Positions 1 through 64,000 of a DNA stretch of 64,000 nt are shown here, in pieces. The DNA lies in the IMG/VR virus record IMGVR_UViG_3300027806_000039, positions 1 through 64,000 of that record; one strand, given 5' to 3'. The stretch comes from a virus. Position 1 is the stretch's first letter. The number at the start of each line of letters is the position of its first letter. The translations under genes and the position numbers were made by a program. Under the pieces are notes generated by a model that saw only the letters and a list, made by a program, of their open reading frames with translations, was not told where the DNA came from and made no database searches.

Positions 1-752
1 GGGTAGGCCATGAGCCGTTGATCGGGAATCCACTGGGCCCACGGCACCGCGTGGCCGTTGCGGCCCACGCTCACGACCAGGCCGTGCAGCACGAGGCACA
101 CGGCCTGCTCATAGCTCTCGGGAAAGATCACCTCGAGCGGGCGGAACTGCCTGGCGGTTTCCTCCCAGCCCTCCGGGAACCGCGACACCGACACCCACGG
201 CCCGCCGGCCTGGTTGAGTCCGCCCTTGCCGGACGTGCCCACGATCGCATGCTTGAACTGGTAGTCGCGCGGCTGCACCGTCTCGGGGAGCATGCCGCGA
301 CGGACGGCGATTTCGAGCACGGCCCGGACGTTGGCCCCGCCCCACTTCCGCGGGTTGGCATCCGCATAGACCGACAGCGGCGAGAGCCAGACGGACCCGA
401 AGTCTTTCGATTCCTGGTAACGGAAGTCCTTTTTCGGGCCGCCGTAGTTCACGCCGCGGGCCCGGTTGCGGGCCGCTTCCGCGTTCGCCCGGAGACTGTG
501 GCACGTGCATTCGTGGGTCGGATTCTGGTTCGTGAACCGGTCGAGGAAGTTCATACCCCACGATCCGGCCGCGTCGTTCTCACGGGCCTTGGCGACCCAG
601 TCGCGCGGCTCGATCCAGAGCGACTCCGGGAACTCGCGCGAGGCGTCCCCGCATGCGTCGCGGAGAGCGTCGGTCGTGTCCTCCGCGGCCAGCTCGGCCG
701 GGTAGCCGTCGTGCTCGTGCGGAAAGAAGTCGATCAGGGAGGGGTCAATCAC
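1..752 (-). CDS. Papain-like (C1) cysteine peptidase, truncated at window edge
   Basis: Not in the ORF track. My translation from GTG 752 gives MIDPSLIDFFP...NQNPTHECTCHS...GRNGHAV, with a Q-x5-C motif and downstream His; analogous to 20177-21175. Confidence 0.6.
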   Translation of the reverse strand, partial: MIDPSLIDFFPHEHDGYPAELAAEDTTDALRDACGDASREFPESLWIEPRDWVAKARENDAAGSWGMNFLDRFTNQNPTHECTCHSLRANAEAARNRARGVNYGGPKKDFRYQESKDFGSVWLSPLSVYADANPRKWGGANVRAVLEIAVRRGMLPETVQPRDYQFKHAIVGTSGKGGLNQAGGPWVSVSRFPEGWEETARQFRPLEVIFPESYEQAVCLVLHGLVVSVGRNGHAVPWAQWIPDQRLMAY

Positions 753-1126
753 GGCACGGCCTCCATCACCGCGGCTTCGCTCGCCGGGGCCGGCGTCACG
801 CGGATCACCTGCCCGCCAGCCAGGGCCACGACCGCGGGCAGCCCGGCCTTGCGGGCCGCCTCCAGGGCGAGCCGATACTGCGTCGGAATCTCTCCGTCGC
901 CGTTGGTCGTGTCGTCCTCGAGGAGCGTGGCCACGATCTTCCGTTCACGGTTCAGCCGGTTGACCGCCACGGTCACGTAGGCCGGGATCGCGTGGTCGTC
1001 CTTTTCGTAGACGTACACAGCGGCGGTTGCCGGCCCGGCTGTCTGCTGAGTCGTGGCGCGGCAGCCCTCCACACGCGGCAGAGTGAGCAGCAGCAGGCCA
1101 GCGACGATGAAGGCGAACGGCCTCAC
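749..1126 (-). CDS. Exported/membrane-anchored hypothetical protein (lysis module)
   Basis: GTG start at 1126 with hydrophobic N-terminus RPFAFIVAGLLLLTL; 4-bp overlaps with both neighbours. Confidence 0.55.
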   Translation of the reverse strand: MRPFAFIVAGLLLLTLPRVEGCRATTQQTAGPATAAVYVYEKDDHAIPAYVTVAVNRLNRERKIVATLLEDDTTNGDGEIPTQYRLALEAARKAGLPAVVALAGGQVIRVTPAPASEAAVMEAVP

Positions 1127-1377
1127 GGCTTCGGTGCCTCCGGCTTCAGCAGCTCGTCGAGGAGCTGCTGGCACACGGCCACGGCCTGCGTCTTCCCGGC
1201 GTCGCGGAGCCGGGCCGCGAGGTCGATCACGAGCCGAAGGTCGTCCACCGGGGCCCGCTCGCGGCGGCGGCCGAGCAGTCCGCGGATCCACTGGCCGCCC
1301 TTGGTGGCGAGCAGGATCAGGCCGTAGCCGACGCATGCCGCGGCGAGGGCGTATTGGGCTATCGTCAAGTAGTTCAC
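1123..1377 (-). CDS. Small membrane protein
   Basis: One N-terminal hydrophobic helix; overlapping start/stop codons. Confidence 0.6.
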   Translation of the reverse strand: MNYLTIAQYALAAACVGYGLILLATKGGQWIRGLLGRRRERAPVDDLRLVIDLAARLRDAGKTQAVAVCQQLLDELLKPEAPKP

Positions 1378-1640
1378 GGCGTCTTCTCCAGATCGGCGGC
1401 GAGGGCGACGAACCAGCGGACGAGGGCCGCGCCCTCCGCGGTCTTCAGGATGGCGGCCACGTGGCCGGCCAATTCGTCATCGACCCGGCTTTCGGTCTTC
1501 GACGCCAGCCATTCGAGGGCGTCGCCGATGATGACGTTTCGCTTGCCGGCGTCGGTCTCGGCAGAGAACCGCCGGGCGTAGCCGAGCAGGGGAGCCCACT
1601 CGGCGAGGAGCCGGATGTTTTCGATCGCCTGGAGCGGCAT
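1374..1640 (-). CDS. Conserved phage hypothetical protein (homolog of 21788-22093)
   Basis: Shares EWLASKTxSxxDDELxxHVAAxLKTxEG with 21788-22093. Confidence 0.75.
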   Translation of the reverse strand: MPLQAIENIRLLAEWAPLLGYARRFSAETDAGKRNVIIGDALEWLASKTESRVDDELAGHVAAILKTAEGAALVRWFVALAADLEKTP

Positions 1641-1641
1641 G

Positions 1642-2025
1642 TCAGGCGGTCCTCACGAGCGGTAGCACTTGCTCCACGGCACCGCTCGCGATTGCGAGAA
1701 CGAGCGAACGGACGGCCGGGCGGGCGAGCACCCAGAGCGGGTACACGGCCGACGGCACGGCCTTATCGGCGACGAGGTCGAACAGGCTGCCGGCCGCCTC
1801 GAGCACGATCGCCTTCTTCTCGGCCCCGGTGAGCCCGCTCACGTGGTCGAGCGTTTCGCAGCTCACCCGCAGCAGCGCCACGAGCAGCTCGCCGAACTCA
1901 CGCCACGACAGGCCGTCGGCGGCGGCCGCCTTCGCGGATTGCAGGAACGCGGAGACACGCTGGGCGATGTCGGTGTAGTGGCTGGCGGCGGCGAGCGGCG
2001 GGTTTGCGATCGATCCTGTGGTCAT
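1642..2025 (-). CDS. Hypothetical protein
   Basis: ORF coupled to neighbours; ATG 2025 overlaps the upstream stop. Confidence 0.6.
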   Translation of the reverse strand: MTTGSIANPPLAAASHYTDIAQRVSAFLQSAKAAAADGLSWREFGELLVALLRVSCETLDHVSGLTGAEKKAIVLEAAGSLFDLVADKAVPSAVYPLWVLARPAVRSLVLAIASGAVEQVLPLVRTA

Positions 2026-2309
2026 TTGATGAGCCCTTGTTCCCAGAGTTTCTTTGCCGTGTCGACGTTGCAGCCCAGTTCGTAAGCGAGCACCTCGAAG
2101 AAGGTGACCGTGGGCTTCGGCCGGCTCGTGATGCACCCGATGCCGACCGACTTCTTTGGCTGGTAGTGAACGTGCTCGCCGCCTTCGCCCGGGGGCGCGA
2201 GAGCCTCCCGGCCGTGAGCCGTGTGGCGGAACATCGACTCGTTGATTCGGGCCCGTGAGATCACGTCGGCTCTCCTACCACCATTGTACGTTTGTCCACG
2301 TTTGCCCAT
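2022..2309 (-). CDS. Hypothetical protein
   Basis: ORF in operon orientation; start uncertain. Confidence 0.5.
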   Translation of the reverse strand: MGKRGQTYNGGRRADVISRARINESMFRHTAHGREALAPPGEGGEHVHYQPKKSVGIGCITSRPKPTVTFFEVLAYELGCNVDTAKKLWEQGLIK

Positions 2310-2351
2310 GGTTGCAGTGCTCCCCGTCGTCGCGGGCCTGGAGTAGGCCGC

Positions 2352-3227
2352 CTAGAGTTCCGGCCCCCACGCCTCGAGCACGACCTTGCGCAGATCGTCG
2401 AGCGTGCCGTCGTTGTCGATCACGCGGTCCCAGATTGCCTGCATGATGCCGTGCTCGCTCGCGTGCTCCGCAGGCCCTTCGACCCCTGGCCGCAGCACAT
2501 GCCACACGCTCCCTCCGCGGTCCTGGCGGATGTAGTCGGCCTCGTTTTCAAACCGTACGTCGGCCACGGCAATCGTCGTGATGCCGGACTCGATCAGCTT
2601 CGTGATCCGCCGATCGAGGAGCCTGATCCAGATGTCGTCGCACACGTGCCCGCGACCCCATTCCGTGCCGAGAGTCTGGAGCAGCTGCCGCACGCTCTTG
2701 CCAACCCACGGGATCGGCGACTCCTTGAACTTCCGCTGCCGAAGAATCGCCTCCGGAATGTCGAGCATGGTCGAGAGCATGGCGTAGAGCGGATCGGCCA
2801 AGCCGATCACGAACGCTCCAGGGATCATGGACGCGACCGCGTTTTTCCCGGCCCCGGCCCGGCCGGTGATTCCGATGACCGTGGCCTCCACGCCGGCGTC
2901 GGCCGACCAGACCAGCTCGGCCGTCTCCGCGGCGGCCTCCGGCTCGCGGGCCATCTGCCGCGTGCGGTCGGCCTTCTCGCGGATCCCGGCCCAGGCGGCG
3001 GCGAGTTGCCCTTCTGGCATTGTCGCGCCGAGCAGGAACGGCTCAGGCTCGCGGACCTCGACGGGCTGGACCGGCGTCAGTTCGATGCCTGCGATCGAGT
3101 CGAGAAACGCTTGCGGCACGTCGGGCAGGATGGCCGCAGCCTGGGCGGCATCCTTTGCAGCCGTAGCCGCCATCCGGGCCGCGACGGCCTCCCGGAGCGT
3201 GCGGTTGATTTCGTCCATGTTGCTCAT
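2352..3227 (-). CDS. Deoxynucleoside monophosphate kinase with N-terminal extension
   Basis: P-loop IGITGRAGAGK, LADPL, RQLLQTLGTEWGR, DVRFENE, HASE, DNDGT motifs typical of phage dNMP kinases. Confidence 0.85.
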   Translation of the reverse strand: MSNMDEINRTLREAVAARMAATAAKDAAQAAAILPDVPQAFLDSIAGIELTPVQPVEVREPEPFLLGATMPEGQLAAAWAGIREKADRTRQMAREPEAAAETAELVWSADAGVEATVIGITGRAGAGKNAVASMIPGAFVIGLADPLYAMLSTMLDIPEAILRQRKFKESPIPWVGKSVRQLLQTLGTEWGRGHVCDDIWIRLLDRRITKLIESGITTIAVADVRFENEADYIRQDRGGSVWHVLRPGVEGPAEHASEHGIMQAIWDRVIDNDGTLDDLRKVVLEAWGPEL

Positions 3228-4408
3228 CGCGTCGTCATCCTCGGGCCGGCCACGTGCATCGACGCCAGCCCGCCGGCCGTGTCGTAGAGAAACAGTTCCA
3301 TCGCCTGCCGCGGGCCGATGTAGCCCTCGCTCGCGTGCCAATCGTCTGCCGGGCAGATGGCCGGGGCCGTCCGCACGATCACGCCGTCGATCGTGTCGAT
3401 CGGCCGCGTGACCTCTGCGGCCTGGTGGTGGAGGTGGGCGGTGTGCCATTCGCGATATGGGCACTTAGACCACCGGTCGGCGGCCTCGATCGCCATAAGC
3501 TGCGGCAGCTTCTTGCGGGCCTTCGTGTGGCCGTGGGTAAAGCCCAAAAGATTTCGGCCGTGGGTCAGGTACTTCCGCGGCGTGAATTCCCCCTCGACCC
3601 GCACCCGCTTATCGTTTCGGAACCGCTCGGCGAGGATGCGCTGAAAGGCGAACGTCATCGCTTCGTCGTGATTGCCGGCGACGACCAGCGTGTCGCACTG
3701 GGCCACGCCGGAAGCCGCATCGACCAGGGCGAGCATCGCGTCGGTGCCGGTGCCGAGCATCTTCGGCAGCCGTCCGTCTCGTTCCAGCGGCGTGCCGCCC
3801 GTGGTGGTGCCGTGCGGCGAATCGTAATGGAAGACATCGCCAAGCATTGCCACCGTGATCCGCTCCGGGGCATGCACGGCCGCGACCTCGAGCAGTTGTT
3901 CCGATGCCTCGCGCACGAGCCGCGCCGCGATGTCGAGGTCGTAGTCTGCCCCGGCCGTCCGCCGCCAGGCATACTTGCCGAAGTGGGGGTCGGCCACGAT
4001 GAGCACTGCCCAGCCGTCGGCATGCTTCTCTCGTTTGGCCTTTGGGCGAATTGGCTGGCGAATCTCACCCTTCGCCGCCTGAATCATCGCCTCGACGCAT
4101 TCCCGAACGGTCGGCCCAGGCCGCGGCTTCAGCCGCACGAACACGCGGTGCAGCTCGGTCACCACCGGCTCGCCAGTGGCCTTGTCCGCCGTCAGACCCT
4201 CCCACTTCGTAGCCTCGCTCGTCGCCACCTCAAACTTGGTGAGGTCGGCTTCGATGTGCCTCAGGAGGTCGTCGACTGTGCGGATCCGCGTGGACACACT
4301 GCGGGCCTCACGGCAGCCGCCTTCGGTGTCCTTCGTGTTGACCTCTTCGATCGTGATGTCACCGGCCGCCACCGCGGCCTTGGCAACTACGCTTTTCGTC
4401 GGAGCCAA
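3224..4408 (-). CDS. Calcineurin-like metallophosphoesterase
   Basis: DPHFG, GDVFH, GNHD, HGH and HLH motifs; TTG start inferred. Confidence 0.8.
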   Translation of the reverse strand: MAPTKSVVAKAAVAAGDITIEEVNTKDTEGGCREARSVSTRIRTVDDLLRHIEADLTKFEVATSEATKWEGLTADKATGEPVVTELHRVFVRLKPRPGPTVRECVEAMIQAAKGEIRQPIRPKAKREKHADGWAVLIVADPHFGKYAWRRTAGADYDLDIAARLVREASEQLLEVAAVHAPERITVAMLGDVFHYDSPHGTTTGGTPLERDGRLPKMLGTGTDAMLALVDAASGVAQCDTLVVAGNHDEAMTFAFQRILAERFRNDKRVRVEGEFTPRKYLTHGRNLLGFTHGHTKARKKLPQLMAIEAADRWSKCPYREWHTAHLHHQAAEVTRPIDTIDGVIVRTAPAICPADDWHASEGYIGPRQAMELFLYDTAGGLASMHVAGPRMTTR

Positions 4409-4635
4409 TTCTGCACCCCCTGTCGCTGCACGGTCGCAATACCCAGTTCCTTCAGCGTCTTTGCGATCGCATCCGCCGCCGGAGCCAGCCGCGTGCCGAG
4501 CTTGCCGGCCTTCCATGCGGCTTCGAGCTCGTCGAGCGTCGGCTGGTGTTTGGGATCGATCCGGTGCCACCATCCGAGCAGCCGCGGGCCCGGCAGATGT
4601 GCGAGGACCATTTCGACGGCGTTCGGCTTTCCCAT
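4387..4635 (-). CDS. Small hypothetical protein (positional analog of 40939-41196)
   Basis: Immediately upstream of the phosphoesterase in both phages; similar W...WL pattern. Confidence 0.55.
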   Translation of the reverse strand: MGKPNAVEMVLAHLPGPRLLGWWHRIDPKHQPTLDELEAAWKAGKLGTRLAPAADAIAKTLKELGIATVQRQGVQNWLRRKA

Positions 4636-4702
4636 CGCTCCTCCGCAGGTGGGGGTGTCGCATGACAGACTGCCACACCTGAAAACGTGGTCAATGCCGG
4701 AA

Positions 4703-5149
4703 TCAGTCTTTTGCCTTCGCCCCGGCCCTGCGGCAGGCGAGCAGCACCAGTTGCGTCGCCCCGAAGTCAGTCCACGGCAGCCGCGTGCGGCCGTCTGACC
4801 ACCGCTTGGCGTGCTCCGTCCGCATGACGCCGAGTATTTCCGCTAGGCCCGCCTCAGACTCGCACCAGTCGGGGCCAAGGGCGTTCATTCGCGACGCCAT
4901 CGACTTGCACCCGCATCCAGCGTCGGCCTCGATGCCAAGCCAATCTCGGAGGATGGCGGCAAGTTCGTCGCCTGGGAGTGGCCTGCGAGTCGGCTTTTCC
5001 CTGGCAGCGCCATAGCCTTGGCTCATCCGGCATACGGCAACAGGCGGCCTTTCGGACTGAAGCCGCACTCGCCTGCCGCACACGCCGCAAAGCCACGCAT
5101 CATCATCGCGGCGAAAGTCGCATGGCGTTATGACGGAGCGATCGTGCAT
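4703..5149 (-). CDS. Cys-rich hypothetical protein next to tail fibre
   Basis: CxxC, CGC and WC motifs; follows the tail fibre gene. Confidence 0.55.
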   Translation of the reverse strand: MHDRSVITPCDFRRDDDAWLCGVCGRRVRLQSERPPVAVCRMSQGYGAAREKPTRRPLPGDELAAILRDWLGIEADAGCGCKSMASRMNALGPDWCESEAGLAEILGVMRTEHAKRWSDGRTRLPWTDFGATQLVLLACRRAGAKAKD

Positions 5150-8100
5150 TTGATTGGCCCGTTTCCAAAGTCGAAAAACGTGACATCCCAGCGCGGCGCG
5201 TTTCCGTAGAAGGTCGGCACCTGCACGATGGTGTGGCACCACTCGGCCCCTTCAAGGCCGTCTCCATAAGCGTCGCCGTGAGGCGACGACCCACCCCACG
5301 CCATGCTGTAGTCCTTTGACAGCAGTTCGCTTGGGCATGGATTGAGCGAGACGCGGTTTTGATACGGCTCTCTTTTGTCCCAGAAATGACCGCAATCGAG
5401 AGGGTCTTGTGGGTCTGGCGTTGGTGGCGTCTCGTTGCCAGTCAGCGTCGCAAGATGCCCGACAGGCGAGTTGATTGTCAGCCCCCACCCGGTGCCAGAC
5501 GTTTTGTAATCGGACCCCGGCTGCGTAACAGAGATTGACGTAACCTGCCCGAACGTCGGCGAGCCGACTTCGCCATCTACGGTCGCGGTCGCCTCCGCTC
5601 CAGAGCCTACGAGGCTGATAATAAACACGGCCGGCTCGTCAACATCAGCCGTGCCAGTCGATTCAGACAGGTAATACGACCCTGGCTCCCAGACCGTCAC
5701 CGACTCAATAATTCCAGTCGATTTGTAGTATTCGCCGCCGCCGCCATACCACGGGAAATTGACCGACGAAATCACCCCAGTATCGCGGTAATACGAACCA
5801 CCCTGCGAAATGCCAATTCCAGTGATGGCCCCGCTGCCATCGACCGACGAGACGTAGAGGTACGAGCCAGACGCCTCAATGTCGCCCGTGGAGATAAGCA
5901 CCTGATCCCACTGGCTGTATCCGCTGCCGCCGTTGGTGATGGCGACCGACGACACCGTCCACGAGTCGCCAGACGCCGACAGCGACGGGGCCAGCACCGC
6001 ACCGCTTCCGCTGCTGTACGGCAGGCTTGCGGTTACGTCCGGTTGGCTTCGCACAGTACTGATCGTGGCCGACGCGCCGTAGACCTCCGTACCGTCAGTC
6101 ACGGTGAACGTGACGTTTGTGCCGTCTGTATAGCCAGTGCCACCGTTGGTTACAGTGACCGACGACACGCTCCAAATATCGAGGCCGTTCCAGTCCGTTG
6201 ATTGCCCGAGCGTGACGGAAAGACTAGCCCCCGAACCGCCAGAAACAGACGCCTTTACCGTTGGCTCGACTCGCCCGGTCACGATATAGGCCGATGCCGG
6301 ATAGTCCGTTGTCGCCCCTTCTTCTGGCGTGAACACGACCGCTTCGTTTCCGGCGTATCCGGTGCCGCCATTTTTGACGGCTACGGACTTCACGCCCCAC
6401 GTCGCCGACTCGCCGGTGCCGCTCTGCGTCAGCGTGGCCGTCAGCGCGGCCCCGCTGCCAGTGCCACCAGACAACGTGACGGTCATGTCTGGCTCTGTCC
6501 GCGTGAAGATTTCGCGGGCGTAGCCTTCGCCTGGATTCGTGATCGTGATTCCAGTTATGCCGCCCTCGCCGTCAACTGACGTAACCTCGGCCGTTGCTGC
6601 GAATCCAGCATTTGTCGGCGCGGCAATGTTTACGGTGGTTGCAAGGCCGACCGGCACTATTGAAACACTGACCGGAACGTCCAGCCCGCCGCCGCAACTG
6701 ACTGATGTGAAATTCCCCGAGAAGCCGGACTCGCTAGGCGGCAACGGCATAAAGCCCGTGTATTCAATTCCGCAGCCTTCCAGGCGGTCGAGGACTACCG
6801 TGCAGTCCTGCTGAACAAGGCTGCCGCTCCATCCGCTTATGCCAGACAACGTGCCGCCGCCACGAAGCAGCATCGTGTAGGTCTTTCCGCATTGGTCGCA
6901 AAATGGACTGTAAGGAACGAAATTCGGCCACTGCTGGCCGTCTCTCTCGTAAGTGCCTCCAGCCGGGTCTGGACACGGCTGCATTCCAACGACGCCGCTA
7001 TTACGCGACCCCCAGACGTAGATATCCCCCATGCCGGACAGCGTTAGGGTTATCTGTTCTGGCAAGTCGCACCCACTTTGCGACGACTCCCCGCACTCCC
7101 CTTCGGCAATCGTCACCGTGCCATTCGTCATGCACGAGTATTGTCCCGAGAAGTGTTCGGCGTCGAACGTCAGGTCGGTGCAAGGGATTGGGTTGCCCTC
7201 GTCGTCAAGCGATGGCCGCGATCCCGACAGCAAGGTTGTTGCCGCATTGTTCGCCGCCCTCCGCACGACTGTCATCGTGTGATTCGTCGCACCAAGGCTC
7301 AACGACATCTGAAGCGTGCCGCCGTAGTTGTCTGGGCAGACTGAACACACGCGATCGCTGACATACTCGCAGGCGTTCTGCCCGAATATCTGACCGCCAT
7401 CCACAAGCTTAACCGCCGTGATGACACCCGGCTTGTAGTAGCGGCCAGCGGTGAGAAGCTCGACGGCAGTTGGACGCCCATTCGTGTCGTAATACTCGCC
7501 ACCGTCAGTGATCGTGAACGATGTGATAGCTCCGCTTTCATTCACGGCTATCGTTGCCGTCGCTGCCCGTACCGTGGTCGCAGTGGTTCCGGTCATGTAA
7601 AACGAGACGGTGTCAGACGCGGTGAAGTCGCTGGGGAACCACCACCCAATCCCGACAGACGAGACAGACCACACCTCGCGTCCGTTCGCGTCGGTTCCTT
7701 GCGTGCGGCCCACAACCAGCCCGCCGTCGAACGCGCCACCGCCAGCGCGATTTATGCGGACGCCGAATGTCGGGGCGGCGCGGTTGATCTGCGTGATCCG
7801 CACCGTGGCGGCTTCCTGAACAACCACGCCCGGCTCGGGTACATAACTAAATGTCGATGGTATGTAGACAATCGCTGGCGTCAGCGTGACGGTGGCCCCT
7901 TCTGTGTACCCAGACCCTCCAATCGCCGATCCGATGCTTGCAACCCGCCAGTACGGGTTGCCGTCTTCTGCGGCCTGTTGCTCATACGTTACCGGGACGC
8001 TGGCAACACTCATGCCTGAAGGCACTACAGCCGGCGTCATCCGCAGCGAAGTCGCCGCCGGCTGCGTCGTGGCAATCGTGATCGTCGCCTCTGGCTGTTC

Positions 8101-8466
8101 TGTGATGCAGCCATTTGACGAAAACACGACCTTGTCGCCGATGGAGTAGTTCGCCCCGCCGTTGGTGAGCTTGATTCCTGTCACGGCGTAGCTGCCGTCC
8201 GTCGCGCTACGGGCCGTTGTGACCGAGAACGTCGCTCCCGATCCGGTCGCTGATGGCACCGACGCCGTTACCGACAGTGTCGGGTCTGGCGGCCGCTTCA
8301 ACTGGAACGTCACGTTGTCAAGGAACGAGCACTCGTTGCAGTTCTCGGTGCCGTGGGCGAAACCCGAGAACGTTGCCGTGAGGCAGAGCGGAGCGCAGCG
8401 GGGGCATGGCTGGCATGGCGGCTCGCCACCGCCGCAGCATCCGCATGGCGTGCCGGGTAGGAACAT
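5128..8466 (-). CDS. Large tail fibre / adhesin-like virion protein
   Basis: 1112 aa, Gly/Ser/Thr-rich, repeated (I/V)TNGGxGY units, Cys-rich N-terminus; downstream of tape measure. Confidence 0.7.
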   Translation of the reverse strand: MFLPGTPCGCCGGGEPPCQPCPRCAPLCLTATFSGFAHGTENCNECSFLDNVTFQLKRPPDPTLSVTASVPSATGSGATFSVTTARSATDGSYAVTGIKLTNGGANYSIGDKVVFSSNGCITEQPEATITIATTQPAATSLRMTPAVVPSGMSVASVPVTYEQQAAEDGNPYWRVASIGSAIGGSGYTEGATVTLTPAIVYIPSTFSYVPEPGVVVQEAATVRITQINRAAPTFGVRINRAGGGAFDGGLVVGRTQGTDANGREVWSVSSVGIGWWFPSDFTASDTVSFYMTGTTATTVRAATATIAVNESGAITSFTITDGGEYYDTNGRPTAVELLTAGRYYKPGVITAVKLVDGGQIFGQNACEYVSDRVCSVCPDNYGGTLQMSLSLGATNHTMTVVRRAANNAATTLLSGSRPSLDDEGNPIPCTDLTFDAEHFSGQYSCMTNGTVTIAEGECGESSQSGCDLPEQITLTLSGMGDIYVWGSRNSGVVGMQPCPDPAGGTYERDGQQWPNFVPYSPFCDQCGKTYTMLLRGGGTLSGISGWSGSLVQQDCTVVLDRLEGCGIEYTGFMPLPPSESGFSGNFTSVSCGGGLDVPVSVSIVPVGLATTVNIAAPTNAGFAATAEVTSVDGEGGITGITITNPGEGYAREIFTRTEPDMTVTLSGGTGSGAALTATLTQSGTGESATWGVKSVAVKNGGTGYAGNEAVVFTPEEGATTDYPASAYIVTGRVEPTVKASVSGGSGASLSVTLGQSTDWNGLDIWSVSSVTVTNGGTGYTDGTNVTFTVTDGTEVYGASATISTVRSQPDVTASLPYSSGSGAVLAPSLSASGDSWTVSSVAITNGGSGYSQWDQVLISTGDIEASGSYLYVSSVDGSGAITGIGISQGGSYYRDTGVISSVNFPWYGGGGEYYKSTGIIESVTVWEPGSYYLSESTGTADVDEPAVFIISLVGSGAEATATVDGEVGSPTFGQVTSISVTQPGSDYKTSGTGWGLTINSPVGHLATLTGNETPPTPDPQDPLDCGHFWDKREPYQNRVSLNPCPSELLSKDYSMAWGGSSPHGDAYGDGLEGAEWCHTIVQVPTFYGNAPRWDVTFFDFGNGPIKCTIAPS

Positions 8467-8467
8467 C

Positions 8468-9148
8468 TCAGCACTCCGCAGCGACGAGCATCCACGTCGT
8501 TTCGACAAGGGTGCACATCACAAACCGCGTACCCGCTTCCGCCGGTGCAGCCAGGGTTGCAAACTGGTTCAACGCCGAAAATGTCTGCGACGGCGTGTAT
8601 TCGCTCCCGTCTGGGTACAGTCGCGTCACGGTTGCCACGGCACCTTTATTCCAGGCCGACGACACTTCTCCAAATCTCGCCCCTCCATCGCCAAGCATTA
8701 CCAGCGACCAATCCGAACCTTTCCAGATCACGGACTTGATCGCAAGGGACTCAAGGTCTTCGTCGCGGACCTGAACAACCCCAGCAACGGCAACTCGCCC
8801 GATGCCGTTGGCCGCGATTGGCTCAATCGCCACGCAAAACGCAGTTGTTGAAGAAGTCGGGTTGTCGATTGTGGCAATCGGCACCTCTTGAAATTGAACC
8901 GTCTCGGCATCGCTGTCTGTGTTCGTTGGAACGACGGCCATGCCGGTGATTGCCTTCACGCCCCATCGCGGTACTGCCGCCGCGCTGCTTGCGTATATCC
9001 ACGAATACGGAGCGTGTGGTCCGGAAGGTATTCCACTGCCGCCAAATCCAGCGTTTACCCGCAGCAGGCGATTCAGTCCGTTCACCTGCTCGGCGGCTAG
9101 CCGAAGCCGCTGCCCTGGCAGAACGTTGTGACGTGGGTCAGATGCCAT
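8468..9148 (-). CDS. Minor tail protein
   Basis: Position in tail module; C-terminus resembles 42838-43287 (W...T.T.T.....N.F..L). Confidence 0.55.
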   Translation of the reverse strand: MASDPRHNVLPGQRLRLAAEQVNGLNRLLRVNAGFGGSGIPSGPHAPYSWIYASSAAAVPRWGVKAITGMAVVPTNTDSDAETVQFQEVPIATIDNPTSSTTAFCVAIEPIAANGIGRVAVAGVVQVRDEDLESLAIKSVIWKGSDWSLVMLGDGGARFGEVSSAWNKGAVATVTRLYPDGSEYTPSQTFSALNQFATLAAPAEAGTRFVMCTLVETTWMLVAAEC

Positions 9149-9159
9149 CAGTCACCACC

Positions 9160-10140
9160 TCACGCGATGTTGCCGCCGCCGGCCGGAGCCTGCTGACCTT
9201 GGACGCCAGCCCTGGCCCTGCCGACCTTCTTGGCAGGGTCTGCAATTAGCAACCCTTCGGCAAACCAGTTCTTTTTCTCAAAGACTTTGTTTTTGTAGAC
9301 GTACTTTGGCCGTCGAATGAGCGTGCTGCCGCTCACCGCGTCTTCGTATTTGATCCAGATGTATTCCCAGCCTTCCTTTGGGATGGTGTAGCCAATGCCA
9401 GGCGTATACCACTCTGCGTTTGGTGCCATCTGGTTTGGTCGGCACTCAAACTCAAACGTCACCGGGGCATACGGCTGGTCTCCCTGCCATTGGCAGCGGC
9501 CTCCCATGAATAGTGATTCCCCGGGCTCAAACACTCGAAACTTCGCGTTGTTCACGGTGCCAGTGAGCTTGTGAACGGCTCCCACGAATGCGTCAGACAG
9601 TGCAATAGACGCCGGCAAAATCCACGTTTCCGAATACCGCATGCTGGGGCGCACGACGTCGATGCCTTCGACGGCGTTACCAGACACGTTGATAGCGCCC
9701 TCCATGGTTGGTGTTTCCGGATCCTCCGGATACTTCGTCTCCTCGAGGGCCTGATAGATCCGTTCCGTATGGCCTGTCGTGTCCCACGCGATTCCACCTG
9801 GCTGCGGTTTTTCAATTCCTCCGCCGCCGCCGCCGCCACCACCGCCGCTGTCGTTGTTGTCAAACTTCGGAACCAGCGTCTGGTAGGTCGCCGTGCAGTC
9901 GAAGTAGCGGTTTCCGACGCCGGCCACGTCGAGCCGCTTCCGCACCCAGAAAATTCCGGCTCCGTCGCTCAGCACGTATGGCGGTGCGTAGAGGCTGATT
10001 TGAGTGACGCAGTCGTTGAAGCCAAAGCATCGCCCGATGAGGTATCGCCGCTTCACCTCGAGGGTTTCGCCAGACTCCATCTCGTTGGTGACGGAGCCGG
10101 ACATTGAATCCTGAAGCTCGTAGCAAACTTCCACGCTCAT
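9160..10140 (-). CDS. Putative distal tail/baseplate protein
   Basis: Directly after the tape measure gene; positional analog of 43292-44173. Confidence 0.55.
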   Translation of the reverse strand: MSVEVCYELQDSMSGSVTNEMESGETLEVKRRYLIGRCFGFNDCVTQISLYAPPYVLSDGAGIFWVRKRLDVAGVGNRYFDCTATYQTLVPKFDNNDSGGGGGGGGGGIEKPQPGGIAWDTTGHTERIYQALEETKYPEDPETPTMEGAINVSGNAVEGIDVVRPSMRYSETWILPASIALSDAFVGAVHKLTGTVNNAKFRVFEPGESLFMGGRCQWQGDQPYAPVTFEFECRPNQMAPNAEWYTPGIGYTIPKEGWEYIWIKYEDAVSGSTLIRRPKYVYKNKVFEKKNWFAEGLLIADPAKKVGRARAGVQGQQAPAGGGNIA

Positions 10141-12746
10141 GCAAACGTTTCCCCGGTGCGAGCCGTGTTGTTGGCGATGACCTTCAGGATTTGTCCGTTG
10201 GCGACGGTCGCGGCCGTTCCTTGCGCGACTGCCTGCACAACTGCATTGAGTCCGTCGCTCGTGACTTGGCTGAGCCTTCGCAGTTCCTCAAACACCTGCA
10301 TGCCTGCCTGCACGCCGCCGGCCTGTCGTTCGATTGCTGGTGCCGATGCGCCTGCCGCAACAGAGCCGCCAGTTGCCGGTCCTACGGCAGGCAGGGCGGT
10401 CCTCACGGCCCCCATGGCAGTTGCCGCCGGCGAGCCTGCCACCGCCCCCATGGCAAGTTGCTGCTGTAAGGCGGCTATCTGGGCCTCGATCTCCGCCGTG
10501 TCTGGCATCACGCCGGGAGCCGTCCGGCGGGCGGGGTCGAGGGCGTCTGGGTTTGGCATCGCGTCCAGGGCCCCGCCGGCGGCCTTGGCCCGCAAGGCGG
10601 CGATCTGGGCCTCGATCTCGTCGCGGTTGGCCAACTGCTGCACCATCTGGGCGGTGTTCTCGGCCGTGGCCTTAGACGAGTCTTCGAGCGTGTTCAGTTC
10701 CGGCCCGATGCCGAGGCCCTCGCCGGAGCCGAACGTGCCGACCGATCGACTTCCGCCAGCCGCCCCAGCCTTGTCATCAGCGGTGGCACCCACTGGCATC
10801 ACGCCACGATCCACCGCAGCCGCTGCGGCGGCACCACCGGCAGCTGTGGCCTCAATGCTTCCCCGCACCACACCGTTGGCCCGGTCGCGAGCGCGGTCCG
10901 CGTCTTTCTGCATTTCTGCGATCGTGTCGAGCCAACCTTGTGCGTTCTTATCGTCGGCAGCCTGCCGCTTCCCGGCAGCCGCCCCACGAGCCGCGTCTCG
11001 GTCTGCCGCGCGGGCGTCTGCCGTCGGGGCCCGCTCGCGGGCACGGGCCACCTCGGCATCGACCTCCTTCAATGCCCGGCGCAGCCCGTTGATGGCGAAG
11101 TTCCAATCGAAAGCCGCCTGGAAGTAGAGCCCGAGCTTTTGGAAGCCGCTCTGGAGCGTGAGAATGTCGGCCCCAAAAAGGCCCATGAACCGGTCGAGTC
11201 CATCGGCCAGCTTGTCGCCGATGAATGCCGCGGCATTCGTGACGAGCGTGCGGATGTCTCGGAATGCCATGTCCCATCCGGCGACGATCCTCGTCAGCAC
11301 GATGTTCATGTTGGCCTGGAGCAGACCAAACGCGGCCCCAAAGTCGAGCCTCGACAGGGCCGCTCCGATCGCGTCGGTCTCGCGGCGAAACGTCGGGCTC
11401 AACTGACGGCCAATCACGATCGCCGCCGTGACGCCCGAGGCAAACACCGCGGCGGCGAGTCCAGCGGGTGTGAACAGGGCCGGGAGCAGCCGCACGCCGG
11501 CGGCGATCAGGCTGGCTCCCTTGCTCATCACTTGCAGGCCAATGCCTCCGACGATGGCCGCGGCCCCGAGCCCCAGCATGCCGCCGGCGACCGCGGCAAC
11601 CGTGGCGACGAGCTGCGGGTTCCGCTCGATGAACATCGTGACAACTTGCAGCATCCGGCCGAGGCCGTTGACAGTGGCCGTTGCCGTCTCGCCCATGCTC
11701 GTGATCGTTGCGATCTTCAGGTCGGCAAACAGGGCTCCCAGCCGCCGGACGGCACCGCCAAACGAGTCGAGCACCTGGGCCGCCTTGCCGCTGGCCGCTC
11801 CTGCGGAATTTTGGATCTCGCCCATGATCCGGGCGAACTCGCCGCCCAGATTCGAAAGCGTGATCGCGGCCCTCGCCCCGCGGATGTCGAAGATGTCCAT
11901 GAAGGCCGCCAGCCGGTCGGCGTTGTTCATGCCGGCCGTCGCGCCACCGAGGTCGCGGATCACGTCCATGAAGGGCCGGAGGTTGCCGGTGGCGTCCCGC
12001 ACGCTCACGCCCAGGGCGTTGAACTTGGCCTCCTCGGAGGTCATCGCCTCGAGCACGCGGGCGAGCTGCGTGCCGGCCATGCTGCCGCGGATGCCGCCCT
12101 GTGCGAGGGCACCCATGGCCGCGAGCACGTCGTCGAGCGATTGGCCTGCGGCCTGAGCCTGCGGGCCCACGTAGCTGAGCGACTCGCCGATCAGGTCCAC
12201 GCTCGTCACCGACGCATTGGCCGCCGCCTGGAGCCGGTCGGCGATGCTGCCGAAGTCGCCGGTCGAAAGCCCAAACTGGCTCATCGTGCCGATCACGACC
12301 TCGACGGCACGGGCGAGCTCCATGTTGTCGGCCGCGGCCAGGGCGAGCACCGGCCCGATACCGGCGATGACGCCGTCCGCGTTCACGCCGGCCTTCGCCA
12401 GTTCGTTCATGGCGTTGGCCACTTCCGTCGGGCTCTGGCCCATCTGCACGCCCATCTGCCGGGCGGCGGCGTTGAGCTTGGCGAACTGGTCCTCGGTGGC
12501 CTTCGTGTTGGCCCGAACCTGCGCCATCGACAGCGTGAAGTTCGCCGCCTCGCGGGCCGCGATCACGAACGGAGCCCCGAGCGCAGCCCCGCCCAGCGAC
12601 AGATTCGTCCCCATCTGCCGCATGGCCGTCCCCACGGCCTTCAGCTTGTTTTGCACGCGGGTCATCGCCTGCTGAAACGCGCCGTCCTTGGCGAAGATTT
12701 CAACGTAGGCTCCACCCGCACGAACGGCACCGGCACCGGCTGCCAT
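10137..12746 (-). CDS. Tail tape measure protein (TP901 family-like)
   Basis: AVRAGGAYVEI start, ESLSYVGP and GIRGSMAGT motifs, Ala-rich. Confidence 0.9.
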   Translation of the reverse strand: MAAGAGAVRAGGAYVEIFAKDGAFQQAMTRVQNKLKAVGTAMRQMGTNLSLGGAALGAPFVIAAREAANFTLSMAQVRANTKATEDQFAKLNAAARQMGVQMGQSPTEVANAMNELAKAGVNADGVIAGIGPVLALAAADNMELARAVEVVIGTMSQFGLSTGDFGSIADRLQAAANASVTSVDLIGESLSYVGPQAQAAGQSLDDVLAAMGALAQGGIRGSMAGTQLARVLEAMTSEEAKFNALGVSVRDATGNLRPFMDVIRDLGGATAGMNNADRLAAFMDIFDIRGARAAITLSNLGGEFARIMGEIQNSAGAASGKAAQVLDSFGGAVRRLGALFADLKIATITSMGETATATVNGLGRMLQVVTMFIERNPQLVATVAAVAGGMLGLGAAAIVGGIGLQVMSKGASLIAAGVRLLPALFTPAGLAAAVFASGVTAAIVIGRQLSPTFRRETDAIGAALSRLDFGAAFGLLQANMNIVLTRIVAGWDMAFRDIRTLVTNAAAFIGDKLADGLDRFMGLFGADILTLQSGFQKLGLYFQAAFDWNFAINGLRRALKEVDAEVARARERAPTADARAADRDAARGAAAGKRQAADDKNAQGWLDTIAEMQKDADRARDRANGVVRGSIEATAAGGAAAAAAVDRGVMPVGATADDKAGAAGGSRSVGTFGSGEGLGIGPELNTLEDSSKATAENTAQMVQQLANRDEIEAQIAALRAKAAGGALDAMPNPDALDPARRTAPGVMPDTAEIEAQIAALQQQLAMGAVAGSPAATAMGAVRTALPAVGPATGGSVAAGASAPAIERQAGGVQAGMQVFEELRRLSQVTSDGLNAVVQAVAQGTAATVANGQILKVIANNTARTGETFA

Positions 12747-12964
12747 TACTTCGCCTCCTTCGGCACGAACTTGCCCAGGCCGAGAGCCCGCAGCATGGCG
12801 GGCGTGGCTTCAGGGAGTTCAGGGGAGGGGAGGTACGGGTGGAAATCGGCCGGCTGCGGCGGCGTGCCCTTGTCCGGATCGGTGTGCATCGCGGCGAAGA
12901 GGGCCATGAGGCTGCTCGTGTGATTCCACGTTTCGTTACTGCGGCCCCAGGCCATCCACTCCAA
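12746..12964 (-). CDS. Tail assembly chaperone C-terminal (GT) part
   Basis: P.DFHPY motif; lies between chaperone and tape measure; reachable by -1 frameshift. Confidence 0.65.
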   Translation of the reverse strand: MEWMAWGRSNETWNHTSSLMALFAAMHTDPDKGTPPQPADFHPYLPSPELPEATPAMLRALGLGKFVPKEAK

Positions 12965-12990
12965 CTGCCGCAGTGTGTACGGCCACGGGT

Positions 12991-13464
12991 CTACGCCGCA
13001 TTGTCCTGCGAGCTCGAAGCAGAGCTCGTATGGGTCTGGCGGATCAACGTCTCGAAGTCGATCGTCTCCAGCTTCGTCTCCACCTTTGCGAGGTCTTCGG
13101 CGCGAACCTTTGCGTGGGCGGCCTGATACTTCGCCAGCATCCTCTTCAGCAGCCCCTTCCGGGGCTCCTGGAAAAAATCGGCAACTTCGCCGATCAGCGC
13201 CTCCACTGCCTGCTCGATGCAGGTGCCGTCGATGACCGACAGGAAGTCTTCAGTCGTCTTGCCGGCGGCCTCGAGCTGCGGGCGGATCACCGCAGCCAGC
13301 ACAAGGCAGAATTGCACGTCGTCGGAGAAGAAACCCTGAACCTGTCGATCTGTCGCAAACAGGTCGGTGAGTTTCAGGCCCGTTTCGTCGAGACACCGCT
13401 TGACGGTGCCGACGGTCACGTCGACCGTCCACTCGGCTCCATCCTTCGTCTTGAACGTTCTCAT
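12991..13464 (-). CDS. Tail assembly chaperone
   Basis: Position; contains DFF encoded by slippery T TTT TTC. Confidence 0.7.
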   Translation of the reverse strand: MRTFKTKDGAEWTVDVTVGTVKRCLDETGLKLTDLFATDRQVQGFFSDDVQFCLVLAAVIRPQLEAAGKTTEDFLSVIDGTCIEQAVEALIGEVADFFQEPRKGLLKRMLAKYQAAHAKVRAEDLAKVETKLETIDFETLIRQTHTSSASSSQDNAA

Positions 13465-13829
13465 GTGCCGTACACCATGCTCTTGAGCGTGACTTCCCAG
13501 GCGACGTTACCGTTGATCGGCGACTTCACCTGCACGTTGCTGACCGAAAATTGGGCACTGAACAGCCCAGCGACCGCCAAGGTGAGGAGCTGGCCTGTGG
13601 CTGGGTGTTTGTTGAACTTGCTTGCGAAGGTCGCGTAGTTCTCTTCCCAGTAGATGAGTAGTTTCACCGTGGCGCTCGCGCAGATGACGATGCTGCTCGT
13701 CCATGCGTGCTGCCAGTTGGTGATGTCGAACTCCTTGCCGGACAGGTCGAGGTCAAAGTCCCGCATTCCCTGGATGGCCGCTCCATTGAGCGTCATCACT
13801 TGGTTGTGGCCGAGGACGATGCGGGCCAT
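13461..13829 (-). CDS. Tail tube-like protein 3
   Basis: ~120 aa beta-rich, DIT..H motif, C-terminal ING.V.WEVTLK. Confidence 0.55.
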   Translation of the reverse strand: MARIVLGHNQVMTLNGAAIQGMRDFDLDLSGKEFDITNWQHAWTSSIVICASATVKLLIYWEENYATFASKFNKHPATGQLLTLAVAGLFSAQFSVSNVQVKSPINGNVAWEVTLKSMVYGT

Positions 13830-13832
13830 GCG

Positions 13833-14189
13833 TCAAGCCTCTGGGGCTGCCTTCATGCCGTAGGAGACCGTGTATTCCCGCATGCCCTTCGGCGTTACGC
13901 CCATCTTCACCTCGGTGACGATGGCATCGAGCTGCATCGTGCTTCCGTCCAGGCCGCCGATGACGAATGCGCCGCTGTCGCCTCGCTGTGCGTCCGTGTC
14001 CGTGCAAACGATCTCGAACGTGATGTCGACGAGGCCGATCATCGTTTCGATCTGGGTGAGCGGCGTGGCCTTGAACACCGTCACGTCCTGCTCGCTGCCT
14101 GAAACCTTGAGCGACGCCGACTTGATGTCGTCGTTATCGACGCCAGGGGCCGTGGTGATCTGCTTGCGGCCGATCTTGTACGTAGGCAT
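13833..14189 (-). CDS. Tail tube-like protein 2
   Basis: Similar size and pattern (DVT, G..E..VSY) to its neighbours. Confidence 0.5.
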   Translation of the reverse strand: MPTYKIGRKQITTAPGVDNDDIKSASLKVSGSEQDVTVFKATPLTQIETMIGLVDITFEIVCTDTDAQRGDSGAFVIGGLDGSTMQLDAIVTEVKMGVTPKGMREYTVSYGMKAAPEA

Positions 14190-14208
14190 GTGCGGAGTTG
14201 TCCTTTCG

Positions 14209-14568
14209 TCAGATGAAGTCGATCTGATCGGCCGTGTCGAGCGGCGTGCCCGGGGTGAGCGTGAGCTTCACGCTCACGACGCCGTCGTCCGGCTCGTCGT
14301 ACTGGGCGTCGAGCACGATCACCGTTCCGCTGTACGCAGATGAGGTGACCGCAACGCTCTGCCCGAGCTTGTAGCTCGTGGTGTCGTCCACGAGGATCGT
14401 GGCCTCAAGCGTGATCTTGGTCAGGCCCGCCTCGACGTGCTTTACGGGCTTTGAGCCGGAGCGGGTCGTGGCGTCGATCGTGTCGCCGCCGTGGGTGAGC
14501 GTGAGATCGCTCACGTTCGACAAAGCGCCCGAAATCGTGAAATCCTTGCCGAGGCTGATCGTGGCCAC
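14209..14568 (-). CDS. Tail tube-like protein 1
   Basis: IDATTR...GL...T.E and DGVVSVKLTL patterns typical of siphophage tube folds. Confidence 0.55.
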   Translation of the reverse strand: MATISLGKDFTISGALSNVSDLTLTHGGDTIDATTRSGSKPVKHVEAGLTKITLEATILVDDTTSYKLGQSVAVTSSAYSGTVIVLDAQYDEPDDGVVSVKLTLTPGTPLDTADQIDFI

Positions 14569-14636
14569 TGTGCCCTCGCCGGTTGACGGTATGGCGGCTC
14601 GCTGGCCACCTATACGTCAGTATACCGGTGAGTGTG

Positions 14637-15383
14637 TCACAACCCGCCGACCTTGAAGCGGTTGGCGAACTCTTTGGCGATGCGTCCCGTCGAGATGGCC
14701 TTCGCGAAAGCGGGCCGCATGTAGGGCCGCTCCGGATAGGGCACGTTCTCGCGGAAGCTCGTCTGCTCCCAGCGGTTGAGCCGCTTCGGGCTGCGGCCCA
14801 CGCGCCAGTAGCCGATGATGCCGGCCCGGTAGCTTCGCGGCCACCGCGGGATCCACGCCCACCCGATCATTTGCTCGGTGCCGCCGAACTCGTGCAGGGC
14901 GGCCAGCCACGCGATGCTCGGCGAGCCTTGCCCAACGACCACCGATTCCGAGGTCGGATCGTAGGCGTAGACGATGCCGGGCCGGTCGCGGAGGTTTCCG
15001 CGGTGGGTGTGCGGCGGTGTGCCCGGAGCCGACGGGGCCTTGGCCTGGATCTCGAGCAGCCTACGCCGCAGCTGGTTCGCCTGCCGGCGGTTTCCGCTGG
15101 CCTCGCTCATGCCGATCAGGTCGCGGATCGTCTGGTCCGGGTTCTCGTTCATCACCTGTAGCTTCGGCCGGGCCATGCCCTGCCGCTTGATCGACCGGCG
15201 GGCGATCTGCATCACCACCGACCCGCCCTTGTAGAGGGCCGCCCGCTTTGCCTTCGACATCGCGTTGATGACCCGCGACCGGTCGAAGAAATACTCGTAG
15301 TTGATCCCGGCCGGAATCCTCGCGCCGGCGTTGAGGCTCAGCCCGGCCCCTAGGTTGGGCATCGAAGGCAGCAGGGCCCCCAT
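14637..15383 (-). CDS. Virion morphogenesis / neck protein
   Basis: PSAPGTPPH, HEFGG and YPERPYMRPAF motifs. Confidence 0.75.
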   Translation of the reverse strand: MGALLPSMPNLGAGLSLNAGARIPAGINYEYFFDRSRVINAMSKAKRAALYKGGSVVMQIARRSIKRQGMARPKLQVMNENPDQTIRDLIGMSEASGNRRQANQLRRRLLEIQAKAPSAPGTPPHTHRGNLRDRPGIVYAYDPTSESVVVGQGSPSIAWLAALHEFGGTEQMIGWAWIPRWPRSYRAGIIGYWRVGRSPKRLNRWEQTSFRENVPYPERPYMRPAFAKAISTGRIAKEFANRFKVGGL

Positions 15384-15886
15384 CAGCCACCCCCAAGCAC
15401 GGCCGGCGGTGCGGCGACCTTATCCTTCGGGACGAGGTAGGTCACCTCGATCTGCGACATGAACACGTTGCGGTCTTGCAGGGCGTCCCTGTCATAGGGC
15501 ATCGGCAGGGCCAGCTCGCTCCAATCGGTCCCCTCCGGGGCGTCCTCCGGCTCGACGATGTGCGACCGGATCGCGTCGAGAATCGCCTGGTTGAGATCCT
15601 CGAGGTCGGCGATGTCGTCCTCGCTGCCGACGTGTTTGGCGATCACGACGCCCAGCGTGATTTCGAAGAAGTCGCACCCGCGCGGAGCCCGTTCGTTGGC
15701 CTGGTTGACGGCCACCGGACCCGGCACCACCGAAACCTTGAGCGTGCCGAGATCCTCGAGCTTGTAGTCCGGCGTCCGGCGGTAGACCGCCGTGATGGCC
15801 GGCAGGGAGTCGGTCCAGGTGTGGTCCGACATGGCGGCAGCGAGGCCGGTGCCGATCTGACGGGAGAGGTGCGGGTCGGTTGGCAT
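15383..15886 (-). CDS. Putative tail terminator
   Basis: Position and size; ATG 15886 preferred over the ORF-track start inside the repeat. Confidence 0.55.
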   Translation of the reverse strand: MPTDPHLSRQIGTGLAAAMSDHTWTDSLPAITAVYRRTPDYKLEDLGTLKVSVVPGPVAVNQANERAPRGCDFFEITLGVVIAKHVGSEDDIADLEDLNQAILDAIRSHIVEPEDAPEGTDWSELALPMPYDRDALQDRNVFMSQIEVTYLVPKDKVAAPPAVLGGG

Positions 15887-15913
15887 ACCCTTATTAGACC
15901 ACGCGAGCGGCAA

Positions 15914-16447
15914 CACTTTCGCTCGGTAACGCCTCTTCACACCGCCGACAGTAGCGGAGTCTCAATGTACGCGCCCCACTGGTCGGCCATCGCCGCTGCG
16001 ATCCCTTCGTAGGTCTTGCTTCTGATCTTCCAGCGGTCGGGCGACGGGGCCAGTTTGTTCTGCCCGCTCGCGGTCTGGTTCTCCCAGCGATCCCGGTGCT
16101 CCAGCACGTTCGTCGCCCGCAGATGAGGCAAGCCCTTTAGCCAGAGACAGGTAGCCTTCGACTCTGGGTGGCCGAACTGCCAAGGCTGGATGGTCTGGTC
16201 GGGCTTCCGCCAGAGCGATGACATGATGCAGACCGGGTTTTCTATGGCAATGTGCGGTATATCGGCCTTTGCTAGCCGCATGAAAAACGACACGCTCGCC
16301 TGCTGCCTGCCGTCCATTCGCTTCGCTTGGAAGTGCCTCGCCCCGCTTACGGACAGGTCGGTGCATGGCGGGTGGGCGATCATCAAGTCCCACGGGTAGT
16401 CCAGAACATCGCGGACATCGCCTTGGTAGTGCGGGCCGGGCGTCTCG
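15914..16447. repeat. Direct repeat copy 1 (identical to 63467-64000)
   Basis: Identity starts at CACTTTCGCTCGGTAAC (15914/63467) and runs to the window end; ORF translations are identical. Confidence 0.95.
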
Positions 16448-16545
16448 GTCGGCAGAAGGTCGCATGACATCGCCTCATGCCCGAGAGCCAAGAAGGCGTC
16501 CCGCACGGCACCACTGTACTCACAAGCGATCAGCACCCTTGCCAT
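15937..16545 (-). CDS. Small DNA cytosine methyltransferase-like protein
   Basis: VLIACEYSG, DLMIAHPPCT, IENP, QPWQFGH motifs. Confidence 0.8.
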   Translation of the reverse strand: MARVLIACEYSGAVRDAFLALGHEAMSCDLLPTETPGPHYQGDVRDVLDYPWDLMIAHPPCTDLSVSGARHFQAKRMDGRQQASVSFFMRLAKADIPHIAIENPVCIMSSLWRKPDQTIQPWQFGHPESKATCLWLKGLPHLRATNVLEHRDRWENQTASGQNKLAPSPDRWKIRSKTYEGIAAAMADQWGAYIETPLLSAV

Positions 16546-16587
16546 GACCGCAGATTACCGAGCGTGGCAACTGGGTCAACGCTCGTT
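16543..16587 (-). promoter_or_regulatory. Sigma70-like leaderless promoter
   Basis: TTGACC-N16-TAATCT-GCGGTC-ATG; near-copy at 17805-17849. Confidence 0.6.
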
Positions 16588-16611
16588 CAGAAGCGCGACC
16601 GCACCTGATTT

Positions 16612-16842
16612 CTATCGTTTGGTCCGCTCCAGAAGCGCCCGCAGCGCTGACGAAATACGCAGGCACTCGTCCTTGTCTGGTGGACGATGATGGCCGATTG
16701 CACTCAGTTCTGAGTCGGCAGCGACAATCGCTTCCAGTTCCGCGTCGGTGAGCGTGAGCCGATGGCTCCAAGAATCAACGGTTTGTAACGACCCGTCCTC
16801 GTTCACTCCGATGATCGGCCGTGCTGGCGTCCACTTGTCCAT
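16612..16842 (-). CDS. Small hypothetical protein
   Basis: LTDAELEAI...LRALLER; purine-rich RBS-like tract upstream. Confidence 0.55.
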   Translation of the reverse strand: MDKWTPARPIIGVNEDGSLQTVDSWSHRLTLTDAELEAIVAADSELSAIGHHRPPDKDECLRISSALRALLERTKR

Positions 16843-16874
16843 CGCGTCCCTCTCTGATTTCAGTAGCGCAATTG

Positions 16875-17210
16875 CTAAAAGTCGCCGCCGCATGACCCAG
16901 AATCAAAACTGCTTCCTGAGTCATACGAGCCACTGTCGTAACTGCTGCCTCCAGAATCGTATGAACTAGAGTCATACGACCCAGCCCCAGAATCTACCTC
17001 CGGCGTCTGGTGGCAGTGGTGGTCTTCCGATGTGTTCATCATGTCGCCAAGCATCCCTCCAGCGAGGTTGCCGCCAAGCAATCCGCCTACAAGTCCGTCG
17101 TTCGTGGCGTAGCCGAGGGCAACAGACTGCACAAAACCATCGTCAGACGATGCAGGCACGGCAGTGACGATTGCGTGCTTCGGCTTCTTTTTTCTGAGCC
17201 AGCCAAACAT
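16875..17210 (-). CDS. Gly/Ser-rich small protein
   Basis: AAGGAG RBS; SYDSG repeats at C-terminus. Confidence 0.65.
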   Translation of the reverse strand: MFGWLRKKKPKHAIVTAVPASSDDGFVQSVALGYATNDGLVGGLLGGNLAGGMLGDMMNTSEDHHCHQTPEVDSGAGSYDSSSYDSGGSSYDSGSYDSGSSFDSGSCGGDF

Positions 17211-17591
17211 GGAAACTCCTTTGGTTTCGTAGATAAGAAACGTCTTTACCTGCGGCGTGTAGTGTCAGGTTCCTTCGCAAAAAAACTGCCGGATCATACG
17301 TGCAATCCGACGAGATTCGTTGCATTTTGCATATGTTGCGGGCGTAACATATCGAATCAGATATGTTTCACAAACGAGATTCTGTAAGCATTAGCGGTGC
17401 ATTTCTCTTACAGAACAGAGCCTGTCACTTTTCGACAGTTTGTGTAGTGCCGGTGCCTGCGGGTCGCGGTGCCGGTTTATCTTTCCGGTCGCTGCCGCAA
17501 GCTGTCGCCGCCGGCGCGGCGTTGCTGTCCCGCTCGGGATCGTCGGCATCGAAATCGCACGTTTTCGACTCGGTCTGTCCCGCTCGGGAAA

Positions 17592-17807
17592 TCATACGAG
17601 AAGCTCCACAAGCTCATGCGGGATCAACTCGCGAACGGCTTCCAGTTCGCGTGTCGCCTCGTCACCGATCTCGGCGTATTTGAGCCGGCCCCGAATCGCC
17701 TGCTGGATCGCCTCCAGGGCGATCAAGGCGTCCCGGCCCGCGAGGCAGTACCGATGCTCGCGGGCGTCGTCGGGGTCGCTGCAATCGAACCGGAGGATGG
17801 CTTGCAT
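17592..17807 (-). CDS. Small hypothetical protein
   Basis: ORF directly downstream of the duplicated promoter. Confidence 0.6.
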   Translation of the reverse strand: MQAILRFDCSDPDDAREHRYCLAGRDALIALEAIQQAIRGRLKYAEIGDEATRELEAVRELIPHELVELLV

Positions 17808-17849
17808 GACCGCAGCCTATGCGATGCGTCAATCGGGTCAACGCTCGTT
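17805..17849 (-). promoter_or_regulatory. Sigma70-like leaderless promoter
   Basis: TTGACC-N16-TAGGCT-GCGGTC-ATG. Confidence 0.55.
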
Positions 17850-18031
17850 TTATCGCGATTTGCGATTAGCGAAATGCCACTGGGGCGGCCCACTCGTCGC
17901 CAAGCCGTTGTCGGGCTGCGTTACGTCTCGCCCCTGCCCGCCGCCAGCCTGCGCGAGGCGTTAGCTCCAGTGTGGCACTGGGCGACTGGCGGAAGGCTTA
18001 GTGTTTTGGTCTGTACTCTGTGGGTGTACGG

Positions 18032-18349
18032 TCACTCGCGCGGCGGATCGGGCGGGAGCAACGCGACCGCTTCGGCCCAAGGCAGCACCTCCACCGCAGC
18101 GCTCAGCACCGTCTTGTCCGCAGCCTCCCACATTGCGTGCAGAAGCCCGCCGGGTTCGATCTCTGTGAGAACATCGGCACACAGCATCAACCGCCCATCG
18201 GTCAGCGTGCGAGGCACAGGGACGCAGTTAGGCGAGCCATAAACCGCGTGCAAATCCGCGAGCCGAAAGGCAAGCTGCGAATTGAAAACCAACGCGAGGC
18301 TCTTAGCTTCGGCGTCAGAGATTGGAAGTGTCAGTTCGCTTAGTTTCAT
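18032..18349 (-). CDS. Hypothetical protein (possible fibre chaperone)
   Basis: LTDGRLMLCADVLTE; coupled to 18346-19230. Confidence 0.55.
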   Translation of the reverse strand: MKLSELTLPISDAEAKSLALVFNSQLAFRLADLHAVYGSPNCVPVPRTLTDGRLMLCADVLTEIEPGGLLHAMWEAADKTVLSAAVEVLPWAEAVALLPPDPPRE

Positions 18350-19230
18350 GTTCGATTTAGTGCAGAGCGGAAAGCTGACATTGCGGTTGTGTAAGCAGAC
18401 ACTTGCGATGCAGTCATAGTTTGTCCGATTGAATACGCACTTATCCGTGCGTTGACCCTCTCGCCCACAGTTTGAGCCGCGCCATGCGCCCCGCCAAAAA
18501 CGGCGAAGCCGTGCGCGTCTGGGTAGGTGATGGATGTTGTTGCGTCAGTGCCTTCGGGTGCGCCATTGCGATAAAACGTAGGCCAAGCGCCGACAAGGTG
18601 GCCGGCACCAATGTCGGATGCGTTTATCAAAGTCCCAAAATCACCAGAGTACGGGCCGTAGACGCCAAACGTGCAGCATCTATTTGTGCTGCCCGTTCTG
18701 GCGTCCAAGTTTGCAAGCCAACCGCCAAAAGACCCCGTCTCACCGGCCTGCCTGGCTCTATAGACGCTGATTATTGAACGAAAGCTGGTTTGCGTGTTTG
18801 CAGAGCGAATGTCTGCCGATAGGTGTAGATTTGCCGCTGCGGTGACGTTGCCAGGAACCCCAGTCAGCAGTGACTTGGTGCTTCCATTGCCTTGCAATCC
18901 AGCCGACGATCCTGTGTTATTGAAATCAGTGCCGACGAAATTGTTATTGGTATCGGTGACAAGTCCACGCGCCGACGCCGTCAGGCTCTCAGCCCTATAA
19001 AGCGGCACCAGAGCCGCCGCAAGCTGGTCGCCGCAGAACAGGTTCAGCCGGTAGAAGCGGTCGCGGATGCCAGCGGCGTTGATGCTGGCACAGAACGTCG
19101 AAACCGCCGCCAGCGTGTTGCTGCTGACGGTGCCGCCGTTGGTCGTGACGCGGGTCACCCAGTCCAGGGCGTCCGGGTGGACGGCGGTGCCGCTGGCTCG
19201 CGGGCGCAGGAGTCGTGGGCTAAGTGGCAT
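18346..19230 (-). CDS. Putative virion receptor-binding / LamG-like protein
   Basis: MPLSPRLLRPRAS leader, beta-rich G/T/S composition, C-terminal LamG-like ending. Confidence 0.5.
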   Translation of the reverse strand: MPLSPRLLRPRASGTAVHPDALDWVTRVTTNGGTVSSNTLAAVSTFCASINAAGIRDRFYRLNLFCGDQLAAALVPLYRAESLTASARGLVTDTNNNFVGTDFNNTGSSAGLQGNGSTKSLLTGVPGNVTAAANLHLSADIRSANTQTSFRSIISVYRARQAGETGSFGGWLANLDARTGSTNRCCTFGVYGPYSGDFGTLINASDIGAGHLVGAWPTFYRNGAPEGTDATTSITYPDAHGFAVFGGAHGAAQTVGERVNARISAYSIGQTMTASQVSAYTTAMSAFRSALNRT

Positions 19231-19261
19231 GGCGCGGCGTTACTGTAGGGATGTAAGGTCG

Positions 19262-19522
19262 TCAGTTCTGGTCGCGCCCAGCGTCGGTGCCGGTCGCGGT
19301 CATCTTCGGCTGTAGGGCGTACAGGAGCTTCGTCTGCTCCGTGATCGCCTTGGCAATCTCTCGCTGCGTCTCCCGCAGTTCCTTCACCGTTGTACGGTGT
19401 TCGTCAAGCAACGGGATCAACAGGTCGGTGCGGATGAACCACGCCAGAAACACGGCGACCAGTGACGGGAAGCCGTACTTCGAGAGCAGCTCGAACATGG
19501 TGTCTTTGGCGGCGTCGGTCAT
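19262..19522 (-). CDS. Putative holin
   Basis: One TM helix (KYGFPSLVAVFLAWFI) followed by coiled coil. Confidence 0.5.
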   Translation of the reverse strand: MTDAAKDTMFELLSKYGFPSLVAVFLAWFIRTDLLIPLLDEHRTTVKELRETQREIAKAITEQTKLLYALQPKMTATGTDAGRDQN

Positions 19523-19881
19523 TTCGTTAGCTCATGTTGCATCACTGTCAGTAGCGCCCGATGTGACAGTCGCTCCAACCACCACTTCACGAGCCACTGT
19601 ACTACTGCGACCGCAACGGCTTGCAGCAGGAACACCCAGATGAACCCGTACTCGCCAGGCTCCTGTCCGCTCATGGCCTGATGCTCACGCTTCACCGCAG
19701 TAAGCAGGGCATGCACGTAAACGTCACGCTGCTGGTTGTCGCGGCAGGCCGTGAGGTAGTCGCCAGACCAGTTGGCGACCGACAACTGCACGAGGTCGTT
19801 CACGGCGGCTCGGCCCACGAGCCTCTTGCGGATCGGCGGCAGGGCGGCCCAGCATGCTGACTGGAGGTCGGCGAGCGTCAT
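19519..19881 (-). CDS. Membrane protein
   Basis: C-terminal hydrophobic helix. Confidence 0.55.
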   Translation of the reverse strand: MTLADLQSACWAALPPIRKRLVGRAAVNDLVQLSVANWSGDYLTACRDNQQRDVYVHALLTAVKREHQAMSGQEPGEYGFIWVFLLQAVAVAVVQWLVKWWLERLSHRALLTVMQHELTK

Positions 19882-20180
19882 GGCCGGCACTTTCCATCTG
19901 GGCAGGGCTGAGCCGCCTTCGGCTTTTTGCAGACGCAGGTCGGCGGGCATGGGCACGGCGTGCGGTGGCCGTCGCCATGCGTGATGTATCCCGTGCCTTT
20001 GCATTGCGTGCAGCACTCGCCCGGCTTCGGTGCAGGCTCGGGGGCGGGCGGCAACTGCCGCATCCGCACAACCTCCCGAGCCACCTCACACGCTAGGTCG
20101 GCGGTCAACGAATCATCGGCGGGCAGGCTGGCGACGCAGCCCACGAACGCCACCGTCAGAACGATCAGCCACCGAGTCAC
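19878..20180 (-). CDS. Putative lipoprotein with Cys-rich Zn-finger-like tail
   Basis: Signal peptide ending FVGC; CTQCKGTG...PCPCPPTC. Confidence 0.6.
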   Translation of the reverse strand: MTRWLIVLTVAFVGCVASLPADDSLTADLACEVAREVVRMRQLPPAPEPAPKPGECCTQCKGTGYITHGDGHRTPCPCPPTCVCKKPKAAQPCPDGKCRP

Positions 20181-21175
20181 AGGATGCCTCCAGTCCAATC
20201 GGGCAACTGCTTGGCAGGCCATCCGTTGACGCCAGAGAACGCGATGGCGTATCGGCCTTTGCAGTCCGACCATCTCGACCAGAACGCCCCATGCGGGATC
20301 TCAAGCTGCGTGCCAAGGACCGACCGGCCACCGCTGTTCCACTTTCCCCAACTGTTTTGGATCAGCACCAGCGGTTCGCCGTAGGCCCGCTTGATTTCGT
20401 CGCGGTCATCGACGCCAAGGTAGGCGAGAGCGTGAGCCCAGCCCTGCGAAGTGCGGCGGCTGACGCCGTTGGAATCCCTTGTCTCTGACCACGATTCGCC
20501 ACCACACGAAGAGATGCAGTAGCCGTTCGCCAAAAGGTCTCGCACTTCCTCGAACGTCCTGGCCCTGGTCGCCGTTCGCACGAGATGCTCAGCCCCGATC
20601 TTGCGAATCTCGGCCCCCGGCTTGGACGCTCCCCACTTACCAGCCAGCTTGCCGTCGTACCGCGTGAGGTCGATGCCGAGTTGTTCGTACCGCTTGCGGA
20701 GCCACAGGCCTGACTCTTTCAACACCACTTCGGCGGCGTGGTCGCAGCTCCACCCGTCCCCACCGTGCGAGCGAAACCAGTAGATCGCTTCACACGAGAG
20801 CACGCCGTCTCGGCGGGCCTCGTCGCTGATGTCTGGGGCACCCTCACGCAGGCCCGTCACCTCGTCAGGCTGGCCAGCGGCGATCTCGCAGGCGAGCGTG
20901 CCTAGGCAGGCGTTCCGCGTCGAGTGAGCCACACAGTCGCCACGGGTCTGAGCCGACGCGGGCAGCGAGCCGGGGAAGACTTGCTCGATCACGGCCCACG
21001 GAGCCGACAGCTTGCCAGCCCCGGAGCCGACGAGCCCGTAGCGGCGACAGGTCGTGCCGCCGTCCGGTGCCTGTCCTTGCTGGAGAAGGTACTGCGTCAG
21101 CCTCTCAGACGCGGCAGGATCGGCGTATACGCCGACCAGCCCACGCAGATACTCCTCCTGAGGGTTCCACGGCAT
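20177..21175 (-). CDS. Papain-like (C1) cysteine peptidase, candidate lysin
   Basis: QTRGDCVAH, WAHAL, QNSWG catalytic motifs. Confidence 0.8.
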   Translation of the reverse strand: MPWNPQEEYLRGLVGVYADPAASERLTQYLLQQGQAPDGGTTCRRYGLVGSGAGKLSAPWAVIEQVFPGSLPASAQTRGDCVAHSTRNACLGTLACEIAAGQPDEVTGLREGAPDISDEARRDGVLSCEAIYWFRSHGGDGWSCDHAAEVVLKESGLWLRKRYEQLGIDLTRYDGKLAGKWGASKPGAEIRKIGAEHLVRTATRARTFEEVRDLLANGYCISSCGGESWSETRDSNGVSRRTSQGWAHALAYLGVDDRDEIKRAYGEPLVLIQNSWGKWNSGGRSVLGTQLEIPHGAFWSRWSDCKGRYAIAFSGVNGWPAKQLPDWTGGIL

Positions 21176-21179
21176 GGGG

Positions 21180-21791
21180 TCACCCTCGCGGCGGCAGGGC
21201 CGCCCAGGCGATGGCGCGGCACAGTTCGGCAAATTCCTTCCGCAGTTCCGGCGTCACCGTCACCACGTCCTTGCCGATCACGTTGGCAAACGCGGCCTCG
21301 GTCGCCTCCCGCAGCCCGGCGTACTTGCCCGGCTGGTTGCCACCGATCCGACGCCAGCCAATGTCGAGAGCCAGAACGACGAACGCCCGCAGCGAGCGAG
21401 TGTCGGTGAAGACCACCTCGCCCACGATGGCATCGCCGCCGACCACGACCGCCGCCTTCGTCCACAACTGCGCCCAAAGCATGCGGTCTGACATAGGGGC
21501 AGAGGCGAACGCATCTGCCACCGGCTTCACTTTCAACTGCATCGCATCACTCGGCGTCTCGACCTTCACCGACTGCACCACGCCCGGCAACGCCAGCGAC
21601 GGCATCGGCACCTTGCCCCACGCCGCCGCGACAATCAGAGCGGCTGCTGCAATCCGTGCGAGGAGTCCGGCTTTTTCTTTGCCGGCTTCCAACGCACGGT
21701 GCGCGAGGGCTTGGATTTGTGCCCGGTAGGGAGCAAGCAATAGAGCCGCCGCAGCAAGTACGGCAGCGGCACGAAGCGAAGAGTCATTCAC
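21180..21791 (-). CDS. Membrane protein
   Basis: Two N-terminal hydrophobic segments. Confidence 0.55.
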   Translation of the reverse strand: MNDSSLRAAAVLAAAALLLAPYRAQIQALAHRALEAGKEKAGLLARIAAAALIVAAAWGKVPMPSLALPGVVQSVKVETPSDAMQLKVKPVADAFASAPMSDRMLWAQLWTKAAVVVGGDAIVGEVVFTDTRSLRAFVVLALDIGWRRIGGNQPGKYAGLREATEAAFANVIGKDVVTVTPELRKEFAELCRAIAWAALPPRG

Positions 21792-22093
21792 CGACGCATC
21801 CCTTCGATCTTGTCCACGGCCCACCTGACCAGCTGCTCGCCCTCTTTGGTTTTGAGCAGGGCCGCGACGTGCTTTACCAACTCGTCGTCCAGGCCGCTGT
21901 CGGTCTTGCTTGCCAGCCATTCGCACGCTTCTCCAACCACAACCGCCTTGGCATACGGATCAAACGCCGAGAGGTAGCGCTGCCCGAACGTCAGGAGCGG
22001 GGCGAAAGAATTCAGCAGCGCGAGCTTCTCCCAAATGGTGAGGTTCGCACCGTACTGCCCGACTTCCTCGGGCGTCATTTCAAAAGCGGGCAT
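21788..22093 (-). CDS. Conserved phage hypothetical protein (homolog of 1374-1640)
   Basis: Shared EWLASKT motif. Confidence 0.75.
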   Translation of the reverse strand: MPAFEMTPEEVGQYGANLTIWEKLALLNSFAPLLTFGQRYLSAFDPYAKAVVVGEACEWLASKTDSGLDDELVKHVAALLKTKEGEQLVRWAVDKIEGMRR

Positions 22094-22098
22094 GGGCG

Positions 22099-22365
22099 TC
22101 AGTCCTCCTTCTCAGAGTCTGCCGGTTCATCGCCCGCCTCTGGCAGAGGGAAAACGACCGTGTCGTTTATCCAGTCCCAGAGGTAATCCCACGTGGCTTT
22201 TGCGTCCTCGCGCACTTCGGCAAGCGAAAGCGTGTACGGCTGCCGCCAGATTTCCTCGGCCTCCCCGACGACCTTACCGCCCTCGGTCTCCATCCTGGCG
22301 TAGATGTAACGACGCCCAAACTCGAGCGTGATCCGCCGGTCGATGTAGTCCTTGTCGGCGGGCAT
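22099..22365 (-). CDS. Hypothetical protein
   Basis: ORF coupled to neighbours. Confidence 0.55.
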   Translation of the reverse strand: MPADKDYIDRRITLEFGRRYIYARMETEGGKVVGEAEEIWRQPYTLSLAEVREDAKATWDYLWDWINDTVVFPLPEAGDEPADSEKED

Positions 22366-22757
22366 CAGTCATCCCACGACTCCATCGCGTCGCGGGCCTC
22401 GTCGGTGAGTTCAATTCTGGTGAGCGAAAACATCGTCGGCTTCGTCACCTGCCGCTCATGTCGCGTCGCTTCCGTCCACGATATTTGCACGCAGGTCACT
22501 CTTGCAGCGATCATCGGCGCGAGACTCAGGCTCGACTCCGATGCCGCAATCTCCTCTGGCGTCGGTGCCGCAAGCCGCTCAGGCTTCTTCCGCAGCTTGC
22601 GGTCGTGACGCTTCGGCAGATGCCAGTAGTCACGAAGACGCACGACTTGGTCGCGGCTCACCGAGTAGCGGTCGCACAGATCACGCATCGTCACATGCGC
22701 CATCCAGTCGGCGTGAAACGCGGTGACGACGATGGTGGCGGTGTTACCGCGTGGCAT
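22365..22757 (-). CDS. Putative HTH DNA-binding protein
   Basis: W...T.RDLCDRYSVS...LPKR; resembles 26411-26746. Confidence 0.5.
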   Translation of the reverse strand: MPRGNTATIVVTAFHADWMAHVTMRDLCDRYSVSRDQVVRLRDYWHLPKRHDRKLRKKPERLAAPTPEEIAASESSLSLAPMIAARVTCVQISWTEATRHERQVTKPTMFSLTRIELTDEARDAMESWDD

Positions 22758-22766
22758 CCTTGCTGC

Positions 22767-23483
22767 TCATTTTTTCTTTCGAGTCTTTGCAGGAGCCGTG
22801 ATCCTAGCCGCGTATGCAAATCCAAACATTCGCTGCGGCTCTGGAGGCTTTGCGCCCTTTTTGACGTTGTCCATGGCCCACATTGGCCTGAGATTCTTGT
22901 AGTTGAACGCAGCTAATTGCTGCTTTTCATCGCGCAAATCAAAAAGAGCAAGCGGGATGATGTGATCTATGTGCCACTTCCCTCTGTTATCCCAGCTCAT
23001 TCCGTCCGTAAACTGCGACTCAATATGAGCAACCAAAGTATCGATGTCGCATCCGACATATGCGATTGTTCTGCCGCTTTTGGGCTTTTCTCTGTTGTTG
23101 AGTACTCCGCACAAGCGAACGCGAACTCTTTGCCGAAGCCAGAACGCATAATCAGTTGAAAGTTTTTTCTTTACATACCGAAGGTTGTATTCCCTTACGC
23201 GATCTTTATTCCTTTTCCGCCATGCCGTTTCTCGGACGCGGTCGGCTTTTGCCCTCCGTTTAGCAGCTGCCTTTCCTTGCTCTCGCAGCCTGTCCCTATT
23301 GGCCTTGTAATATGCTTTTCTGCTCTCACGAATCCTGTCTGCATTTTTTTCTGCATACTCCCTCGATCTCTGCAAAATCCGATCTTTGTTCGCTTGGTAA
23401 TAGGCTTTTTCGTATGCGGATCTGGCCCGCTTTCTTGCCAGAAGTTCTTCTTCTTTTGGCTGTGTAGAATCAGCCATAGCCAT
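22767..23483 (-). CDS. HNH-like homing endonuclease
   Basis: Basic repeats then GMSWDNRGKWHIDHIIPL...NYKNLRPMWA.DN.KKG; lower GC. Confidence 0.75.
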   Translation of the reverse strand: MAMADSTQPKEEELLARKRARSAYEKAYYQANKDRILQRSREYAEKNADRIRESRKAYYKANRDRLREQGKAAAKRRAKADRVRETAWRKRNKDRVREYNLRYVKKKLSTDYAFWLRQRVRVRLCGVLNNREKPKSGRTIAYVGCDIDTLVAHIESQFTDGMSWDNRGKWHIDHIIPLALFDLRDEKQQLAAFNYKNLRPMWAMDNVKKGAKPPEPQRMFGFAYAARITAPAKTRKKK

Positions 23484-23553
23484 CTCTCCTATGTCAGTAG
23501 GGGTGCTGGTTAGAGACGGCGGCGGGCTGCAATCCCGTCGCCGTTTCGTCTTT

Positions 23554-24504
23554 TTATACCCCCTCACTAGGCGGATCACAACTGTGCATCCATCGCATAA
23601 ACGTCCTTTGCGATGGGTTCACGAACATTCGCTTCCCTGTCTTTTTGGCGATAGCGCGATGCGCCGAAGTGTGTTCGCAGTCCGATGAGCCGTCGTACTC
23701 CGCGTGCAGGTAATCCTCTGTCCTGTAGATGCAGAGTCCGCCGAACGCGCTGGCGACCACGACTGGAGATGATCCGACAGGCGGAAGCCAGTTGTGTTTC
23801 CAGCCTCCTTCTCCTCGCGTGTAGTCGTCAAAATAAACATCTGGCTGACCAATCCCCCTGGCTGCCCAGCAGTCGTAGTGAAGCCAGGAGCGGCTCACCA
23901 CGGGATGGCCGCGATCGTCTTGCTTTAGCGATGGATGCTCGAGCAGCGACACGCTGGCCATTCCGAACGCACCCTGTAAATCAACCATCCAGCCGATGCC
24001 GTTTAGCACGCCGTCATGCCACCAACCGCCCCAGGCGTCGAAGTCCACCGCCATCACGTAGTCGCAGTCGGCGGCGTTTTCCCGCACCCATCGCTGGCAC
24101 GCCGTGCGGTACTCCGCAAGCTGCACCGTTCGACGCCCGCCGAACTCGCCGCTGTAGCTCTCTCGCCCGAGACGCTGTGAAGCGAACGTCGCCTGCCGAT
24201 ACTCTGAGGCGAAGTCGGCGAGCACCTGCACTGTGTCGTCGGCCGAGTCGTTTTCCTCAATGTGCAGCCGCCACGACTCACACTCGCCGGCTATCCGCAG
24301 CACGCGAGACAGGTTGCCGGCGAGGGCCGATGCACAGTCGCGGGCCAGCCCGACGAAGCACACCTTGGCATGCCGCAGCCGGTAGCGGCCAAGCTGCACC
24401 TGGGCTGCGTAGTCTGCCGCGAACTCCGGCAGCGGCAGCACCAGATGCTCATGCACCTGCGGCGCGGGAGGCAAGATCGCGGATCGTTCCAAGCCTGTCG
24501 GCAT
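23554..24504 (-). CDS. Glycosyltransferase (CAP59/GT69-like)
   Basis: GLARD, EENDS.D.T, LAEYR, DFD, YDxWA, SAFGGLCIY and CEH motifs. Confidence 0.7.
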   Translation of the reverse strand: MPTGLERSAILPPAPQVHEHLVLPLPEFAADYAAQVQLGRYRLRHAKVCFVGLARDCASALAGNLSRVLRIAGECESWRLHIEENDSADDTVQVLADFASEYRQATFASQRLGRESYSGEFGGRRTVQLAEYRTACQRWVRENAADCDYVMAVDFDAWGGWWHDGVLNGIGWMVDLQGAFGMASVSLLEHPSLKQDDRGHPVVSRSWLHYDCWAARGIGQPDVYFDDYTRGEGGWKHNWLPPVGSSPVVVASAFGGLCIYRTEDYLHAEYDGSSDCEHTSAHRAIAKKTGKRMFVNPSQRTFMRWMHSCDPPSEGV

Positions 24505-25084
24505 ATTGGGTCACGTGCATGAAGTAAGGACTGTCGCACTTGCGTCGGTCTGCTGGGTGATGGTTCCACTCAGGCCCGAGAAACGTTGTGCGGTGATAGA
24601 GCGTGGTCGGTGTGTCAAGCCGGCCGACCGGCCCCGGCTCTACCGCGTAGCCCATCAGCCGCATGATGGCGGCCTGCTCCCACCACGGGTGATGCGGGAA
24701 CTCTGCCCCAATGTTCCACGCCTTGAGCAGCACGTCTTGCATAGCCTGCGTCACGGCCCACACGCCGCAGTTCGGGACGCGCCCGCACTCGGTGTGATGT
24801 TCAACAAGAGCGTGATCCGTATCGGGCCTCAACTCTACGAACACATCATGCCACGGCTGGATGATCACAACATCGGCATCGAGCCAGAGTACGCGGTCAA
24901 AATAGCCGAGCATGCCATGAACAACAGGTAACTTGCTCCACGACGCAGGCCGTTGGCTCTGCAACTCAAACGACCGAAACTCACAGCCGTGTCGCTCCGC
25001 ATACTTCGCCATGAGCGGAGCCGTGATCTCGCTCATCTGCCGATGCTCGTCGCCGCTCCATCCTGTGACGATGCACGCTTTCAC
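24449..25084 (-). CDS. Glycosyltransferase (GT34-like)
   Basis: YAERHG, SWSKL, WLDADV, NCGV, WEQAA motifs. Confidence 0.75.
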   Translation of the reverse strand: MKACIVTGWSGDEHRQMSEITAPLMAKYAERHGCEFRSFELQSQRPASWSKLPVVHGMLGYFDRVLWLDADVVIIQPWHDVFVELRPDTDHALVEHHTECGRVPNCGVWAVTQAMQDVLLKAWNIGAEFPHHPWWEQAAIMRLMGYAVEPGPVGRLDTPTTLYHRTTFLGPEWNHHPADRRKCDSPYFMHVTQYADRLGTIRDLASRAAGA

Positions 25085-25608
25085 TTGACCCCCACGAACA
25101 TCTGCCGGCCGCGAGCGTCAGGCTCAAGAACCATCGTGCGGCCGAAGCGCTTGGCTATTGCGGACTGCGAGGTCGGCGACAGCTGCTCCCAATCGTGAAT
25201 CGCGAGCGTGTCGCACAGCCCGGCCGCAGTGAGGTACTCAGGCAAAACGGCATCGCCATGGCATGCGTCGTGAAAGATCATGTCCCACGGCTCCAGCCCA
25301 AGCTGGCAATCACGCAGGAACCGCCCGGCATCGGCCTGCACCGGCTGGATGTTCTCCAGTTCGAGCAGCGCCCAGTACGCCACGCGATCCGCCTCACAAA
25401 CCGTGTCGCACAGATCCACGCTGACGACCATCGACTCTGGAGCCGCGATGGCGAGCGCCGCCGTACTGATGCCGGCGTGGCTCCCAAGCTCAAGAATCCG
25501 CCAGCCATCCTGGCCGGCGACGATCTCGCACAGAAACGCAATGTGCTCTCGCGCAGTCGTCATCTGGTGCGAGTCATCGACGCCGGCCAGGTATTCCTCA
25601 TAGGTCAT
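25081..25608 (-). CDS. Class I SAM-dependent methyltransferase
   Basis: ILELGSHAGIS, SVD, IFHDACH, HD motifs. Confidence 0.75.
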   Translation of the reverse strand: MTYEEYLAGVDDSHQMTTAREHIAFLCEIVAGQDGWRILELGSHAGISTAALAIAAPESMVVSVDLCDTVCEADRVAYWALLELENIQPVQADAGRFLRDCQLGLEPWDMIFHDACHGDAVLPEYLTAAGLCDTLAIHDWEQLSPTSQSAIAKRFGRTMVLEPDARGRQMFVGVK

Positions 25609-25612
25609 GGCG

Positions 25613-25924
25613 TCACTCGTAGCGGATCACGGCGAACCAGCCGCGGCGAACTGGCGACCACGCCACCGCTTTCTCAACGATGCGATACCGCCCGTAGTAG
25701 CAGCACGACCGCAGGGCCGCATCGGGGCCAGCCGTCGAGAATCCGATCCCTTCACGCCGCCCGCCGTTGCGGCCACAGTGCCGCAGGATGCCCGTGCGTG
25801 CCATCTCGTCGGCATCGATCTGGGCCGACGAGATATTCACGCGGCGAGCGTAGATGTTCGTGTCGGCGGAAGCCGAGCACGCGAGCATGGCCAGGGCAAG
25901 AGTCAGGATGAAACGCATGGTCAC
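25613..25924 (-). CDS. Secreted minimal CAP/SCP-like protein
   Basis: Signal peptide; MARTGILRH...EGIG...GWFAVIRY. Confidence 0.5.
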   Translation of the reverse strand: MTMRFILTLALAMLACSASADTNIYARRVNISSAQIDADEMARTGILRHCGRNGGRREGIGFSTAGPDAALRSCCYYGRYRIVEKAVAWSPVRRGWFAVIRYE

Positions 25925-25981
25925 TCTCCGTGGTGAAATTCGCCCGTCCGTGGGCGACGTGCGGAGAGTCTGCCGAGAGTG

Positions 25982-26389
25982 TCAAGCGATCCGAACCGTC
26001 GTGCGGCCTTGGTTGCCGTAGCTCTTCTCGACCACCACTCGCCCGACCTGCGTATCGTCCACCCACGCCACGCCATTCAAGGCGTCCTCTATCCCCTTGA
26101 GGCAGTTCGAGCAGTCCGCCCGCGGCAGCTTCGGAGCCGTTGCCTTCAGCCCGCTCTTCAGGAAGTGGCTCTTCGGGCGGGCGAACACGAGATCGACAAT
26201 CAGCGTGATTGGGGCCGCGTCAGTCGGCGTCGCACCGGCCTGCCGGGCGGCGGCAGCAATCGCCGCCCGGTAGGAGTGAATCGGATGGCTTGCAGGCGTA
26301 TACGCATGCCCGTGCCGGCCGCGAGTGGAGATGCGTGGCCGCGGCTGCGGCACTGGATCGCCCGGCACCTCGAATGAAATCGCTTTCAT
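25982..26389 (-). CDS. rusA: RusA-family Holliday junction resolvase
   Basis: PVPQPRPR, DxxNxxKxxxDALNG..WxDDxQV. Confidence 0.85.
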   Translation of the reverse strand: MKAISFEVPGDPVPQPRPRISTRGRHGHAYTPASHPIHSYRAAIAAAARQAGATPTDAAPITLIVDLVFARPKSHFLKSGLKATAPKLPRADCSNCLKGIEDALNGVAWVDDTQVGRVVVEKSYGNQGRTTVRIA

Positions 26390-26410
26390 TCCGGCATCGT
26401 GGCGATGCCG

Positions 26411-26746
26411 TCAAGCAACCCACTCGCCAGCGATCTTCAACTCACGAATTCGCGACAGCACCCACGGCGATAGCTCGAGCGTCTCCATCGGCTCGGGCTC
26501 GCCCCAATCGTCTGGACAGCCGCCAATCTCATGGCGAACCACGGCAGCACGCTTCGGCAACGCATGCTTCTTCGCCAGGAGGTACAGCTGCTTGTCGGTG
26601 ATCCCGAGCTTGCGGGCCACCTCAATCGTCGTCAGCCGCTGGTCGGCCCACGCGGCGAAGAGATTCTTCACTGGTACCGCGCTGGCCCGTTTCATCATGC
26701 GGGCGTTTGACTTTCGTACGGGCACTGCATCAAACAATCCGGCCAT
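26411..26746 (-). CDS. HTH DNA-binding protein
   Basis: TTIEVARKLGIT...LPKR. Confidence 0.55.
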   Translation of the reverse strand: MAGLFDAVPVRKSNARMMKRASAVPVKNLFAAWADQRLTTIEVARKLGITDKQLYLLAKKHALPKRAAVVRHEIGGCPDDWGEPEPMETLELSPWVLSRIRELKIAGEWVA

Positions 26747-26817
26747 CGTCGCTTCCTACTTGGTGTGTTGGATGATGCCGCCGCGCCGACCCGATGCCGA
26801 CGCGGCGGCACTGTCAG

Positions 26818-27963
26818 TCAATCCTTCGCCAGCGGCATCACGATGCAGCGGCAGTCCTGTGCTCGCAGCACGACCGCCGACTGCTCGTTCTCGGCCTCGA
26901 TCTCAATCGTCTCCTCGTCATCGAACGACCCGCAGCCGAGCCACTCCGTGACGAACCGCGGGTCGAGGCTCACGCTGCACGTGTCGCCCGACTCGACCAG
27001 ATCACACGTGCATGACGCCTCGCCGGCCTCGGCAGAACAGCTCGTCAGATGCAGCCCCTCGCCCGTGAAGGCAAACGTCACGCCCTTCGACTGCTCCGAG
27101 GTGCAGATCGCGGCCTGCCGGCACGCCGCACGCAGCGCCCCGACCACAGCCGACGACGGCTTCACCGTCCGCGTCGGCTCTACGTCACGCCAGTTCGGGA
27201 ACCGGCCATCGACTAGCACCGCCCGGATCGTCGTGCCGCCGATCTCGGCCACGATCATCCGGTCACTTGCGTCGATCTGGATGCGGTCATCCGATCCCGC
27301 CAGCCGGCACAGCACATCGACCACCCGTCGCGGCACAATCGGGGCTCGCCGCTGCCCGTTCTTCGGCTCACGCACGAAGTCATCGGTGGACACGTCCACC
27401 TCGCACTCAGCCACGCACATCCGCCGGCCATCGGTGCCGATAAGCGACAGCATGCCCTTGTAGAACTCGATCAGCACACCACCGAGGGCGTAGCGGCTGC
27501 TCTCGTTATCCGTGGCGAAACGGACGGAATTCATCAGCGTGACGAACTGGTCACCCGGCAGATGTACCATCGGCTTCGCGTCCACCTCGCCGGCTGCCGG
27601 GAACTCCCGAGCGTCTTCGACAGGCAGTCGCCACTGGCCACGGCCCGAGCGGACGATGCACGACGTGCCGTCCGCCAGTAGTTCCACGGTGTCGCCCTGG
27701 TCGAGCGACCCGACGATCTTGGTCAGCCGCTCATGCGGCAGTAGCAGATCCGGCCCGTCATAGCAGTCGAGAGGCGTCGTGATCCGCAGTTCGAGGTCCG
27801 TGCCCGTCAGCGTCTCGCCGGAGAGCAAAACGTTCGACAGGATCGGCTTCGGGCTGCGGGCCTGAACAGCCGGGGCCACGGCGTGCAGCGCACGCTTGAG
27901 GTCTGCCACCGACACGCTCGTGCCGGTCACACGCTTCTTTCGTTCCTTCGTTGCTGTCGTCAT
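26818..27963 (-). CDS. dnaN: DNA polymerase III beta sliding clamp
   Basis: KPILSNVLL, TDLE, SRYALGGV, TDGRRM, GRFPNW and VMPL motifs. Confidence 0.9.
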   Translation of the reverse strand: MTTATKERKKRVTGTSVSVADLKRALHAVAPAVQARSPKPILSNVLLSGETLTGTDLELRITTPLDCYDGPDLLLPHERLTKIVGSLDQGDTVELLADGTSCIVRSGRGQWRLPVEDAREFPAAGEVDAKPMVHLPGDQFVTLMNSVRFATDNESSRYALGGVLIEFYKGMLSLIGTDGRRMCVAECEVDVSTDDFVREPKNGQRRAPIVPRRVVDVLCRLAGSDDRIQIDASDRMIVAEIGGTTIRAVLVDGRFPNWRDVEPTRTVKPSSAVVGALRAACRQAAICTSEQSKGVTFAFTGEGLHLTSCSAEAGEASCTCDLVESGDTCSVSLDPRFVTEWLGCGSFDDEETIEIEAENEQSAVVLRAQDCRCIVMPLAKD

Positions 27964-28071
27964 TGCGAGATTCCTTTCTCAACTGGAGTGAAACACCTAC
28001 CGCCACCCCGAGTGCGAACGTGCACGCGAGGAGAAGTTCGCCAATCGCCACCATCACGAAGTCACTGATGG

Positions 28072-28305
28072 TCATGCCGCACCGCCTTTCTGTTCGCCGT
28101 AGCAGACCCGACGAAGCAAGTCGCGCTCCGCTTCCGCCACCTCCACCGCCGACGCCAGCGTCACGCAGCGGTCGGCGGTCTTGTCGATGGCCTTCGCCGC
28201 CAGGAGCAAGACGATGGCGGTCATGTTCACCGTGTGCTCGTCGCGGGCAGCCGCCCGGCACTGCTCCGCGATGTCGCGGAGGCTGAGGGGTTCAAGGCCG
28301 CTCAT
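28072..28305 (-). CDS. Hypothetical protein
   Basis: Coupled ORF in the early operon. Confidence 0.45.
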   Translation of the reverse strand: MSGLEPLSLRDIAEQCRAAARDEHTVNMTAIVLLLAAKAIDKTADRCVTLASAVEVAEAERDLLRRVCYGEQKGGAA

Positions 28306-28568
28306 GCGCCACCTCCGACAAGCTCGAGGCCGGCTGGCGTGAGGCGGATCGTGCGGCCGGAGCGGTCGCAGTAGGTCAGCATCCCGCGTTCGCGGAGTAG
28401 CCGTACGTGCGTCTGGCTTGCGTTGGGACTCGCGAAGCCGAAGGCACGGCAGATTTCCCGCCGCGTCGGGCCGTAGCCCTTCTCCGCGATGTAGGAGGCC
28501 ACCCAGCGGAGGATCTCCACTTGGCGGGTGGTTGGGGGTGGGGATTCGATTGTCGTGGTCATGGTCAT
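28302..28568 (-). CDS. LexA-type DNA-binding domain protein (no peptidase domain)
   Basis: TTRQVEIL...GYGPTRREICRAFGFASPN...HV..L.ERG. Confidence 0.8.
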   Translation of the reverse strand: MTMTTTIESPPPTTRQVEILRWVASYIAEKGYGPTRREICRAFGFASPNASQTHVRLLRERGMLTYCDRSGRTIRLTPAGLELVGGGA

Positions 28569-29074
28569 GCTCCGATGGCTATTGGCTGGATGTCACCGCT
28601 CGGCGTCACGCGGCCGAACTGCGGAATCTCCCCGAGCAGCCGACGCCGTGCGTAATTCAGCAGGCGAACGGCAGATCGCGAGTGCATCTGCGGCAGCTTG
28701 TCCAAAACTCGCTGCTCGATGTCGTCAAAGTCAGCAGCCGACGACATGTCGATCAGCACAACGAAGTCTTGCGAAAGCCGCTTGTCTTCGTCGTCGTTGA
28801 TGTTCAGTTCCAGCTTCGGCTCGGGCTTCGTCGTCTGACGCATCGCTTTCCTCTGCGACAGCCCTAGCTCGCGGTATTCGTCCAGAATCCACTTGAGTTG
28901 CGGGTACAGCGTGTCGCGGGTTCGCTTCACGTTCTTCAACGCCGCGTAGAGCAAGTCCTGATCGACTCGCTCGTGGCTCAAGTCGTCCTTCCACAGACGG
29001 CGTTCCTCGTCTGACCACTGGCACTGCGGCCAGAGCTGGTTGATCGACGTTCGGTTTTCGTCCCACGTTCTCAC
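28565..29074 (-). CDS. Hypothetical replication-module protein
   Basis: Coupled to the replication initiator. Confidence 0.55.
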   Translation of the reverse strand: MRTWDENRTSINQLWPQCQWSDEERRLWKDDLSHERVDQDLLYAALKNVKRTRDTLYPQLKWILDEYRELGLSQRKAMRQTTKPEPKLELNINDDEDKRLSQDFVVLIDMSSAADFDDIEQRVLDKLPQMHSRSAVRLLNYARRRLLGEIPQFGRVTPSGDIQPIAIGA

Positions 29075-29874
29075 AGGTTCCCTCCTGCTGGCTGACGTTC
29101 TCGGTGCTTCCGTGCATCATGCTTGGGGTGGTCAAACTCCCCAGCCAAGATCTTGTCTACGAACTCAAAGAACTTCGTGACCGCCAACGGCTTCTCGAAG
29201 AACTGGCACCGTGGCAATCGCTCCATTGCCAGCCGTGCGCGATCCAGCCAACCTGGCGTAGCGGCGTAGTCCACCCACGCCGAAGGGGCGATGAGAGGCT
29301 CCCAGCGGGCCGCCCGATCCGTGACGTTCCAGAGGGGCACAAACTCAGCCCATGCCTCTGCTGCCCAGCCAGGACGGCGAAACTCGTTTCCGCTGTGTGT
29401 GTGTGTGTTTTCTAAGGGAGAAGGGTTAAGGGAATGGGGAGAGGGGAGAAGGGAGAAGGCCCGGCTAGTTCCGGAATTTCCGTGACCGGCCGCGGAAGTT
29501 CCGTGACTAGTCATGGAATTTCCGTGACTTTGCGTTTCGCCCGTGTTTTGTGGGGGTTCTGGCAGTCCCTCAGACGTTTCCTTTGGGTGCGGGTTCTGGT
29601 GCTTGGCGAACCCGTTCACTTGAACGAACGTCCTGCCGTCAACGGTGTACAGCTGGACAAAGCCGCGGGCCGCAAGCTGCTCCATTAGGCCAGCCACATC
29701 GCAGTTGTCGTATGGCAACAGCTGCGCCTTGATCTTGGCGTGGCGGCACTCCATGCGGCCGTCGCGGTCAACGAGCGTCCAGAGGCCAGCGAACAGCAGG
29801 CGGGCCAGCGGGTCGCACTCGGCCAGCATGTCATTAGAGAAAAAGCCGGGCTTAAGAAGGCGTGTCCGTGCCAT
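29071..29874 (-). CDS. Putative replication initiator
   Basis: MARTRLLKPGFF...ARLLFAGLWT..DRDGR...KHQNPH N-terminal domain, Ser/Thr/His linker. Confidence 0.7.
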   Translation of the reverse strand: MARTRLLKPGFFSNDMLAECDPLARLLFAGLWTLVDRDGRMECRHAKIKAQLLPYDNCDVAGLMEQLAARGFVQLYTVDGRTFVQVNGFAKHQNPHPKETSEGLPEPPQNTGETQSHGNSMTSHGTSAAGHGNSGTSRAFSLLPSPHSLNPSPLENTHTHSGNEFRRPGWAAEAWAEFVPLWNVTDRAARWEPLIAPSAWVDYAATPGWLDRARLAMERLPRCQFFEKPLAVTKFFEFVDKILAGEFDHPKHDARKHRERQPAGGNL

Positions 29875-30676
29875 CCGTGGCTCCTTCAGTTTGCGGTGGT
29901 CCGGAGTTGATCTCGTCGAGCACCTGGCTTTGAAACTGCGTCCATGACGTGACTCGCTTAGCGAGCCACTCCAGCCACTCAATGCTGACGCCGACGGCCT
30001 TGGCGTCCTCTAGCAATTGCATGCATCGCCAATCGTTCAGGTAGCGGCATCGGTTCCGAAGGATGCCGCGGATGTAAAAGAGCTTTGCAGCGCCAGGGTT
30101 CTTTTCATCAGCCTTTCGGACGGCCACTACGCGGCCGATCTTCCAGAACCACTCATTCGTGACGCCATCGCGATCATCCTCGACGCGTGATGACTGCATC
30201 GCCCTGTCGGCTGCTTCGTGTATCGCGCTACAGATAGCGTCAAACCCGTGGCGTTTGATTAGCTTTCTGATTTCGTCACGCGCGGATGGAGTCCATGTGC
30301 AGCCCGCTTGGCCGATTGACTCAAACCAAAGCGACTGGGCCAGATCGACGGCCTGGTCATTGAGGTCAACGAGCGACATATGCCACTGATGCAGCATTTC
30401 CAGTTGCTGCCGTCGCTCTTCAAGGTCTTCTAGTTGCGACCGCCGCTTTTCAATCGCGGACGAATCCGAGAGTCGCTTATCCGACTTGCCAGCGTTGCAC
30501 GCGCGGCAGGCTGTCGCGAGGTTCAGCAAGTCATTGGTGCCACCTGCCGCGACGGGCGTGATGTGGTCAATCTCTAGCACCACGTCAGGGGCCTTGCCGC
30601 CACAGTATTGGCACGTGAATGAGTCTCGCTTAAAGACCTCGAACCTCACCGACTTCCGAATTGCTTCTCTTTCCAT
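29852..30676 (-). CDS. HNH endonuclease with C-terminal extension
   Basis: RFEVFKRD.FTCQYCG...DHI.P...GG....NL.TAC..CN. Confidence 0.85.
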   Translation of the reverse strand: MEREAIRKSVRFEVFKRDSFTCQYCGGKAPDVVLEIDHITPVAAGGTNDLLNLATACRACNAGKSDKRLSDSSAIEKRRSQLEDLEERRQQLEMLHQWHMSLVDLNDQAVDLAQSLWFESIGQAGCTWTPSARDEIRKLIKRHGFDAICSAIHEAADRAMQSSRVEDDRDGVTNEWFWKIGRVVAVRKADEKNPGAAKLFYIRGILRNRCRYLNDWRCMQLLEDAKAVGVSIEWLEWLAKRVTSWTQFQSQVLDEINSGPPQTEGATDGTDTPS

Positions 30677-30694
30677 CTCTTCTTTCCTTTGTGT

Positions 30695-31165
30695 TCAGCG
30701 GCGAGGGTCTTTCAGCATTTGCCGCAAGTTGGCAAACGCCATCTCCATGTCGCGGAAGACTGAGTGGCCCCAAGGCTTGCTATAGAGGTGCATCATCAAC
30801 AAATCGTCAAACAGCCTCTTGCCCTCAATAAACCCGTAGAGTTGCTTTTCCACCCCTACAGCGTCATCGCAAAAAACGATTGACCACTCTCCGAACGTCT
30901 TGTGCACGTACCACCCTTCTTCGTCATCCATGCGCTCAATAAGATCGTGCGGGAAGACAATCGTGTTTGACTTCCTTCCATTGCACGTCTTGCAAGCAGT
31001 CACTTTATTGATGTCGTGGTCGCTTCCGCCTCGTGATCTCGGTATCAGGTGATCAACTTCAAGCGCATCTGAACCAGGCATTGCGCCGCAATAGCGGCAC
31101 GCAAACCTGTCTCTGTGCAAGATCTTGAACCTCGCCGTCCTGTCTTGACGCCATGCAGTCTTCAT
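30695..31165 (-). CDS. HNH endonuclease
   Basis: RDRFACRYCG...DHLIP.SRGG...N.VTACKTCN. Confidence 0.85.
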   Translation of the reverse strand: MKTAWRQDRTARFKILHRDRFACRYCGAMPGSDALEVDHLIPRSRGGSDHDINKVTACKTCNGRKSNTIVFPHDLIERMDDEEGWYVHKTFGEWSIVFCDDAVGVEKQLYGFIEGKRLFDDLLMMHLYSKPWGHSVFRDMEMAFANLRQMLKDPRR

Positions 31166-31467
31166 TCGATTACTCCTTCCTCAACGATCACCACTTCCGC
31201 CTTCATCTTCCCCCTCGTCTGCAACCATTCCCTCCGATACGCCTCAAACGAACGCGGCCCAAAGTCCTTGACCCAGTTCACGTACGCGATCACGCACTGC
31301 TCGATCTCGGGATCGCGGTTCTGCTCATCTCGCTGCTTGCGTGCGGCGAGTTCATCTCGCTGCTTCTCCTCTTTCCATGACAGTTCTTTGGCCATCCGTA
31401 GCTCCTTTTCCATTCCGCCCCGCCGCGTCGAAGCGGCTTTCGCGCCTATCGCGAGGGCGGCCTGCAC
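31162..31467 (-). CDS. Hypothetical protein
   Basis: Coupled ORF; start uncertain. Confidence 0.4.
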   Translation of the reverse strand: MQAALAIGAKAASTRRGGMEKELRMAKELSWKEEKQRDELAARKQRDEQNRDPEIEQCVIAYVNWVKDFGPRSFEAYRREWLQTRGKMKAEVVIVEEGVIE

Positions 31468-32295
31468 CTACAGCCACGGGCAGTCAGGAATCGGGAATCG
31501 TGCATCAGCCCTGCAATACAACTTGCTGAGGCTGCGTCCTTCGAGAAACGCGCGAAGCGCCGTGCATGAACGCATAAACAACTCCTGCCTCGCTTCACTT
31601 CCGCCTGCATTCAGCGGAGTTGTCAGCAGGAACTCACGCAGCTTGATGGCCGCACTCTCGTCCGGTGCAGCACCGACTCCCGAGTGAAGCAAAGACTTGA
31701 ACCGTTCCAAGTCAACGTGACTCTGAGTGAACCAAGCGGAAGCAATCGCCGCAGACACTGCGGAATTTGAAAGACCCCTGCACGCCTTCGGCGGAACCGC
31801 AAACGCCATGGCATCGGCGACGTGCTCGCAAAAAATGGCGAACTTTCCAGTGTCAAAACACTGGTTGTTCCATACCGTCTCGTTCCTTGCCGCGTGGTAG
31901 TCCTGCCACAACGCCCGACAAATTGCCACCTCCGTCTGCGACAACTTCATTCCCATGAAGTTGAGGACGTTGGTGATGGAACGCGGCCTGCCACTGTCGA
32001 TGGCATGAATCAGTTCTTGCGAAAGCCCCCACGTGACCATCATTTCAACAGGCGTATCGCCGCTGGCGATTGCGGCCAAGCGATGCTGACCATCGGCCAA
32101 GCTGCCGTCAGCGTAAAAGGCGATGCCTTGGTGCGTTATCTTCCACTTGCCTTCAGCAATTTGCTGACGCATCAGAGAAACGCGATGCTGATTGATCGGC
32201 CTGTTGTTCTCGTTCTTAAGCAACCACTCGGATGCCATCTCTGGTGTCACAAGCACGCGCCGCGTCGAAAACCCATCGCACACTGCGGTAGCCAT
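31468..32295 (-). CDS. ParB-like (DGQHR) domain protein
   Basis: VTPEMASEWL..N.NNR...G.W...DGQHRL.AI. Confidence 0.75.
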   Translation of the reverse strand: MATAVCDGFSTRRVLVTPEMASEWLLKNENNRPINQHRVSLMRQQIAEGKWKITHQGIAFYADGSLADGQHRLAAIASGDTPVEMMVTWGLSQELIHAIDSGRPRSITNVLNFMGMKLSQTEVAICRALWQDYHAARNETVWNNQCFDTGKFAIFCEHVADAMAFAVPPKACRGLSNSAVSAAIASAWFTQSHVDLERFKSLLHSGVGAAPDESAAIKLREFLLTTPLNAGGSEARQELFMRSCTALRAFLEGRSLSKLYCRADARFPIPDCPWL

Positions 32296-32344
32296 ATCTC
32301 GTCTCCTTTGCTCTCGCGATTCCTTTCACCAACCCGGCCGCACG

Positions 32345-32647
32345 TCAACGCGACGCCGCCGCAACTTTCCATTCCCGCTCGTGCCGCCCACTCGCGCTCC
32401 TCACCAGCCGGCCCGTCTCAGCGATCAACCCGGCCTTGGCGAGTTCATGCAGCCGCCTCCCGATCTGATGCGGGACTAGGCCGCAACGCGCCGCGATTGC
32501 TGACGCACCGCCTGGAGCCGCGGCCAGCGCCTCGAGGATCTGCCGGTGGTGCTCGCCGCGGAACCGCTTGGCATCCGCAGCAGCGATCCGGCTCGTCACC
32601 GGGTCGGTGCGGCGAAAGAGCGGGAGGTCTTCTAGGTCTGTTGTCAT
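32345..32647 (-). CDS. Winged-helix DNA-binding protein
   Basis: RRTDPVTS..AA...RRLHEL...GLI.ETG. Confidence 0.7.
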   Translation of the reverse strand: MTTDLEDLPLFRRTDPVTSRIAAADAKRFRGEHHRQILEALAAAPGGASAIAARCGLVPHQIGRRLHELAKAGLIAETGRLVRSASGRHEREWKVAAASR

Positions 32648-32676
32648 GTGTCGGCACTCCTTTGCCTTTGTCCGTT

Positions 32677-33498
32677 TCACATCAACTGAGGAGGCTTCGG
32701 AGTCTTGCTCCGCAGCTGGGACCAATCGCAATATGCCTGCTCGAAAAGTGCAGGCGACCGATGCCCGAGGTGAAGCCGGCCTGAGCCAGCCTGGGCCATC
32801 TCGCAATGAGTCGCTGAAGAACGCCTCAGGAACTTCGACGTGCCAGCGACTCCGCAGCCGTCGAGGTGCGACCGCATGATCCGCATGCATTGGCGAGGCT
32901 TGGCCACCCACCCCAGAATCCGCCCGTCGGGCGAGCGGGCCAGCATAGCGTGCACGGCTTCAAGGCACGCAGGGGAAAGGGTTCGCGTCAACGGATCGCC
33001 CGTCTTGCTCTGCGTCCACGAAAGCGAATCGCCGTCGAGCTGGTCGCCGCGGAACGACATGACATCTCCGAACCTCGCGCCGGTTTCGTAGCCAAGAAGC
33101 AGCCACGCTCGCAAAAACGTGCCGTGATCGGCACCGCTGCGCAGTCGCTTGCCATCATGCTTGCTCGCGTTGGCGACGACGGCCTGGAGTTGCGATACCG
33201 TCCACGCCTTCGTGGGCTTGCGGCGAGCCTTCATCCGCATCACGCCGCGAGGCGCGACATCCATCAAGCCGGTTTCGTAAGCCCAGCGCCAGAGCGAAAG
33301 CAGGATCGTCCGCTCACTGCGGACGGTGATGCCGCTGACCTTCTCAACGCGGGCCAGCAAGTAGCGGTTGATCCGCTCGGCCGCGACGACGCCCGCGCGT
33401 CCAGCAATCCGCCTCACATTGTGCGAGTAGAGATTGGAGACATGTCGCTCAGCGAGATAGAGCGGTGCGATCTCTGAGAATGTCGTGGGCGTGCTCAT
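32677..33498 (-). CDS. Tyrosine recombinase (second, divergent)
   Basis: TGARFG (R), SKTG (K), KFLRR (K in place of H), HLGH, QAY (Y). Confidence 0.8.
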   Translation of the reverse strand: MSTPTTFSEIAPLYLAERHVSNLYSHNVRRIAGRAGVVAAERINRYLLARVEKVSGITVRSERTILLSLWRWAYETGLMDVAPRGVMRMKARRKPTKAWTVSQLQAVVANASKHDGKRLRSGADHGTFLRAWLLLGYETGARFGDVMSFRGDQLDGDSLSWTQSKTGDPLTRTLSPACLEAVHAMLARSPDGRILGWVAKPRQCMRIMRSHLDGCGVAGTSKFLRRSSATHCEMAQAGSGRLHLGHRSPALFEQAYCDWSQLRSKTPKPPQLM

Positions 33499-33519
33499 TG
33501 CAGGTATTCCATTCCTTCC

Positions 33520-33660
33520 GTGTATTGGCCGCGTGACGTGCGGCATCCGGTCGAGTTACTCTTGGGAGGCGCGAGCCTCGACTGCGGTGGTCTGTGCGAT
33601 ACTCCCGCGGAACGACCCATGCGGCTCCGATGACAGCCGCTCGGCAAGGGTGTGCCGGTC
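33520..33660 (-). ncRNA. Candidate structured RNA
   Basis: Intergenic stems GCGGCT/AGCCGC, GTCGAG/CTCGAC, GCCGC/GCGGC and possible GGGAG/CTCCC pseudoknot. Confidence 0.35.
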
Positions 33661-33666
33661 GCAAAG

Positions 33667-33912
33667 TCAGTAGCCAAGACGATCCGCCAACGCTTCCTCT
33701 TGCTCCGTGCGTGGTCCGTTCGTGCCACCTCGCAGCCGCACCGGCGGCAGGTTTCGCCACCGCTCGCGAGCCGCCGCCTCTCGCCTCCGCTCCTCGATGG
33801 CTTCTGCTCGCGACTCCTCTTCGATGTCGCGATCAATGGAATCGAGGTAGGCGTTCCATCGCCGGTTCGACTGCATCCGATCCTCGTCAGGTTCGCGGTC
33901 GTCAGCGTCCAT
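33667..33912 (-). CDS. Small charged hypothetical protein
   Basis: ORF in the early operon. Confidence 0.45.
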   Translation of the reverse strand: MDADDREPDEDRMQSNRRWNAYLDSIDRDIEEESRAEAIEERRREAAARERWRNLPPVRLRGGTNGPRTEQEEALADRLGY

Positions 33913-33928
33913 GCGTCTCGTCTTTCGA

Positions 33929-34405
33929 TCAGAAGGGGATGTGGTCAGCATCAACCGCAACCTTCGCGGCTGCCGTTCGCGGTGCCGCCTTCGGCTTGCT
34001 CGCCGCCGCCGGCTGGGCAGGCAGGTACTTCTTGACGACGGCCGAGACCTTGCCAGCCTTCGACGTGTAGTGACTCACCTCGACCGTGATGACACGCCCG
34101 ACCAGATCGTTCGGATTCAGGCTGAGCACGCCGCCGGCCACGTCGTTGCCGCACGCCGCGGCCAGCTGCTTCGCACGCCAGCCGAGATGCTGCGGGATGT
34201 CGTCAAAGACAAACCGGAACCGGCCGTTCACGGCCGACAGACGCAGCGACAAGCAGTCGCCGTTCGGGTTCTCGTCGCACTGCTTGTAGGGGTTCGCCTT
34301 CTCTTCCGCCGACTTGATCTCCATCAGATGCGTGCCCGCCGGCACGATGTCGAACTCGGCAGGCGTGGTGGTCATGGGGTCGTCTTGCTGAATGGTGAAG
34401 TCCAT
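33929..34405 (-). CDS. Single-stranded DNA-binding protein (DUF669-like)
   Basis: IVPAGTH...DLVGR, C-terminal DHIPF; follows the AAA recombinase. Confidence 0.7.
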   Translation of the reverse strand: MDFTIQQDDPMTTTPAEFDIVPAGTHLMEIKSAEEKANPYKQCDENPNGDCLSLRLSAVNGRFRFVFDDIPQHLGWRAKQLAAACGNDVAGGVLSLNPNDLVGRVITVEVSHYTSKAGKVSAVVKKYLPAQPAAASKPKAAPRTAAAKVAVDADHIPF

Positions 34406-34425
34406 TTCTCTCGGTCCTTTCTGTT

Positions 34426-35376
34426 TCAGGCCACATGGGCCGGGGTGTTGCTGTTCTCGAACGCCAGAGCGACGCGCCTCTGCGAGGCGATCCGCCCAAT
34501 CTCTTCCGCCGTAGCCTGCGTCATGCGTCCACTCACGACTCGGTCGGCCAAGGCCATGACAAGCTGGTCGATCCGCTCCACCGTGGTGGCGTCGGCAATC
34601 GCCTTGCTGGCTGACGCCACGACGTTCATGTCGATGTCCACCGGGAACGGTGCCGGCGAAGCCACCGGCTCGCTGTCTGACAGCCACGCAGCAAGCTTGC
34701 GGCCCGTCTCGACCGTGATGGGCTTCGGATCGCCGGAGAAAAGTCCAGTGCGGTCCTTGCTCACCGTGGCGTAGTGCCCGTTGTGAATCAGATCCAGGCA
34801 GACCGTGAACTCGTACTCCAGGCCGTCGCGGGCCTCGAGCTTCATGCCGAGCTTCTCGACTCGCTTCTTTCCGTTCGGGCCTTCCGACTGAGCAGTCTCG
34901 GTCTTTGCCCGCCCGGTGCAGATCATGTGCTTGGGCGAGTGGATGATCCGATCTACGAACCGCCGCCACCGCGGAGTGATGACGCTCCAGGCGCTCCACG
35001 TATTTCCCTTGAACGATGCCTTGGCAACGTCGTCAAGGATTTCAAGGCATCCGCCGGGGCCGCTCCAGCACTGCGTCACCGAGTCGATGACGATCACGTC
35101 GTAGCCAGCCTTTTCGGCTGCGTCGATGGCTTCGATGTAGGCTTCCGGCGTGAACGGTGGCCTCAAGTCAATGACATCGAATTCATAATCCGAGAAGTTC
35201 GGATGCCTCTGGTCGTAGGCGTCGCTTGAGCCTTCTTCCGTGTCGATGACGACACATCGACCACCGAGCCCGCGGGCAAGTTCCAGCCCGCCCCATGTCT
35301 TTCCGCTGCCGCTCGGTCCTGAGAGCAGTAGCCGCAGTTTGGTGGCACTGCGGCGGGCCTTTCTGATCTGAACCAT
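34426..35376 (-). CDS. AAA-family ATPase (Sak4/AAA_24-like recombination protein)
   Basis: GPSGSGKT, IDTE, VIDS, EYEFT and SKDRT motifs. Confidence 0.85.
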   Translation of the reverse strand: MVQIRKARRSATKLRLLLSGPSGSGKTWGGLELARGLGGRCVVIDTEEGSSDAYDQRHPNFSDYEFDVIDLRPPFTPEAYIEAIDAAEKAGYDVIVIDSVTQCWSGPGGCLEILDDVAKASFKGNTWSAWSVITPRWRRFVDRIIHSPKHMICTGRAKTETAQSEGPNGKKRVEKLGMKLEARDGLEYEFTVCLDLIHNGHYATVSKDRTGLFSGDPKPITVETGRKLAAWLSDSEPVASPAPFPVDIDMNVVASASKAIADATTVERIDQLVMALADRVVSGRMTQATAEEIGRIASQRRVALAFENSNTPAHVA

Positions 35377-35519
35377 GTCGAGTTCCCTTCGTTTTCGTTC
35401 CGTTGTGAAATCCCGCTCTGCGTCATGCTCGGCGGGCTGATCCATCCCTTCCGTGGTCTGCCGGTTCCACCGGCTCCTTTCCGCCCGCTGGCCTCCTGCC
35501 GGCTGGCGTTCCTTGTTCG

Positions 35520-35792
35520 CTAGAACGGCACCGCCTGGGCGTCGGTGACCGCGTAGTGCAGGCTGCCGCGATCCGGCACATGACGCCGAACGTGGTAGGT
35601 GTCGTCGGTGAGCACCTCGACCACGACGCCAGCGAGCAACTCGCCGGCTTCGTGCCACTTGATCCGGTCGCCAACGGCGTAGGTCGTCGTGAGCTTGCCG
35701 TCGCGGATGACGCCGCGACCGCCGTAGGTCTCGTTCATCGCGGCCACAGCACCGTGGTATTCCGCATCACCGGGCATCATTTCGCTGTTCAT
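35520..35792 (-). CDS. Hypothetical protein
   Basis: GAGGAG RBS; first gene after a promoter. Confidence 0.55.
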   Translation of the reverse strand: MNSEMMPGDAEYHGAVAAMNETYGGRGVIRDGKLTTTYAVGDRIKWHEAGELLAGVVVEVLTDDTYHVRRHVPDRGSLHYAVTDAQAVPF

Positions 35793-35820
35793 GCGTCAAA
35801 CTCCTCTGGTTGGGGGGCGT

Positions 35821-35848
35821 AATGTACCCGCGTACATATATGGGTCAA
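35821..35848 (-). promoter_or_regulatory. Promoter with overlapping palindromic operator
   Basis: TTGACC-N16-TACATT; TGTAC-CCGC-GTACA at 35823-35836. Confidence 0.55.
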
Positions 35849-35923
35849 GGGTCTACTAAACGATTTTTTGTGCCATGTTTTCCCGTGCGAAACGCACATT
35901 GGCGGTACTCGATTGCAGTAGCG

Positions 35924-36451
35924 TCATTGAGCCCCCACCAACGGTGCCGCAATGCCTAGGTCGGCGAGCGTCAGCACGGCGGGATCGCACTGCTGCGGGG
36001 AAACCAGCCACGAATAGGACCGACCGCTCGGGTGAATCGAAGGCGGCAGCACGCTCTGCGCTGGCCTTCCGCCCATGCGTATCTCCAAGCCACCACGCTT
36101 TACCCAGCCGCGAGCCGGCAGCGGGTCCGCAAGGCGAAACAGGTGGTGCATGCCACGCTGGCTCGACCAGCACGGCGTCTCGATCTCGCAGAGCGGCGTG
36201 CCGTCTGCCGTCTCAAGCTGGCGGAACATCTCGCAGCCCGCGATGTCGTCGTATTCGATGTCGATCAGCCCGCCCGATCCGCAGAGCAGCCCGACGTTGT
36301 CGCCGGCCGCGAGCCACGCGGCGATCTCGGAGGGGTCGGAACTGGCGAGCGTGTTCCACGCCATGCCGAGCGGCGTCTTGCCGCGACGGGCAACGCGGAC
36401 GCAGGAGGCACCGCAATCGAGCAGGGCGAGCATGTCAGGGTCGAGGGGCAT
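35924..36451 (-). CDS. Bifunctional primase-polymerase N-terminal (prim-pol) domain protein
   Basis: GKTP, NVGLLCG, IDIE.D, GMHHLF, VLPPSIHPSG..Y.W; start uncertain. Confidence 0.8.
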   Translation of the reverse strand: MPLDPDMLALLDCGASCVRVARRGKTPLGMAWNTLASSDPSEIAAWLAAGDNVGLLCGSGGLIDIEYDDIAGCEMFRQLETADGTPLCEIETPCWSSQRGMHHLFRLADPLPARGWVKRGGLEIRMGGRPAQSVLPPSIHPSGRSYSWLVSPQQCDPAVLTLADLGIAAPLVGAQ

Positions 36452-36528
36452 CGGAGGGGCTCCAGGGTCATGGGCAAGCTTGGTTTCGTACGATTCGTGC
36501 ATATGTATACGCAGGTCTTTGCATATCG

Positions 36529-36774
36529 TCAACGGACAATTCCTAGGGCAGCGTCGGCAAGGTCGAGAGTCGCCCTGCCAAGCTGCCGCAGACGCCCAGG
36601 CTCGGGATGCGGCTGGGGCATCGGCTGATAGGCAGGCTGGGCGTAGGGTTGCTGGCTGGCGATCCGCGTGGCGATCTCCAGCATGGCGAGCCGCTGGCGG
36701 GTCTCGACCAGCATGGAGCAGCCGGCGGCGAGCACGGCGATGATGAGCAGGGCTCGAAGCGTATCGTGGATCAT
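36529..36774 (-). CDS. Small membrane/lipoprotein
   Basis: LLIIAVLAAGC signal. Confidence 0.55.
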   Translation of the reverse strand: MIHDTLRALLIIAVLAAGCSMLVETRQRLAMLEIATRIASQQPYAQPAYQPMPQPHPEPGRLRQLGRATLDLADAALGIVR

Positions 36775-36855
36775 GGCAGTCCTTTGTGTGTTCGGTTGCC
36801 ACCCGTTTCGCGGCTGTCGGCTGGCCGGGTGGCCCCACCTAAATAGTCGTTTCGC

Positions 36856-37053
36856 CTAGCTGGCACGCGATGGCAGTCTGCCGGCATTCCCCTCCAGCAC
36901 AGCCCGTTCGTATTCGGCAATACGCAAATTGCGGCGAGCAGCTTCAGCGAGGGCCGCCTCCTTGTGGCTCATCCGGCAAGAAGGCTTGCCCTGCACGACT
37001 GCCAAGTACCACCCGCGACTATCTCGAAACACCTTCCAGTTGACGCTCTTCAT
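36856..37053 (-). CDS. Hypothetical protein
   Basis: GAGGA RBS. Confidence 0.5.
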   Translation of the reverse strand: MKSVNWKVFRDSRGWYLAVVQGKPSCRMSHKEAALAEAARRNLRIAEYERAVLEGNAGRLPSRAS

Positions 37054-37121
37054 TGACGTGTCCTCGTGTTCGTGGTGATGTTGCCCGCCGGCCCTGTTTT
37101 GCCGGCGGGCGAGCTGATTGG

Positions 37122-37364
37122 TCAGGCAAAGCAACTGAGTGGCAGGCGAATGGTCGCCTTGTCGATGCCGCGTCCGATTGAGCGAAAATCCGGGCTGACA
37201 GTCAGAACGTATTCACCGATGAGATGAGCCCACTCGACCTGCCGAACGACGTAGTGCCCGCCACCATTCTTGGTGCAAATCTCGTCGCCAGCCTTGACCG
37301 TGCATCCACCAGCGACCATCTCGTCAGCCATCATCCGAATCCCCTTGATCGTTGCGGCGTTCAT
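37122..37364 (-). CDS. Hypothetical protein
   Basis: GGAG RBS; first gene after duplicated promoter (an in-frame ATG also exists at 37409). Confidence 0.5.
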   Translation of the reverse strand: MNAATIKGIRMMADEMVAGGCTVKAGDEICTKNGGGHYVVRQVEWAHLIGEYVLTVSPDFRSIGRGIDKATIRLPLSCFA

Positions 37365-37406
37365 CGTTTCGTCTCCCGGTTGGCGTCTGCGAGTCTCATT
37401 CGCTCG

Positions 37407-37444
37407 CATGCCCCAATCATATCGGCAGATCATTGCATATTCAA
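37407..37444 (-). promoter_or_regulatory. Promoter/operator copy 1
   Basis: TTGAAT-N17-TATGAT-TGGGGC-ATG; 32/38 identical to 37833-37870. Confidence 0.7.
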
Positions 37445-37484
37445 TAGGGGTAAATGCCGGGGAAACTCACTTTCCGAAAATTTT

Positions 37485-37835
37485 TCAGCCGCCCTTGGCT
37501 TTGCGGGCGGGTCGGGCTGACTTTGCAGCCCGCTTGGCTGGCCTCTTGGGATCGGCCGTGGCGTCGTCGTCCTGCCCGCTGCGGTCCCGGCCACGCGGGA
37601 ATCCCACGCCGGCAGGCCGCGCCGCCTCCTCTTCGAGGAACTTTGCCACGCTCTTCCTCTGGATCATCCAGCCGTGGCCCGGAATGAGCGTGCCAGCCAG
37701 CCGCTTGCCCTGCGGACGGGGCTTTTCTTCGTCATAAGCCAACCGCGTGACGGTACTCGGGGCGCGAGCCCCGATTTCCTCCATCACCTGCCGAACGGTC
37801 ATGTAGCCCGCGAACGGGTTCGCCATTGCAATCAT
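37485..37835 (-). CDS. Putative repressor / HTH DNA-binding protein
   Basis: YMTVRQVMEEIG..APSTV, AT-hook-like GFPRG; divergent from the integrase. Confidence 0.55.
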   Translation of the reverse strand: MIAMANPFAGYMTVRQVMEEIGARAPSTVTRLAYDEEKPRPQGKRLAGTLIPGHGWMIQRKSVAKFLEEEAARPAGVGFPRGRDRSGQDDDATADPKRPAKRAAKSARPARKAKGG

Positions 37836-37870
37836 GCCCCAATCATATCGTCGGATCAGTGCAGATCAAA
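37833..37870 (-). promoter_or_regulatory. Promoter/operator copy 2 (leaderless)
   Basis: TTTGAT-N17-TATGAT-TGGGGC-ATG. Confidence 0.65.
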
Positions 37871-38063
37871 CCGCCGTGGTGAGTCATGGTCGGCTTGGTC
37901 GGCAGCCGACCACGACAGACCACACCCGCGACTTTCAATCCTCCCCTTTGCCTCCGGCGAGCCGATCCGCGTAGGATCGACTGCCGGGGCAAAGTTTCAA
38001 CGGAGAGGGCTCCGATGAAGTTTTGTACACCTCGGTAGACTAGGGGCCAAAAGGAGGTGTGCG

Positions 38064-38975
38064 ATGACGATGCGAGAGTTGCTTGAGCGGTACGCATTGC
38101 TGATGAACCTGTCGGATCGGTCGGTGACGCTGTACGGTCACACCATCGACAAGATGCAGGAGTTCCTCGGGCGTGAGCCACTGGTCGCGGATCTCGAAGA
38201 CGTGACCGTGTCCAAGTTCCTGAAGTGGCGGGGCACGAACGTGGCTCGCGGGCGGCTCGTGAGCCCGCACACAGTCGCCAAAGACCGCAGCCAGTTGCTC
38301 GCGATCTGGAACTGGGCCTGCAAAAAGAAGCTGCACCCAGGCGAGTGGCCCGGGCTGCCGCGACAGAAGAAAGTCAAAAGGACTCCGACCGCCTACACCT
38401 TGGACGAAATGAGCCGTCTAGTGCGTGCCGCCAAGGCCCGACGCGGCAGAATGTCTGGCCTGCCGGCGGCGTGGTGGTGGGGGACGATTCTCCAAGCCGC
38501 ATGGCAGACCGGCGAGCGGATCGGTGCCCTGCTCGATCTGCGGTGGCGGGAGGTCGATACGGCACGGTGCAGGCTCGTGTTCCTCGCCGAAACCCGGAAA
38601 GGGCGCGAGCGGGATCTGGTCTCGCCCATCACGCCCGAGCTTGCCGCCGAACTGGAGTCACGTAGGGGCTCACCTGAAGCCCTGGTGTGGCCCAGGACGG
38701 GCCATCCGCTCTCGCACTACGCAAGCATGCGGCTGCTCTGCAAAACCGCAGGCGTGCCCTCCAGGGCGTTCCACGCGATCCGCAAGGCGTCAGCCTCCTA
38801 CGTGGCGGCTGCCGGCGGTGATGCCACTGCTCACCTGGGGCACGCCGACCCGGCGATGACGAGGGGGCACTATCTCGATCCCCGGATCACCGAGACAAAG
38901 CGGGGGCTGGATTTCCTGCCGCCGCTGAATCTCTCCGACCCGCCAGCCGAAGGCGGCGACCGACCGGCGGCATAA
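38064..38975 (+). CDS. int: Phage integrase (tyrosine recombinase)
   Basis: AAGGAGG RBS; TGERIG, K, FHAIRK, HLGH, HY catalytic set; the only substantial plus-strand gene. Confidence 0.9.
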   Translation: MTMRELLERYALLMNLSDRSVTLYGHTIDKMQEFLGREPLVADLEDVTVSKFLKWRGTNVARGRLVSPHTVAKDRSQLLAIWNWACKKKLHPGEWPGLPRQKKVKRTPTAYTLDEMSRLVRAAKARRGRMSGLPAAWWWGTILQAAWQTGERIGALLDLRWREVDTARCRLVFLAETRKGRERDLVSPITPELAAELESRRGSPEALVWPRTGHPLSHYASMRLLCKTAGVPSRAFHAIRKASASYVAAAGGDATAHLGHADPAMTRGHYLDPRITETKRGLDFLPPLNLSDPPAEGGDRPAA

Positions 38976-39045
38976 GCCGGGCACGGCCGGGAGATGTTGA
39001 GGAAAGGGAGGGAAACTCAACACCATCGACCGACCGGCCCGGCTC
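38974..39045. terminator. Long hairpin between convergent genes
   Basis: GCCGGGC...GCCCGGC outer stem with TGTTGAG/CTCAACA inner stem. Confidence 0.4.
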
Positions 39046-39271
39046 AGTCTCCGCGAATCAGCGACAGGTCGGGCCGCTCATCCCGCTGTGCAATCGTCAC
39101 CGCCAACTTGCCCTTCACCCGCGACAACTCGAACAGCAGCCGCATGACGTGGGCCGCGAGTACGCCGCTCGTGCCCTGGTCCCAGCAGCCGCTGAACTTG
39201 CGGGCGTCGAACTCGCACTGCTGGAGATAGGCGTCGCTCAGCGGCTCGCGTGGCGTGTCGGGGTGGCTCAC
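39044..39271 (-). CDS. Hypothetical protein
   Basis: GTG start overlapping the upstream stop. Confidence 0.5.
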   Translation of the reverse strand: MSHPDTPREPLSDAYLQQCEFDARKFSGCWDQGTSGVLAAHVMRLLFELSRVKGKLAVTIAQRDERPDLSLIRGD

Positions 39272-39387
39272 TTCGTCGCCTCCATGTATGCCGCCCATGC
39301 AGCTAGTTCGGCTGGCGTCAGACTGTCACGCAACGCGGCTGGCGTTGTGCCAAGCAAGGTGGCGAGGCGGAAGACGAAGCGGCTCAT
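39268..39387 (-). CDS. 39-aa mini-protein resembling the tail chaperone GT domain
   Basis: RFVFRLATLLGTT...ELAAWAAY versus QFLFRLAGHLGMT...ELAEWMAF at 47401-47700. Confidence 0.5.
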   Translation of the reverse strand: MSRFVFRLATLLGTTPAALRDSLTPAELAAWAAYMEATK

Positions 39388-39890
39388 TCGCCACGCTCCT
39401 CGCGGTGCAGTAGCAGAGCGAGCAGCGAGTAGCTGGCGAGGTCGAACAGGTTGTCCTCCAGGCTCTCGTTCTCCAGCCGCCCGGTCGCGTTGTACGCGGC
39501 AAGCCTCGTCACCTTGTCGCTCAGCCGCACCATCGCCCCCTTCCACGATGGGATGCCCACGAACCGCGCCCCGTTGCGGATGTTTGCCAGCGGGTCTTCG
39601 CCGCTCGGGCAGCCATAGTCTCGACTCTTTTTTCGGTGCATTTCCTTCAAGGCATCGCACAGATCAAAGAACGCCTGGCTCGTCGGGTGAACTTCGCTCT
39701 TCAACAGCGAGTCGCCACGCTGCTGCTGGTCGTACGTCCTCGTCCACCCAGGCACCTCGGTCGGCTCTGGGTCGCCCTGGTCGATCTTGTAGCCCACGAG
39801 CTTCGGGTCGTTCGGATCGGTCGCTGCCATGCGGGCAGCGACGGCGTCGCGTAGCGTTGAGTTGGCAGCGTCGAGGAGTGCAGCAGTCAC
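39384..39890 (-). CDS. Nucleotide modification-associated domain (DUF1599-like) protein
   Basis: KKSRDYG...DPLAN...VRLSDKVTRL...ESLEDNLFDLASY. Confidence 0.75.
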   Translation of the reverse strand: MTAALLDAANSTLRDAVAARMAATDPNDPKLVGYKIDQGDPEPTEVPGWTRTYDQQQRGDSLLKSEVHPTSQAFFDLCDALKEMHRKKSRDYGCPSGEDPLANIRNGARFVGIPSWKGAMVRLSDKVTRLAAYNATGRLENESLEDNLFDLASYSLLALLLHREERGE

Positions 39891-40957
39891 TTGGATTCCT
39901 TTCGCAAATCACGGTCGCAGAACAATGGGTACGCTTTCGTCACCTCTCGCCGCCCGTGGTCGATCACGATGGCGGCCTGGCACGGCGGCTCATAGGTGGC
40001 TTTGATTCGCACAGCGTACGCCGAGTGTCCAATCACACTGCCGTTCGATACGTAGCGGCCACCTCGCCCCCACGAGAACTGGTGCCAGTGGCCGAGGCAT
40101 GTGAGGTCAGCTGGCGTGGTCGTGTTCCATGCCGCGATGGCCTTGGCGAGCGGCACATGGATGCCGCCGATGCCGCCTTGGTATCGGATCGCATGCCCGT
40201 GGCAGAAACGAACAGTGAACCCATCAAGGTCGAGATAGTTGAGATGCCCTTCGCCAATCTGCCATCTCACGTTTGGCTTCGTCTCGGCGGCCCGCATCGT
40301 CAGATAGAGGTGATGTTCGTAGCTGGTATCGGCTTCGTTCGTCCGCAGCTTTTCAGTCGTTCGCCCGTGGTTCCCGCACGAGGTAGCCACCACCACCTCG
40401 CGGGCGTTGTCAGCCACCGCATCTAGGAAGCCACGCAGCCGTTCGCCCACCCAGCGAATCGCCGCGAGCGGGTGCAGGCTGTTCTCTTCGGCGAGTTCAG
40501 GATGGATCATGCCGCTGATAAGGTCGCCGCCCATCCACACCACCACGCGGTCGATGTCGCACAGCGTCCGCTCGTGAGCGAGCATGGTAAAGAATCGTTC
40601 CTGTAGTTCGGTCAGCCTGGACTCGCACACATCGAGGTCGTAGGCGTTCAGCCCGTTGACCGTCTCGGGCCGCACCGTTTCCTCGCAGTGAATGTCAGAT
40701 AGCAGTACGACCATTGTGGCCGCGTGCTTCTTCGCCTTGGCAGTTTTGGTCAAGGCCCGCTTCGCCGGCTTGATCCCCTGGAGCGAGACAAGGGCATCCG
40801 CCCGCTCGCGTTCCTTGTCGATCTGGGCCAACGCCGCCTTATACCTATTTCGGTATGACGCCAACTCCGCACGCAGCCTCGCCAGTTCGGCGTCGGCAGC
40901 CAACTGCGTCGCGTCAGCCACGGCAGCGTCGATCTCTGTCAGTTGCTTGCGAGCCAT
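39887..40957 (-). CDS. Calcineurin-like metallophosphoesterase
   Basis: SDIH, GGDLISG.IH, GNHGR, HGH, GHWH, NGS motifs. Confidence 0.85.
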   Translation of the reverse strand: MARKQLTEIDAAVADATQLAADAELARLRAELASYRNRYKAALAQIDKERERADALVSLQGIKPAKRALTKTAKAKKHAATMVVLLSDIHCEETVRPETVNGLNAYDLDVCESRLTELQERFFTMLAHERTLCDIDRVVVWMGGDLISGMIHPELAEENSLHPLAAIRWVGERLRGFLDAVADNAREVVVATSCGNHGRTTEKLRTNEADTSYEHHLYLTMRAAETKPNVRWQIGEGHLNYLDLDGFTVRFCHGHAIRYQGGIGGIHVPLAKAIAAWNTTTPADLTCLGHWHQFSWGRGGRYVSNGSVIGHSAYAVRIKATYEPPCQAAIVIDHGRREVTKAYPLFCDRDLRKESK

Positions 40958-41196
40958 TCGGACATCCTCTTGGTGTCACAGACCTTCCACCCGTGCTTCG
41001 TCGCGTGATCGACCAACACCCGAGCGAGTGCGTACCGCGCGATTTCGTACCCGCCCGCATGGAACTTGTCCCTCGCCGCCACCAGCAGCTGCTGTGCGTC
41101 GCTTGGCAGACAGTCGAACCACGTCTTTCGACGCGCCGCCTCGGCGGTCACAGCCACTGCGGAGTCGATCTCGTCAAGCAGAGTTGCCTTTCCCAT
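40939..41196 (-). CDS. Small hypothetical protein
   Basis: AAGGAG RBS; analog of 4387-4635. Confidence 0.55.
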   Translation of the reverse strand: MGKATLLDEIDSAVAVTAEAARRKTWFDCLPSDAQQLLVAARDKFHAGGYEIARYALARVLVDHATKHGWKVCDTKRMSEWLASN

Positions 41197-41198
41197 CG

Positions 41199-41495
41199 CT
41201 ACTCCTTTCGTCGCCATCCCAATCCCCATAGCAGACGAGCCAGATCCCGAGCGTGCTGGGATACCACCGACTCGTCATAGGACGGGTTCAGCGCGTGATA
41301 CGCCTCGTGAATGAGCAGTTCGAGGGCGGCCCGGTTCGCTTTGCGGTACGTGCCCTCGTCAATCAGAATCCGCTCGTTGACGTTCGGATTCTTCTCGTCC
41401 GCGAGGAACGTCCAGCCGATAGCCGAACCGCGCAGCCGCGTGAAGCGGATCAACCAGCGTTTCCCGGCGAGCGTGTAGGCGTGATCCTCTGGCAC
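41199..41495 (-). CDS. HExxH metallopeptidase-like small protein
   Basis: LLIHEAYHA...DE. Confidence 0.6.
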   Translation of the reverse strand: MPEDHAYTLAGKRWLIRFTRLRGSAIGWTFLADEKNPNVNERILIDEGTYRKANRAALELLIHEAYHALNPSYDESVVSQHARDLARLLWGLGWRRKE

Positions 41496-41531
41496 GGGCG
41501 TTCCCTTTCGCCCGTCACCGTACGCGGGGTG

Positions 41532-41993
41532 TCAACTCTGGGGCGTCTCTTTGCCCCACTTCCCGACCGGGCACTCGCTGTCGGCCCAAGAGAGCTTGCT
41601 GACGTACTGCTTCGCCCTGACGATGGGGCATCCGCACTTGGTGCAAGCCCCGTCCTTCATGAACTCGCAGCCCATACAGATGTCATGGCGGCGAAGAATC
41701 TCGGCGTCGCTTGCCATCGGCATCCCAGCGGCTACGTGCTGGGCAGCGGCCTTGGTGAAGTTTTTGATCTTCTGGAGAAACGAAGGGGCGTCAGTGCGGG
41801 TGAGGTCAGGGGGCGGTTCAGCGGGCTTCGGCGGCGTGAACCCCGGCTTCGGCGCACGCGGATACGCCGGGTGGTCAACGTCTACGGTGATCTGGTCGCC
41901 TTCTTCGCTGACGATGCATGGGCGCACTTCGTCTAGTGTGTAGCCGCGCTGTGAGCACCGCTGGAGAAGGTATTTTTTTGTTGTGGCGATCAT
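41532..41993 (-). CDS. Cys-motif hypothetical protein
   Basis: RHDICMGC...CTKCGC...K.....ECPVGKW. Confidence 0.65.
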   Translation of the reverse strand: MIATTKKYLLQRCSQRGYTLDEVRPCIVSEEGDQITVDVDHPAYPRAPKPGFTPPKPAEPPPDLTRTDAPSFLQKIKNFTKAAAQHVAAGMPMASDAEILRRHDICMGCEFMKDGACTKCGCPIVRAKQYVSKLSWADSECPVGKWGKETPQS

Positions 41994-42838
41994 GGAAGAG
42001 GATTGTTGTAGCCGCAAGGATCATCCTCGCACGATGTCGCTCCGTAGACAAAAACAGCCCAAGGCTCAGTGCAAAGAGCAGTTAGCTCGTCAATCGGCCC
42101 ACTAACACCTGTGTAACGGCTTATGTTATCCCAACATTGCTGAGGGTTCGGTGCGGGCCAGCACACAACGCCAAAAACGTCTGTTCGCCCGCAAAAGTGA
42201 TGGTAAGGCGGGCCGCTATTGTTTTCGGCGTTGGCTGAGTTGCAGCAAGGGATTCCGTCTGGGCACTGAAACGACACGACCTCTTGCCCATTGCCATATC
42301 TGCATGGCTCCTGCACATCGCACGTACCGATTGGATATGTAACCCATTGCCCGCAATTTCCGGTGCTAGTGCATCCCTCGGAATAGCAATATCCGTTGCA
42401 CTGGCCGCAAGATGATGGGTATGTAGTACGGTAACAGCCACCCCAGCCATCAGACTGCCATCCTTCTGGACATGACTGCCCTTCTTCTACGTACATGTAC
42501 TCATCGCACTGAGTGTATTCACATTCCGTAACGCACTCTTCGCACTCCGCTTCGGTTGTGATCGTATGATCGACGGCACCACTCCTTACACACTCGCCGC
42601 CGTATGACGTTGGCGACGACGTATTGCAACCGCACCCAAGCACGCATTTGTTGTACTTGTCGCAAGGGCCGGAACATGGAGGCGAGACGCACTGCCCATT
42701 CACGCACACGCACGGCGGCTGGCACTCCGTTCCGGTCGGGCAAGTCGCTGGATTGCACTGCCCGCAGCAACACCCCGACCCGCTGGCGAGTGCGCCGTTT
42801 TGCAGCAACAACTTCCCGCCCTGGTTGATAAGACCCAT
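41990..42838 (-). CDS. Extremely Cys-rich tail-tip/fibre protein
   Basis: About 37 Cys in 282 aa; tail fibre position; lower GC. Confidence 0.6.
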   Translation of the reverse strand: MGLINQGGKLLLQNGALASGSGCCCGQCNPATCPTGTECQPPCVCVNGQCVSPPCSGPCDKYNKCVLGCGCNTSSPTSYGGECVRSGAVDHTITTEAECEECVTECEYTQCDEYMYVEEGQSCPEGWQSDGWGGCYRTTYPSSCGQCNGYCYSEGCTSTGNCGQWVTYPIGTCDVQEPCRYGNGQEVVSFQCPDGIPCCNSANAENNSGPPYHHFCGRTDVFGVVCWPAPNPQQCWDNISRYTGVSGPIDELTALCTEPWAVFVYGATSCEDDPCGYNNPLP

Positions 42839-43287
42839 TACGAAGCCGCCGTTGAGCAAGTCGTAACCGAGATAGCCACAGTGGACGCCGTGCCCAGCGA
42901 CGGCACGTTGATGCGGGCGAACTCAAGCGACGCAGTACCAAGAGTAGCGCCGCTGAGAGCCGTGGACGCATCCCACTGCCACTGGATCAAGTGCCATGCG
43001 GTGCCGTCCTTTGCGATGGCACAGTTACGCTGCCCGTTATCTGGCAGGCTCAGGAAGAGGTTTACTGCCAGCAGTGTCGCTGTTGATCCGCGCAGCGTTA
43101 CCGTGTTCGTTTGATCCGCAGGCCAACTGCCCGTGTAGGTGCCAAGGCGGATCGCTTTCCTTCCGACATCATTTAGCACTGCCCCAAACGTTAGCGGCCT
43201 TGCCCGCCTCGGCTCCTGCTCCACCGCACGCACGACGCGGGCTATCCGCACCGCACTCGGAAAGTCAAACTGCGTGAGGTCAGCCAT
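42838..43287 (-). CDS. Minor tail protein
   Basis: Position; RIARVVR.VE and KDGTAW.L. Confidence 0.55.
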   Translation of the reverse strand: MADLTQFDFPSAVRIARVVRAVEQEPRRARPLTFGAVLNDVGRKAIRLGTYTGSWPADQTNTVTLRGSTATLLAVNLFLSLPDNGQRNCAIAKDGTAWHLIQWQWDASTALSGATLGTASLEFARINVPSLGTASTVAISVTTCSTAAS

Positions 43288-43291
43288 GAGA

Positions 43292-44173
43292 CTAGATCGC
43301 TGGCGGTGTCACGGGCGGCGTGCCGAACAGTGAGGCAAAGTTCGCCTCGGGGTTCACGCGGCGGTTCAGGATCGCAGGAACGCCAAGCGTGAGCCCGCCG
43401 CTGCCATCGAGCCCCACCGGATTCGGGCTGGCGATCCACTCTGAGTTCTCGAAGTCGAACACCATCGCTCGCCGCTTCTGCCCGCCGCCGATGAAGTTCC
43501 AGCCGATGTCGGGCAACTGAAGATTGTGTCCGCTCTGCCGGTAGTGCAGTTCCGCCGTCGCCTGCCAGTAGCTCACAAGATTTGCGCCGAACTGCTCCCG
43601 CGTGGTCGCCACTTTCACCTTCTGAACCTTGATCGCGTGAGCCGGGCAGCCGAGGTACGTGGCGTTATTCACGCAGTTTTGCGCGGCGTACCACGACGAC
43701 GGGAACTGAGCGAAGTTCTTTGACACCGTTGCGACCACCGTCGATTCTTGCGTCACGAGCCCAGGAAAGTAGTCGTACGCGCTATTGGTCAGCGGTCGCA
43801 GCGTCGTGCCATCATAGTAGGTGAGCGCCGGGACTTCGCCGGGCTGCGAGTCAAAGTCCCACACAGGCGAGCGATTCACTGGCGTCACGAGTTCGTCGGC
43901 CGTCACCACGCCGTACTCGAACAGCACATGCGTGTGATACGGCGAGCCGTCAAAGCCCTCCGTGAGCTTCATGCTTCGCACGCGATGGTCGGTGTACGTC
44001 GGGTGCGATGATCCCAGGTCGATGCCCAGGTGCGTAAAAATCTCGTTCTCGGCGGTCGGTGCAGTGATCGTGTCGTCAGACAAGATGCACACGAACTCCC
44101 GCGTGAGCTTGCGGGGCTGGCCGATTGCGTACTCGGCCTTGCGCGGCAGTTCTTTGGATGACACGACGCCCAT
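43292..44173 (-). CDS. Putative distal tail/baseplate protein
   Basis: Directly after tape measure; NSA.D and PVGLDGSG. Confidence 0.55.
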   Translation of the reverse strand: MGVVSSKELPRKAEYAIGQPRKLTREFVCILSDDTITAPTAENEIFTHLGIDLGSSHPTYTDHRVRSMKLTEGFDGSPYHTHVLFEYGVVTADELVTPVNRSPVWDFDSQPGEVPALTYYDGTTLRPLTNSAYDYFPGLVTQESTVVATVSKNFAQFPSSWYAAQNCVNNATYLGCPAHAIKVQKVKVATTREQFGANLVSYWQATAELHYRQSGHNLQLPDIGWNFIGGGQKRRAMVFDFENSEWIASPNPVGLDGSGGLTLGVPAILNRRVNPEANFASLFGTPPVTPPAI

Positions 44174-44182
44174 GATTCAGCC

Positions 44183-47100
44183 CTAGAGAATGGTGACCGG
44201 CTGGCCCAGCCGCGTGAGGTCGCGGTCGATGCCTGCCGCGATCCGCTGAAGAAGCTTGTTCGTGAGCCGGGCTTGGATTAGCTGCGGATCCTGGGCATCA
44301 GCCGCCAGACCAAGCACGATGGCGGCCCCTTCCTGCGTGCGAACGTCGGCGGTCTGCACGGTGCGAGAGCCGAGCGTGTTCAAGGCGGTAATCCGCTCGA
44401 CTTGGCGGTTGTATTCAGCCTCGGCGGCCTTCTGCTGCTCCTCAAAAATTTTCTTCTGCTGTTCTTCGGCAGCCTGCCGTTGCTTTTGCTGCGCGTCCTG
44501 AATGGCCTTTTGCTGCTCTAAAAACTTTTCCCGCTGGCCAGCCGCACCACTGGCGATGTCTCGCTCTTTCGCCGCGACCTTGTCAATCTGGGCGATCCGC
44601 TGATTCGCCGCCTTGATGGCTTCCTTGTCGCCAGCATCTTGCGCGGCTTGAAGTTGCTTCTGAACGTTCGCCTTTTCTTCCTCGAGCTTGGCAAGATTCT
44701 CTGCTGCCTTGATCTGCGCTTGCTGCTGCTTGTCCAGCGAGTCGAAGATCATCTGATCGACTTCCTTCTGGACTTCTTCGCGGCGCTTCGCAGCGTCTTC
44801 GATGTTCTTGATTTCCTGCTCAAAAGCCTTCTGCTGCGCGGCAACCTGCTGATCTAGCCCTTCTTTGTTGAGGATGCCGTCCTTTGCTTGCTCCTGGGCC
44901 TGAGCAACGCCTTCTTGCAGGCGAGCAAACGCCTCTGCGCCGGCGTTGCCGAACTCAGCAGCCTGTGCCGCAGCGTCGTTCAGGCCGGAGTTGATTGCCT
45001 CAAAGGCGGGGCCAAAGCCGGCTTCTCCAAAGCCTTGCTCGGCAGCCTGAAGGTTCTCTTCCAGTTGTGCCTGCACTTGGTCAAGTTGCGTGACGCGGGC
45101 CGCAGCCGCATTTGCGGCATCGGCGTTGCCAGCATCACGAGCGGCAGCCTGTGCCTCTTCGGCACGCTGGATTTCACGAGTGACCGCGTCAAGGTCTTCC
45201 TGAATCTTGCCGGCTGCGTCATTGGTCTGGAGAAGACCTTCAATTCGTTTCTGGTCGGCTTCTGCTTGCTTCGCAGCGGCGTCAGCCGCTTCCTGACGCT
45301 TGGCAATCTCTTCGTCAAGCTTCTGGTTCAGTTGATCCATGAAGCCGTTCATGATCTGTATCTGCACCGGCAGCAGCTCGCCTTGCTTGACTTGTTCCTT
45401 GAAGATGTCGAGCGTCTCCATCGACTTCTTGAGCGTCTCGTCAGCACCGTCGCCGGCCGACTTGAAATACGCTTCAAGGCGTTGCTGTGACTCGTCCAGG
45501 TTTGTGGCTACCTTTACTTCTGGCAGCCGAGATCGCTCAATTTCTTCCTTGAGTCCACGCAGGTAATTTTGCGCTGCGCCTTGCCCCCGCTGCTCGGCGT
45601 TTGCAGTCCCACCGCCGAACGCAGCATTAAACGCATCGGCGGCATTTTTAGCCGCGCTTTGGGCTTCGATTTCGTTTTGGCGAATGGACTCCCTTGCCGA
45701 CGCGGCAATGGTCATCCCTGCCTGCTCCAGATCGTCGCTGACCCACGAACCAATTCCTTCAAGAAATTTTCCGAGTCCGAGCATCAGCGCATTTCCGATG
45801 CTCTCAAAAACATTGAATACAACGCGCAAAGTCTCCGCAACGCCAGCAATTAGGTTGCCAACAACTGAAAACACTTCGCCGGTGTACTCAAGAGAAACGT
45901 TGAACCCGTCAAAGGATGCAACGAACTTATCAAAGATGCCGGCAAAGTAATCGGCACCACGCAGCAGAGTGTCGGTTATCGCGTTGGCGATTCCACTGCC
46001 GCCCGTGCCTTGCGCGCCAGTTCCCTCAAACGTTTTTACAAACTCAAGAAACTGCTTCGTCACATCTGTGACCGCTGGGGCCAAGTTCCCAAGAACTTGC
46101 CCGACAATGCCCTGCACGGTTGCGAGAACCTTGTCAAAGCCGTCGTTCATCTTGGCTACGTTGTCGATCTGCGTTTGGCTGACAATGATGCCGAGCCGCT
46201 GGGCCTCTTGCTTCAACTCTTCAATGCTCGCTGAACCATCGCGAAACAGCGGAGCGAGTGCCGCGCCCTGCTTACCAAAAATCTCAACTGCGGCAGCGGC
46301 TCGGTCGGCGGCTGTCGGGAGTTGCGAGATGGCATCGCCAATCTCTGAGAACTGTTGCTCTGGCGACAACGCACGCAATTCGGCAACCGAAAGATTGATC
46401 TGACGCAGCGATTTGTCGAGATTGTCTCCGGGTGTCGCCTTGCCAATGTTTACGGCAAGCTTCTGCACAGCCGTTCCGAAAGCTTCGGTGTCAACGCCAG
46501 CGAGTTTGGCTGCGAGCGAGTAGCCTTGGAGGGCTTCGACGCCAATGCCAGTGCGGGCAGAGAAGTCGTTCAGCGTGTCGAGAGAGGAATTGACACTGGT
46601 GACGAGCGAAGCAATGTCGCCGCCGACGCGAGACACCGCATTGCTGATGAGTTGGATTCCATCGACAATCACGCGGCCAATCTCAATGGCGGCAATTACC
46701 TTTAGGCTGCGGCCCAGCTGAGAGATTCCAGCGTCTGCCTTGCCGGCTTCATTTCCGACTGCGTTTAAGTCTGACCGTGCCTTGTCGGCAGCACGGTTGA
46801 ACTGCTCCTGTGAGAGCCGGCCGGCATTGAGATGCTGGGCCAACTCTTGCATCTGCTGGTCGTACTTCTCCTGCGGCGTCAGGTTCGCCTGAATGATGCG
46901 GGATGCAGCGGCGGCAGCGTCGGCACGCTCACGCTCGGCACGGGCTGCTTCGGCGTTAGCGCCGCTCGCCTCTGCCGCAGCCCGGTTGTAGGTCTGCTGG
47001 TCGATGGCCCCGAGGTCAAGAAGCCGCGATAGCTTCTCCAGTTCAGCCGCCCTCCGCTCCTCTGCCGTGCGGTTCTGCTCCGTGATCCGCAGCCCGTCCT

Positions 47101-47401
47101 CGAACGCTGCGGCCGTGTCTTTGACTCCCTGCTCCAGGGCGGCGAACTGGCGAGCGTAGTCCTCAGCGTTCAGCCCATTAGCAAGCGCCTGCGCCAGCTT
47201 CTCAAAGTCGCCAGCCGCCTTGGCCTGCGCCGCAGCCGCCGCAGCCGACCCGCTCGCCAGCTTGTCGAGAACGCTGGTTGCCTTGTCGGCTTCCTTGCCG
47301 AGATTCGCCAGTGCACGCTCTACAGGCGTGAGTTGCTTGGGGACGGACGAACCATCCGCCGTCACCTTCATCGCCAGCGACAAGACCTTGGCGTTTGCCA
47401 T
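44183..47401 (-). CDS. Tail tape measure protein
   Basis: 1072 aa Ala/Gln-rich coiled coil following the chaperones. Confidence 0.9.
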   Translation of the reverse strand: MANAKVLSLAMKVTADGSSVPKQLTPVERALANLGKEADKATSVLDKLASGSAAAAAAQAKAAGDFEKLAQALANGLNAEDYARQFAALEQGVKDTAAAFEDGLRITEQNRTAEERRAAELEKLSRLLDLGAIDQQTYNRAAAEASGANAEAARAERERADAAAAASRIIQANLTPQEKYDQQMQELAQHLNAGRLSQEQFNRAADKARSDLNAVGNEAGKADAGISQLGRSLKVIAAIEIGRVIVDGIQLISNAVSRVGGDIASLVTSVNSSLDTLNDFSARTGIGVEALQGYSLAAKLAGVDTEAFGTAVQKLAVNIGKATPGDNLDKSLRQINLSVAELRALSPEQQFSEIGDAISQLPTAADRAAAAVEIFGKQGAALAPLFRDGSASIEELKQEAQRLGIIVSQTQIDNVAKMNDGFDKVLATVQGIVGQVLGNLAPAVTDVTKQFLEFVKTFEGTGAQGTGGSGIANAITDTLLRGADYFAGIFDKFVASFDGFNVSLEYTGEVFSVVGNLIAGVAETLRVVFNVFESIGNALMLGLGKFLEGIGSWVSDDLEQAGMTIAASARESIRQNEIEAQSAAKNAADAFNAAFGGGTANAEQRGQGAAQNYLRGLKEEIERSRLPEVKVATNLDESQQRLEAYFKSAGDGADETLKKSMETLDIFKEQVKQGELLPVQIQIMNGFMDQLNQKLDEEIAKRQEAADAAAKQAEADQKRIEGLLQTNDAAGKIQEDLDAVTREIQRAEEAQAAARDAGNADAANAAAARVTQLDQVQAQLEENLQAAEQGFGEAGFGPAFEAINSGLNDAAAQAAEFGNAGAEAFARLQEGVAQAQEQAKDGILNKEGLDQQVAAQQKAFEQEIKNIEDAAKRREEVQKEVDQMIFDSLDKQQQAQIKAAENLAKLEEEKANVQKQLQAAQDAGDKEAIKAANQRIAQIDKVAAKERDIASGAAGQREKFLEQQKAIQDAQQKQRQAAEEQQKKIFEEQQKAAEAEYNRQVERITALNTLGSRTVQTADVRTQEGAAIVLGLAADAQDPQLIQARLTNKLLQRIAAGIDRDLTRLGQPVTIL

Positions 47402-47715
47402 TACCCACCCAGTTCACGCGATAGCTGCTCGATCACGTCGATCATCTGCTGCCGATGCTGCGGCGGCTTTTCGACAGGAACGAAATCAGAAGCCTTCGGT
47501 GCCTTTCCTTTTGGTGAGTAAGGGGCGAGGATCGCGGACGCAATCAGCCCCGTCTGTTGCCAGTGATTCGGTATCGCCTCGTAGTACCTCGTGAAAGCCA
47601 TCCACTCGGCAAGCTCTCGCATCGACATGCGACGCTCGATCTCGCCAACCGTCATCCCGAGGTGGCCCGCCAGACGAAACAGAAATTGCCTCGTCGGGCG
47701 GAGGTTCAGTTTTTT
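47401..47715 (-). CDS. Tail assembly chaperone C-terminal (GT) part, via -1 frameshift
   Basis: A AAA AAC heptamer at 47709-47715 just before the chaperone stop. Confidence 0.75.
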   Translation of the reverse strand, partial: KKLNLRPTRQFLFRLAGHLGMTVGEIERRMSMRELAEWMAFTRYYEAIPNHWQQTGLIASAILAPYSPKGKAPKASDFVPVEKPPQHRQQMIDVIEQLSRELGG

Positions 47716-48053
47716 GCCAAGTCCTCCACGTCCTTCTCGGTCACGGCGTTGTGCTTCATGGCCAGGTCGAACAGCTTCGCCATCGCCTTGACGCTCTTGC
47801 TGCTCAACTGGTCGATCTGCTCCGGCGTGAACAACTGCTTGCCGTTCTTGTCGCAGAGGCAGCGCACAAGCAGCTTCGCCCGCCAGTCCTCCATCTTTTC
47901 GCGCTTCTCGGAGAACTCCCGCTGGTATCGCTCCATCTCCCCCACGCTCATCACGCGGATGTAGACGGTGCCGCCGCCCCACTCCTTCACTTCGACGGGA
48001 ACGAGCGAGAGGTCATCGGCTGCGAGAATGTCGGCTGCGGTCAGGTCGGCCAT
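47706..48053 (-). CDS. Tail assembly chaperone
   Basis: VKEWGG.VYIR.M...LCD..G..LF...AKN. Confidence 0.8.
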   Translation of the reverse strand: MADLTAADILAADDLSLVPVEVKEWGGGTVYIRVMSVGEMERYQREFSEKREKMEDWRAKLLVRCLCDKNGKQLFTPEQIDQLSSKSVKAMAKLFDLAMKHNAVTEKDVEDLAKN

Positions 48054-48055
48054 GC

Positions 48056-48433
48056 TTACTCCTTCACAATCTTGAACGTGCCTTGGTAACGCCACACGTC
48101 CTGAACCTTGCCGAGATTCTGAAGCGATTGGCAGATGGCCTTGGTGCTGAATCCGACCGTGACCACTTGGGAGGTCGCCGTCTGGTTCACTGCCGTGCCG
48201 CCAAACGCGAGCACTCCCTTGCGACCCCACTCGCTAATAGAGAGCCCGGCATTGCTCAGGGCACTCACATCTATAGTGCCAAGGTCAAGCGACCACGGCT
48301 CTGATGTAGTGCCCGTCGGAGTGGGTCCACGTGAGGTGGGAAGCCCGCCGCCGTAGGCCACCTTTAGCTCGGTGATCTCACCAAGCGTAGTGCCCCGCCA
48401 CGAAGCCGTAACGCCCGCTGCATAGTGCGCCAT
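48056..48433 (-). CDS. Tail tube-like protein 2
   Basis: Position and beta-rich size; ending DVWRYQGTFKI. Confidence 0.5.
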   Translation of the reverse strand: MAHYAAGVTASWRGTTLGEITELKVAYGGGLPTSRGPTPTGTTSEPWSLDLGTIDVSALSNAGLSISEWGRKGVLAFGGTAVNQTATSQVVTVGFSTKAICQSLQNLGKVQDVWRYQGTFKIVKE

Positions 48434-48452
48434 GACGGGCCTCCGTCACGGA

Positions 48453-48878
48453 CTAGCGGACAATACGGATCGTCGCCTGCCCGCGAACGGCATCCTGGGT
48501 GGCAAGCGTCAGCGTCGAAGACTGCACCGTGCCGCCCTTGCCGACAAGCGTTGAGCGCGAGGCAGTCGGGCCGTAGCTGATCGTGATCGTCCCGGTCTGC
48601 TTGTCCTCAATCAGTGACATGCCGACGTAATCAAACTGAACAGTGCGGCCAGTATCGCCAGAGGCGGCGCCGGCCAGCGGCAAGTCAAGCGTCTTGGCTA
48701 GTTCGCCCACAGTCTGACCGAGGTGCGCCACATTGATCTTCTCGTCCTCAGCAGTCGGATCGGTATACGAAATGACGATGTTCGTGACCGTATAGACGTG
48801 TGCCGTCGTGGCCGATCCGGTGGTCGGATTCCATGTGAGCAGGATGCCGCCGCTGTCATGGGGAGTCTCGAAAGCCAT
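48453..48878 (-). CDS. Tail tube-like protein 1
   Basis: INVAHLG, ending DAVRGQATIRI. Confidence 0.55.
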   Translation of the reverse strand: MAFETPHDSGGILLTWNPTTGSATTAHVYTVTNIVISYTDPTAEDEKINVAHLGQTVGELAKTLDLPLAGAASGDTGRTVQFDYVGMSLIEDKQTGTITISYGPTASRSTLVGKGGTVQSSTLTLATQDAVRGQATIRIVR

Positions 48879-48881
48879 TCG

Positions 48882-49298
48882 TCAAATCTCCTGCCAGAGG
48901 ATCGAGAAAGTCAGTTGCACGGTGTAGACCGGCGGGAGGTCTCCGCCGGCCAGCGTCACGAACCCGTCCGCCTCGTTCGTGAGACTGACGTTCGCCACTC
49001 TTACATCGTTCACAGTGCCGCCCCACCCATCCAGAGCCTTCCGGCAAGCATCCGAAAGCTCCCTTACTGCCTCATATGTCTCTGCAAATACGTCGAGCGA
49101 GAGCAGCACCGTCGGCATCCCAATCGGGCCGGAAAGCCCCTGCTGACGCTGAACGCTGATTCGCCGCCACGTGGCAAACGGCAGATCCGCAGACGCCGGC
49201 GCGAGCACAGGGAAAATCTTGTTTCCGAGAATCGCGGCCACGCCGGCATCGGAGACGAGCTGCTGGCGGATGGCGACTTCGGGGCTTTTGAACGGCAT
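48882..49298 (-). CDS. Tail terminator (DUF3168-like)
   Basis: I.PVLAP....LPF..WRR...ALDG. Confidence 0.7.
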   Translation of the reverse strand: MPFKSPEVAIRQQLVSDAGVAAILGNKIFPVLAPASADLPFATWRRISVQRQQGLSGPIGMPTVLLSLDVFAETYEAVRELSDACRKALDGWGGTVNDVRVANVSLTNEADGFVTLAGGDLPPVYTVQLTFSILWQEI

Positions 49299-49300
49299 GG

Positions 49301-50083
49301 CTACGCTCCGGTGACTGAGCCGCTGTCGCGGAGGATCAGTGCGTTCCACGCCCGCGACAGCGAGATGGCAAGCTCTTCTTGCAGGATCGCCGCCATCTGG
49401 CCGGAGGTGTCCTCAAACGCAGTCTGTACGGGCGGCTGACCAGCCACGCCACCGGCCGGCGTCGGCGGAATCTGGAACGGCACACTGGACGCCTTGAAGA
49501 ACGCCTTCGGATAGCCGGGCTCAGTCTCCACACGGCGGTTTTCGTCGTCGCGTGGCGTCTCTAACGTCCGAAACGGTCCAAGCCGATTGAACGACGAAGC
49601 GATGTACTGATTCTGCCCTGCCTTGACGACGTGCGGTCGAACCTCGACCGCCGGGCGTCCTGGCAGCCGCCGAGTGTGCCCACGCCTGCCGTATGGCGTC
49701 GTGCTCTTGCGGTTGATCTGGCGCGGCTTGGTGCCGAACTCTAACCACCATTGGTGGAACGCCCGGTCTTTTCCGGCTCGCACCGTGCCGCCTTGGGCGC
49801 TCTGGGAACTACCCACGCCTGACCGCTCGTAGCCAACCAGGGCCACCGCACCACCATCATTCGGATACGTCTTGATCTTCGTCGTGGCGGCCCGCAGCAG
49901 ATTGCCCGTCGGCCCCTGCGGCGTCACCTGCTGGAGCCGCTGGTACGCCGGCACGATTGCCTTCTTCAGGGCGGCACCGAGCAGCGTCGATGTCGCACGC
50001 GGTCTGCCAAGCGCCAAGAGGTCACGCCGGATTCGCTCCAGTTCCGTGAACTCGACCGAGATGCCGATGCCGGCGACAGCCAT
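49301..50083 (-). CDS. HK97 gp10-like neck protein
   Basis: PTGNL, H.WWLEFGT. Confidence 0.7.
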   Translation of the reverse strand: MAVAGIGISVEFTELERIRRDLLALGRPRATSTLLGAALKKAIVPAYQRLQQVTPQGPTGNLLRAATTKIKTYPNDGGAVALVGYERSGVGSSQSAQGGTVRAGKDRAFHQWWLEFGTKPRQINRKSTTPYGRRGHTRRLPGRPAVEVRPHVVKAGQNQYIASSFNRLGPFRTLETPRDDENRRVETEPGYPKAFFKASSVPFQIPPTPAGGVAGQPPVQTAFEDTSGQMAAILQEELAISLSRAWNALILRDSGSVTGA

Positions 50084-50401
50084 CTAGACCTGCTCCTGGC
50101 ACAGAGCCTCATGCTCGCTGCGGTTGTTGTGCTCGAGCAGCGACACGATCTCCAGTTTGCGGCCACGCCACGCGAATCGCATGTTCTGCGTCAGCCCATC
50201 GACGTACCGCAGCCGCACGCGATGGCTCATGTCGATCTGCTGCTGGCCAGCTTGCAGGAACTCTCGCGACGACACACCTTCGACGCTGGCCCACCGCTCC
50301 GCGAACGTCTCCCACTTCAGCACAGTTTCGCCGAGAGCGTTGCGGCTTTCGGTCGCCCGCTCAATCGTGACTCGCTCACGGAGCTTGCCGGGGTCGATCA
50401 C
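50084..50401 (-). CDS. Head closure / head-tail adaptor (SPP1 gp16-like)
   Basis: PGKLRERVTI...WASVE..S.RE...RY. Confidence 0.85.
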   Translation of the reverse strand: MIDPGKLRERVTIERATESRNALGETVLKWETFAERWASVEGVSSREFLQAGQQQIDMSHRVRLRYVDGLTQNMRFAWRGRKLEIVSLLEHNNRSEHEALCQEQV

Positions 50402-50853
50402 GTAACGGTTCCCTCACCGATGACGATGATGTCATACGTGACGCCCGCACCGCCCGATACGGTCAGCGTGTTGCCAGTGACGCCGTCGGCACTGGGATCG
50501 ACAATCACGACCATGCCATTTGGCTTGAGCGGCCACGCCGTGAAGGCACCGGAGAACGTGACCGAGAGTGTCGGGTGCGTGTTCTTCACGACCACCGCCT
50601 TGACCGCAGAGAAGGCGACCGTAACGGCCGCACCATCCCGCGTGTCTGAAATGCCGGTAAGCGTCAGCGACTCGGAGCCACTGGCAAGCGTGCGGGAGTC
50701 ACTCCACGAAATCTGAGCCTCGCTCGCCCCCGTGCCGTCAGTGAGTGACACCCAATAGCGGAAGGGCGTCGTGCGAATTTCACTCGACACGTCGTTCGAC
50801 CGCGTCTCGCGCACGTAGGCATCAACGAGAATCTGTGCCGCTTCCAGGCTCAT
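50398..50853 (-). CDS. Putative virion structural protein
   Basis: Inserted between head-tail genes; beta-rich, ending YDIIVIG. Confidence 0.55.
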   Translation of the reverse strand: MSLEAAQILVDAYVRETRSNDVSSEIRTTPFRYWVSLTDGTGASEAQISWSDSRTLASGSESLTLTGISDTRDGAAVTVAFSAVKAVVVKNTHPTLSVTFSGAFTAWPLKPNGMVVIVDPSADGVTGNTLTVSGGAGVTYDIIVIGEGTVT

Positions 50854-51449
50854 CGGTAGCTCCCCCACTTGGCCGCATCAAGCAACGCTTTGACGCCGAA
50901 CGGGATCTCGCTCAGGTTCGCCGCGTCAGCCGCCATGCGGCGTTCGTACCACATGCCCACAAGCCACAGGATCGCGTTCCGCACGCCTTGTGGCACATCG
51001 CTGCCGCTCGCCCCACGACCCGCCCACCACGTCACCGTGACGGCGTTGTAGTCCTCGAGGTAGGCAGGCCACGCCCCGCCATAGAGATGGCGGATGACGC
51101 CGGGCCGCGCGTCGCGGTCAACCCGGTACTGGGCAGTCGAGAGCGTGGCGGTGGTGCCGTTTTCGTTCTGCGTGTACGTGATCGTGGTGGCCGTGTGCGT
51201 ACCAGCCGTGGCCATCGGCGGCTTCGGCAGTTCGATCTCGGGCGGAAACCCGTCCATCTTCATGACGAGCTGCTGATGAATCAGAGCCTCGTCCAAGTAG
51301 GCTTCGACCCACTGGCGAGCCGCCGTGATGAGGGAGGACACGTAGGCATCATCTGCCGTCGTGTCGATCCGGCAGTGAGCCTTCGCCTCTGCCAGCGTGA
51401 CCGGCTCCACGGCGGGCTGGCTGGCGACACGCAGGGAGCGGTAGTGCAT
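50850..51449 (-). CDS. Head-tail connector (gp6-like)
   Basis: PAVEPVTLAEAKAHCRID...VP.....AIL.LVG.WYE.R. Confidence 0.85.
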   Translation of the reverse strand: MHYRSLRVASQPAVEPVTLAEAKAHCRIDTTADDAYVSSLITAARQWVEAYLDEALIHQQLVMKMDGFPPEIELPKPPMATAGTHTATTITYTQNENGTTATLSTAQYRVDRDARPGVIRHLYGGAWPAYLEDYNAVTVTWWAGRGASGSDVPQGVRNAILWLVGMWYERRMAADAANLSEIPFGVKALLDAAKWGSYR

Positions 51450-51452
51450 TGG

Positions 51453-51659
51453 TCACGCCTTGGGAGGTCTGCCGCGGCGTCGGGGGGTCGCGTCGGCTGA
51501 TTCGCCGCCGGGCTCCACCGCCGCCGTCTCGATCAAATCCATCTGCTGCTCACGGACGGCGAGCCCATCATTGATGAGCCGCACCGCCGTCACGTCCTCG
51601 CACTCGACCACGTCGCCCACGCGATAGGTCGAGTAGTTCTTGGTCAACTTGATTTTCAT
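51453..51659 (-). CDS. Small head-module protein
   Basis: G.VVE......RLI.DG.A, C-terminal RRGRPPK. Confidence 0.55.
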   Translation of the reverse strand: MKIKLTKNYSTYRVGDVVECEDVTAVRLINDGLAVREQQMDLIETAAVEPGGESADATPRRRGRPPKA

Positions 51660-52393
51660 GCTTCGGGCACCCTCCATGCAGTTTCCGGGCGTTTGTTCGT
51701 GCTGGTGAACTCGGTGGCGTACTGGTAGACGGGCTTGCTGAAGTCACGCCCCGGCCATGTCACGACGTATTCCCCGTGGCCGATGCAGACGCGGGGCGTG
51801 ACGAACACGCGATTGCCGCTGGCTCGCCAGTTCGCCCAGTAAAAAATGTCAGGGTCTAATCTGCCGTCTCCCCAGCTTCCGCTCGGGTCGGGCTTGCTCC
51901 AGAACCACGGCTTCTTCGCCCGCTTCAGAGCGGCCGTCGAGATAATCGTGCACCCAAAATGCGCCGTGTCGACAGGCTGCACGGGCTCCGCGAACCACTC
52001 TCGCGGCAGCGTGGTCGCTCCGCTTTCAGGCGGATTGTCGAGCGTGCCGAGCAACGTCAACATCGGCCTGCCGTCCTCGCGCTTCGTCTGGATCGGGGCG
52101 AGGGCATCGCACTGGAACGTGAGAGCCAATGCAAAGAGATGTTCGACATCTTCCTTTGTGTAGAAGGAATCGTAGTCGGTCAGGAGCAGATACTCCGCCT
52201 TGTCGATCATCTGCTCCATGCAGCGGGTATTCACCTGATCCCAAAAGCAGCCGGTGCCGATGGTCGGCCGGATGCCGAGCGGCGTCAGCGCCTGAGCCCA
52301 GCCGAACGTGTTGCTGGTAAACGTCAGGCGAGGCATCGACATGATTGCCTCGACGCGAACGTCCACCTGGGTATCGCCAACTCGCACGAGCAT
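51656..52393 (-). CDS. GT-A fold glycosyltransferase-like protein
   Basis: DYD motif, HFGCTII, DIFYW, IGH. Confidence 0.6.
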   Translation of the reverse strand: MLVRVGDTQVDVRVEAIMSMPRLTFTSNTFGWAQALTPLGIRPTIGTGCFWDQVNTRCMEQMIDKAEYLLLTDYDSFYTKEDVEHLFALALTFQCDALAPIQTKREDGRPMLTLLGTLDNPPESGATTLPREWFAEPVQPVDTAHFGCTIISTAALKRAKKPWFWSKPDPSGSWGDGRLDPDIFYWANWRASGNRVFVTPRVCIGHGEYVVTWPGRDFSKPVYQYATEFTSTNKRPETAWRVPEA

Positions 52394-52405
52394 CTATGCG
52401 GCTCC

Positions 52406-52446
52406 AAAAAAGAAACGGCTGGCAGAGGCAATCCCCTGCCAGCCGT
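52406..52446 (-). terminator. Rho-independent terminator
   Basis: 11-bp stem ACGGCTGGCAG/CTGCCAGCCGT followed by a T-tract on the minus strand. Confidence 0.7.
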
Positions 52447-52470
52447 CCAAGATGCTCTTGCTGTCAAGCG

Positions 52471-52920
52471 TCAGGAGTTGACGACCACCTGCACGCCAGA
52501 CGAAGCAGCGTCCGACGCACCGATCTCGCCGCGGCCGAGCCGCACGACGCTGGCCACCACGCTCGCAGCGGTCGGCGTGGCATTGACCCGCAGGTACCGC
52601 TTGCGGCCCCGGAGGTCGATGTTCAGCCGCACGACGTTGCTGCCAGCCGTCCGCGATCCGCTGGAGGGGATCGTGAAGCCGCCGGTGCCGCCGCCCACGA
52701 GGGCCGCGATGTCAGAGTAGCCGGTCGCCGAAGCGTCCGACTCCTCGACCTTGAGCGCCCGGCAGATGGCGTCGGTCGTGGCCGCGTTCGGCTCGAGCAC
52801 CACATCGATGGACGCATAGGCAAAGCCGAGCGTGTCGATGGTGTGCTGAGCAGTCTGCGAGGTCGTGGTGTCCGCAGTGCCGATGATGGCATCCGTCTTG
52901 GAACGAGCCAGATGAAGCAT
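52471..52920 (-). CDS. Capsid decoration / minor head protein
   Basis: IDTLGF...EESD...RKRYLRV; between MCP and terminator. Confidence 0.6.
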   Translation of the reverse strand: MLHLARSKTDAIIGTADTTTSQTAQHTIDTLGFAYASIDVVLEPNAATTDAICRALKVEESDASATGYSDIAALVGGGTGGFTIPSSGSRTAGSNVVRLNIDLRGRKRYLRVNATPTAASVVASVVRLGRGEIGASDAASSGVQVVVNS

Positions 52921-52951
52921 GGGTCAGATTCTCCTTAGAAGGATGCTAGGG

Positions 52952-54316
52952 TCAGGCGGCGAACCGCAGGGCGACGATGGGACCGGCCTTGCTGTTGTTG
53001 CCCAGGTCGTGGGCCACGATGGCAACACGGCTGGTCGCGAACGTCAGGGTCTGGTCGAACTCCACGAACCGGCTGGTGTCGGTCTTGATCGTGATCGCCC
53101 GCCGCTCACCGAAGGTAGCAGCCTGCGACAGATCACCGAAGAGGCAGGCCACGCCGTTCGCGGTGCCCGACAGCCGGCTCTCAAGCGGATGGCAGAGGAC
53201 GACTGGAAATCCAAGGAACTGGAGGCCAGCCCCGCCGGCCACATCGGCCACGCTGTTGCCCGACGCAGCGACCATGAGCCGCAGCATCGAGGAGCCGTAG
53301 CCAGCCGGGGAGATGTACCACTTGGCGTTCCGGCGGGCGTAGAGCGGGAGCCGCGCCACGACAGCCGTGTAGTCGGTCAGCGTCAGATCCGCGAACACGT
53401 CGTTGTTGGTGGCGGCATTTACGACCGACGCGGTGTGCGTGCCGTCGATGATCGCCGTCGCCACGCCGACCGTGCCGTGGTAGGTCGAAGAACCGTCGCC
53501 GATGAGCCCGGCATTGTCGAAGGCTTCCGCGAACGACTGAGCCACCTCAACCGCCATTGCATCCGCAAGGTCGATGACGGAGTCTTCCATCAGCGAGTTC
53601 GGGATGCGGTTATCGATGCCCCAGAGCTTCGCAATCAGGTTGACGTTGTCGAACGTCACGTCGCTGGTCGCGGGAGCAGCGTTCTCGCCAATCGGGCGAG
53701 CCGACAGGCCACCAGTCCGACGAGCGAACAGCATCGAATCGCTGTTCATCGCGACCCGGCGAGCGTTGGCGGGGAACGCACCGAACTCCTCAACCAGACG
53801 CACGATCTCAGCGCTCATCTCGTCCGAGACAAGAACGCCACCGAGCGAGTTGATGCCGCCGGCCTGAGCCCGCGACTCAACGCCGTGATCGCGGCACCAC
53901 CGACGGGCTTCCTCGTCACCGAGCACGTAGCCCTTCAGGTGCATGCCGGCACGATAGGCCCGCTCCTCCGCGTTCGGACCACCGAACGCCTTGAGCCGGC
54001 CAGTAGCACGGGGGATCGCAAAATGACGCTTCTCCACAGTCGGCTCCTTCACCTCGGGGGCTTCGGTCTTCTCGATGGCCTTCGCGGGAGCGGCACGCTC
54101 CAGAACGCTGCGGAGTTCAAGCTCCTTGGCCTGGACGCGCTGCACGAACTCAATCTGCGAGCGAAGCTTGTCGGCCTTCTGCTCCAGGCTGCGGAGGGAC
54201 GCCTCCTGCTCCTCGGTCATCGCGGGGGCATCGCCCTCAGCGGGGGCTTGCGAGGTCGCCTCCATCTCGGCGACCACGGCGGCGAGTTCGTCCAGCAGCT
54301 TCTTGAGCTTGTCCAC
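52952..54316 (-). CDS. HK97-family major capsid protein
   Basis: N-terminal coiled-coil delta domain, GGVLV, SLMEDS.IDL, GDGS, LGFPV, FGDLS. Confidence 0.9.
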   Translation of the reverse strand: MDKLKKLLDELAAVVAEMEATSQAPAEGDAPAMTEEQEASLRSLEQKADKLRSQIEFVQRVQAKELELRSVLERAAPAKAIEKTEAPEVKEPTVEKRHFAIPRATGRLKAFGGPNAEERAYRAGMHLKGYVLGDEEARRWCRDHGVESRAQAGGINSLGGVLVSDEMSAEIVRLVEEFGAFPANARRVAMNSDSMLFARRTGGLSARPIGENAAPATSDVTFDNVNLIAKLWGIDNRIPNSLMEDSVIDLADAMAVEVAQSFAEAFDNAGLIGDGSSTYHGTVGVATAIIDGTHTASVVNAATNNDVFADLTLTDYTAVVARLPLYARRNAKWYISPAGYGSSMLRLMVAASGNSVADVAGGAGLQFLGFPVVLCHPLESRLSGTANGVACLFGDLSQAATFGERRAITIKTDTSRFVEFDQTLTFATSRVAIVAHDLGNNSKAGPIVALRFAA

Positions 54317-54583
54317 GTGCGATGCTCCTTGTTCGGGTTCAGACGGCCGCTGCCGTCCACAACGTCGAAACTAGGAGGACGCCCCCGCACCCATGCAGAT
54401 ATGCGGTCGTGACAGTAAAGAACTCAGCCGACCTTCAGCCGCCGAACTTCGCCCGGTGGCACGATCTGCTTGTCGGTGCAGCCGCACCGGGCACAGCGGA
54501 GGTACCGCACTTGGTACTCTCCGCTCCGCTGCGACGATGCCACGGCGAGCTTGCCGTCTCGGCATCGCGGGCACGTTTCGCCA

Positions 54584-55600
54584 CTAGCGGCCATGCTGCC
54601 TCAGGAAATCGCGGAGAGACGCCGCCTTGCCGCGAGCCCGCAGCACGCGGTCGATCTCGGCTTTTCGCACTTCGGCTTCGGCGGAACGCCACGCATCAAA
54701 GGACCGCTTCGCCACGCTCACGTCAGCATCTGGATAGGCCGGGAACGTCACCGGCCCAACGTCGATTAGCGTGTCAATCTTCGTGACGGTGCGGATGCTG
54801 CGTCCGTCTTCCACGCTCCACGCTTCACCGCCTGGAGCAATCTGGAAACTGAAGCTGCTGCCGCGCACGATATTCGCTTCGATGTTGCTGGCAAGATCGC
54901 GCCCGTAGGTTGTGTCGGGCACGGGGAACTCATACCGCAGCCCGATCTCGTCCACGTTCATCCGCAGCGTGCCAGGGAACCTGGCCAGCGGATAGTTCGG
55001 ATCGTGGTTCCAGAGCGCCCGAGTCTCCAATGACTTCTTGCGGCCGCGTCGCTCCGCGACGATCCCGAACGCCTTGGGGTCGATCCGCTCGATAAATTGG
55101 CCGTCGAGTTCCAGCGAGTTCACGCCGAACTTTGCCGCGTAGCCGACGATCCACCGGCTTTCGCCCGCGCCGTCCTCAGACCGCGACTCCACGCGGAGCA
55201 GCGGCAGGGTGCCGGATTCTTCTTCGTACAGGCTGCGTCGTTCGATCATGCTTCGGTTCTCCTCGTCTGCCGCGTTGAGTTGCCGTACCAGTTTGTTTGC
55301 CCACGCCTGCCCGGCGTCACCGCCCCATAGCGCCCAAGCTATACGCCCTGCGCTGGGAAACCCTTGCTCTGATGGGCTGAATCCTTGGCCTTGCTTGTCG
55401 ATCTCGTGCCGGTCGAAATACGCCTTCATCCTGCGAGCCGTGTCGGGCGAGATGCTGACGCCGTTGCTCAGGTCACGGGCTCGAGCAACGCCTACCTCCG
55501 TGCCACCACGGTTGAACTCTCTTCGCCACTCTAGCCCGCGCGCCGCCTCCTCTCGCACACCCGAAGGTGGCGTGAAGTCGACATGGTCATACGTAGCCAT
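54584..55600 (-). CDS. HK97 prohead protease with extra N-terminal domain
   Basis: GYAAKF, F.ERI.P.AF, NHD, SSFSF, DVGPVTFPAY; N-terminal DFTPP.GV.EEA..GL...WALWGGDAG..WA. Confidence 0.9.
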   Translation of the reverse strand: MATYDHVDFTPPSGVREEAARGLEWRREFNRGGTEVGVARARDLSNGVSISPDTARRMKAYFDRHEIDKQGQGFSPSEQGFPSAGRIAWALWGGDAGQAWANKLVRQLNAADEENRSMIERRSLYEEESGTLPLLRVESRSEDGAGESRWIVGYAAKFGVNSLELDGQFIERIDPKAFGIVAERRGRKKSLETRALWNHDPNYPLARFPGTLRMNVDEIGLRYEFPVPDTTYGRDLASNIEANIVRGSSFSFQIAPGGEAWSVEDGRSIRTVTKIDTLIDVGPVTFPAYPDADVSVAKRSFDAWRSAEAEVRKAEIDRVLRARGKAASLRDFLRQHGR

Positions 55601-57698
55601 TGGGGGCTTCCGTCTTCGTGATATCAGTCACTTTCGCTCCAGCCTGCCCGTCGAACTCACCGCCATCCCACACGCTGACGAGCGCCGCCGGATCATCTGG
55701 CGTCGCCGGCAGTTCGAGGTCGCCAAGGTTCAGGACGCCTTCGGTCATCACATGATCGACGCGACCGATGCGACCGTCCGCGAGCGTCACCCAATCGCCT
55801 TCCGCAATGGTGCCGGGGGCGGCCCGCTTTGACGTTCGCTTGCGGCTCCGCTTCGCCTTCTTCTCCATCGGCGGCTTCACGGTTTGCGGCGAGTCGTCCA
55901 CCCACACGTCCACGGCGATGCCGGCTGCCTTGGCGGCGTCGTCCTTCAGCGTCTCACCGCCGATGAGCAGCACCTGCGAGAAATACGACTTCCACTCGCC
56001 CAGCGTGTCGGCAACCAGCTGCTGGTTCTCTGGCGTGTCCTCGCGCCGCGAAATCATCACGACCGTGTTGCCGCCCTCGACCGCGTCTTCCGCGAATTCG
56101 CCCCACAGCTTCGGGTCCGCAGCGAACGTGCGGTCGAAGTCGATGCTGAGCGTCAGCGAGCGAGACTCAGGCAGCGAGCGAGCCAGCGGAGCGGCAGGAC
56201 CTGCGGCCGGTTCTGTGGCCGGGGCCGGCACGGGCGTGTCTGGCACACCCGCCAGAATCGCGTCGATCTGCTGCTGCGGAATAGACGGGAAGGCTGCCGC
56301 GACCATTGCAGAGGCACCGGCCTTGGTAACGAGCCCCGTGCTCACCTGCTGAATGATCGCGATCAGCCCCGTGATTTGTGCACCGTTCAGCGAGACTTCC
56401 GCCACCTGCGGAGCGGCATCCGCGGCCGGCTGCGTGGCCGCATCGACGCCGCCTTCGACCGCCTGGCCGTCGATGCCACTGCCCGGCATCTGCTGCGCCA
56501 TCACATCGGTCGCGGTGGGGCTTTCCCCAAGCGTGCCCATGTTCAACGGCCGATGCCGCACGTCGCCGCCTTCGACCGGGTTCATGTCCTCCAAGGCGAG
56601 GATGTCGTTCGTGCTGAGCACGCCAATGTCCCACATCGAGCGGTAGTAGCTTGATCGGCTCGCCGCGTCACCGCGGAGCAGCCCGCGAACGTCAAACGAA
56701 ATCTGGTACCGCTCACGGCTCGCGTCATCCGGCATCAAGTCGCGGGTGAACGCCGACTCCAAGCGACGCAGCCACGGCAAAATCGTGTGCTGCACGAAGT
56801 CGAGGCCAGCATGCTCAATCGAGCCGTAGGAGCCGCCGCCTACCTGAAGCAGGTGCATCGGGATGCGGAACAGCCTGGCGATTTCCTCGAGCTGGTACCG
56901 CCGCAATTCCAAGAACTGCGAATCGCTATTGCTGGCATACGGGATCCCATAGGGCTTGAGGCCGCCCGTGAGCACCGCCGTTTCGAAAGCGTTGTGCGGG
57001 CCGCGATGCTTGCGGTTCCACCCTTCGGCCAGTTCCCGGCGAGCCTCCGCGTTGAGCGGATTGTCGGTGCTGAGAATGAAGCCGGGCCGGGCACCGCCGC
57101 CAAAGAATCTCGCCCCGTGAATCTCGCACGCCCGTGCCAGCGCAATCGCATCGCGGCACGACTCTGCGATGCTCTCGCCATGCACGCCGTCATCGCTCGG
57201 GCCGCGGACGTGCAGGATTTGCTCCTGCGAATAGACCGTCTGACGCCCCTTCGCCTCGCGATAGCTGTACCTCAGCCGGTCGTTCTCAATTGTCTCGACC
57301 TTCATCCGGCTCGGGTGCAGCGGCAGCACTTGGTCAGCCGCCCCCGACGCCCCCGGCTTGATCTCGCTGTAGGCGTCGCCCCACAACGCGACATGCCGCA
57401 CCAGCTGCTCCCGCCACTCAAACGAGGTCTGCCATGCGTTCGGCTGAGAGTGCAGCCGGCGATAGAGAGGCAGTTCCTTAGCCTGACGCTTGCCGCCGTT
57501 GCTCAGCCGCTCGAGCACATGGAGCGGCAGGCTCGCCACCGTCTCGCTCAGGATCCGCACGCACGCGAATACCGCCGCCACCATCGTGGCGTTGTCGGCA
57601 CTGATCCGCACACCCGCCGGGCTGCGGCTGCCGCCGTCTTCATCCCACGAACGCTCGTCGCCGGGTAGCCAGAGGATGCGATTTTCGTGGGCGATCAT
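55587..57698 (-). CDS. HK97-family portal protein with C-terminal HAD-like fusion
   Basis: AVFACVRILSETVASLP, PLHP, EIARLFRIP; then SIDFDRTF...VWVDDSP. Confidence 0.9.
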   Translation of the reverse strand: MIAHENRILWLPGDERSWDEDGGSRSPAGVRISADNATMVAAVFACVRILSETVASLPLHVLERLSNGGKRQAKELPLYRRLHSQPNAWQTSFEWREQLVRHVALWGDAYSEIKPGASGAADQVLPLHPSRMKVETIENDRLRYSYREAKGRQTVYSQEQILHVRGPSDDGVHGESIAESCRDAIALARACEIHGARFFGGGARPGFILSTDNPLNAEARRELAEGWNRKHRGPHNAFETAVLTGGLKPYGIPYASNSDSQFLELRRYQLEEIARLFRIPMHLLQVGGGSYGSIEHAGLDFVQHTILPWLRRLESAFTRDLMPDDASRERYQISFDVRGLLRGDAASRSSYYRSMWDIGVLSTNDILALEDMNPVEGGDVRHRPLNMGTLGESPTATDVMAQQMPGSGIDGQAVEGGVDAATQPAADAAPQVAEVSLNGAQITGLIAIIQQVSTGLVTKAGASAMVAAAFPSIPQQQIDAILAGVPDTPVPAPATEPAAGPAAPLARSLPESRSLTLSIDFDRTFAADPKLWGEFAEDAVEGGNTVVMISRREDTPENQQLVADTLGEWKSYFSQVLLIGGETLKDDAAKAAGIAVDVWVDDSPQTVKPPMEKKAKRSRKRTSKRAAPGTIAEGDWVTLADGRIGRVDHVMTEGVLNLGDLELPATPDDPAALVSVWDGGEFDGQAGAKVTDITKTEAPNGYV

Positions 57699-59314
57699 AT
57701 GAAGAAGATTTCGGGTGTGGATGCCGAGTTGGTGACGCTGTTTGCTTCCCACCCGCCGAGCGCGAATATGCACGCCACGATGCCGTCAATGCGTCCAGTG
57801 CTCTTCTTCTTCACTGGCCGAATGTCCTCGAACGCATTGCTCTCCGTGCACACACACCCAGCCATCCACGACAGCACAGGATTTCCTCCGTGCCGAATCC
57901 GCTGCTGAAGCACAAGCGACTCAAGCAACTTCGTCGGGCTGCTCATGGAGCGGAAGCCTTGCCCGAATGATTCCACGGAGAGCCCTTCCCCTTGCAGTTC
58001 CACCCCCAGCTGCACAGCACCCGTCATGTCCATCAAGACGCGCTCCACCTTGTGCTTTTTCGCGTATTGCAGCACGTACTCGCGAATAACAGCGTGGTCG
58101 ATCACGTTGCCGTCGGTGGCCGTGATGTAGCCAGAGTTCACCCAGTGCTGGAACGGCTGGCGATCAGTCCGCTCGCGTTCCATAATCAGGTCGCGAGGCG
58201 CCCAAAACATCGCATCGATGTCGAAGGTTCCATCGTCAGACGGGAACAGAGCGACGCATGCCGAAAGGTCAGTGGACTTCGACAAGTCCATGCCGATGAT
58301 GCACTTCCTGCCGGCGAGTGGCTCTCGCGGCATTTCAGAGCAGGCCGCCCACTTCTCCGGGTCAAGCCACCTGTTCGTGCTCTCTACCCAGACCCCAAGC
58401 GAATATCTCAGCCAGCCATTGAGCTTCGACGGCTTATTCCTCGCCTCTTGAGCATCGGCCGCGAAGCTATCGACCGTCATGGTGATCCCCATGCCAGGAT
58501 TGCACCGCTTCCATACAGCCGGGTCGAAGTAGTCATCGGTCCCGTCGGCCTTGGCCGCGAAAATCTTCCCGTAGAACCTTGGGTCGTACTTCGGATCTGC
58601 CATCACCTGCTCGGCGTATTCGTGCTGCTCCCAGCAAATCGTGTCTCGTCGGTCGCCGGCCGTCGTGATCGTCGCGAGGAGCGGCTCTCGCCTTGAGCGT
58701 CCCGAGTAGCGAAGCGCCTCGAAAAGGCGTCGGTCGGGCCATGCATGCAGTTCGTCGCAGAACACGAACGAATAGGACGGCCCTTCAGCCGCACCGGCGT
58801 CGCGTGAAATCACCCGCATACTGCTGCCGGTCTGCTGGCAGACAATCGTCTTTCGCGAGTCGATCACTTCAAGCGACGCGGCCAACTCTGGCGAACGCTT
58901 CACCATCGCGGCTGTCTCGTCAAAGATGATCGCCGCCTGGTTTCGGTCTTTGGCAGCAATGCAACCCAACTCGCCGTCGCCCTCCATCAGCAAGTGCCAA
59001 ATGGAAAGACACGAAAGAAGCGTTGATTTAGCGTTTTTCTTCGGCACCTCAAGGTAGGCGAGCCGATACCGCCTGAGCCCGTCGTTCGTCTTCCACCCGT
59101 AGAGCGGCTCGATCACGTCGTGCTTGTGCCAGTCGAGCAGACGCATCGGCTCGCCGGCCTTCGCCGTTGGCGAGTCTTTCGTGTGGCAGCACACGGCCTC
59201 GAGGAATTTGATCACGAGGTCGGCGGCGTCACCGTTGTAGGTGTAGCCCTCGACCCACTCATGCCTTCTTCTTGAGGGCAAGGAACTTGGCGAGCGTGCT
59301 TTCTTGCTTGGCAT
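57695..59314 (-). CDS. terL: Terminase large subunit
   Basis: EVPKKNAKSTL, DELH, ITTAG, GMDLS..TDL, RIDGIVA. Confidence 0.95.
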   Translation of the reverse strand: MPSKKARSPSSLPSRRRHEWVEGYTYNGDAADLVIKFLEAVCCHTKDSPTAKAGEPMRLLDWHKHDVIEPLYGWKTNDGLRRYRLAYLEVPKKNAKSTLLSCLSIWHLLMEGDGELGCIAAKDRNQAAIIFDETAAMVKRSPELAASLEVIDSRKTIVCQQTGSSMRVISRDAGAAEGPSYSFVFCDELHAWPDRRLFEALRYSGRSRREPLLATITTAGDRRDTICWEQHEYAEQVMADPKYDPRFYGKIFAAKADGTDDYFDPAVWKRCNPGMGITMTVDSFAADAQEARNKPSKLNGWLRYSLGVWVESTNRWLDPEKWAACSEMPREPLAGRKCIIGMDLSKSTDLSACVALFPSDDGTFDIDAMFWAPRDLIMERERTDRQPFQHWVNSGYITATDGNVIDHAVIREYVLQYAKKHKVERVLMDMTGAVQLGVELQGEGLSVESFGQGFRSMSSPTKLLESLVLQQRIRHGGNPVLSWMAGCVCTESNAFEDIRPVKKKSTGRIDGIVACIFALGGWEANSVTNSASTPEIFFI

Positions 59315-59750
59315 CAGGCTCCACCTTGAGCGACGAACGTGCCGCAGGCGACAGGCCGAAGTCGGCTTCCAACTGCCGCAGCTGCTGGGCCAGTTTGTGA
59401 GCGATGCTCACCTCTGGCCGTTGTGCGATGTACTTGATTTCGCCGCCATCGTTCAGGATCGGGTACGTGTCACCTTCTGCCTTCAATTTCGCACGAACGG
59501 CAAGCCACCATTCGTACGTGTCGCAGTACCGGGCGAGCGCCTCAACGTCGGCCCGCGTCATCACCTTGACCGCCTGGAGCATGGGGAGCAGTTCTTGCCA
59601 TCGCTTTGCCGCGATCTCTCCAAGGTGCAGCGGCATGGCGATGCCATCAGCTGGCGGCTCCGGCTCAGCACTATTCAGCCGTTGCTTGCCAGGATTGCCA
59701 CGAAGAATCTTGAATTTCGTCGGTGTAGGACGTGGTCCGCGTCGCCCCAT
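59259..59750 (-). CDS. terS: Terminase small subunit (P27 family)
   Basis: GRRGPRPTPT..K.LRGNPGK...FGLSPAAR. Confidence 0.9.
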   Translation of the reverse strand: MGRRGPRPTPTKFKILRGNPGKQRLNSAEPEPPADGIAMPLHLGEIAAKRWQELLPMLQAVKVMTRADVEALARYCDTYEWWLAVRAKLKAEGDTYPILNDGGEIKYIAQRPEVSIAHKLAQQLRQLEADFGLSPAARSSLKVEPDAKQESTLAKFLALKKKA

Positions 59751-59752
59751 CG

Positions 59753-60742
59753 TCAGCACTCCACAAAAACTAGCCGCAATTGCCCGCCAGCCTTGTTGCT
59801 CTTCCTGCCGTTACATCTCCGGCAGAGGCACTGTGAATTGTCGAACGTGTTGCCTTTGCCTGGCACGCCCCATGACAGTGGCACGATGTGATCGTGCTCA
59901 GCGTTGCGTAGGCTGGCCTTGCGGGTTCGCTTATTGATCCGCCACGGTCCTTTATGGCACTTTGTGCCGCAGTTCTGGCAGACCCAACCGTCACGCTCGC
60001 ACACGGCCTCCCTAGTGCACACCGGGTCGAACGGGACGTTGTAGTGACGGCATTTCCGCCGAAGCGTGGTCGTTCGGGTTATCTTCGCCCAGCTCTCCCT
60101 GGCCTGGCCGGATCGCTCGGCACGCGGGCGATTCTTTCCCCATCGATGGTCCATTGAGCACTCGCGAGAGCAGAACTTGTTTTTGCCTTGCCACTCGTTC
60201 TTCAAGCTCCTCTTTGGAAATGGCTTGCCGCACTGAAGGCATTGAATCGAAGGACGGTGTCGCGTGTTGTGGAAACACGCCCGAGAGCAGAACTTGCCAT
60301 CGCCGGCTCGGCCCGCGCGCCGCTCAAACTGTTTCCCGCAGGCTGTGCAGTTGATTACGACCCGGCTGCGGCTGGCTGTGTGGCCGCACTGCGCGGAGCA
60401 GAATTTCTGCCGTGGCCGAGATGACAGAAATGCGTTCCCGCAATGCAGGCAGCAAAGCGAGTAGATTTTGTCTCTCCCTGCCCTGTGTCTTTCGCGACTG
60501 CGCGCGACCTCTTTTGCTGCCATGCATTTTGGGCACAACTTTGGGAACGGCCCTCTTCTTGGAAGCTGTGAAAGCGATGTTCCACAGCCGACGCACGCTG
60601 CGGAACTCCACTTTGTTGTCGCCCTTGATCTCAGCCTGGCGGAAGTGTTTTTCGACTTGCAAGACGGGCAGCGAATTGGCCAACGGCGTGCTGGCAACTG
60701 GCGTTGAAGTTGCGATCCGCAGTCGATGCATGCGCGAGACAT
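59753..60742 (-). CDS. HNH endonuclease with multiple Zn-finger repeats
   Basis: Repeated CxxCG..F.....KFCSxxC; RDGWVCQNCG...DHIVPL...N.QCLC..CN. Confidence 0.8.
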   Translation of the reverse strand: MSRACIDCGSQLQRQLPARRWPIRCPSCKSKNTSARLRSRATTKWSSAACVGCGTSLSQLPRRGPFPKLCPKCMAAKEVARSRERHRAGRDKIYSLCCLHCGNAFLSSRPRQKFCSAQCGHTASRSRVVINCTACGKQFERRAGRAGDGKFCSRACFHNTRHRPSIQCLQCGKPFPKRSLKNEWQGKNKFCSRECSMDHRWGKNRPRAERSGQARESWAKITRTTTLRRKCRHYNVPFDPVCTREAVCERDGWVCQNCGTKCHKGPWRINKRTRKASLRNAEHDHIVPLSWGVPGKGNTFDNSQCLCRRCNGRKSNKAGGQLRLVFVEC

Positions 60743-60899
60743 GCCAACAACATGCGGTGCCTGTCAAACGAGCAGCACCTACCCCCTGAGCGTTACCCTC
60801 GCTCACCCCTGTCGATTAGAACTTCTGGTTTCGCTCAGCAGCCCTCCAGAAAGCCTACCCCCTATGCGGTCATGCCTAGATTCTGCGCACGCGACGGCG

Positions 60900-61226
60900 T
60901 TATGCCCGGCTCTCTGCGTTCGTCTTCTTCTGGTGGCAATGCGCGCACAAACACTGGCCGCCGGCTACGTCATATCGCGACACCCCATTAACGCAGCGGT
61001 CGCTGCCGGCGACCACTGGCGAGATGTGATCGGCGTGCGCCTCTCCCTTCTTGGTGCAGAGCATGGAGCACCGGCGGCATCGCCATCCATCGCGGGTCAG
61101 CACAGCAAGACGCCACGCGAAGTGACGCTTGTCACAGTACCCACGGGAGGCAGCGTTCGGCCTAGACTCCGGCAGACTTGCTGGCCGGAGCCGAGCCTGC
61201 CGGAATCGGGGCACCCGCGTCGGCAT
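60900..61226 (-). CDS. Packaging-associated HNH endonuclease (gp74-like)
   Basis: RPNAASRGY...RD...C..C...DHI.P...LC..CH.KKT; upstream of terS. Confidence 0.8.
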   Translation of the reverse strand: MPTRVPRFRQARLRPASLPESRPNAASRGYCDKRHFAWRLAVLTRDGWRCRRCSMLCTKKGEAHADHISPVVAGSDRCVNGVSRYDVAGGQCLCAHCHQKKTNAESRA

Positions 61227-61229
61227 GCG

Positions 61230-61586
61230 TCAACTCTTCAGCGTCACGATCCCAGTGGTGCCGGTCGAGTTCGTGGTGCCACTCGCGATCCGCAGGAACG
61301 GCACGGCAAACGTCTCGTCAGGCAGCGGGTAGGCCCGGCCCTCAGTCGTGCTGGGACTCAGCGTGATCTCGCAGGCCGACCCGTCCACCTTCCGCAGACG
61401 ACGGTACGGCCCGGCCTCAGCCGACGCTGACCACATCTGGAGCGTGGTCGCGTTGGTGCTCATGGTGCCCAGATCGACCACGCCGCCGGCAAAGTCCTCG
61501 AGCCGCAGCGTGGTGCAGAGCGAGGTGGCGGTGTGCAGGGTGATCGAGACTTGGCGGGCACGCCGCCGCAGCTTCACTTCCGACAT
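61230..61586 (-). CDS. Hypothetical (possibly structural) protein
   Basis: AGGAG RBS; beta-rich. Confidence 0.55.
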   Translation of the reverse strand: MSEVKLRRRARQVSITLHTATSLCTTLRLEDFAGGVVDLGTMSTNATTLQMWSASAEAGPYRRLRKVDGSACEITLSPSTTEGRAYPLPDETFAVPFLRIASGTTNSTGTTGIVTLKS

Positions 61587-61634
61587 GGCATATCTCCTGG
61601 GTAGGCACGGGGGATGGCCCGCGACGCGGCCTCA

Positions 61635-61829
61635 TCAGCCATCCAGCGTAGGCGTCAGATCCCGTAACCTTGCAGCCTCAGCCTCTAGTTCCTCCAGGCG
61701 GTCGGCAGCTTCGAGCAGGGCGGCACGCTGAAGCCGCACCACCTCGTCAACGTGCTGGAGGTGCACGGAGAGGTAGATATTCCCGTGGTATGACGCGAGC
61801 GTGCGGAGCTTGTCGGGAAGCGAGTGCAT
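61635..61829 (-). CDS. Small hypothetical protein
   Basis: EAADRLEELEAE coiled coil. Confidence 0.5.
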   Translation of the reverse strand: MHSLPDKLRTLASYHGNIYLSVHLQHVDEVVRLQRAALLEAADRLEELEAEAARLRDLTPTLDG

Positions 61830-61850
61830 GACGGAAGGATATGGCGGTCG

Positions 61851-62048
61851 TCAATCGTCAGGCGGCTCCGGCAACGGCATCCAGTGGCTCACGTCTTGCA
61901 GTGCCGGGCGTGCCATCGCCCCAACCTCGCACTCGTAGGTGATGACCTTCACATCAACGTAGGCGTGCGGCCCGTGATGGTGGACAACGAGGTAGCGTCC
62001 CTCAGGGGGCTTGCGTTCGGCGACGGGAATCCATGCCGGCTGGCTCAT
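61851..62048 (-). CDS. DUF551-like protein
   Basis: WIPVAERKP...VSHWMPLPEPP. Confidence 0.8.
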   Translation of the reverse strand: MSQPAWIPVAERKPPEGRYLVVHHHGPHAYVDVKVITYECEVGAMARPALQDVSHWMPLPEPPDD

Positions 62049-62075
62049 GCGCTTCTTCGCCGCAGTAGCGTCACT

Positions 62076-62384
62076 TCAGCCAGGCCACGCAGGGGGCTGC
62101 GGGAGCGGCATCCAGTGGGTCGCCCTGCCCATAACAATGCTCACGTCCTCAAGGAACTCCTCGCCAAAATAGGGGCATCTCCAATGCCCCTGAAACATAT
62201 GGGCAACCGTAACCGAGCGATCTGCCGGGTTATCTCCCTGGACGAAAACGGCAACGGCAATGCGCTCCTCTGGCAGCCGCTCCGTCACCGGAATCCAACC
62301 GTCAAGGATCGCTTGACGGTTCGCCGCAGAACCAGCGGATGCAAGAGACGGCTCAGCCGCGCCGTGCGTGTTGTCATCGCTCAT
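62076..62384 (-). CDS. DUF551-like protein starting inside attC-like site 1
   Basis: WIPVTERLP...THWMPLPQPP; N-terminus MSDDNTHGAAEPSLASAGS encoded by the hairpin. Confidence 0.8.
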   Translation of the reverse strand: MSDDNTHGAAEPSLASAGSAANRQAILDGWIPVTERLPEERIAVAVFVQGDNPADRSVTVAHMFQGHWRCPYFGEEFLEDVSIVMGRATHWMPLPQPPAWPG

Positions 62385-62413
62385 CGTTCGCCGCTCCTGA
62401 TCCTTGGCGTTCT
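62328..62413 (+). other. Integron attC-like recombination site 1
   Basis: AGAAC-CAGC-GGAT[G]CAAGAG[A]CGGC...GCCG-CTCCTG-ATCC-TTGGC-GTTCT with two unpaired bases on the left arm. Confidence 0.75.
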
Positions 62414-62417
62414 ACGG

Positions 62418-62660
62418 CTATCCGTTGCCGCACTCTTTGCACGCCGGTTTCTGGCCATCGCTGGCAATCTCCTGCGGAAACCTGTACTTGCCGCACCGCG
62501 CGCATCGTCGCTGCCTAAGTCCAGCCTTGTACTGAATGGCGGCCCACTCATCCCAATCGCAATACCCGGAAGGCGGTTGATCTCCCGGCTTATATGGCCC
62601 ACCCGAGAGCGTGATGAATCCAACTCTCCGACCGCGTGAATCCGTGATTGAAGCATCCAT
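62418..62660 (-). CDS. Small Zn-ribbon protein
   Basis: P.GY..W.EWA....KAGLRQ.RC.RCG...FPQE...CKEC. Confidence 0.6.
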   Translation of the reverse strand: MDASITDSRGRRVGFITLSGGPYKPGDQPPSGYCDWDEWAAIQYKAGLRQRRCARCGKYRFPQEIASDGQKPACKECGNG

Positions 62661-62683
62661 TGGAAATCCACAACGCTGGCGAC

Positions 62684-63208
62684 CTATGGCTCCAGAATGA
62701 AGGCTGCGATGTGCCGCCCCGTCCCCTTGCCCTTGGATCCGTCCTCGGTTGCGTGCCACCTAACGTCGCCAAGGTTTCGCACCTTCGCTGCCCCGCAGGC
62801 GGCAAGCATCATCAGAACCCACTTGTCCACCGGGTACACCACCACCGACAACTTGCCCTTCCGCTGCTCCTCAATCGCCTTTCGCATCCATGCCGTTGGC
62901 CCCTTCTTGCGGCCGTTGTGGATGATGGATCCGAATGGCGGGTTGACGTAGTTGCTGCTCCCCCACTCGCAAGTAAGTCCGTCGAATCCAGGTGGCACAG
63001 GGTACGGGCATGGGTCAAAGTCGAAATGAAACTCGGCGTCCAGTTCGGCGTATAGCTCTGGTGGCGTCAGCCAGTAGTGTTTGCCGTCGTCTCCGTTGCC
63101 GACGTGGAACTTGTTGAGGTGAGGCGGGAGCGTGCTCTGGTGCGCCGCCGTAGAACCAAGCGATGGAGCAGACGGCGGGAATGGAGTCCAAAGTGATAGC
63201 TGCGTCAT
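62684..63208 (-). CDS. Phage DNA N6-adenine methyltransferase
   Basis: WLTPPELY..L..EF.FDFDPCP, DGL...W, VNPPF. Confidence 0.8.
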   Translation of the reverse strand: MTQLSLWTPFPPSAPSLGSTAAHQSTLPPHLNKFHVGNGDDGKHYWLTPPELYAELDAEFHFDFDPCPYPVPPGFDGLTCEWGSSNYVNPPFGSIIHNGRKKGPTAWMRKAIEEQRKGKLSVVVYPVDKWVLMMLAACGAAKVRNLGDVRWHATEDGSKGKGTGRHIAAFILEP

Positions 63209-63238
63209 GTGTCCGCCGCTGCTCATCGCCAGCGTTCT
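63152..63238 (+). other. Integron attC-like recombination site 2
   Basis: AGAAC-CAA-GCGAT[G]GAGCAG[A]CGGCGG...CCGCCG-CTGCTC-ATCGC-CAGC-GTTCT. Confidence 0.8.
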
Positions 63239-63242
63239 GTGG

Positions 63243-63461
63243 CTACTTGCCGTCCGTTGGCGGGGCCGGGAGCGGCATCCAGTGGGTCGGCGGGTCTATC
63301 GGTTCTGGGTAGCAGAACCAACCCGCTTCACGATCAATGCCGCCTCCGCTGCTGGCGTCGTGCCATTGGCACTCGAAGACCGGGTCGCCCGGACGCCACC
63401 CGAGGACCGACGTGCCATCTTGCGGCAGTCGTTCGCCCACCGAAATCCATTTGCTTTCCAT
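63243..63461 (-). CDS. DUF551-like protein
   Basis: WISVGERLP...PTHWMPLPAPP. Confidence 0.8.
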   Translation of the reverse strand: MESKWISVGERLPQDGTSVLGWRPGDPVFECQWHDASSGGGIDREAGWFCYPEPIDPPTHWMPLPAPPTDGK

Positions 63462-63466
63462 GCCCG

Positions 63467-64000
63467 CACTTTCGCTCGGTAACGCCTCTTCACACCGCCG
63501 ACAGTAGCGGAGTCTCAATGTACGCGCCCCACTGGTCGGCCATCGCCGCTGCGATCCCTTCGTAGGTCTTGCTTCTGATCTTCCAGCGGTCGGGCGACGG
63601 GGCCAGTTTGTTCTGCCCGCTCGCGGTCTGGTTCTCCCAGCGATCCCGGTGCTCCAGCACGTTCGTCGCCCGCAGATGAGGCAAGCCCTTTAGCCAGAGA
63701 CAGGTAGCCTTCGACTCTGGGTGGCCGAACTGCCAAGGCTGGATGGTCTGGTCGGGCTTCCGCCAGAGCGATGACATGATGCAGACCGGGTTTTCTATGG
63801 CAATGTGCGGTATATCGGCCTTTGCTAGCCGCATGAAAAACGACACGCTCGCCTGCTGCCTGCCGTCCATTCGCTTCGCTTGGAAGTGCCTCGCCCCGCT
63901 TACGGACAGGTCGGTGCATGGCGGGTGGGCGATCATCAAGTCCCACGGGTAGTCCAGAACATCGCGGACATCGCCTTGGTAGTGCGGGCCGGGCGTCTCG
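63467..64000. repeat. Direct repeat copy 2 (runs off the window edge)
   Basis: Same sequence as 15914-16447. Confidence 0.95.
63490..64000 (-). CDS. DNA cytosine methyltransferase-like protein (identical copy, start beyond window)
   Basis: Identical to the 3' part of 15937-16545. Confidence 0.8.
   Translation of the reverse strand, partial: ETPGPHYQGDVRDVLDYPWDLMIAHPPCTDLSVSGARHFQAKRMDGRQQASVSFFMRLAKADIPHIAIENPVCIMSSLWRKPDQTIQPWQFGHPESKATCLWLKGLPHLRATNVLEHRDRWENQTASGQNKLAPSPDRWKIRSKTYEGIAAAMADQWGAYIETPLLSAV

Follow-up and report, generated by a model that had tools for sequence, protein, structure and literature searches.

The window analysed here, a 64,000-nucleotide stretch of a 73,309-bp viral contig (G000), carries a run of minus-strand genes interrupted by two imperfect hairpins, each closed by 5'-AAC-3' and 5'-GTT-3', which we treat as candidate integron attC sites. 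Read along the minus strand, the region begins with a DUF551 gene (no. 3, 63243..63461; Pfam PF04448, 50.2 bits) that lacks an attC of its own and whose TAG (63243-63245) abuts the 5' box of the first hairpin (site 2, 63147..63243). The boundary of a 1407-bp repeat lies at 63467, 6 nt before the ATG of this gene. Site 2 leads into a gene for a Dam-like N6-adenine DNA methyltransferase (62684..63208), which encodes 174 aa from ATG 63208 in the terminal loop or 180 aa from ATG 63226 in the 5' arm, and which matches Pfam PF05869 at E 3.6e-05 and 23.9 bits, under the cut-off of 28.1. The hairpin loop and 3' arm encode its first ~22 residues, and most of its 257 relatives in IMG/VR align only from residue ~20-25 on. 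The methylase gene is followed by that of a small Zn-ribbon or Cys-rich protein (62418..62663; 81 aa from ATG 62663, in an open frame extending to GTG 62759), with a weak, below-cut-off match to an NCBIfam Cys-rich family (E 0.0037). Its TAG (62418-62420) adjoins the second hairpin (site 1, 62323..62418), the loop of which contains AGGAG and ATG 62384, the start of another DUF551 gene (no. 2, 62076..62384; PF04448, 54.7 bits, domain residues 29-98). Downstream of DUF551 no. 2, no matching cassette end or GCCGCAGAAC-type box was found on the sense strand.

Both candidate sites, delimited from sequence, fold and covariance-model scores, are assigned to the minus strand, which is the gene-sense strand and would be the recombinogenic 'bottom' strand. 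On this strand site 1 runs from the 5' box GCCGTAGAAC (62418->62409) to the 3' box GTTCTGCGGC (62332->62323), with extra bases in the 3' arm opposite + strand positions 62341 and 62348 and a predicted cut between A62410 and C62409, equivalent to G62409|T62410 on the + strand. Site 2 runs from GCCACAGAAC (63243->63234) to GTTCTACGGC (63156->63147), with extra bases opposite + strand 63166 and 63172 and a predicted cut between A63235 and C63234. Written on the + strand, the boxes are GCCGCAGAAC (62323-62332) and GTTCTACGGC (62409-62418) in site 1, and GCCGTAGAAC (63147-63156) and GTTCTGTGGC (63234-63243) in site 2. The site 1 right box and the site 2 left box are reverse complements at all positions (10/10), and the two outer boxes, left in site 1 and right in site 2, match at 9/10. 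According to the parts of Nivina et al. 2016 (PMC5027507) considered here, an AAC on the 5' arm together with extra bases on the opposite arm defines the attC bottom strand. Like these canonical sites, the window sites combine an AAC/GTT R box with an unpaired spacer at the centre, a variable terminal structure and L-box extrahelical bases opposite AAC, and their predicted cut likewise falls between A and C. Their R boxes (GTAGAAC, ACAGAAC, GTTCTAC and GTTCTGC) depart from RYYYAAC / GTTRRRY, which the same source gives as a consensus of which AAC alone is conserved in all sites.

Taken by itself, single-sequence folding is only moderately convincing evidence: site 2 has a minimum free energy of -23.8 kcal/mol on both strands (z -2.6 and -2.8), the minus-strand fold of site 1 (-21.8, z -0.95) is no better than shuffles, and the hairpin is absent from the minimum free energy structure of its + strand. 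Between the two sites three compensatory double changes preserve pairing. Covariance models of the hairpin family (R1 and R2) score both sites highest on the minus strand, with 97.5 bits (R1) and 66.4 bits (R2) against 18.9 on the + strand for site 1, and 128.8 and 73.3 bits against 40.9 for site 2. Neither these models nor blastn-short with the sites found a third copy in the 73,309-bp contig, and Rfam gave no relevant match to the sites at E<=10. Chance is excluded by the evidence from the hairpin family rather than by the two window sites alone.

This family was built with covariance models, R2 being searched over 522 kb at E<=1. The search returned 70 non-duplicate matches, 62 of them gene-sense and 8 antisense echoes of the same palindromes, and the gene-sense sites are spread over 16 related viral loci besides the window. 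In the alignment, which is model-fitted, 85.3% of cells are paired as opposed to 30-39% with slid partners, and the covariation score is 0.525 as opposed to 0.05-0.08. The triplet AAC is present in 61-62 of the 62 sites and GTT in all 62. On the gene-sense strand 61/62 sites carry an extrahelical T on the arm opposite AAC and all 62 carry a second extra base six pairs from it (G 38, C 23, A 1). The central spacer columns are unpaired, the AAC-GTT distance ranges from 37 to 112 nt and the terminal loop from 3 to about 75 nt. Of the distinct boxes, 15/53 on the 5' side and 16/50 on the 3' side conform strictly to the R-box consensus, and a pyrimidine immediately precedes AAC in 42/53 distinct 5' boxes. 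New matches came from only 2 of 75 unrelated DUF551 loci (433 kb), and among 57 bacterial or MAG loci collected with the methylase (394 kb) 4 gave matches, all on short MAG contigs that offer no host assignment. A genome search of five records with R1 had lower sensitivity than direct cmsearch. Stem wobbles (G:T against A:C, 20 against 30) did not favour the sense strand and were therefore not used as evidence. Two simpler search strategies were abandoned. A home-made hairpin finder (AAC...GTT with ViennaRNA energy and helix length) gave 345 matches, equal on both strands, and was too unspecific in GC-rich DNA, so it was dropped for the covariance models. A regular expression for GAAC...GTTC with in-site complementarity saw sites in loci L006-L008 only and missed the family because the boxes within one site do not pair.

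The boxes pair instead with those of the neighbouring site. We compared the 7 variable bases that follow GTT in each site with the 7 that precede AAC in the neighbouring one. Of 45 adjacent pairs, 17 were exact reverse complements (7/7) and 9 more agreed at 6/7, as opposed to none of the 62 sites when the same pairing was sought within a site and to a control rate of 16/3542 (0.45%). After de-duplication 14/40 pairs remain at 7/7, a level reached in 0 of 20,000 permutations. We tentatively attribute the 12/45 pairs that match at 4/7 or fewer to undetected sites or decay. The unit of the family arrays is a hairpin, the gene(s), 7 bases and AA, with unit ends that pair mutually. Judged from sequence, this cross-pairing is the mark that circular cassettes leave when they are cut at AA|C and enter a different site. 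Multi-copy, imperfect, intergenic palindromes could also be REP- or MITE-like elements moved by an HUH/Y1 transposase. We give this explanation practically no weight, since the units carry genes, their ends pair as inverted and not direct repeats, the layout agrees with attC in detail and no such transposase was seen. Stem-loops also bound shuffled accessory genes at the junctions of T4-type phage genomes; these PeSL mobile regulatory cassettes, units of a promoter and a stem-loop, probably recombine by homology, and they are not known to have an AAC/GTT core, extrahelical bases or an integrase.

By the G|TT rule, the window would contain one complete cassette of 825 bp (62410..63234, minus strand), consisting of site 2 from its tenth base on, the methylase and Zn-ribbon genes, and a terminal TAG plus CCGTAGAA. 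The 7 variable bases at its end are exactly complementary to the 3' box of its own attC (7/7), and the methylase cassettes of L007, L008 and, with one base different, L006 also finish in ...CCGTAGAA|C. These three loci are homologous to the window from the 5' box to the methylase stop, site 2 being co-inherited with the methylase gene, and their sequences part from the window directly after AAC. The hairpins might alternatively act at the RNA level only, in translational coupling, processing or as attenuators. In favour of this they lie on the sense strand at gene junctions, with the upstream stop abutting the stem and a Shine-Dalgarno sequence and ATG in or beside the loop. Such a role does not predict that a box pairs with the next site instead of its own, that relatives diverge at AAC or that an integrase gene lies beside an array (see below), and as the sole function of the hairpins it is very improbable, although it may exist in addition to recombination. 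The preliminary description had proposed two palindromes with an attC layout (AAC/GTT core, unpaired spacer, two extrahelical bases on the left arm) and cross-complementary ends, with the upstream TAG flush with the core and ATGs 62384 and 63208 inside the hairpins. These observations stand, with ATG 63226 as a further start within a hairpin; both sites also score with the family models built here, and the pairing of ends is repeated in independent arrays. Its proposal of an IntI-type circular-cassette footprint is borne out by the cross-site pairing and by relatives that diverge exactly at AAC, and the attC interpretation as a whole is largely supported.

The earlier statement that no IntI is recognisable holds for the whole 73,309-bp contig, in which a search with a true IntI gave no match (BLASTP E 4.5). 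Its recombinases comprise one Xer-like protein of 303 aa (28.9 bits, no TIGR02249 match) and a weak second one. With two same-strand sites 729 nt apart and no IntI, the locus is classed as a two-site cluster of attC sites lacking an integrase (CALIN) with one 825-bp cassette. An intI beside the array, as in a complete integron, is lacking in G000 and was found in the related phage fragment G005, which encodes an integron integrase (L086:1180-2157; 416.9 bits on TIGR02249, cut-off 265) 370 nt from an array of the same hairpin family. The intI 5' end faces this array, whose end on that side is the exact complement of the 3' box of the last attC, and the contig also carries tail, tape-measure, replication and serine-integrase genes. 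This adjacency was seen on one contig; a scan of IMG/VR with the single G005 IntI protein found no IntI other than G005 itself. Apart from G005, that scan matched distantly related recombinases (27-29% identity) and, at 47% identity, a single stretch of 59 residues.

We conclude from structure and descent, both read from sequence, that the window palindromes are very probably integron attC sites that form an integrase-less two-site CALIN in a phage accessory-gene region. The 825-bp unit 62410-63234 would have entered a pre-existing attC before DUF551 no. 2 via attC x attC recombination of the folded gene-sense strand, catalysed by an IntI from the host, a co-infecting element or an ancestor. 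The sites could instead be attC by descent but fossil, having arrived by homologous or illegitimate phage recombination with no integrase acting now. Consistent with this, the contig lacks IntI, neither DUF551 no. 2 nor no. 3 has a matching cassette end, and the methylase is common without any attC (64/80 viral loci, 53/57 genome loci). Moreover, a putative decayed cassette end and start of the next attC lie at the methylase stop (62674..62690, minus strand); read by eye, they resemble the intact junction of L008 with GTC in place of AAC. Junction variants were likewise absent from metagenome contigs: the joints 62409/63235 and 63234/62410, the latter the circle junction expected in the preliminary description, do not occur in contigs of X17, X19 and X20, although contigs cannot show rare forms and this absence is thus uninformative on activity. 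Three listed joints had sides of 22-24 letters between DUF551 paralogues and were disregarded. The stretch is present in 20 sequencing runs, of which 16 are possible sources of it, and the raw-read run X21 gave a single read. The empty allele that the preliminary description had also anticipated was not found in IMG/VR because DUF551 no. 2 has no close relative there (best, 40% identity). Against a fossil origin, both hairpins are intact with all attC features, the cassette ends pair 10/10, and the same metagenomes contain cores of the site 1 type in other surroundings; we consider it unlikely.

All tested cassette genes of the family lie on the attC bottom strand. PHROG matches were found in 8/10 sense frames versus 1/10 antisense frames; they were used instead of the longest open frame per strand, which gave no separation (24/44). 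ORF and PHROG analyses bear out the earlier claim that the genes start inside the hairpin and run antisense to the attC in its canonical top-strand orientation. About a third of the family sites have both the start codon and the ribosome site within the terminal loop, and the R-box TAA often serves as the stop codon. Methyltransferases dominate the cargo across the family, and these orphan DNA methyltransferases are likely anti-restriction genes. Since the genes occupy the bottom strand, we hypothesise that they are expressed from the phage's own transcript rather than from an integron Pc promoter, and a terminal loop that holds the ATG and ribosome site would provide every cassette with its own translation start. 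More tentatively, we propose that a set of phages spanning lineages keeps an integron-type platform of its own, with a resident IntI in one member, in which all cassettes are built backwards and plugged into the early transcript, mainly as an exchangeable stock of DNA methyltransferases and other counter-defence genes. This reading could well be correct, short of our favouring it. The attC bottom strand would then be present in the mRNA, where ribosome site, start codon and a short leader peptide would come from the loop and the stop codon from the R box, so that any cassette could be expressed wherever it lands in the phage early transcript.

Integrons are best known from bacteria, where they store genes for resistance and defence, and in phages they have been reported only recently and in few genomes. 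The comparative footprints go beyond motif matches and show real cassette exchange among metagenomic phages. Our claim to novelty is lowered by the work of Qi, Rajabal, Ghaly, Tetu and Gillings (2023; PMC9892861) on phage-borne integron components and CALINs, the parts of which considered here already report integrase-less attC clusters with methyltransferase cassettes in phage genomes, as well as one complete integron in a (pro)phage. The cassettes described there have the usual direction or divergent attCs, whereas all genes tested here are on the bottom strand; our family is large, comes from metagenomic viral contigs and has its mobility shown by comparative footprints rather than an assay. 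A term search of the text of PMC9892861 turned up neither genes in antisense or opposite orientation nor start codons located in attC, and the inverted layout with starts in the hairpin loop seems to be previously undescribed. Canonical cassettes differ in that their ORFs are not on the bottom strand, where the Pc promoter could not express them; further differences are the loop start with ribosome site in about a third of our sites, the stop often provided by the R-box TAA and, in the window, the departure from GTTRRRY. Richard et al. are said to have described, in 2024, inverted toxin-antitoxin cassettes in sedentary chromosomal integrons, a minority that reportedly have their own promoters. 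Genes against the array are common to both systems, but in ours the inversion extends to entire arrays, which the phage operon appears to read through. This orientation would free cassettes from dependence on the integron promoter and, together with the attC-loop starts, suggests a plug-in design for expression in a phage operon. The same attC-encoded leader is found on unrelated gene bodies in L093, L104 and the window, which bears on the question of how cassettes arise; if phages do keep a backwards platform, the shared leader would be a trace of new cassettes being made.

The virus record that carries the stretch, G000, is linear and has 73,309 bases (CheckV 100%), of which the window covers the first 64,000, including phage genes for terminase, portal and HNH. 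Every gene around the paired palindromes lies on the minus strand. In gene order, a C5-methylase-like gene (63490-64098) comes first, followed by DUF551 no. 3 (63243-63461), palindrome 2 (63147-63243), a Dam-like methylase (62684-63208), a Zn-ribbon protein (62418-62663), palindrome 1 (62323-62418), DUF551 no. 2 (62076-62384) and finally DUF551 no. 1 (61851-62048). The sequence bears out the preliminary description exactly as regards the boxes, the TAG stops flush with them and the ATGs within the hairpins. Following the G|TT rule, the cassette unit spans 62410-63234 (825 bp); it starts with predicted attC site 2, carries the genes for the methylase and the Zn-ribbon protein, and closes with an end that matches perfectly. 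On the gene-sense strand, the 5' box of site 2 (including AAC) matches the complement of the 3' box of site 1 (including GTT) in all but one base, which fits the earlier proposal that this cassette would have been inserted into one older attC ahead of DUF551 no. 2; an empty site was sought among relatives and none was found. Because a degenerate cassette junction (62674-62690) lies directly after the methylase stop, the Zn-ribbon gene may be a fused second cassette. Folded alone, site 2 gave a z of about -2.6 on both strands, and site 1 gave -0.95 on the minus strand and formed no hairpin on the plus strand; such single-site folding is only partly persuasive support for the predicted hairpins.

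The best 80 of 257 IMG/VR relatives of the Dam-like methylase were kept as loci. A covariance model from five copies (R1) yielded further copies in locus L008 and elsewhere, and a second from 18 copies (R2) gave 74 matches at E<=1 in 522 kb, or 70 once the duplicate locus L004 was dropped, with 62/70 on the gene-sense strand and the antisense 8/70 representing weaker echoes of the same palindromes. Sites were present in 16 of the 80 methylase loci and were often arrayed, with seven each in L010, L020 and L033, six in L075, five each in L021 and L032, and four each in L008 and L012. R2 proved specific, producing new matches in only 2 of 75 unrelated DUF551 loci (433 kb) and in only 4 of 57 bacterial or MAG loci (394 kb), all four being short MAG contigs. 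Over 62 sites, the core triplets are AAC (61-62/62) and GTT (62/62), an extrahelical T sits on the 3' arm in 61, the second extra base six pairs further out is G in 38, C in 23 and A in one, and AAC and GTT lie 37 to 112 nt apart. Covariation in the stem is rich (over 70 distinct rows, one pair occurs as AU 20, UA 18, CG 16 and GC 15 times), and in the model-fitted alignment paired cells amount to 85.3% overall versus 30-39% with partners slid. The same layout, consisting of an R box, an unpaired central spacer, an L box with extrahelical bases and a variable terminal structure, is described for integron attC sites in PMC5027507. The attC-type layout first recognised at the two window sites is thus borne out by a 62-site family with its AAC/GTT core, bulged bases and covarying stem, and these hairpins are very probably attC sites.

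The cassette footprint was evaluated by comparing the reverse complement of the seven variable bases after GTT with the seven bases before AAC. Against the next site of the same locus (45 pairs), 17 comparisons agreed at 7/7 and nine at 6/7 (mean 5.47); the corresponding counts were 0 and 5 within the same site (62 sites, mean 3.37) and 16 and 88 against sites of other loci, the control (3542 pairs, mean 2.83). With identical combinations collapsed, 14/40 agreed at 7/7, a value reached in 0 of 20,000 permutations (maximum 4). The window's own site pair shows 7/7 cross-pairing. Twelve of the 45 adjacent pairs matched poorly (4/7 or fewer), for which we suspect undetected intermediate sites or decay. 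The hairpins could possibly have an additional role at the RNA level, but this would leave the cassette footprints unexplained.

Cassette exchange is consistent with the limits of homology among relatives. Only L006, L007 and L008 among the best 80 of 257 have DNA in common with the window (protein identity 96-99%), where homology runs from the 5' box of palindrome 2 (starting at 63252, 63238 and 63245) to the stop codon of the methylase (62684 or 62674), between unrelated flanks. These limits show that the hairpin and the methylase gene move as one unit, with variable genes upstream. In all three loci the methylase gene ends in ...CGTAGAAC, which complements the 3' box of its own attC (one base off in L006), and divergence follows immediately past AAC; these cassette ends display the cut position directly. 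Elsewhere, the methylase hairpin with 3' box GTTAGGGGT is preceded by seven different 5' boxes; a downstream site was detected in four loci, and in each of them it starts ACCCCTAAC. Directly past the AAC closing the methylase cassette, L006 carries a perfect hairpin with an 11-bp stem (about 3533-3560) that is not an attC and could serve as a terminator or an attI-like site, or mark where the array ends.

Cross-pairing by itself does not tell which neighbour owns a hairpin, but three other observations do. On the gene-sense strand the extra bases sit on the arm opposite AAC, a position that marks the recombinogenic bottom strand according to PMC5027507, so the gene-sense strand would be the bottom strand. 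The hairpin is co-inherited with the downstream gene and contains its start codon. On its integrase side, the array of the related contig G005 closes with a sequence exactly complementary to the 3' box of its last attC and has no hairpin beyond it; this end is complete only when every hairpin is assigned to the gene that follows, which supports this ownership. PHROG matches were obtained for 8 of 10 sense-strand frames versus 1 of 10 antisense frames of the same cassettes, and six of the ten sense-strand frames encode DNA methyltransferases from five PHROG families. Among sites with an AAC-GTT spacing of at least 65 nt, 18/26 hold an ATG opening a frame of at least 80 aa out through the 3' arm. 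The strand test, the bulged arm and these internal ATGs all agree with the antisense genes and in-hairpin starts initially proposed. The upstream frame stops at the TAA of the R-box TAAC in 17/62 sites, so that gene and cassette share their final base there, and five sites, including both in the window, have a TAG 9 nt ahead of the cut. The site-1 loop codes for a leader starting MSDDNTHG and ending ASAGS, which continues in frame into unrelated gene bodies in the viral loci L093 (283-680) and L104 (2965-3066) and in the window (62328-62384); this common attC-encoded leader may be a trace of cassette genesis.

Tyrosine recombinase matches were found in 3 of the 16 records with sites. G005 (26,452 bp; L165/L166/L086) has an integron at 8366-11922 with at least five attC sites, a closing junction with a 10-mer (10564-10573) exactly complementary to the last attC box, and an intI gene (10945-11922), after which comes a large serine integrase. 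The 325-aa IntI reaches 416.9 bits against the NCBIfam model TIGR02249 'integron integrase' (cut-off 265), and its gene starts 370 nt past the array end, so that it faces the array as usual in the canonical top-strand view. Together with genes for a tail fibre, tape measure, major and distal tail proteins and a replication initiator, the serine integrase and the IntI beside the array identify G005 as part of a temperate phage that carries a complete integron. In the related contig G011, the recombinase is present only as a 69-aa C-terminal fragment (L088 1534-1743) directly past a two-site methylase cassette and may be a decayed integrase. Searching all 73,309 bases of G000 with the G005 IntI returned no IntI. 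Two tyrosine-recombinase-like genes in the window, one on the minus strand (32677-33546; weak PF00589, no NCBIfam match) and one of 303 aa on the plus strand (38064-38975; weak Xer matches only, BLASTP E 4.5 against the G005 IntI), do not resemble IntI. The absence of IntI noted for the window holds for the entire contig.

Twenty runs with freshwater or fungus metagenome labels contain the stretch, and 16 of them may be where it comes from. Contigs from runs X17, X19 and X20 carry the site-1 core (about 62328-62412, 5-9 differences) with unlike flanks on both sides, and in X19 the summed depth over this core is up to about six times that of neighbouring phage sequence; the varied flanks and higher depth fit a single attC type shared by many cassettes. 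The contigs of these three runs, which cannot reveal rare forms, showed neither an excision nor a circle junction. The directly relevant literature from a full-text search was Qi et al. 2023 (PMC9892861), which describes 21 phages with integron components, 17 CALINs and five cassettes carrying methyltransferases, and reports integration by IntI1 of five of six tested phage attC sites. Phage-borne attC clusters were therefore already known, and as a term search of that article, supplements aside, turned up nothing on antisense or opposite gene orientation or on start codons, the layout described here appears to be a variant rather than a new kind. Methyltransferase cassettes occur in both studies; mobility was assayed with IntI1 in theirs and is traced here through comparative footprints.

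The C5-methylase module is duplicated by a 1407-bp direct repeat (99.4% identity) at window 15914-17320 and G000 63467-64873, the copies being 47,553 bp apart, and the contig may be an assembly chimera or may combine two phages, either joined or nested. Weaker similarity extends to about 19265 and 67283, respectively, and the repeat boundary at 63467 lies 6 nt ahead of the DUF551 no. 3 ATG.
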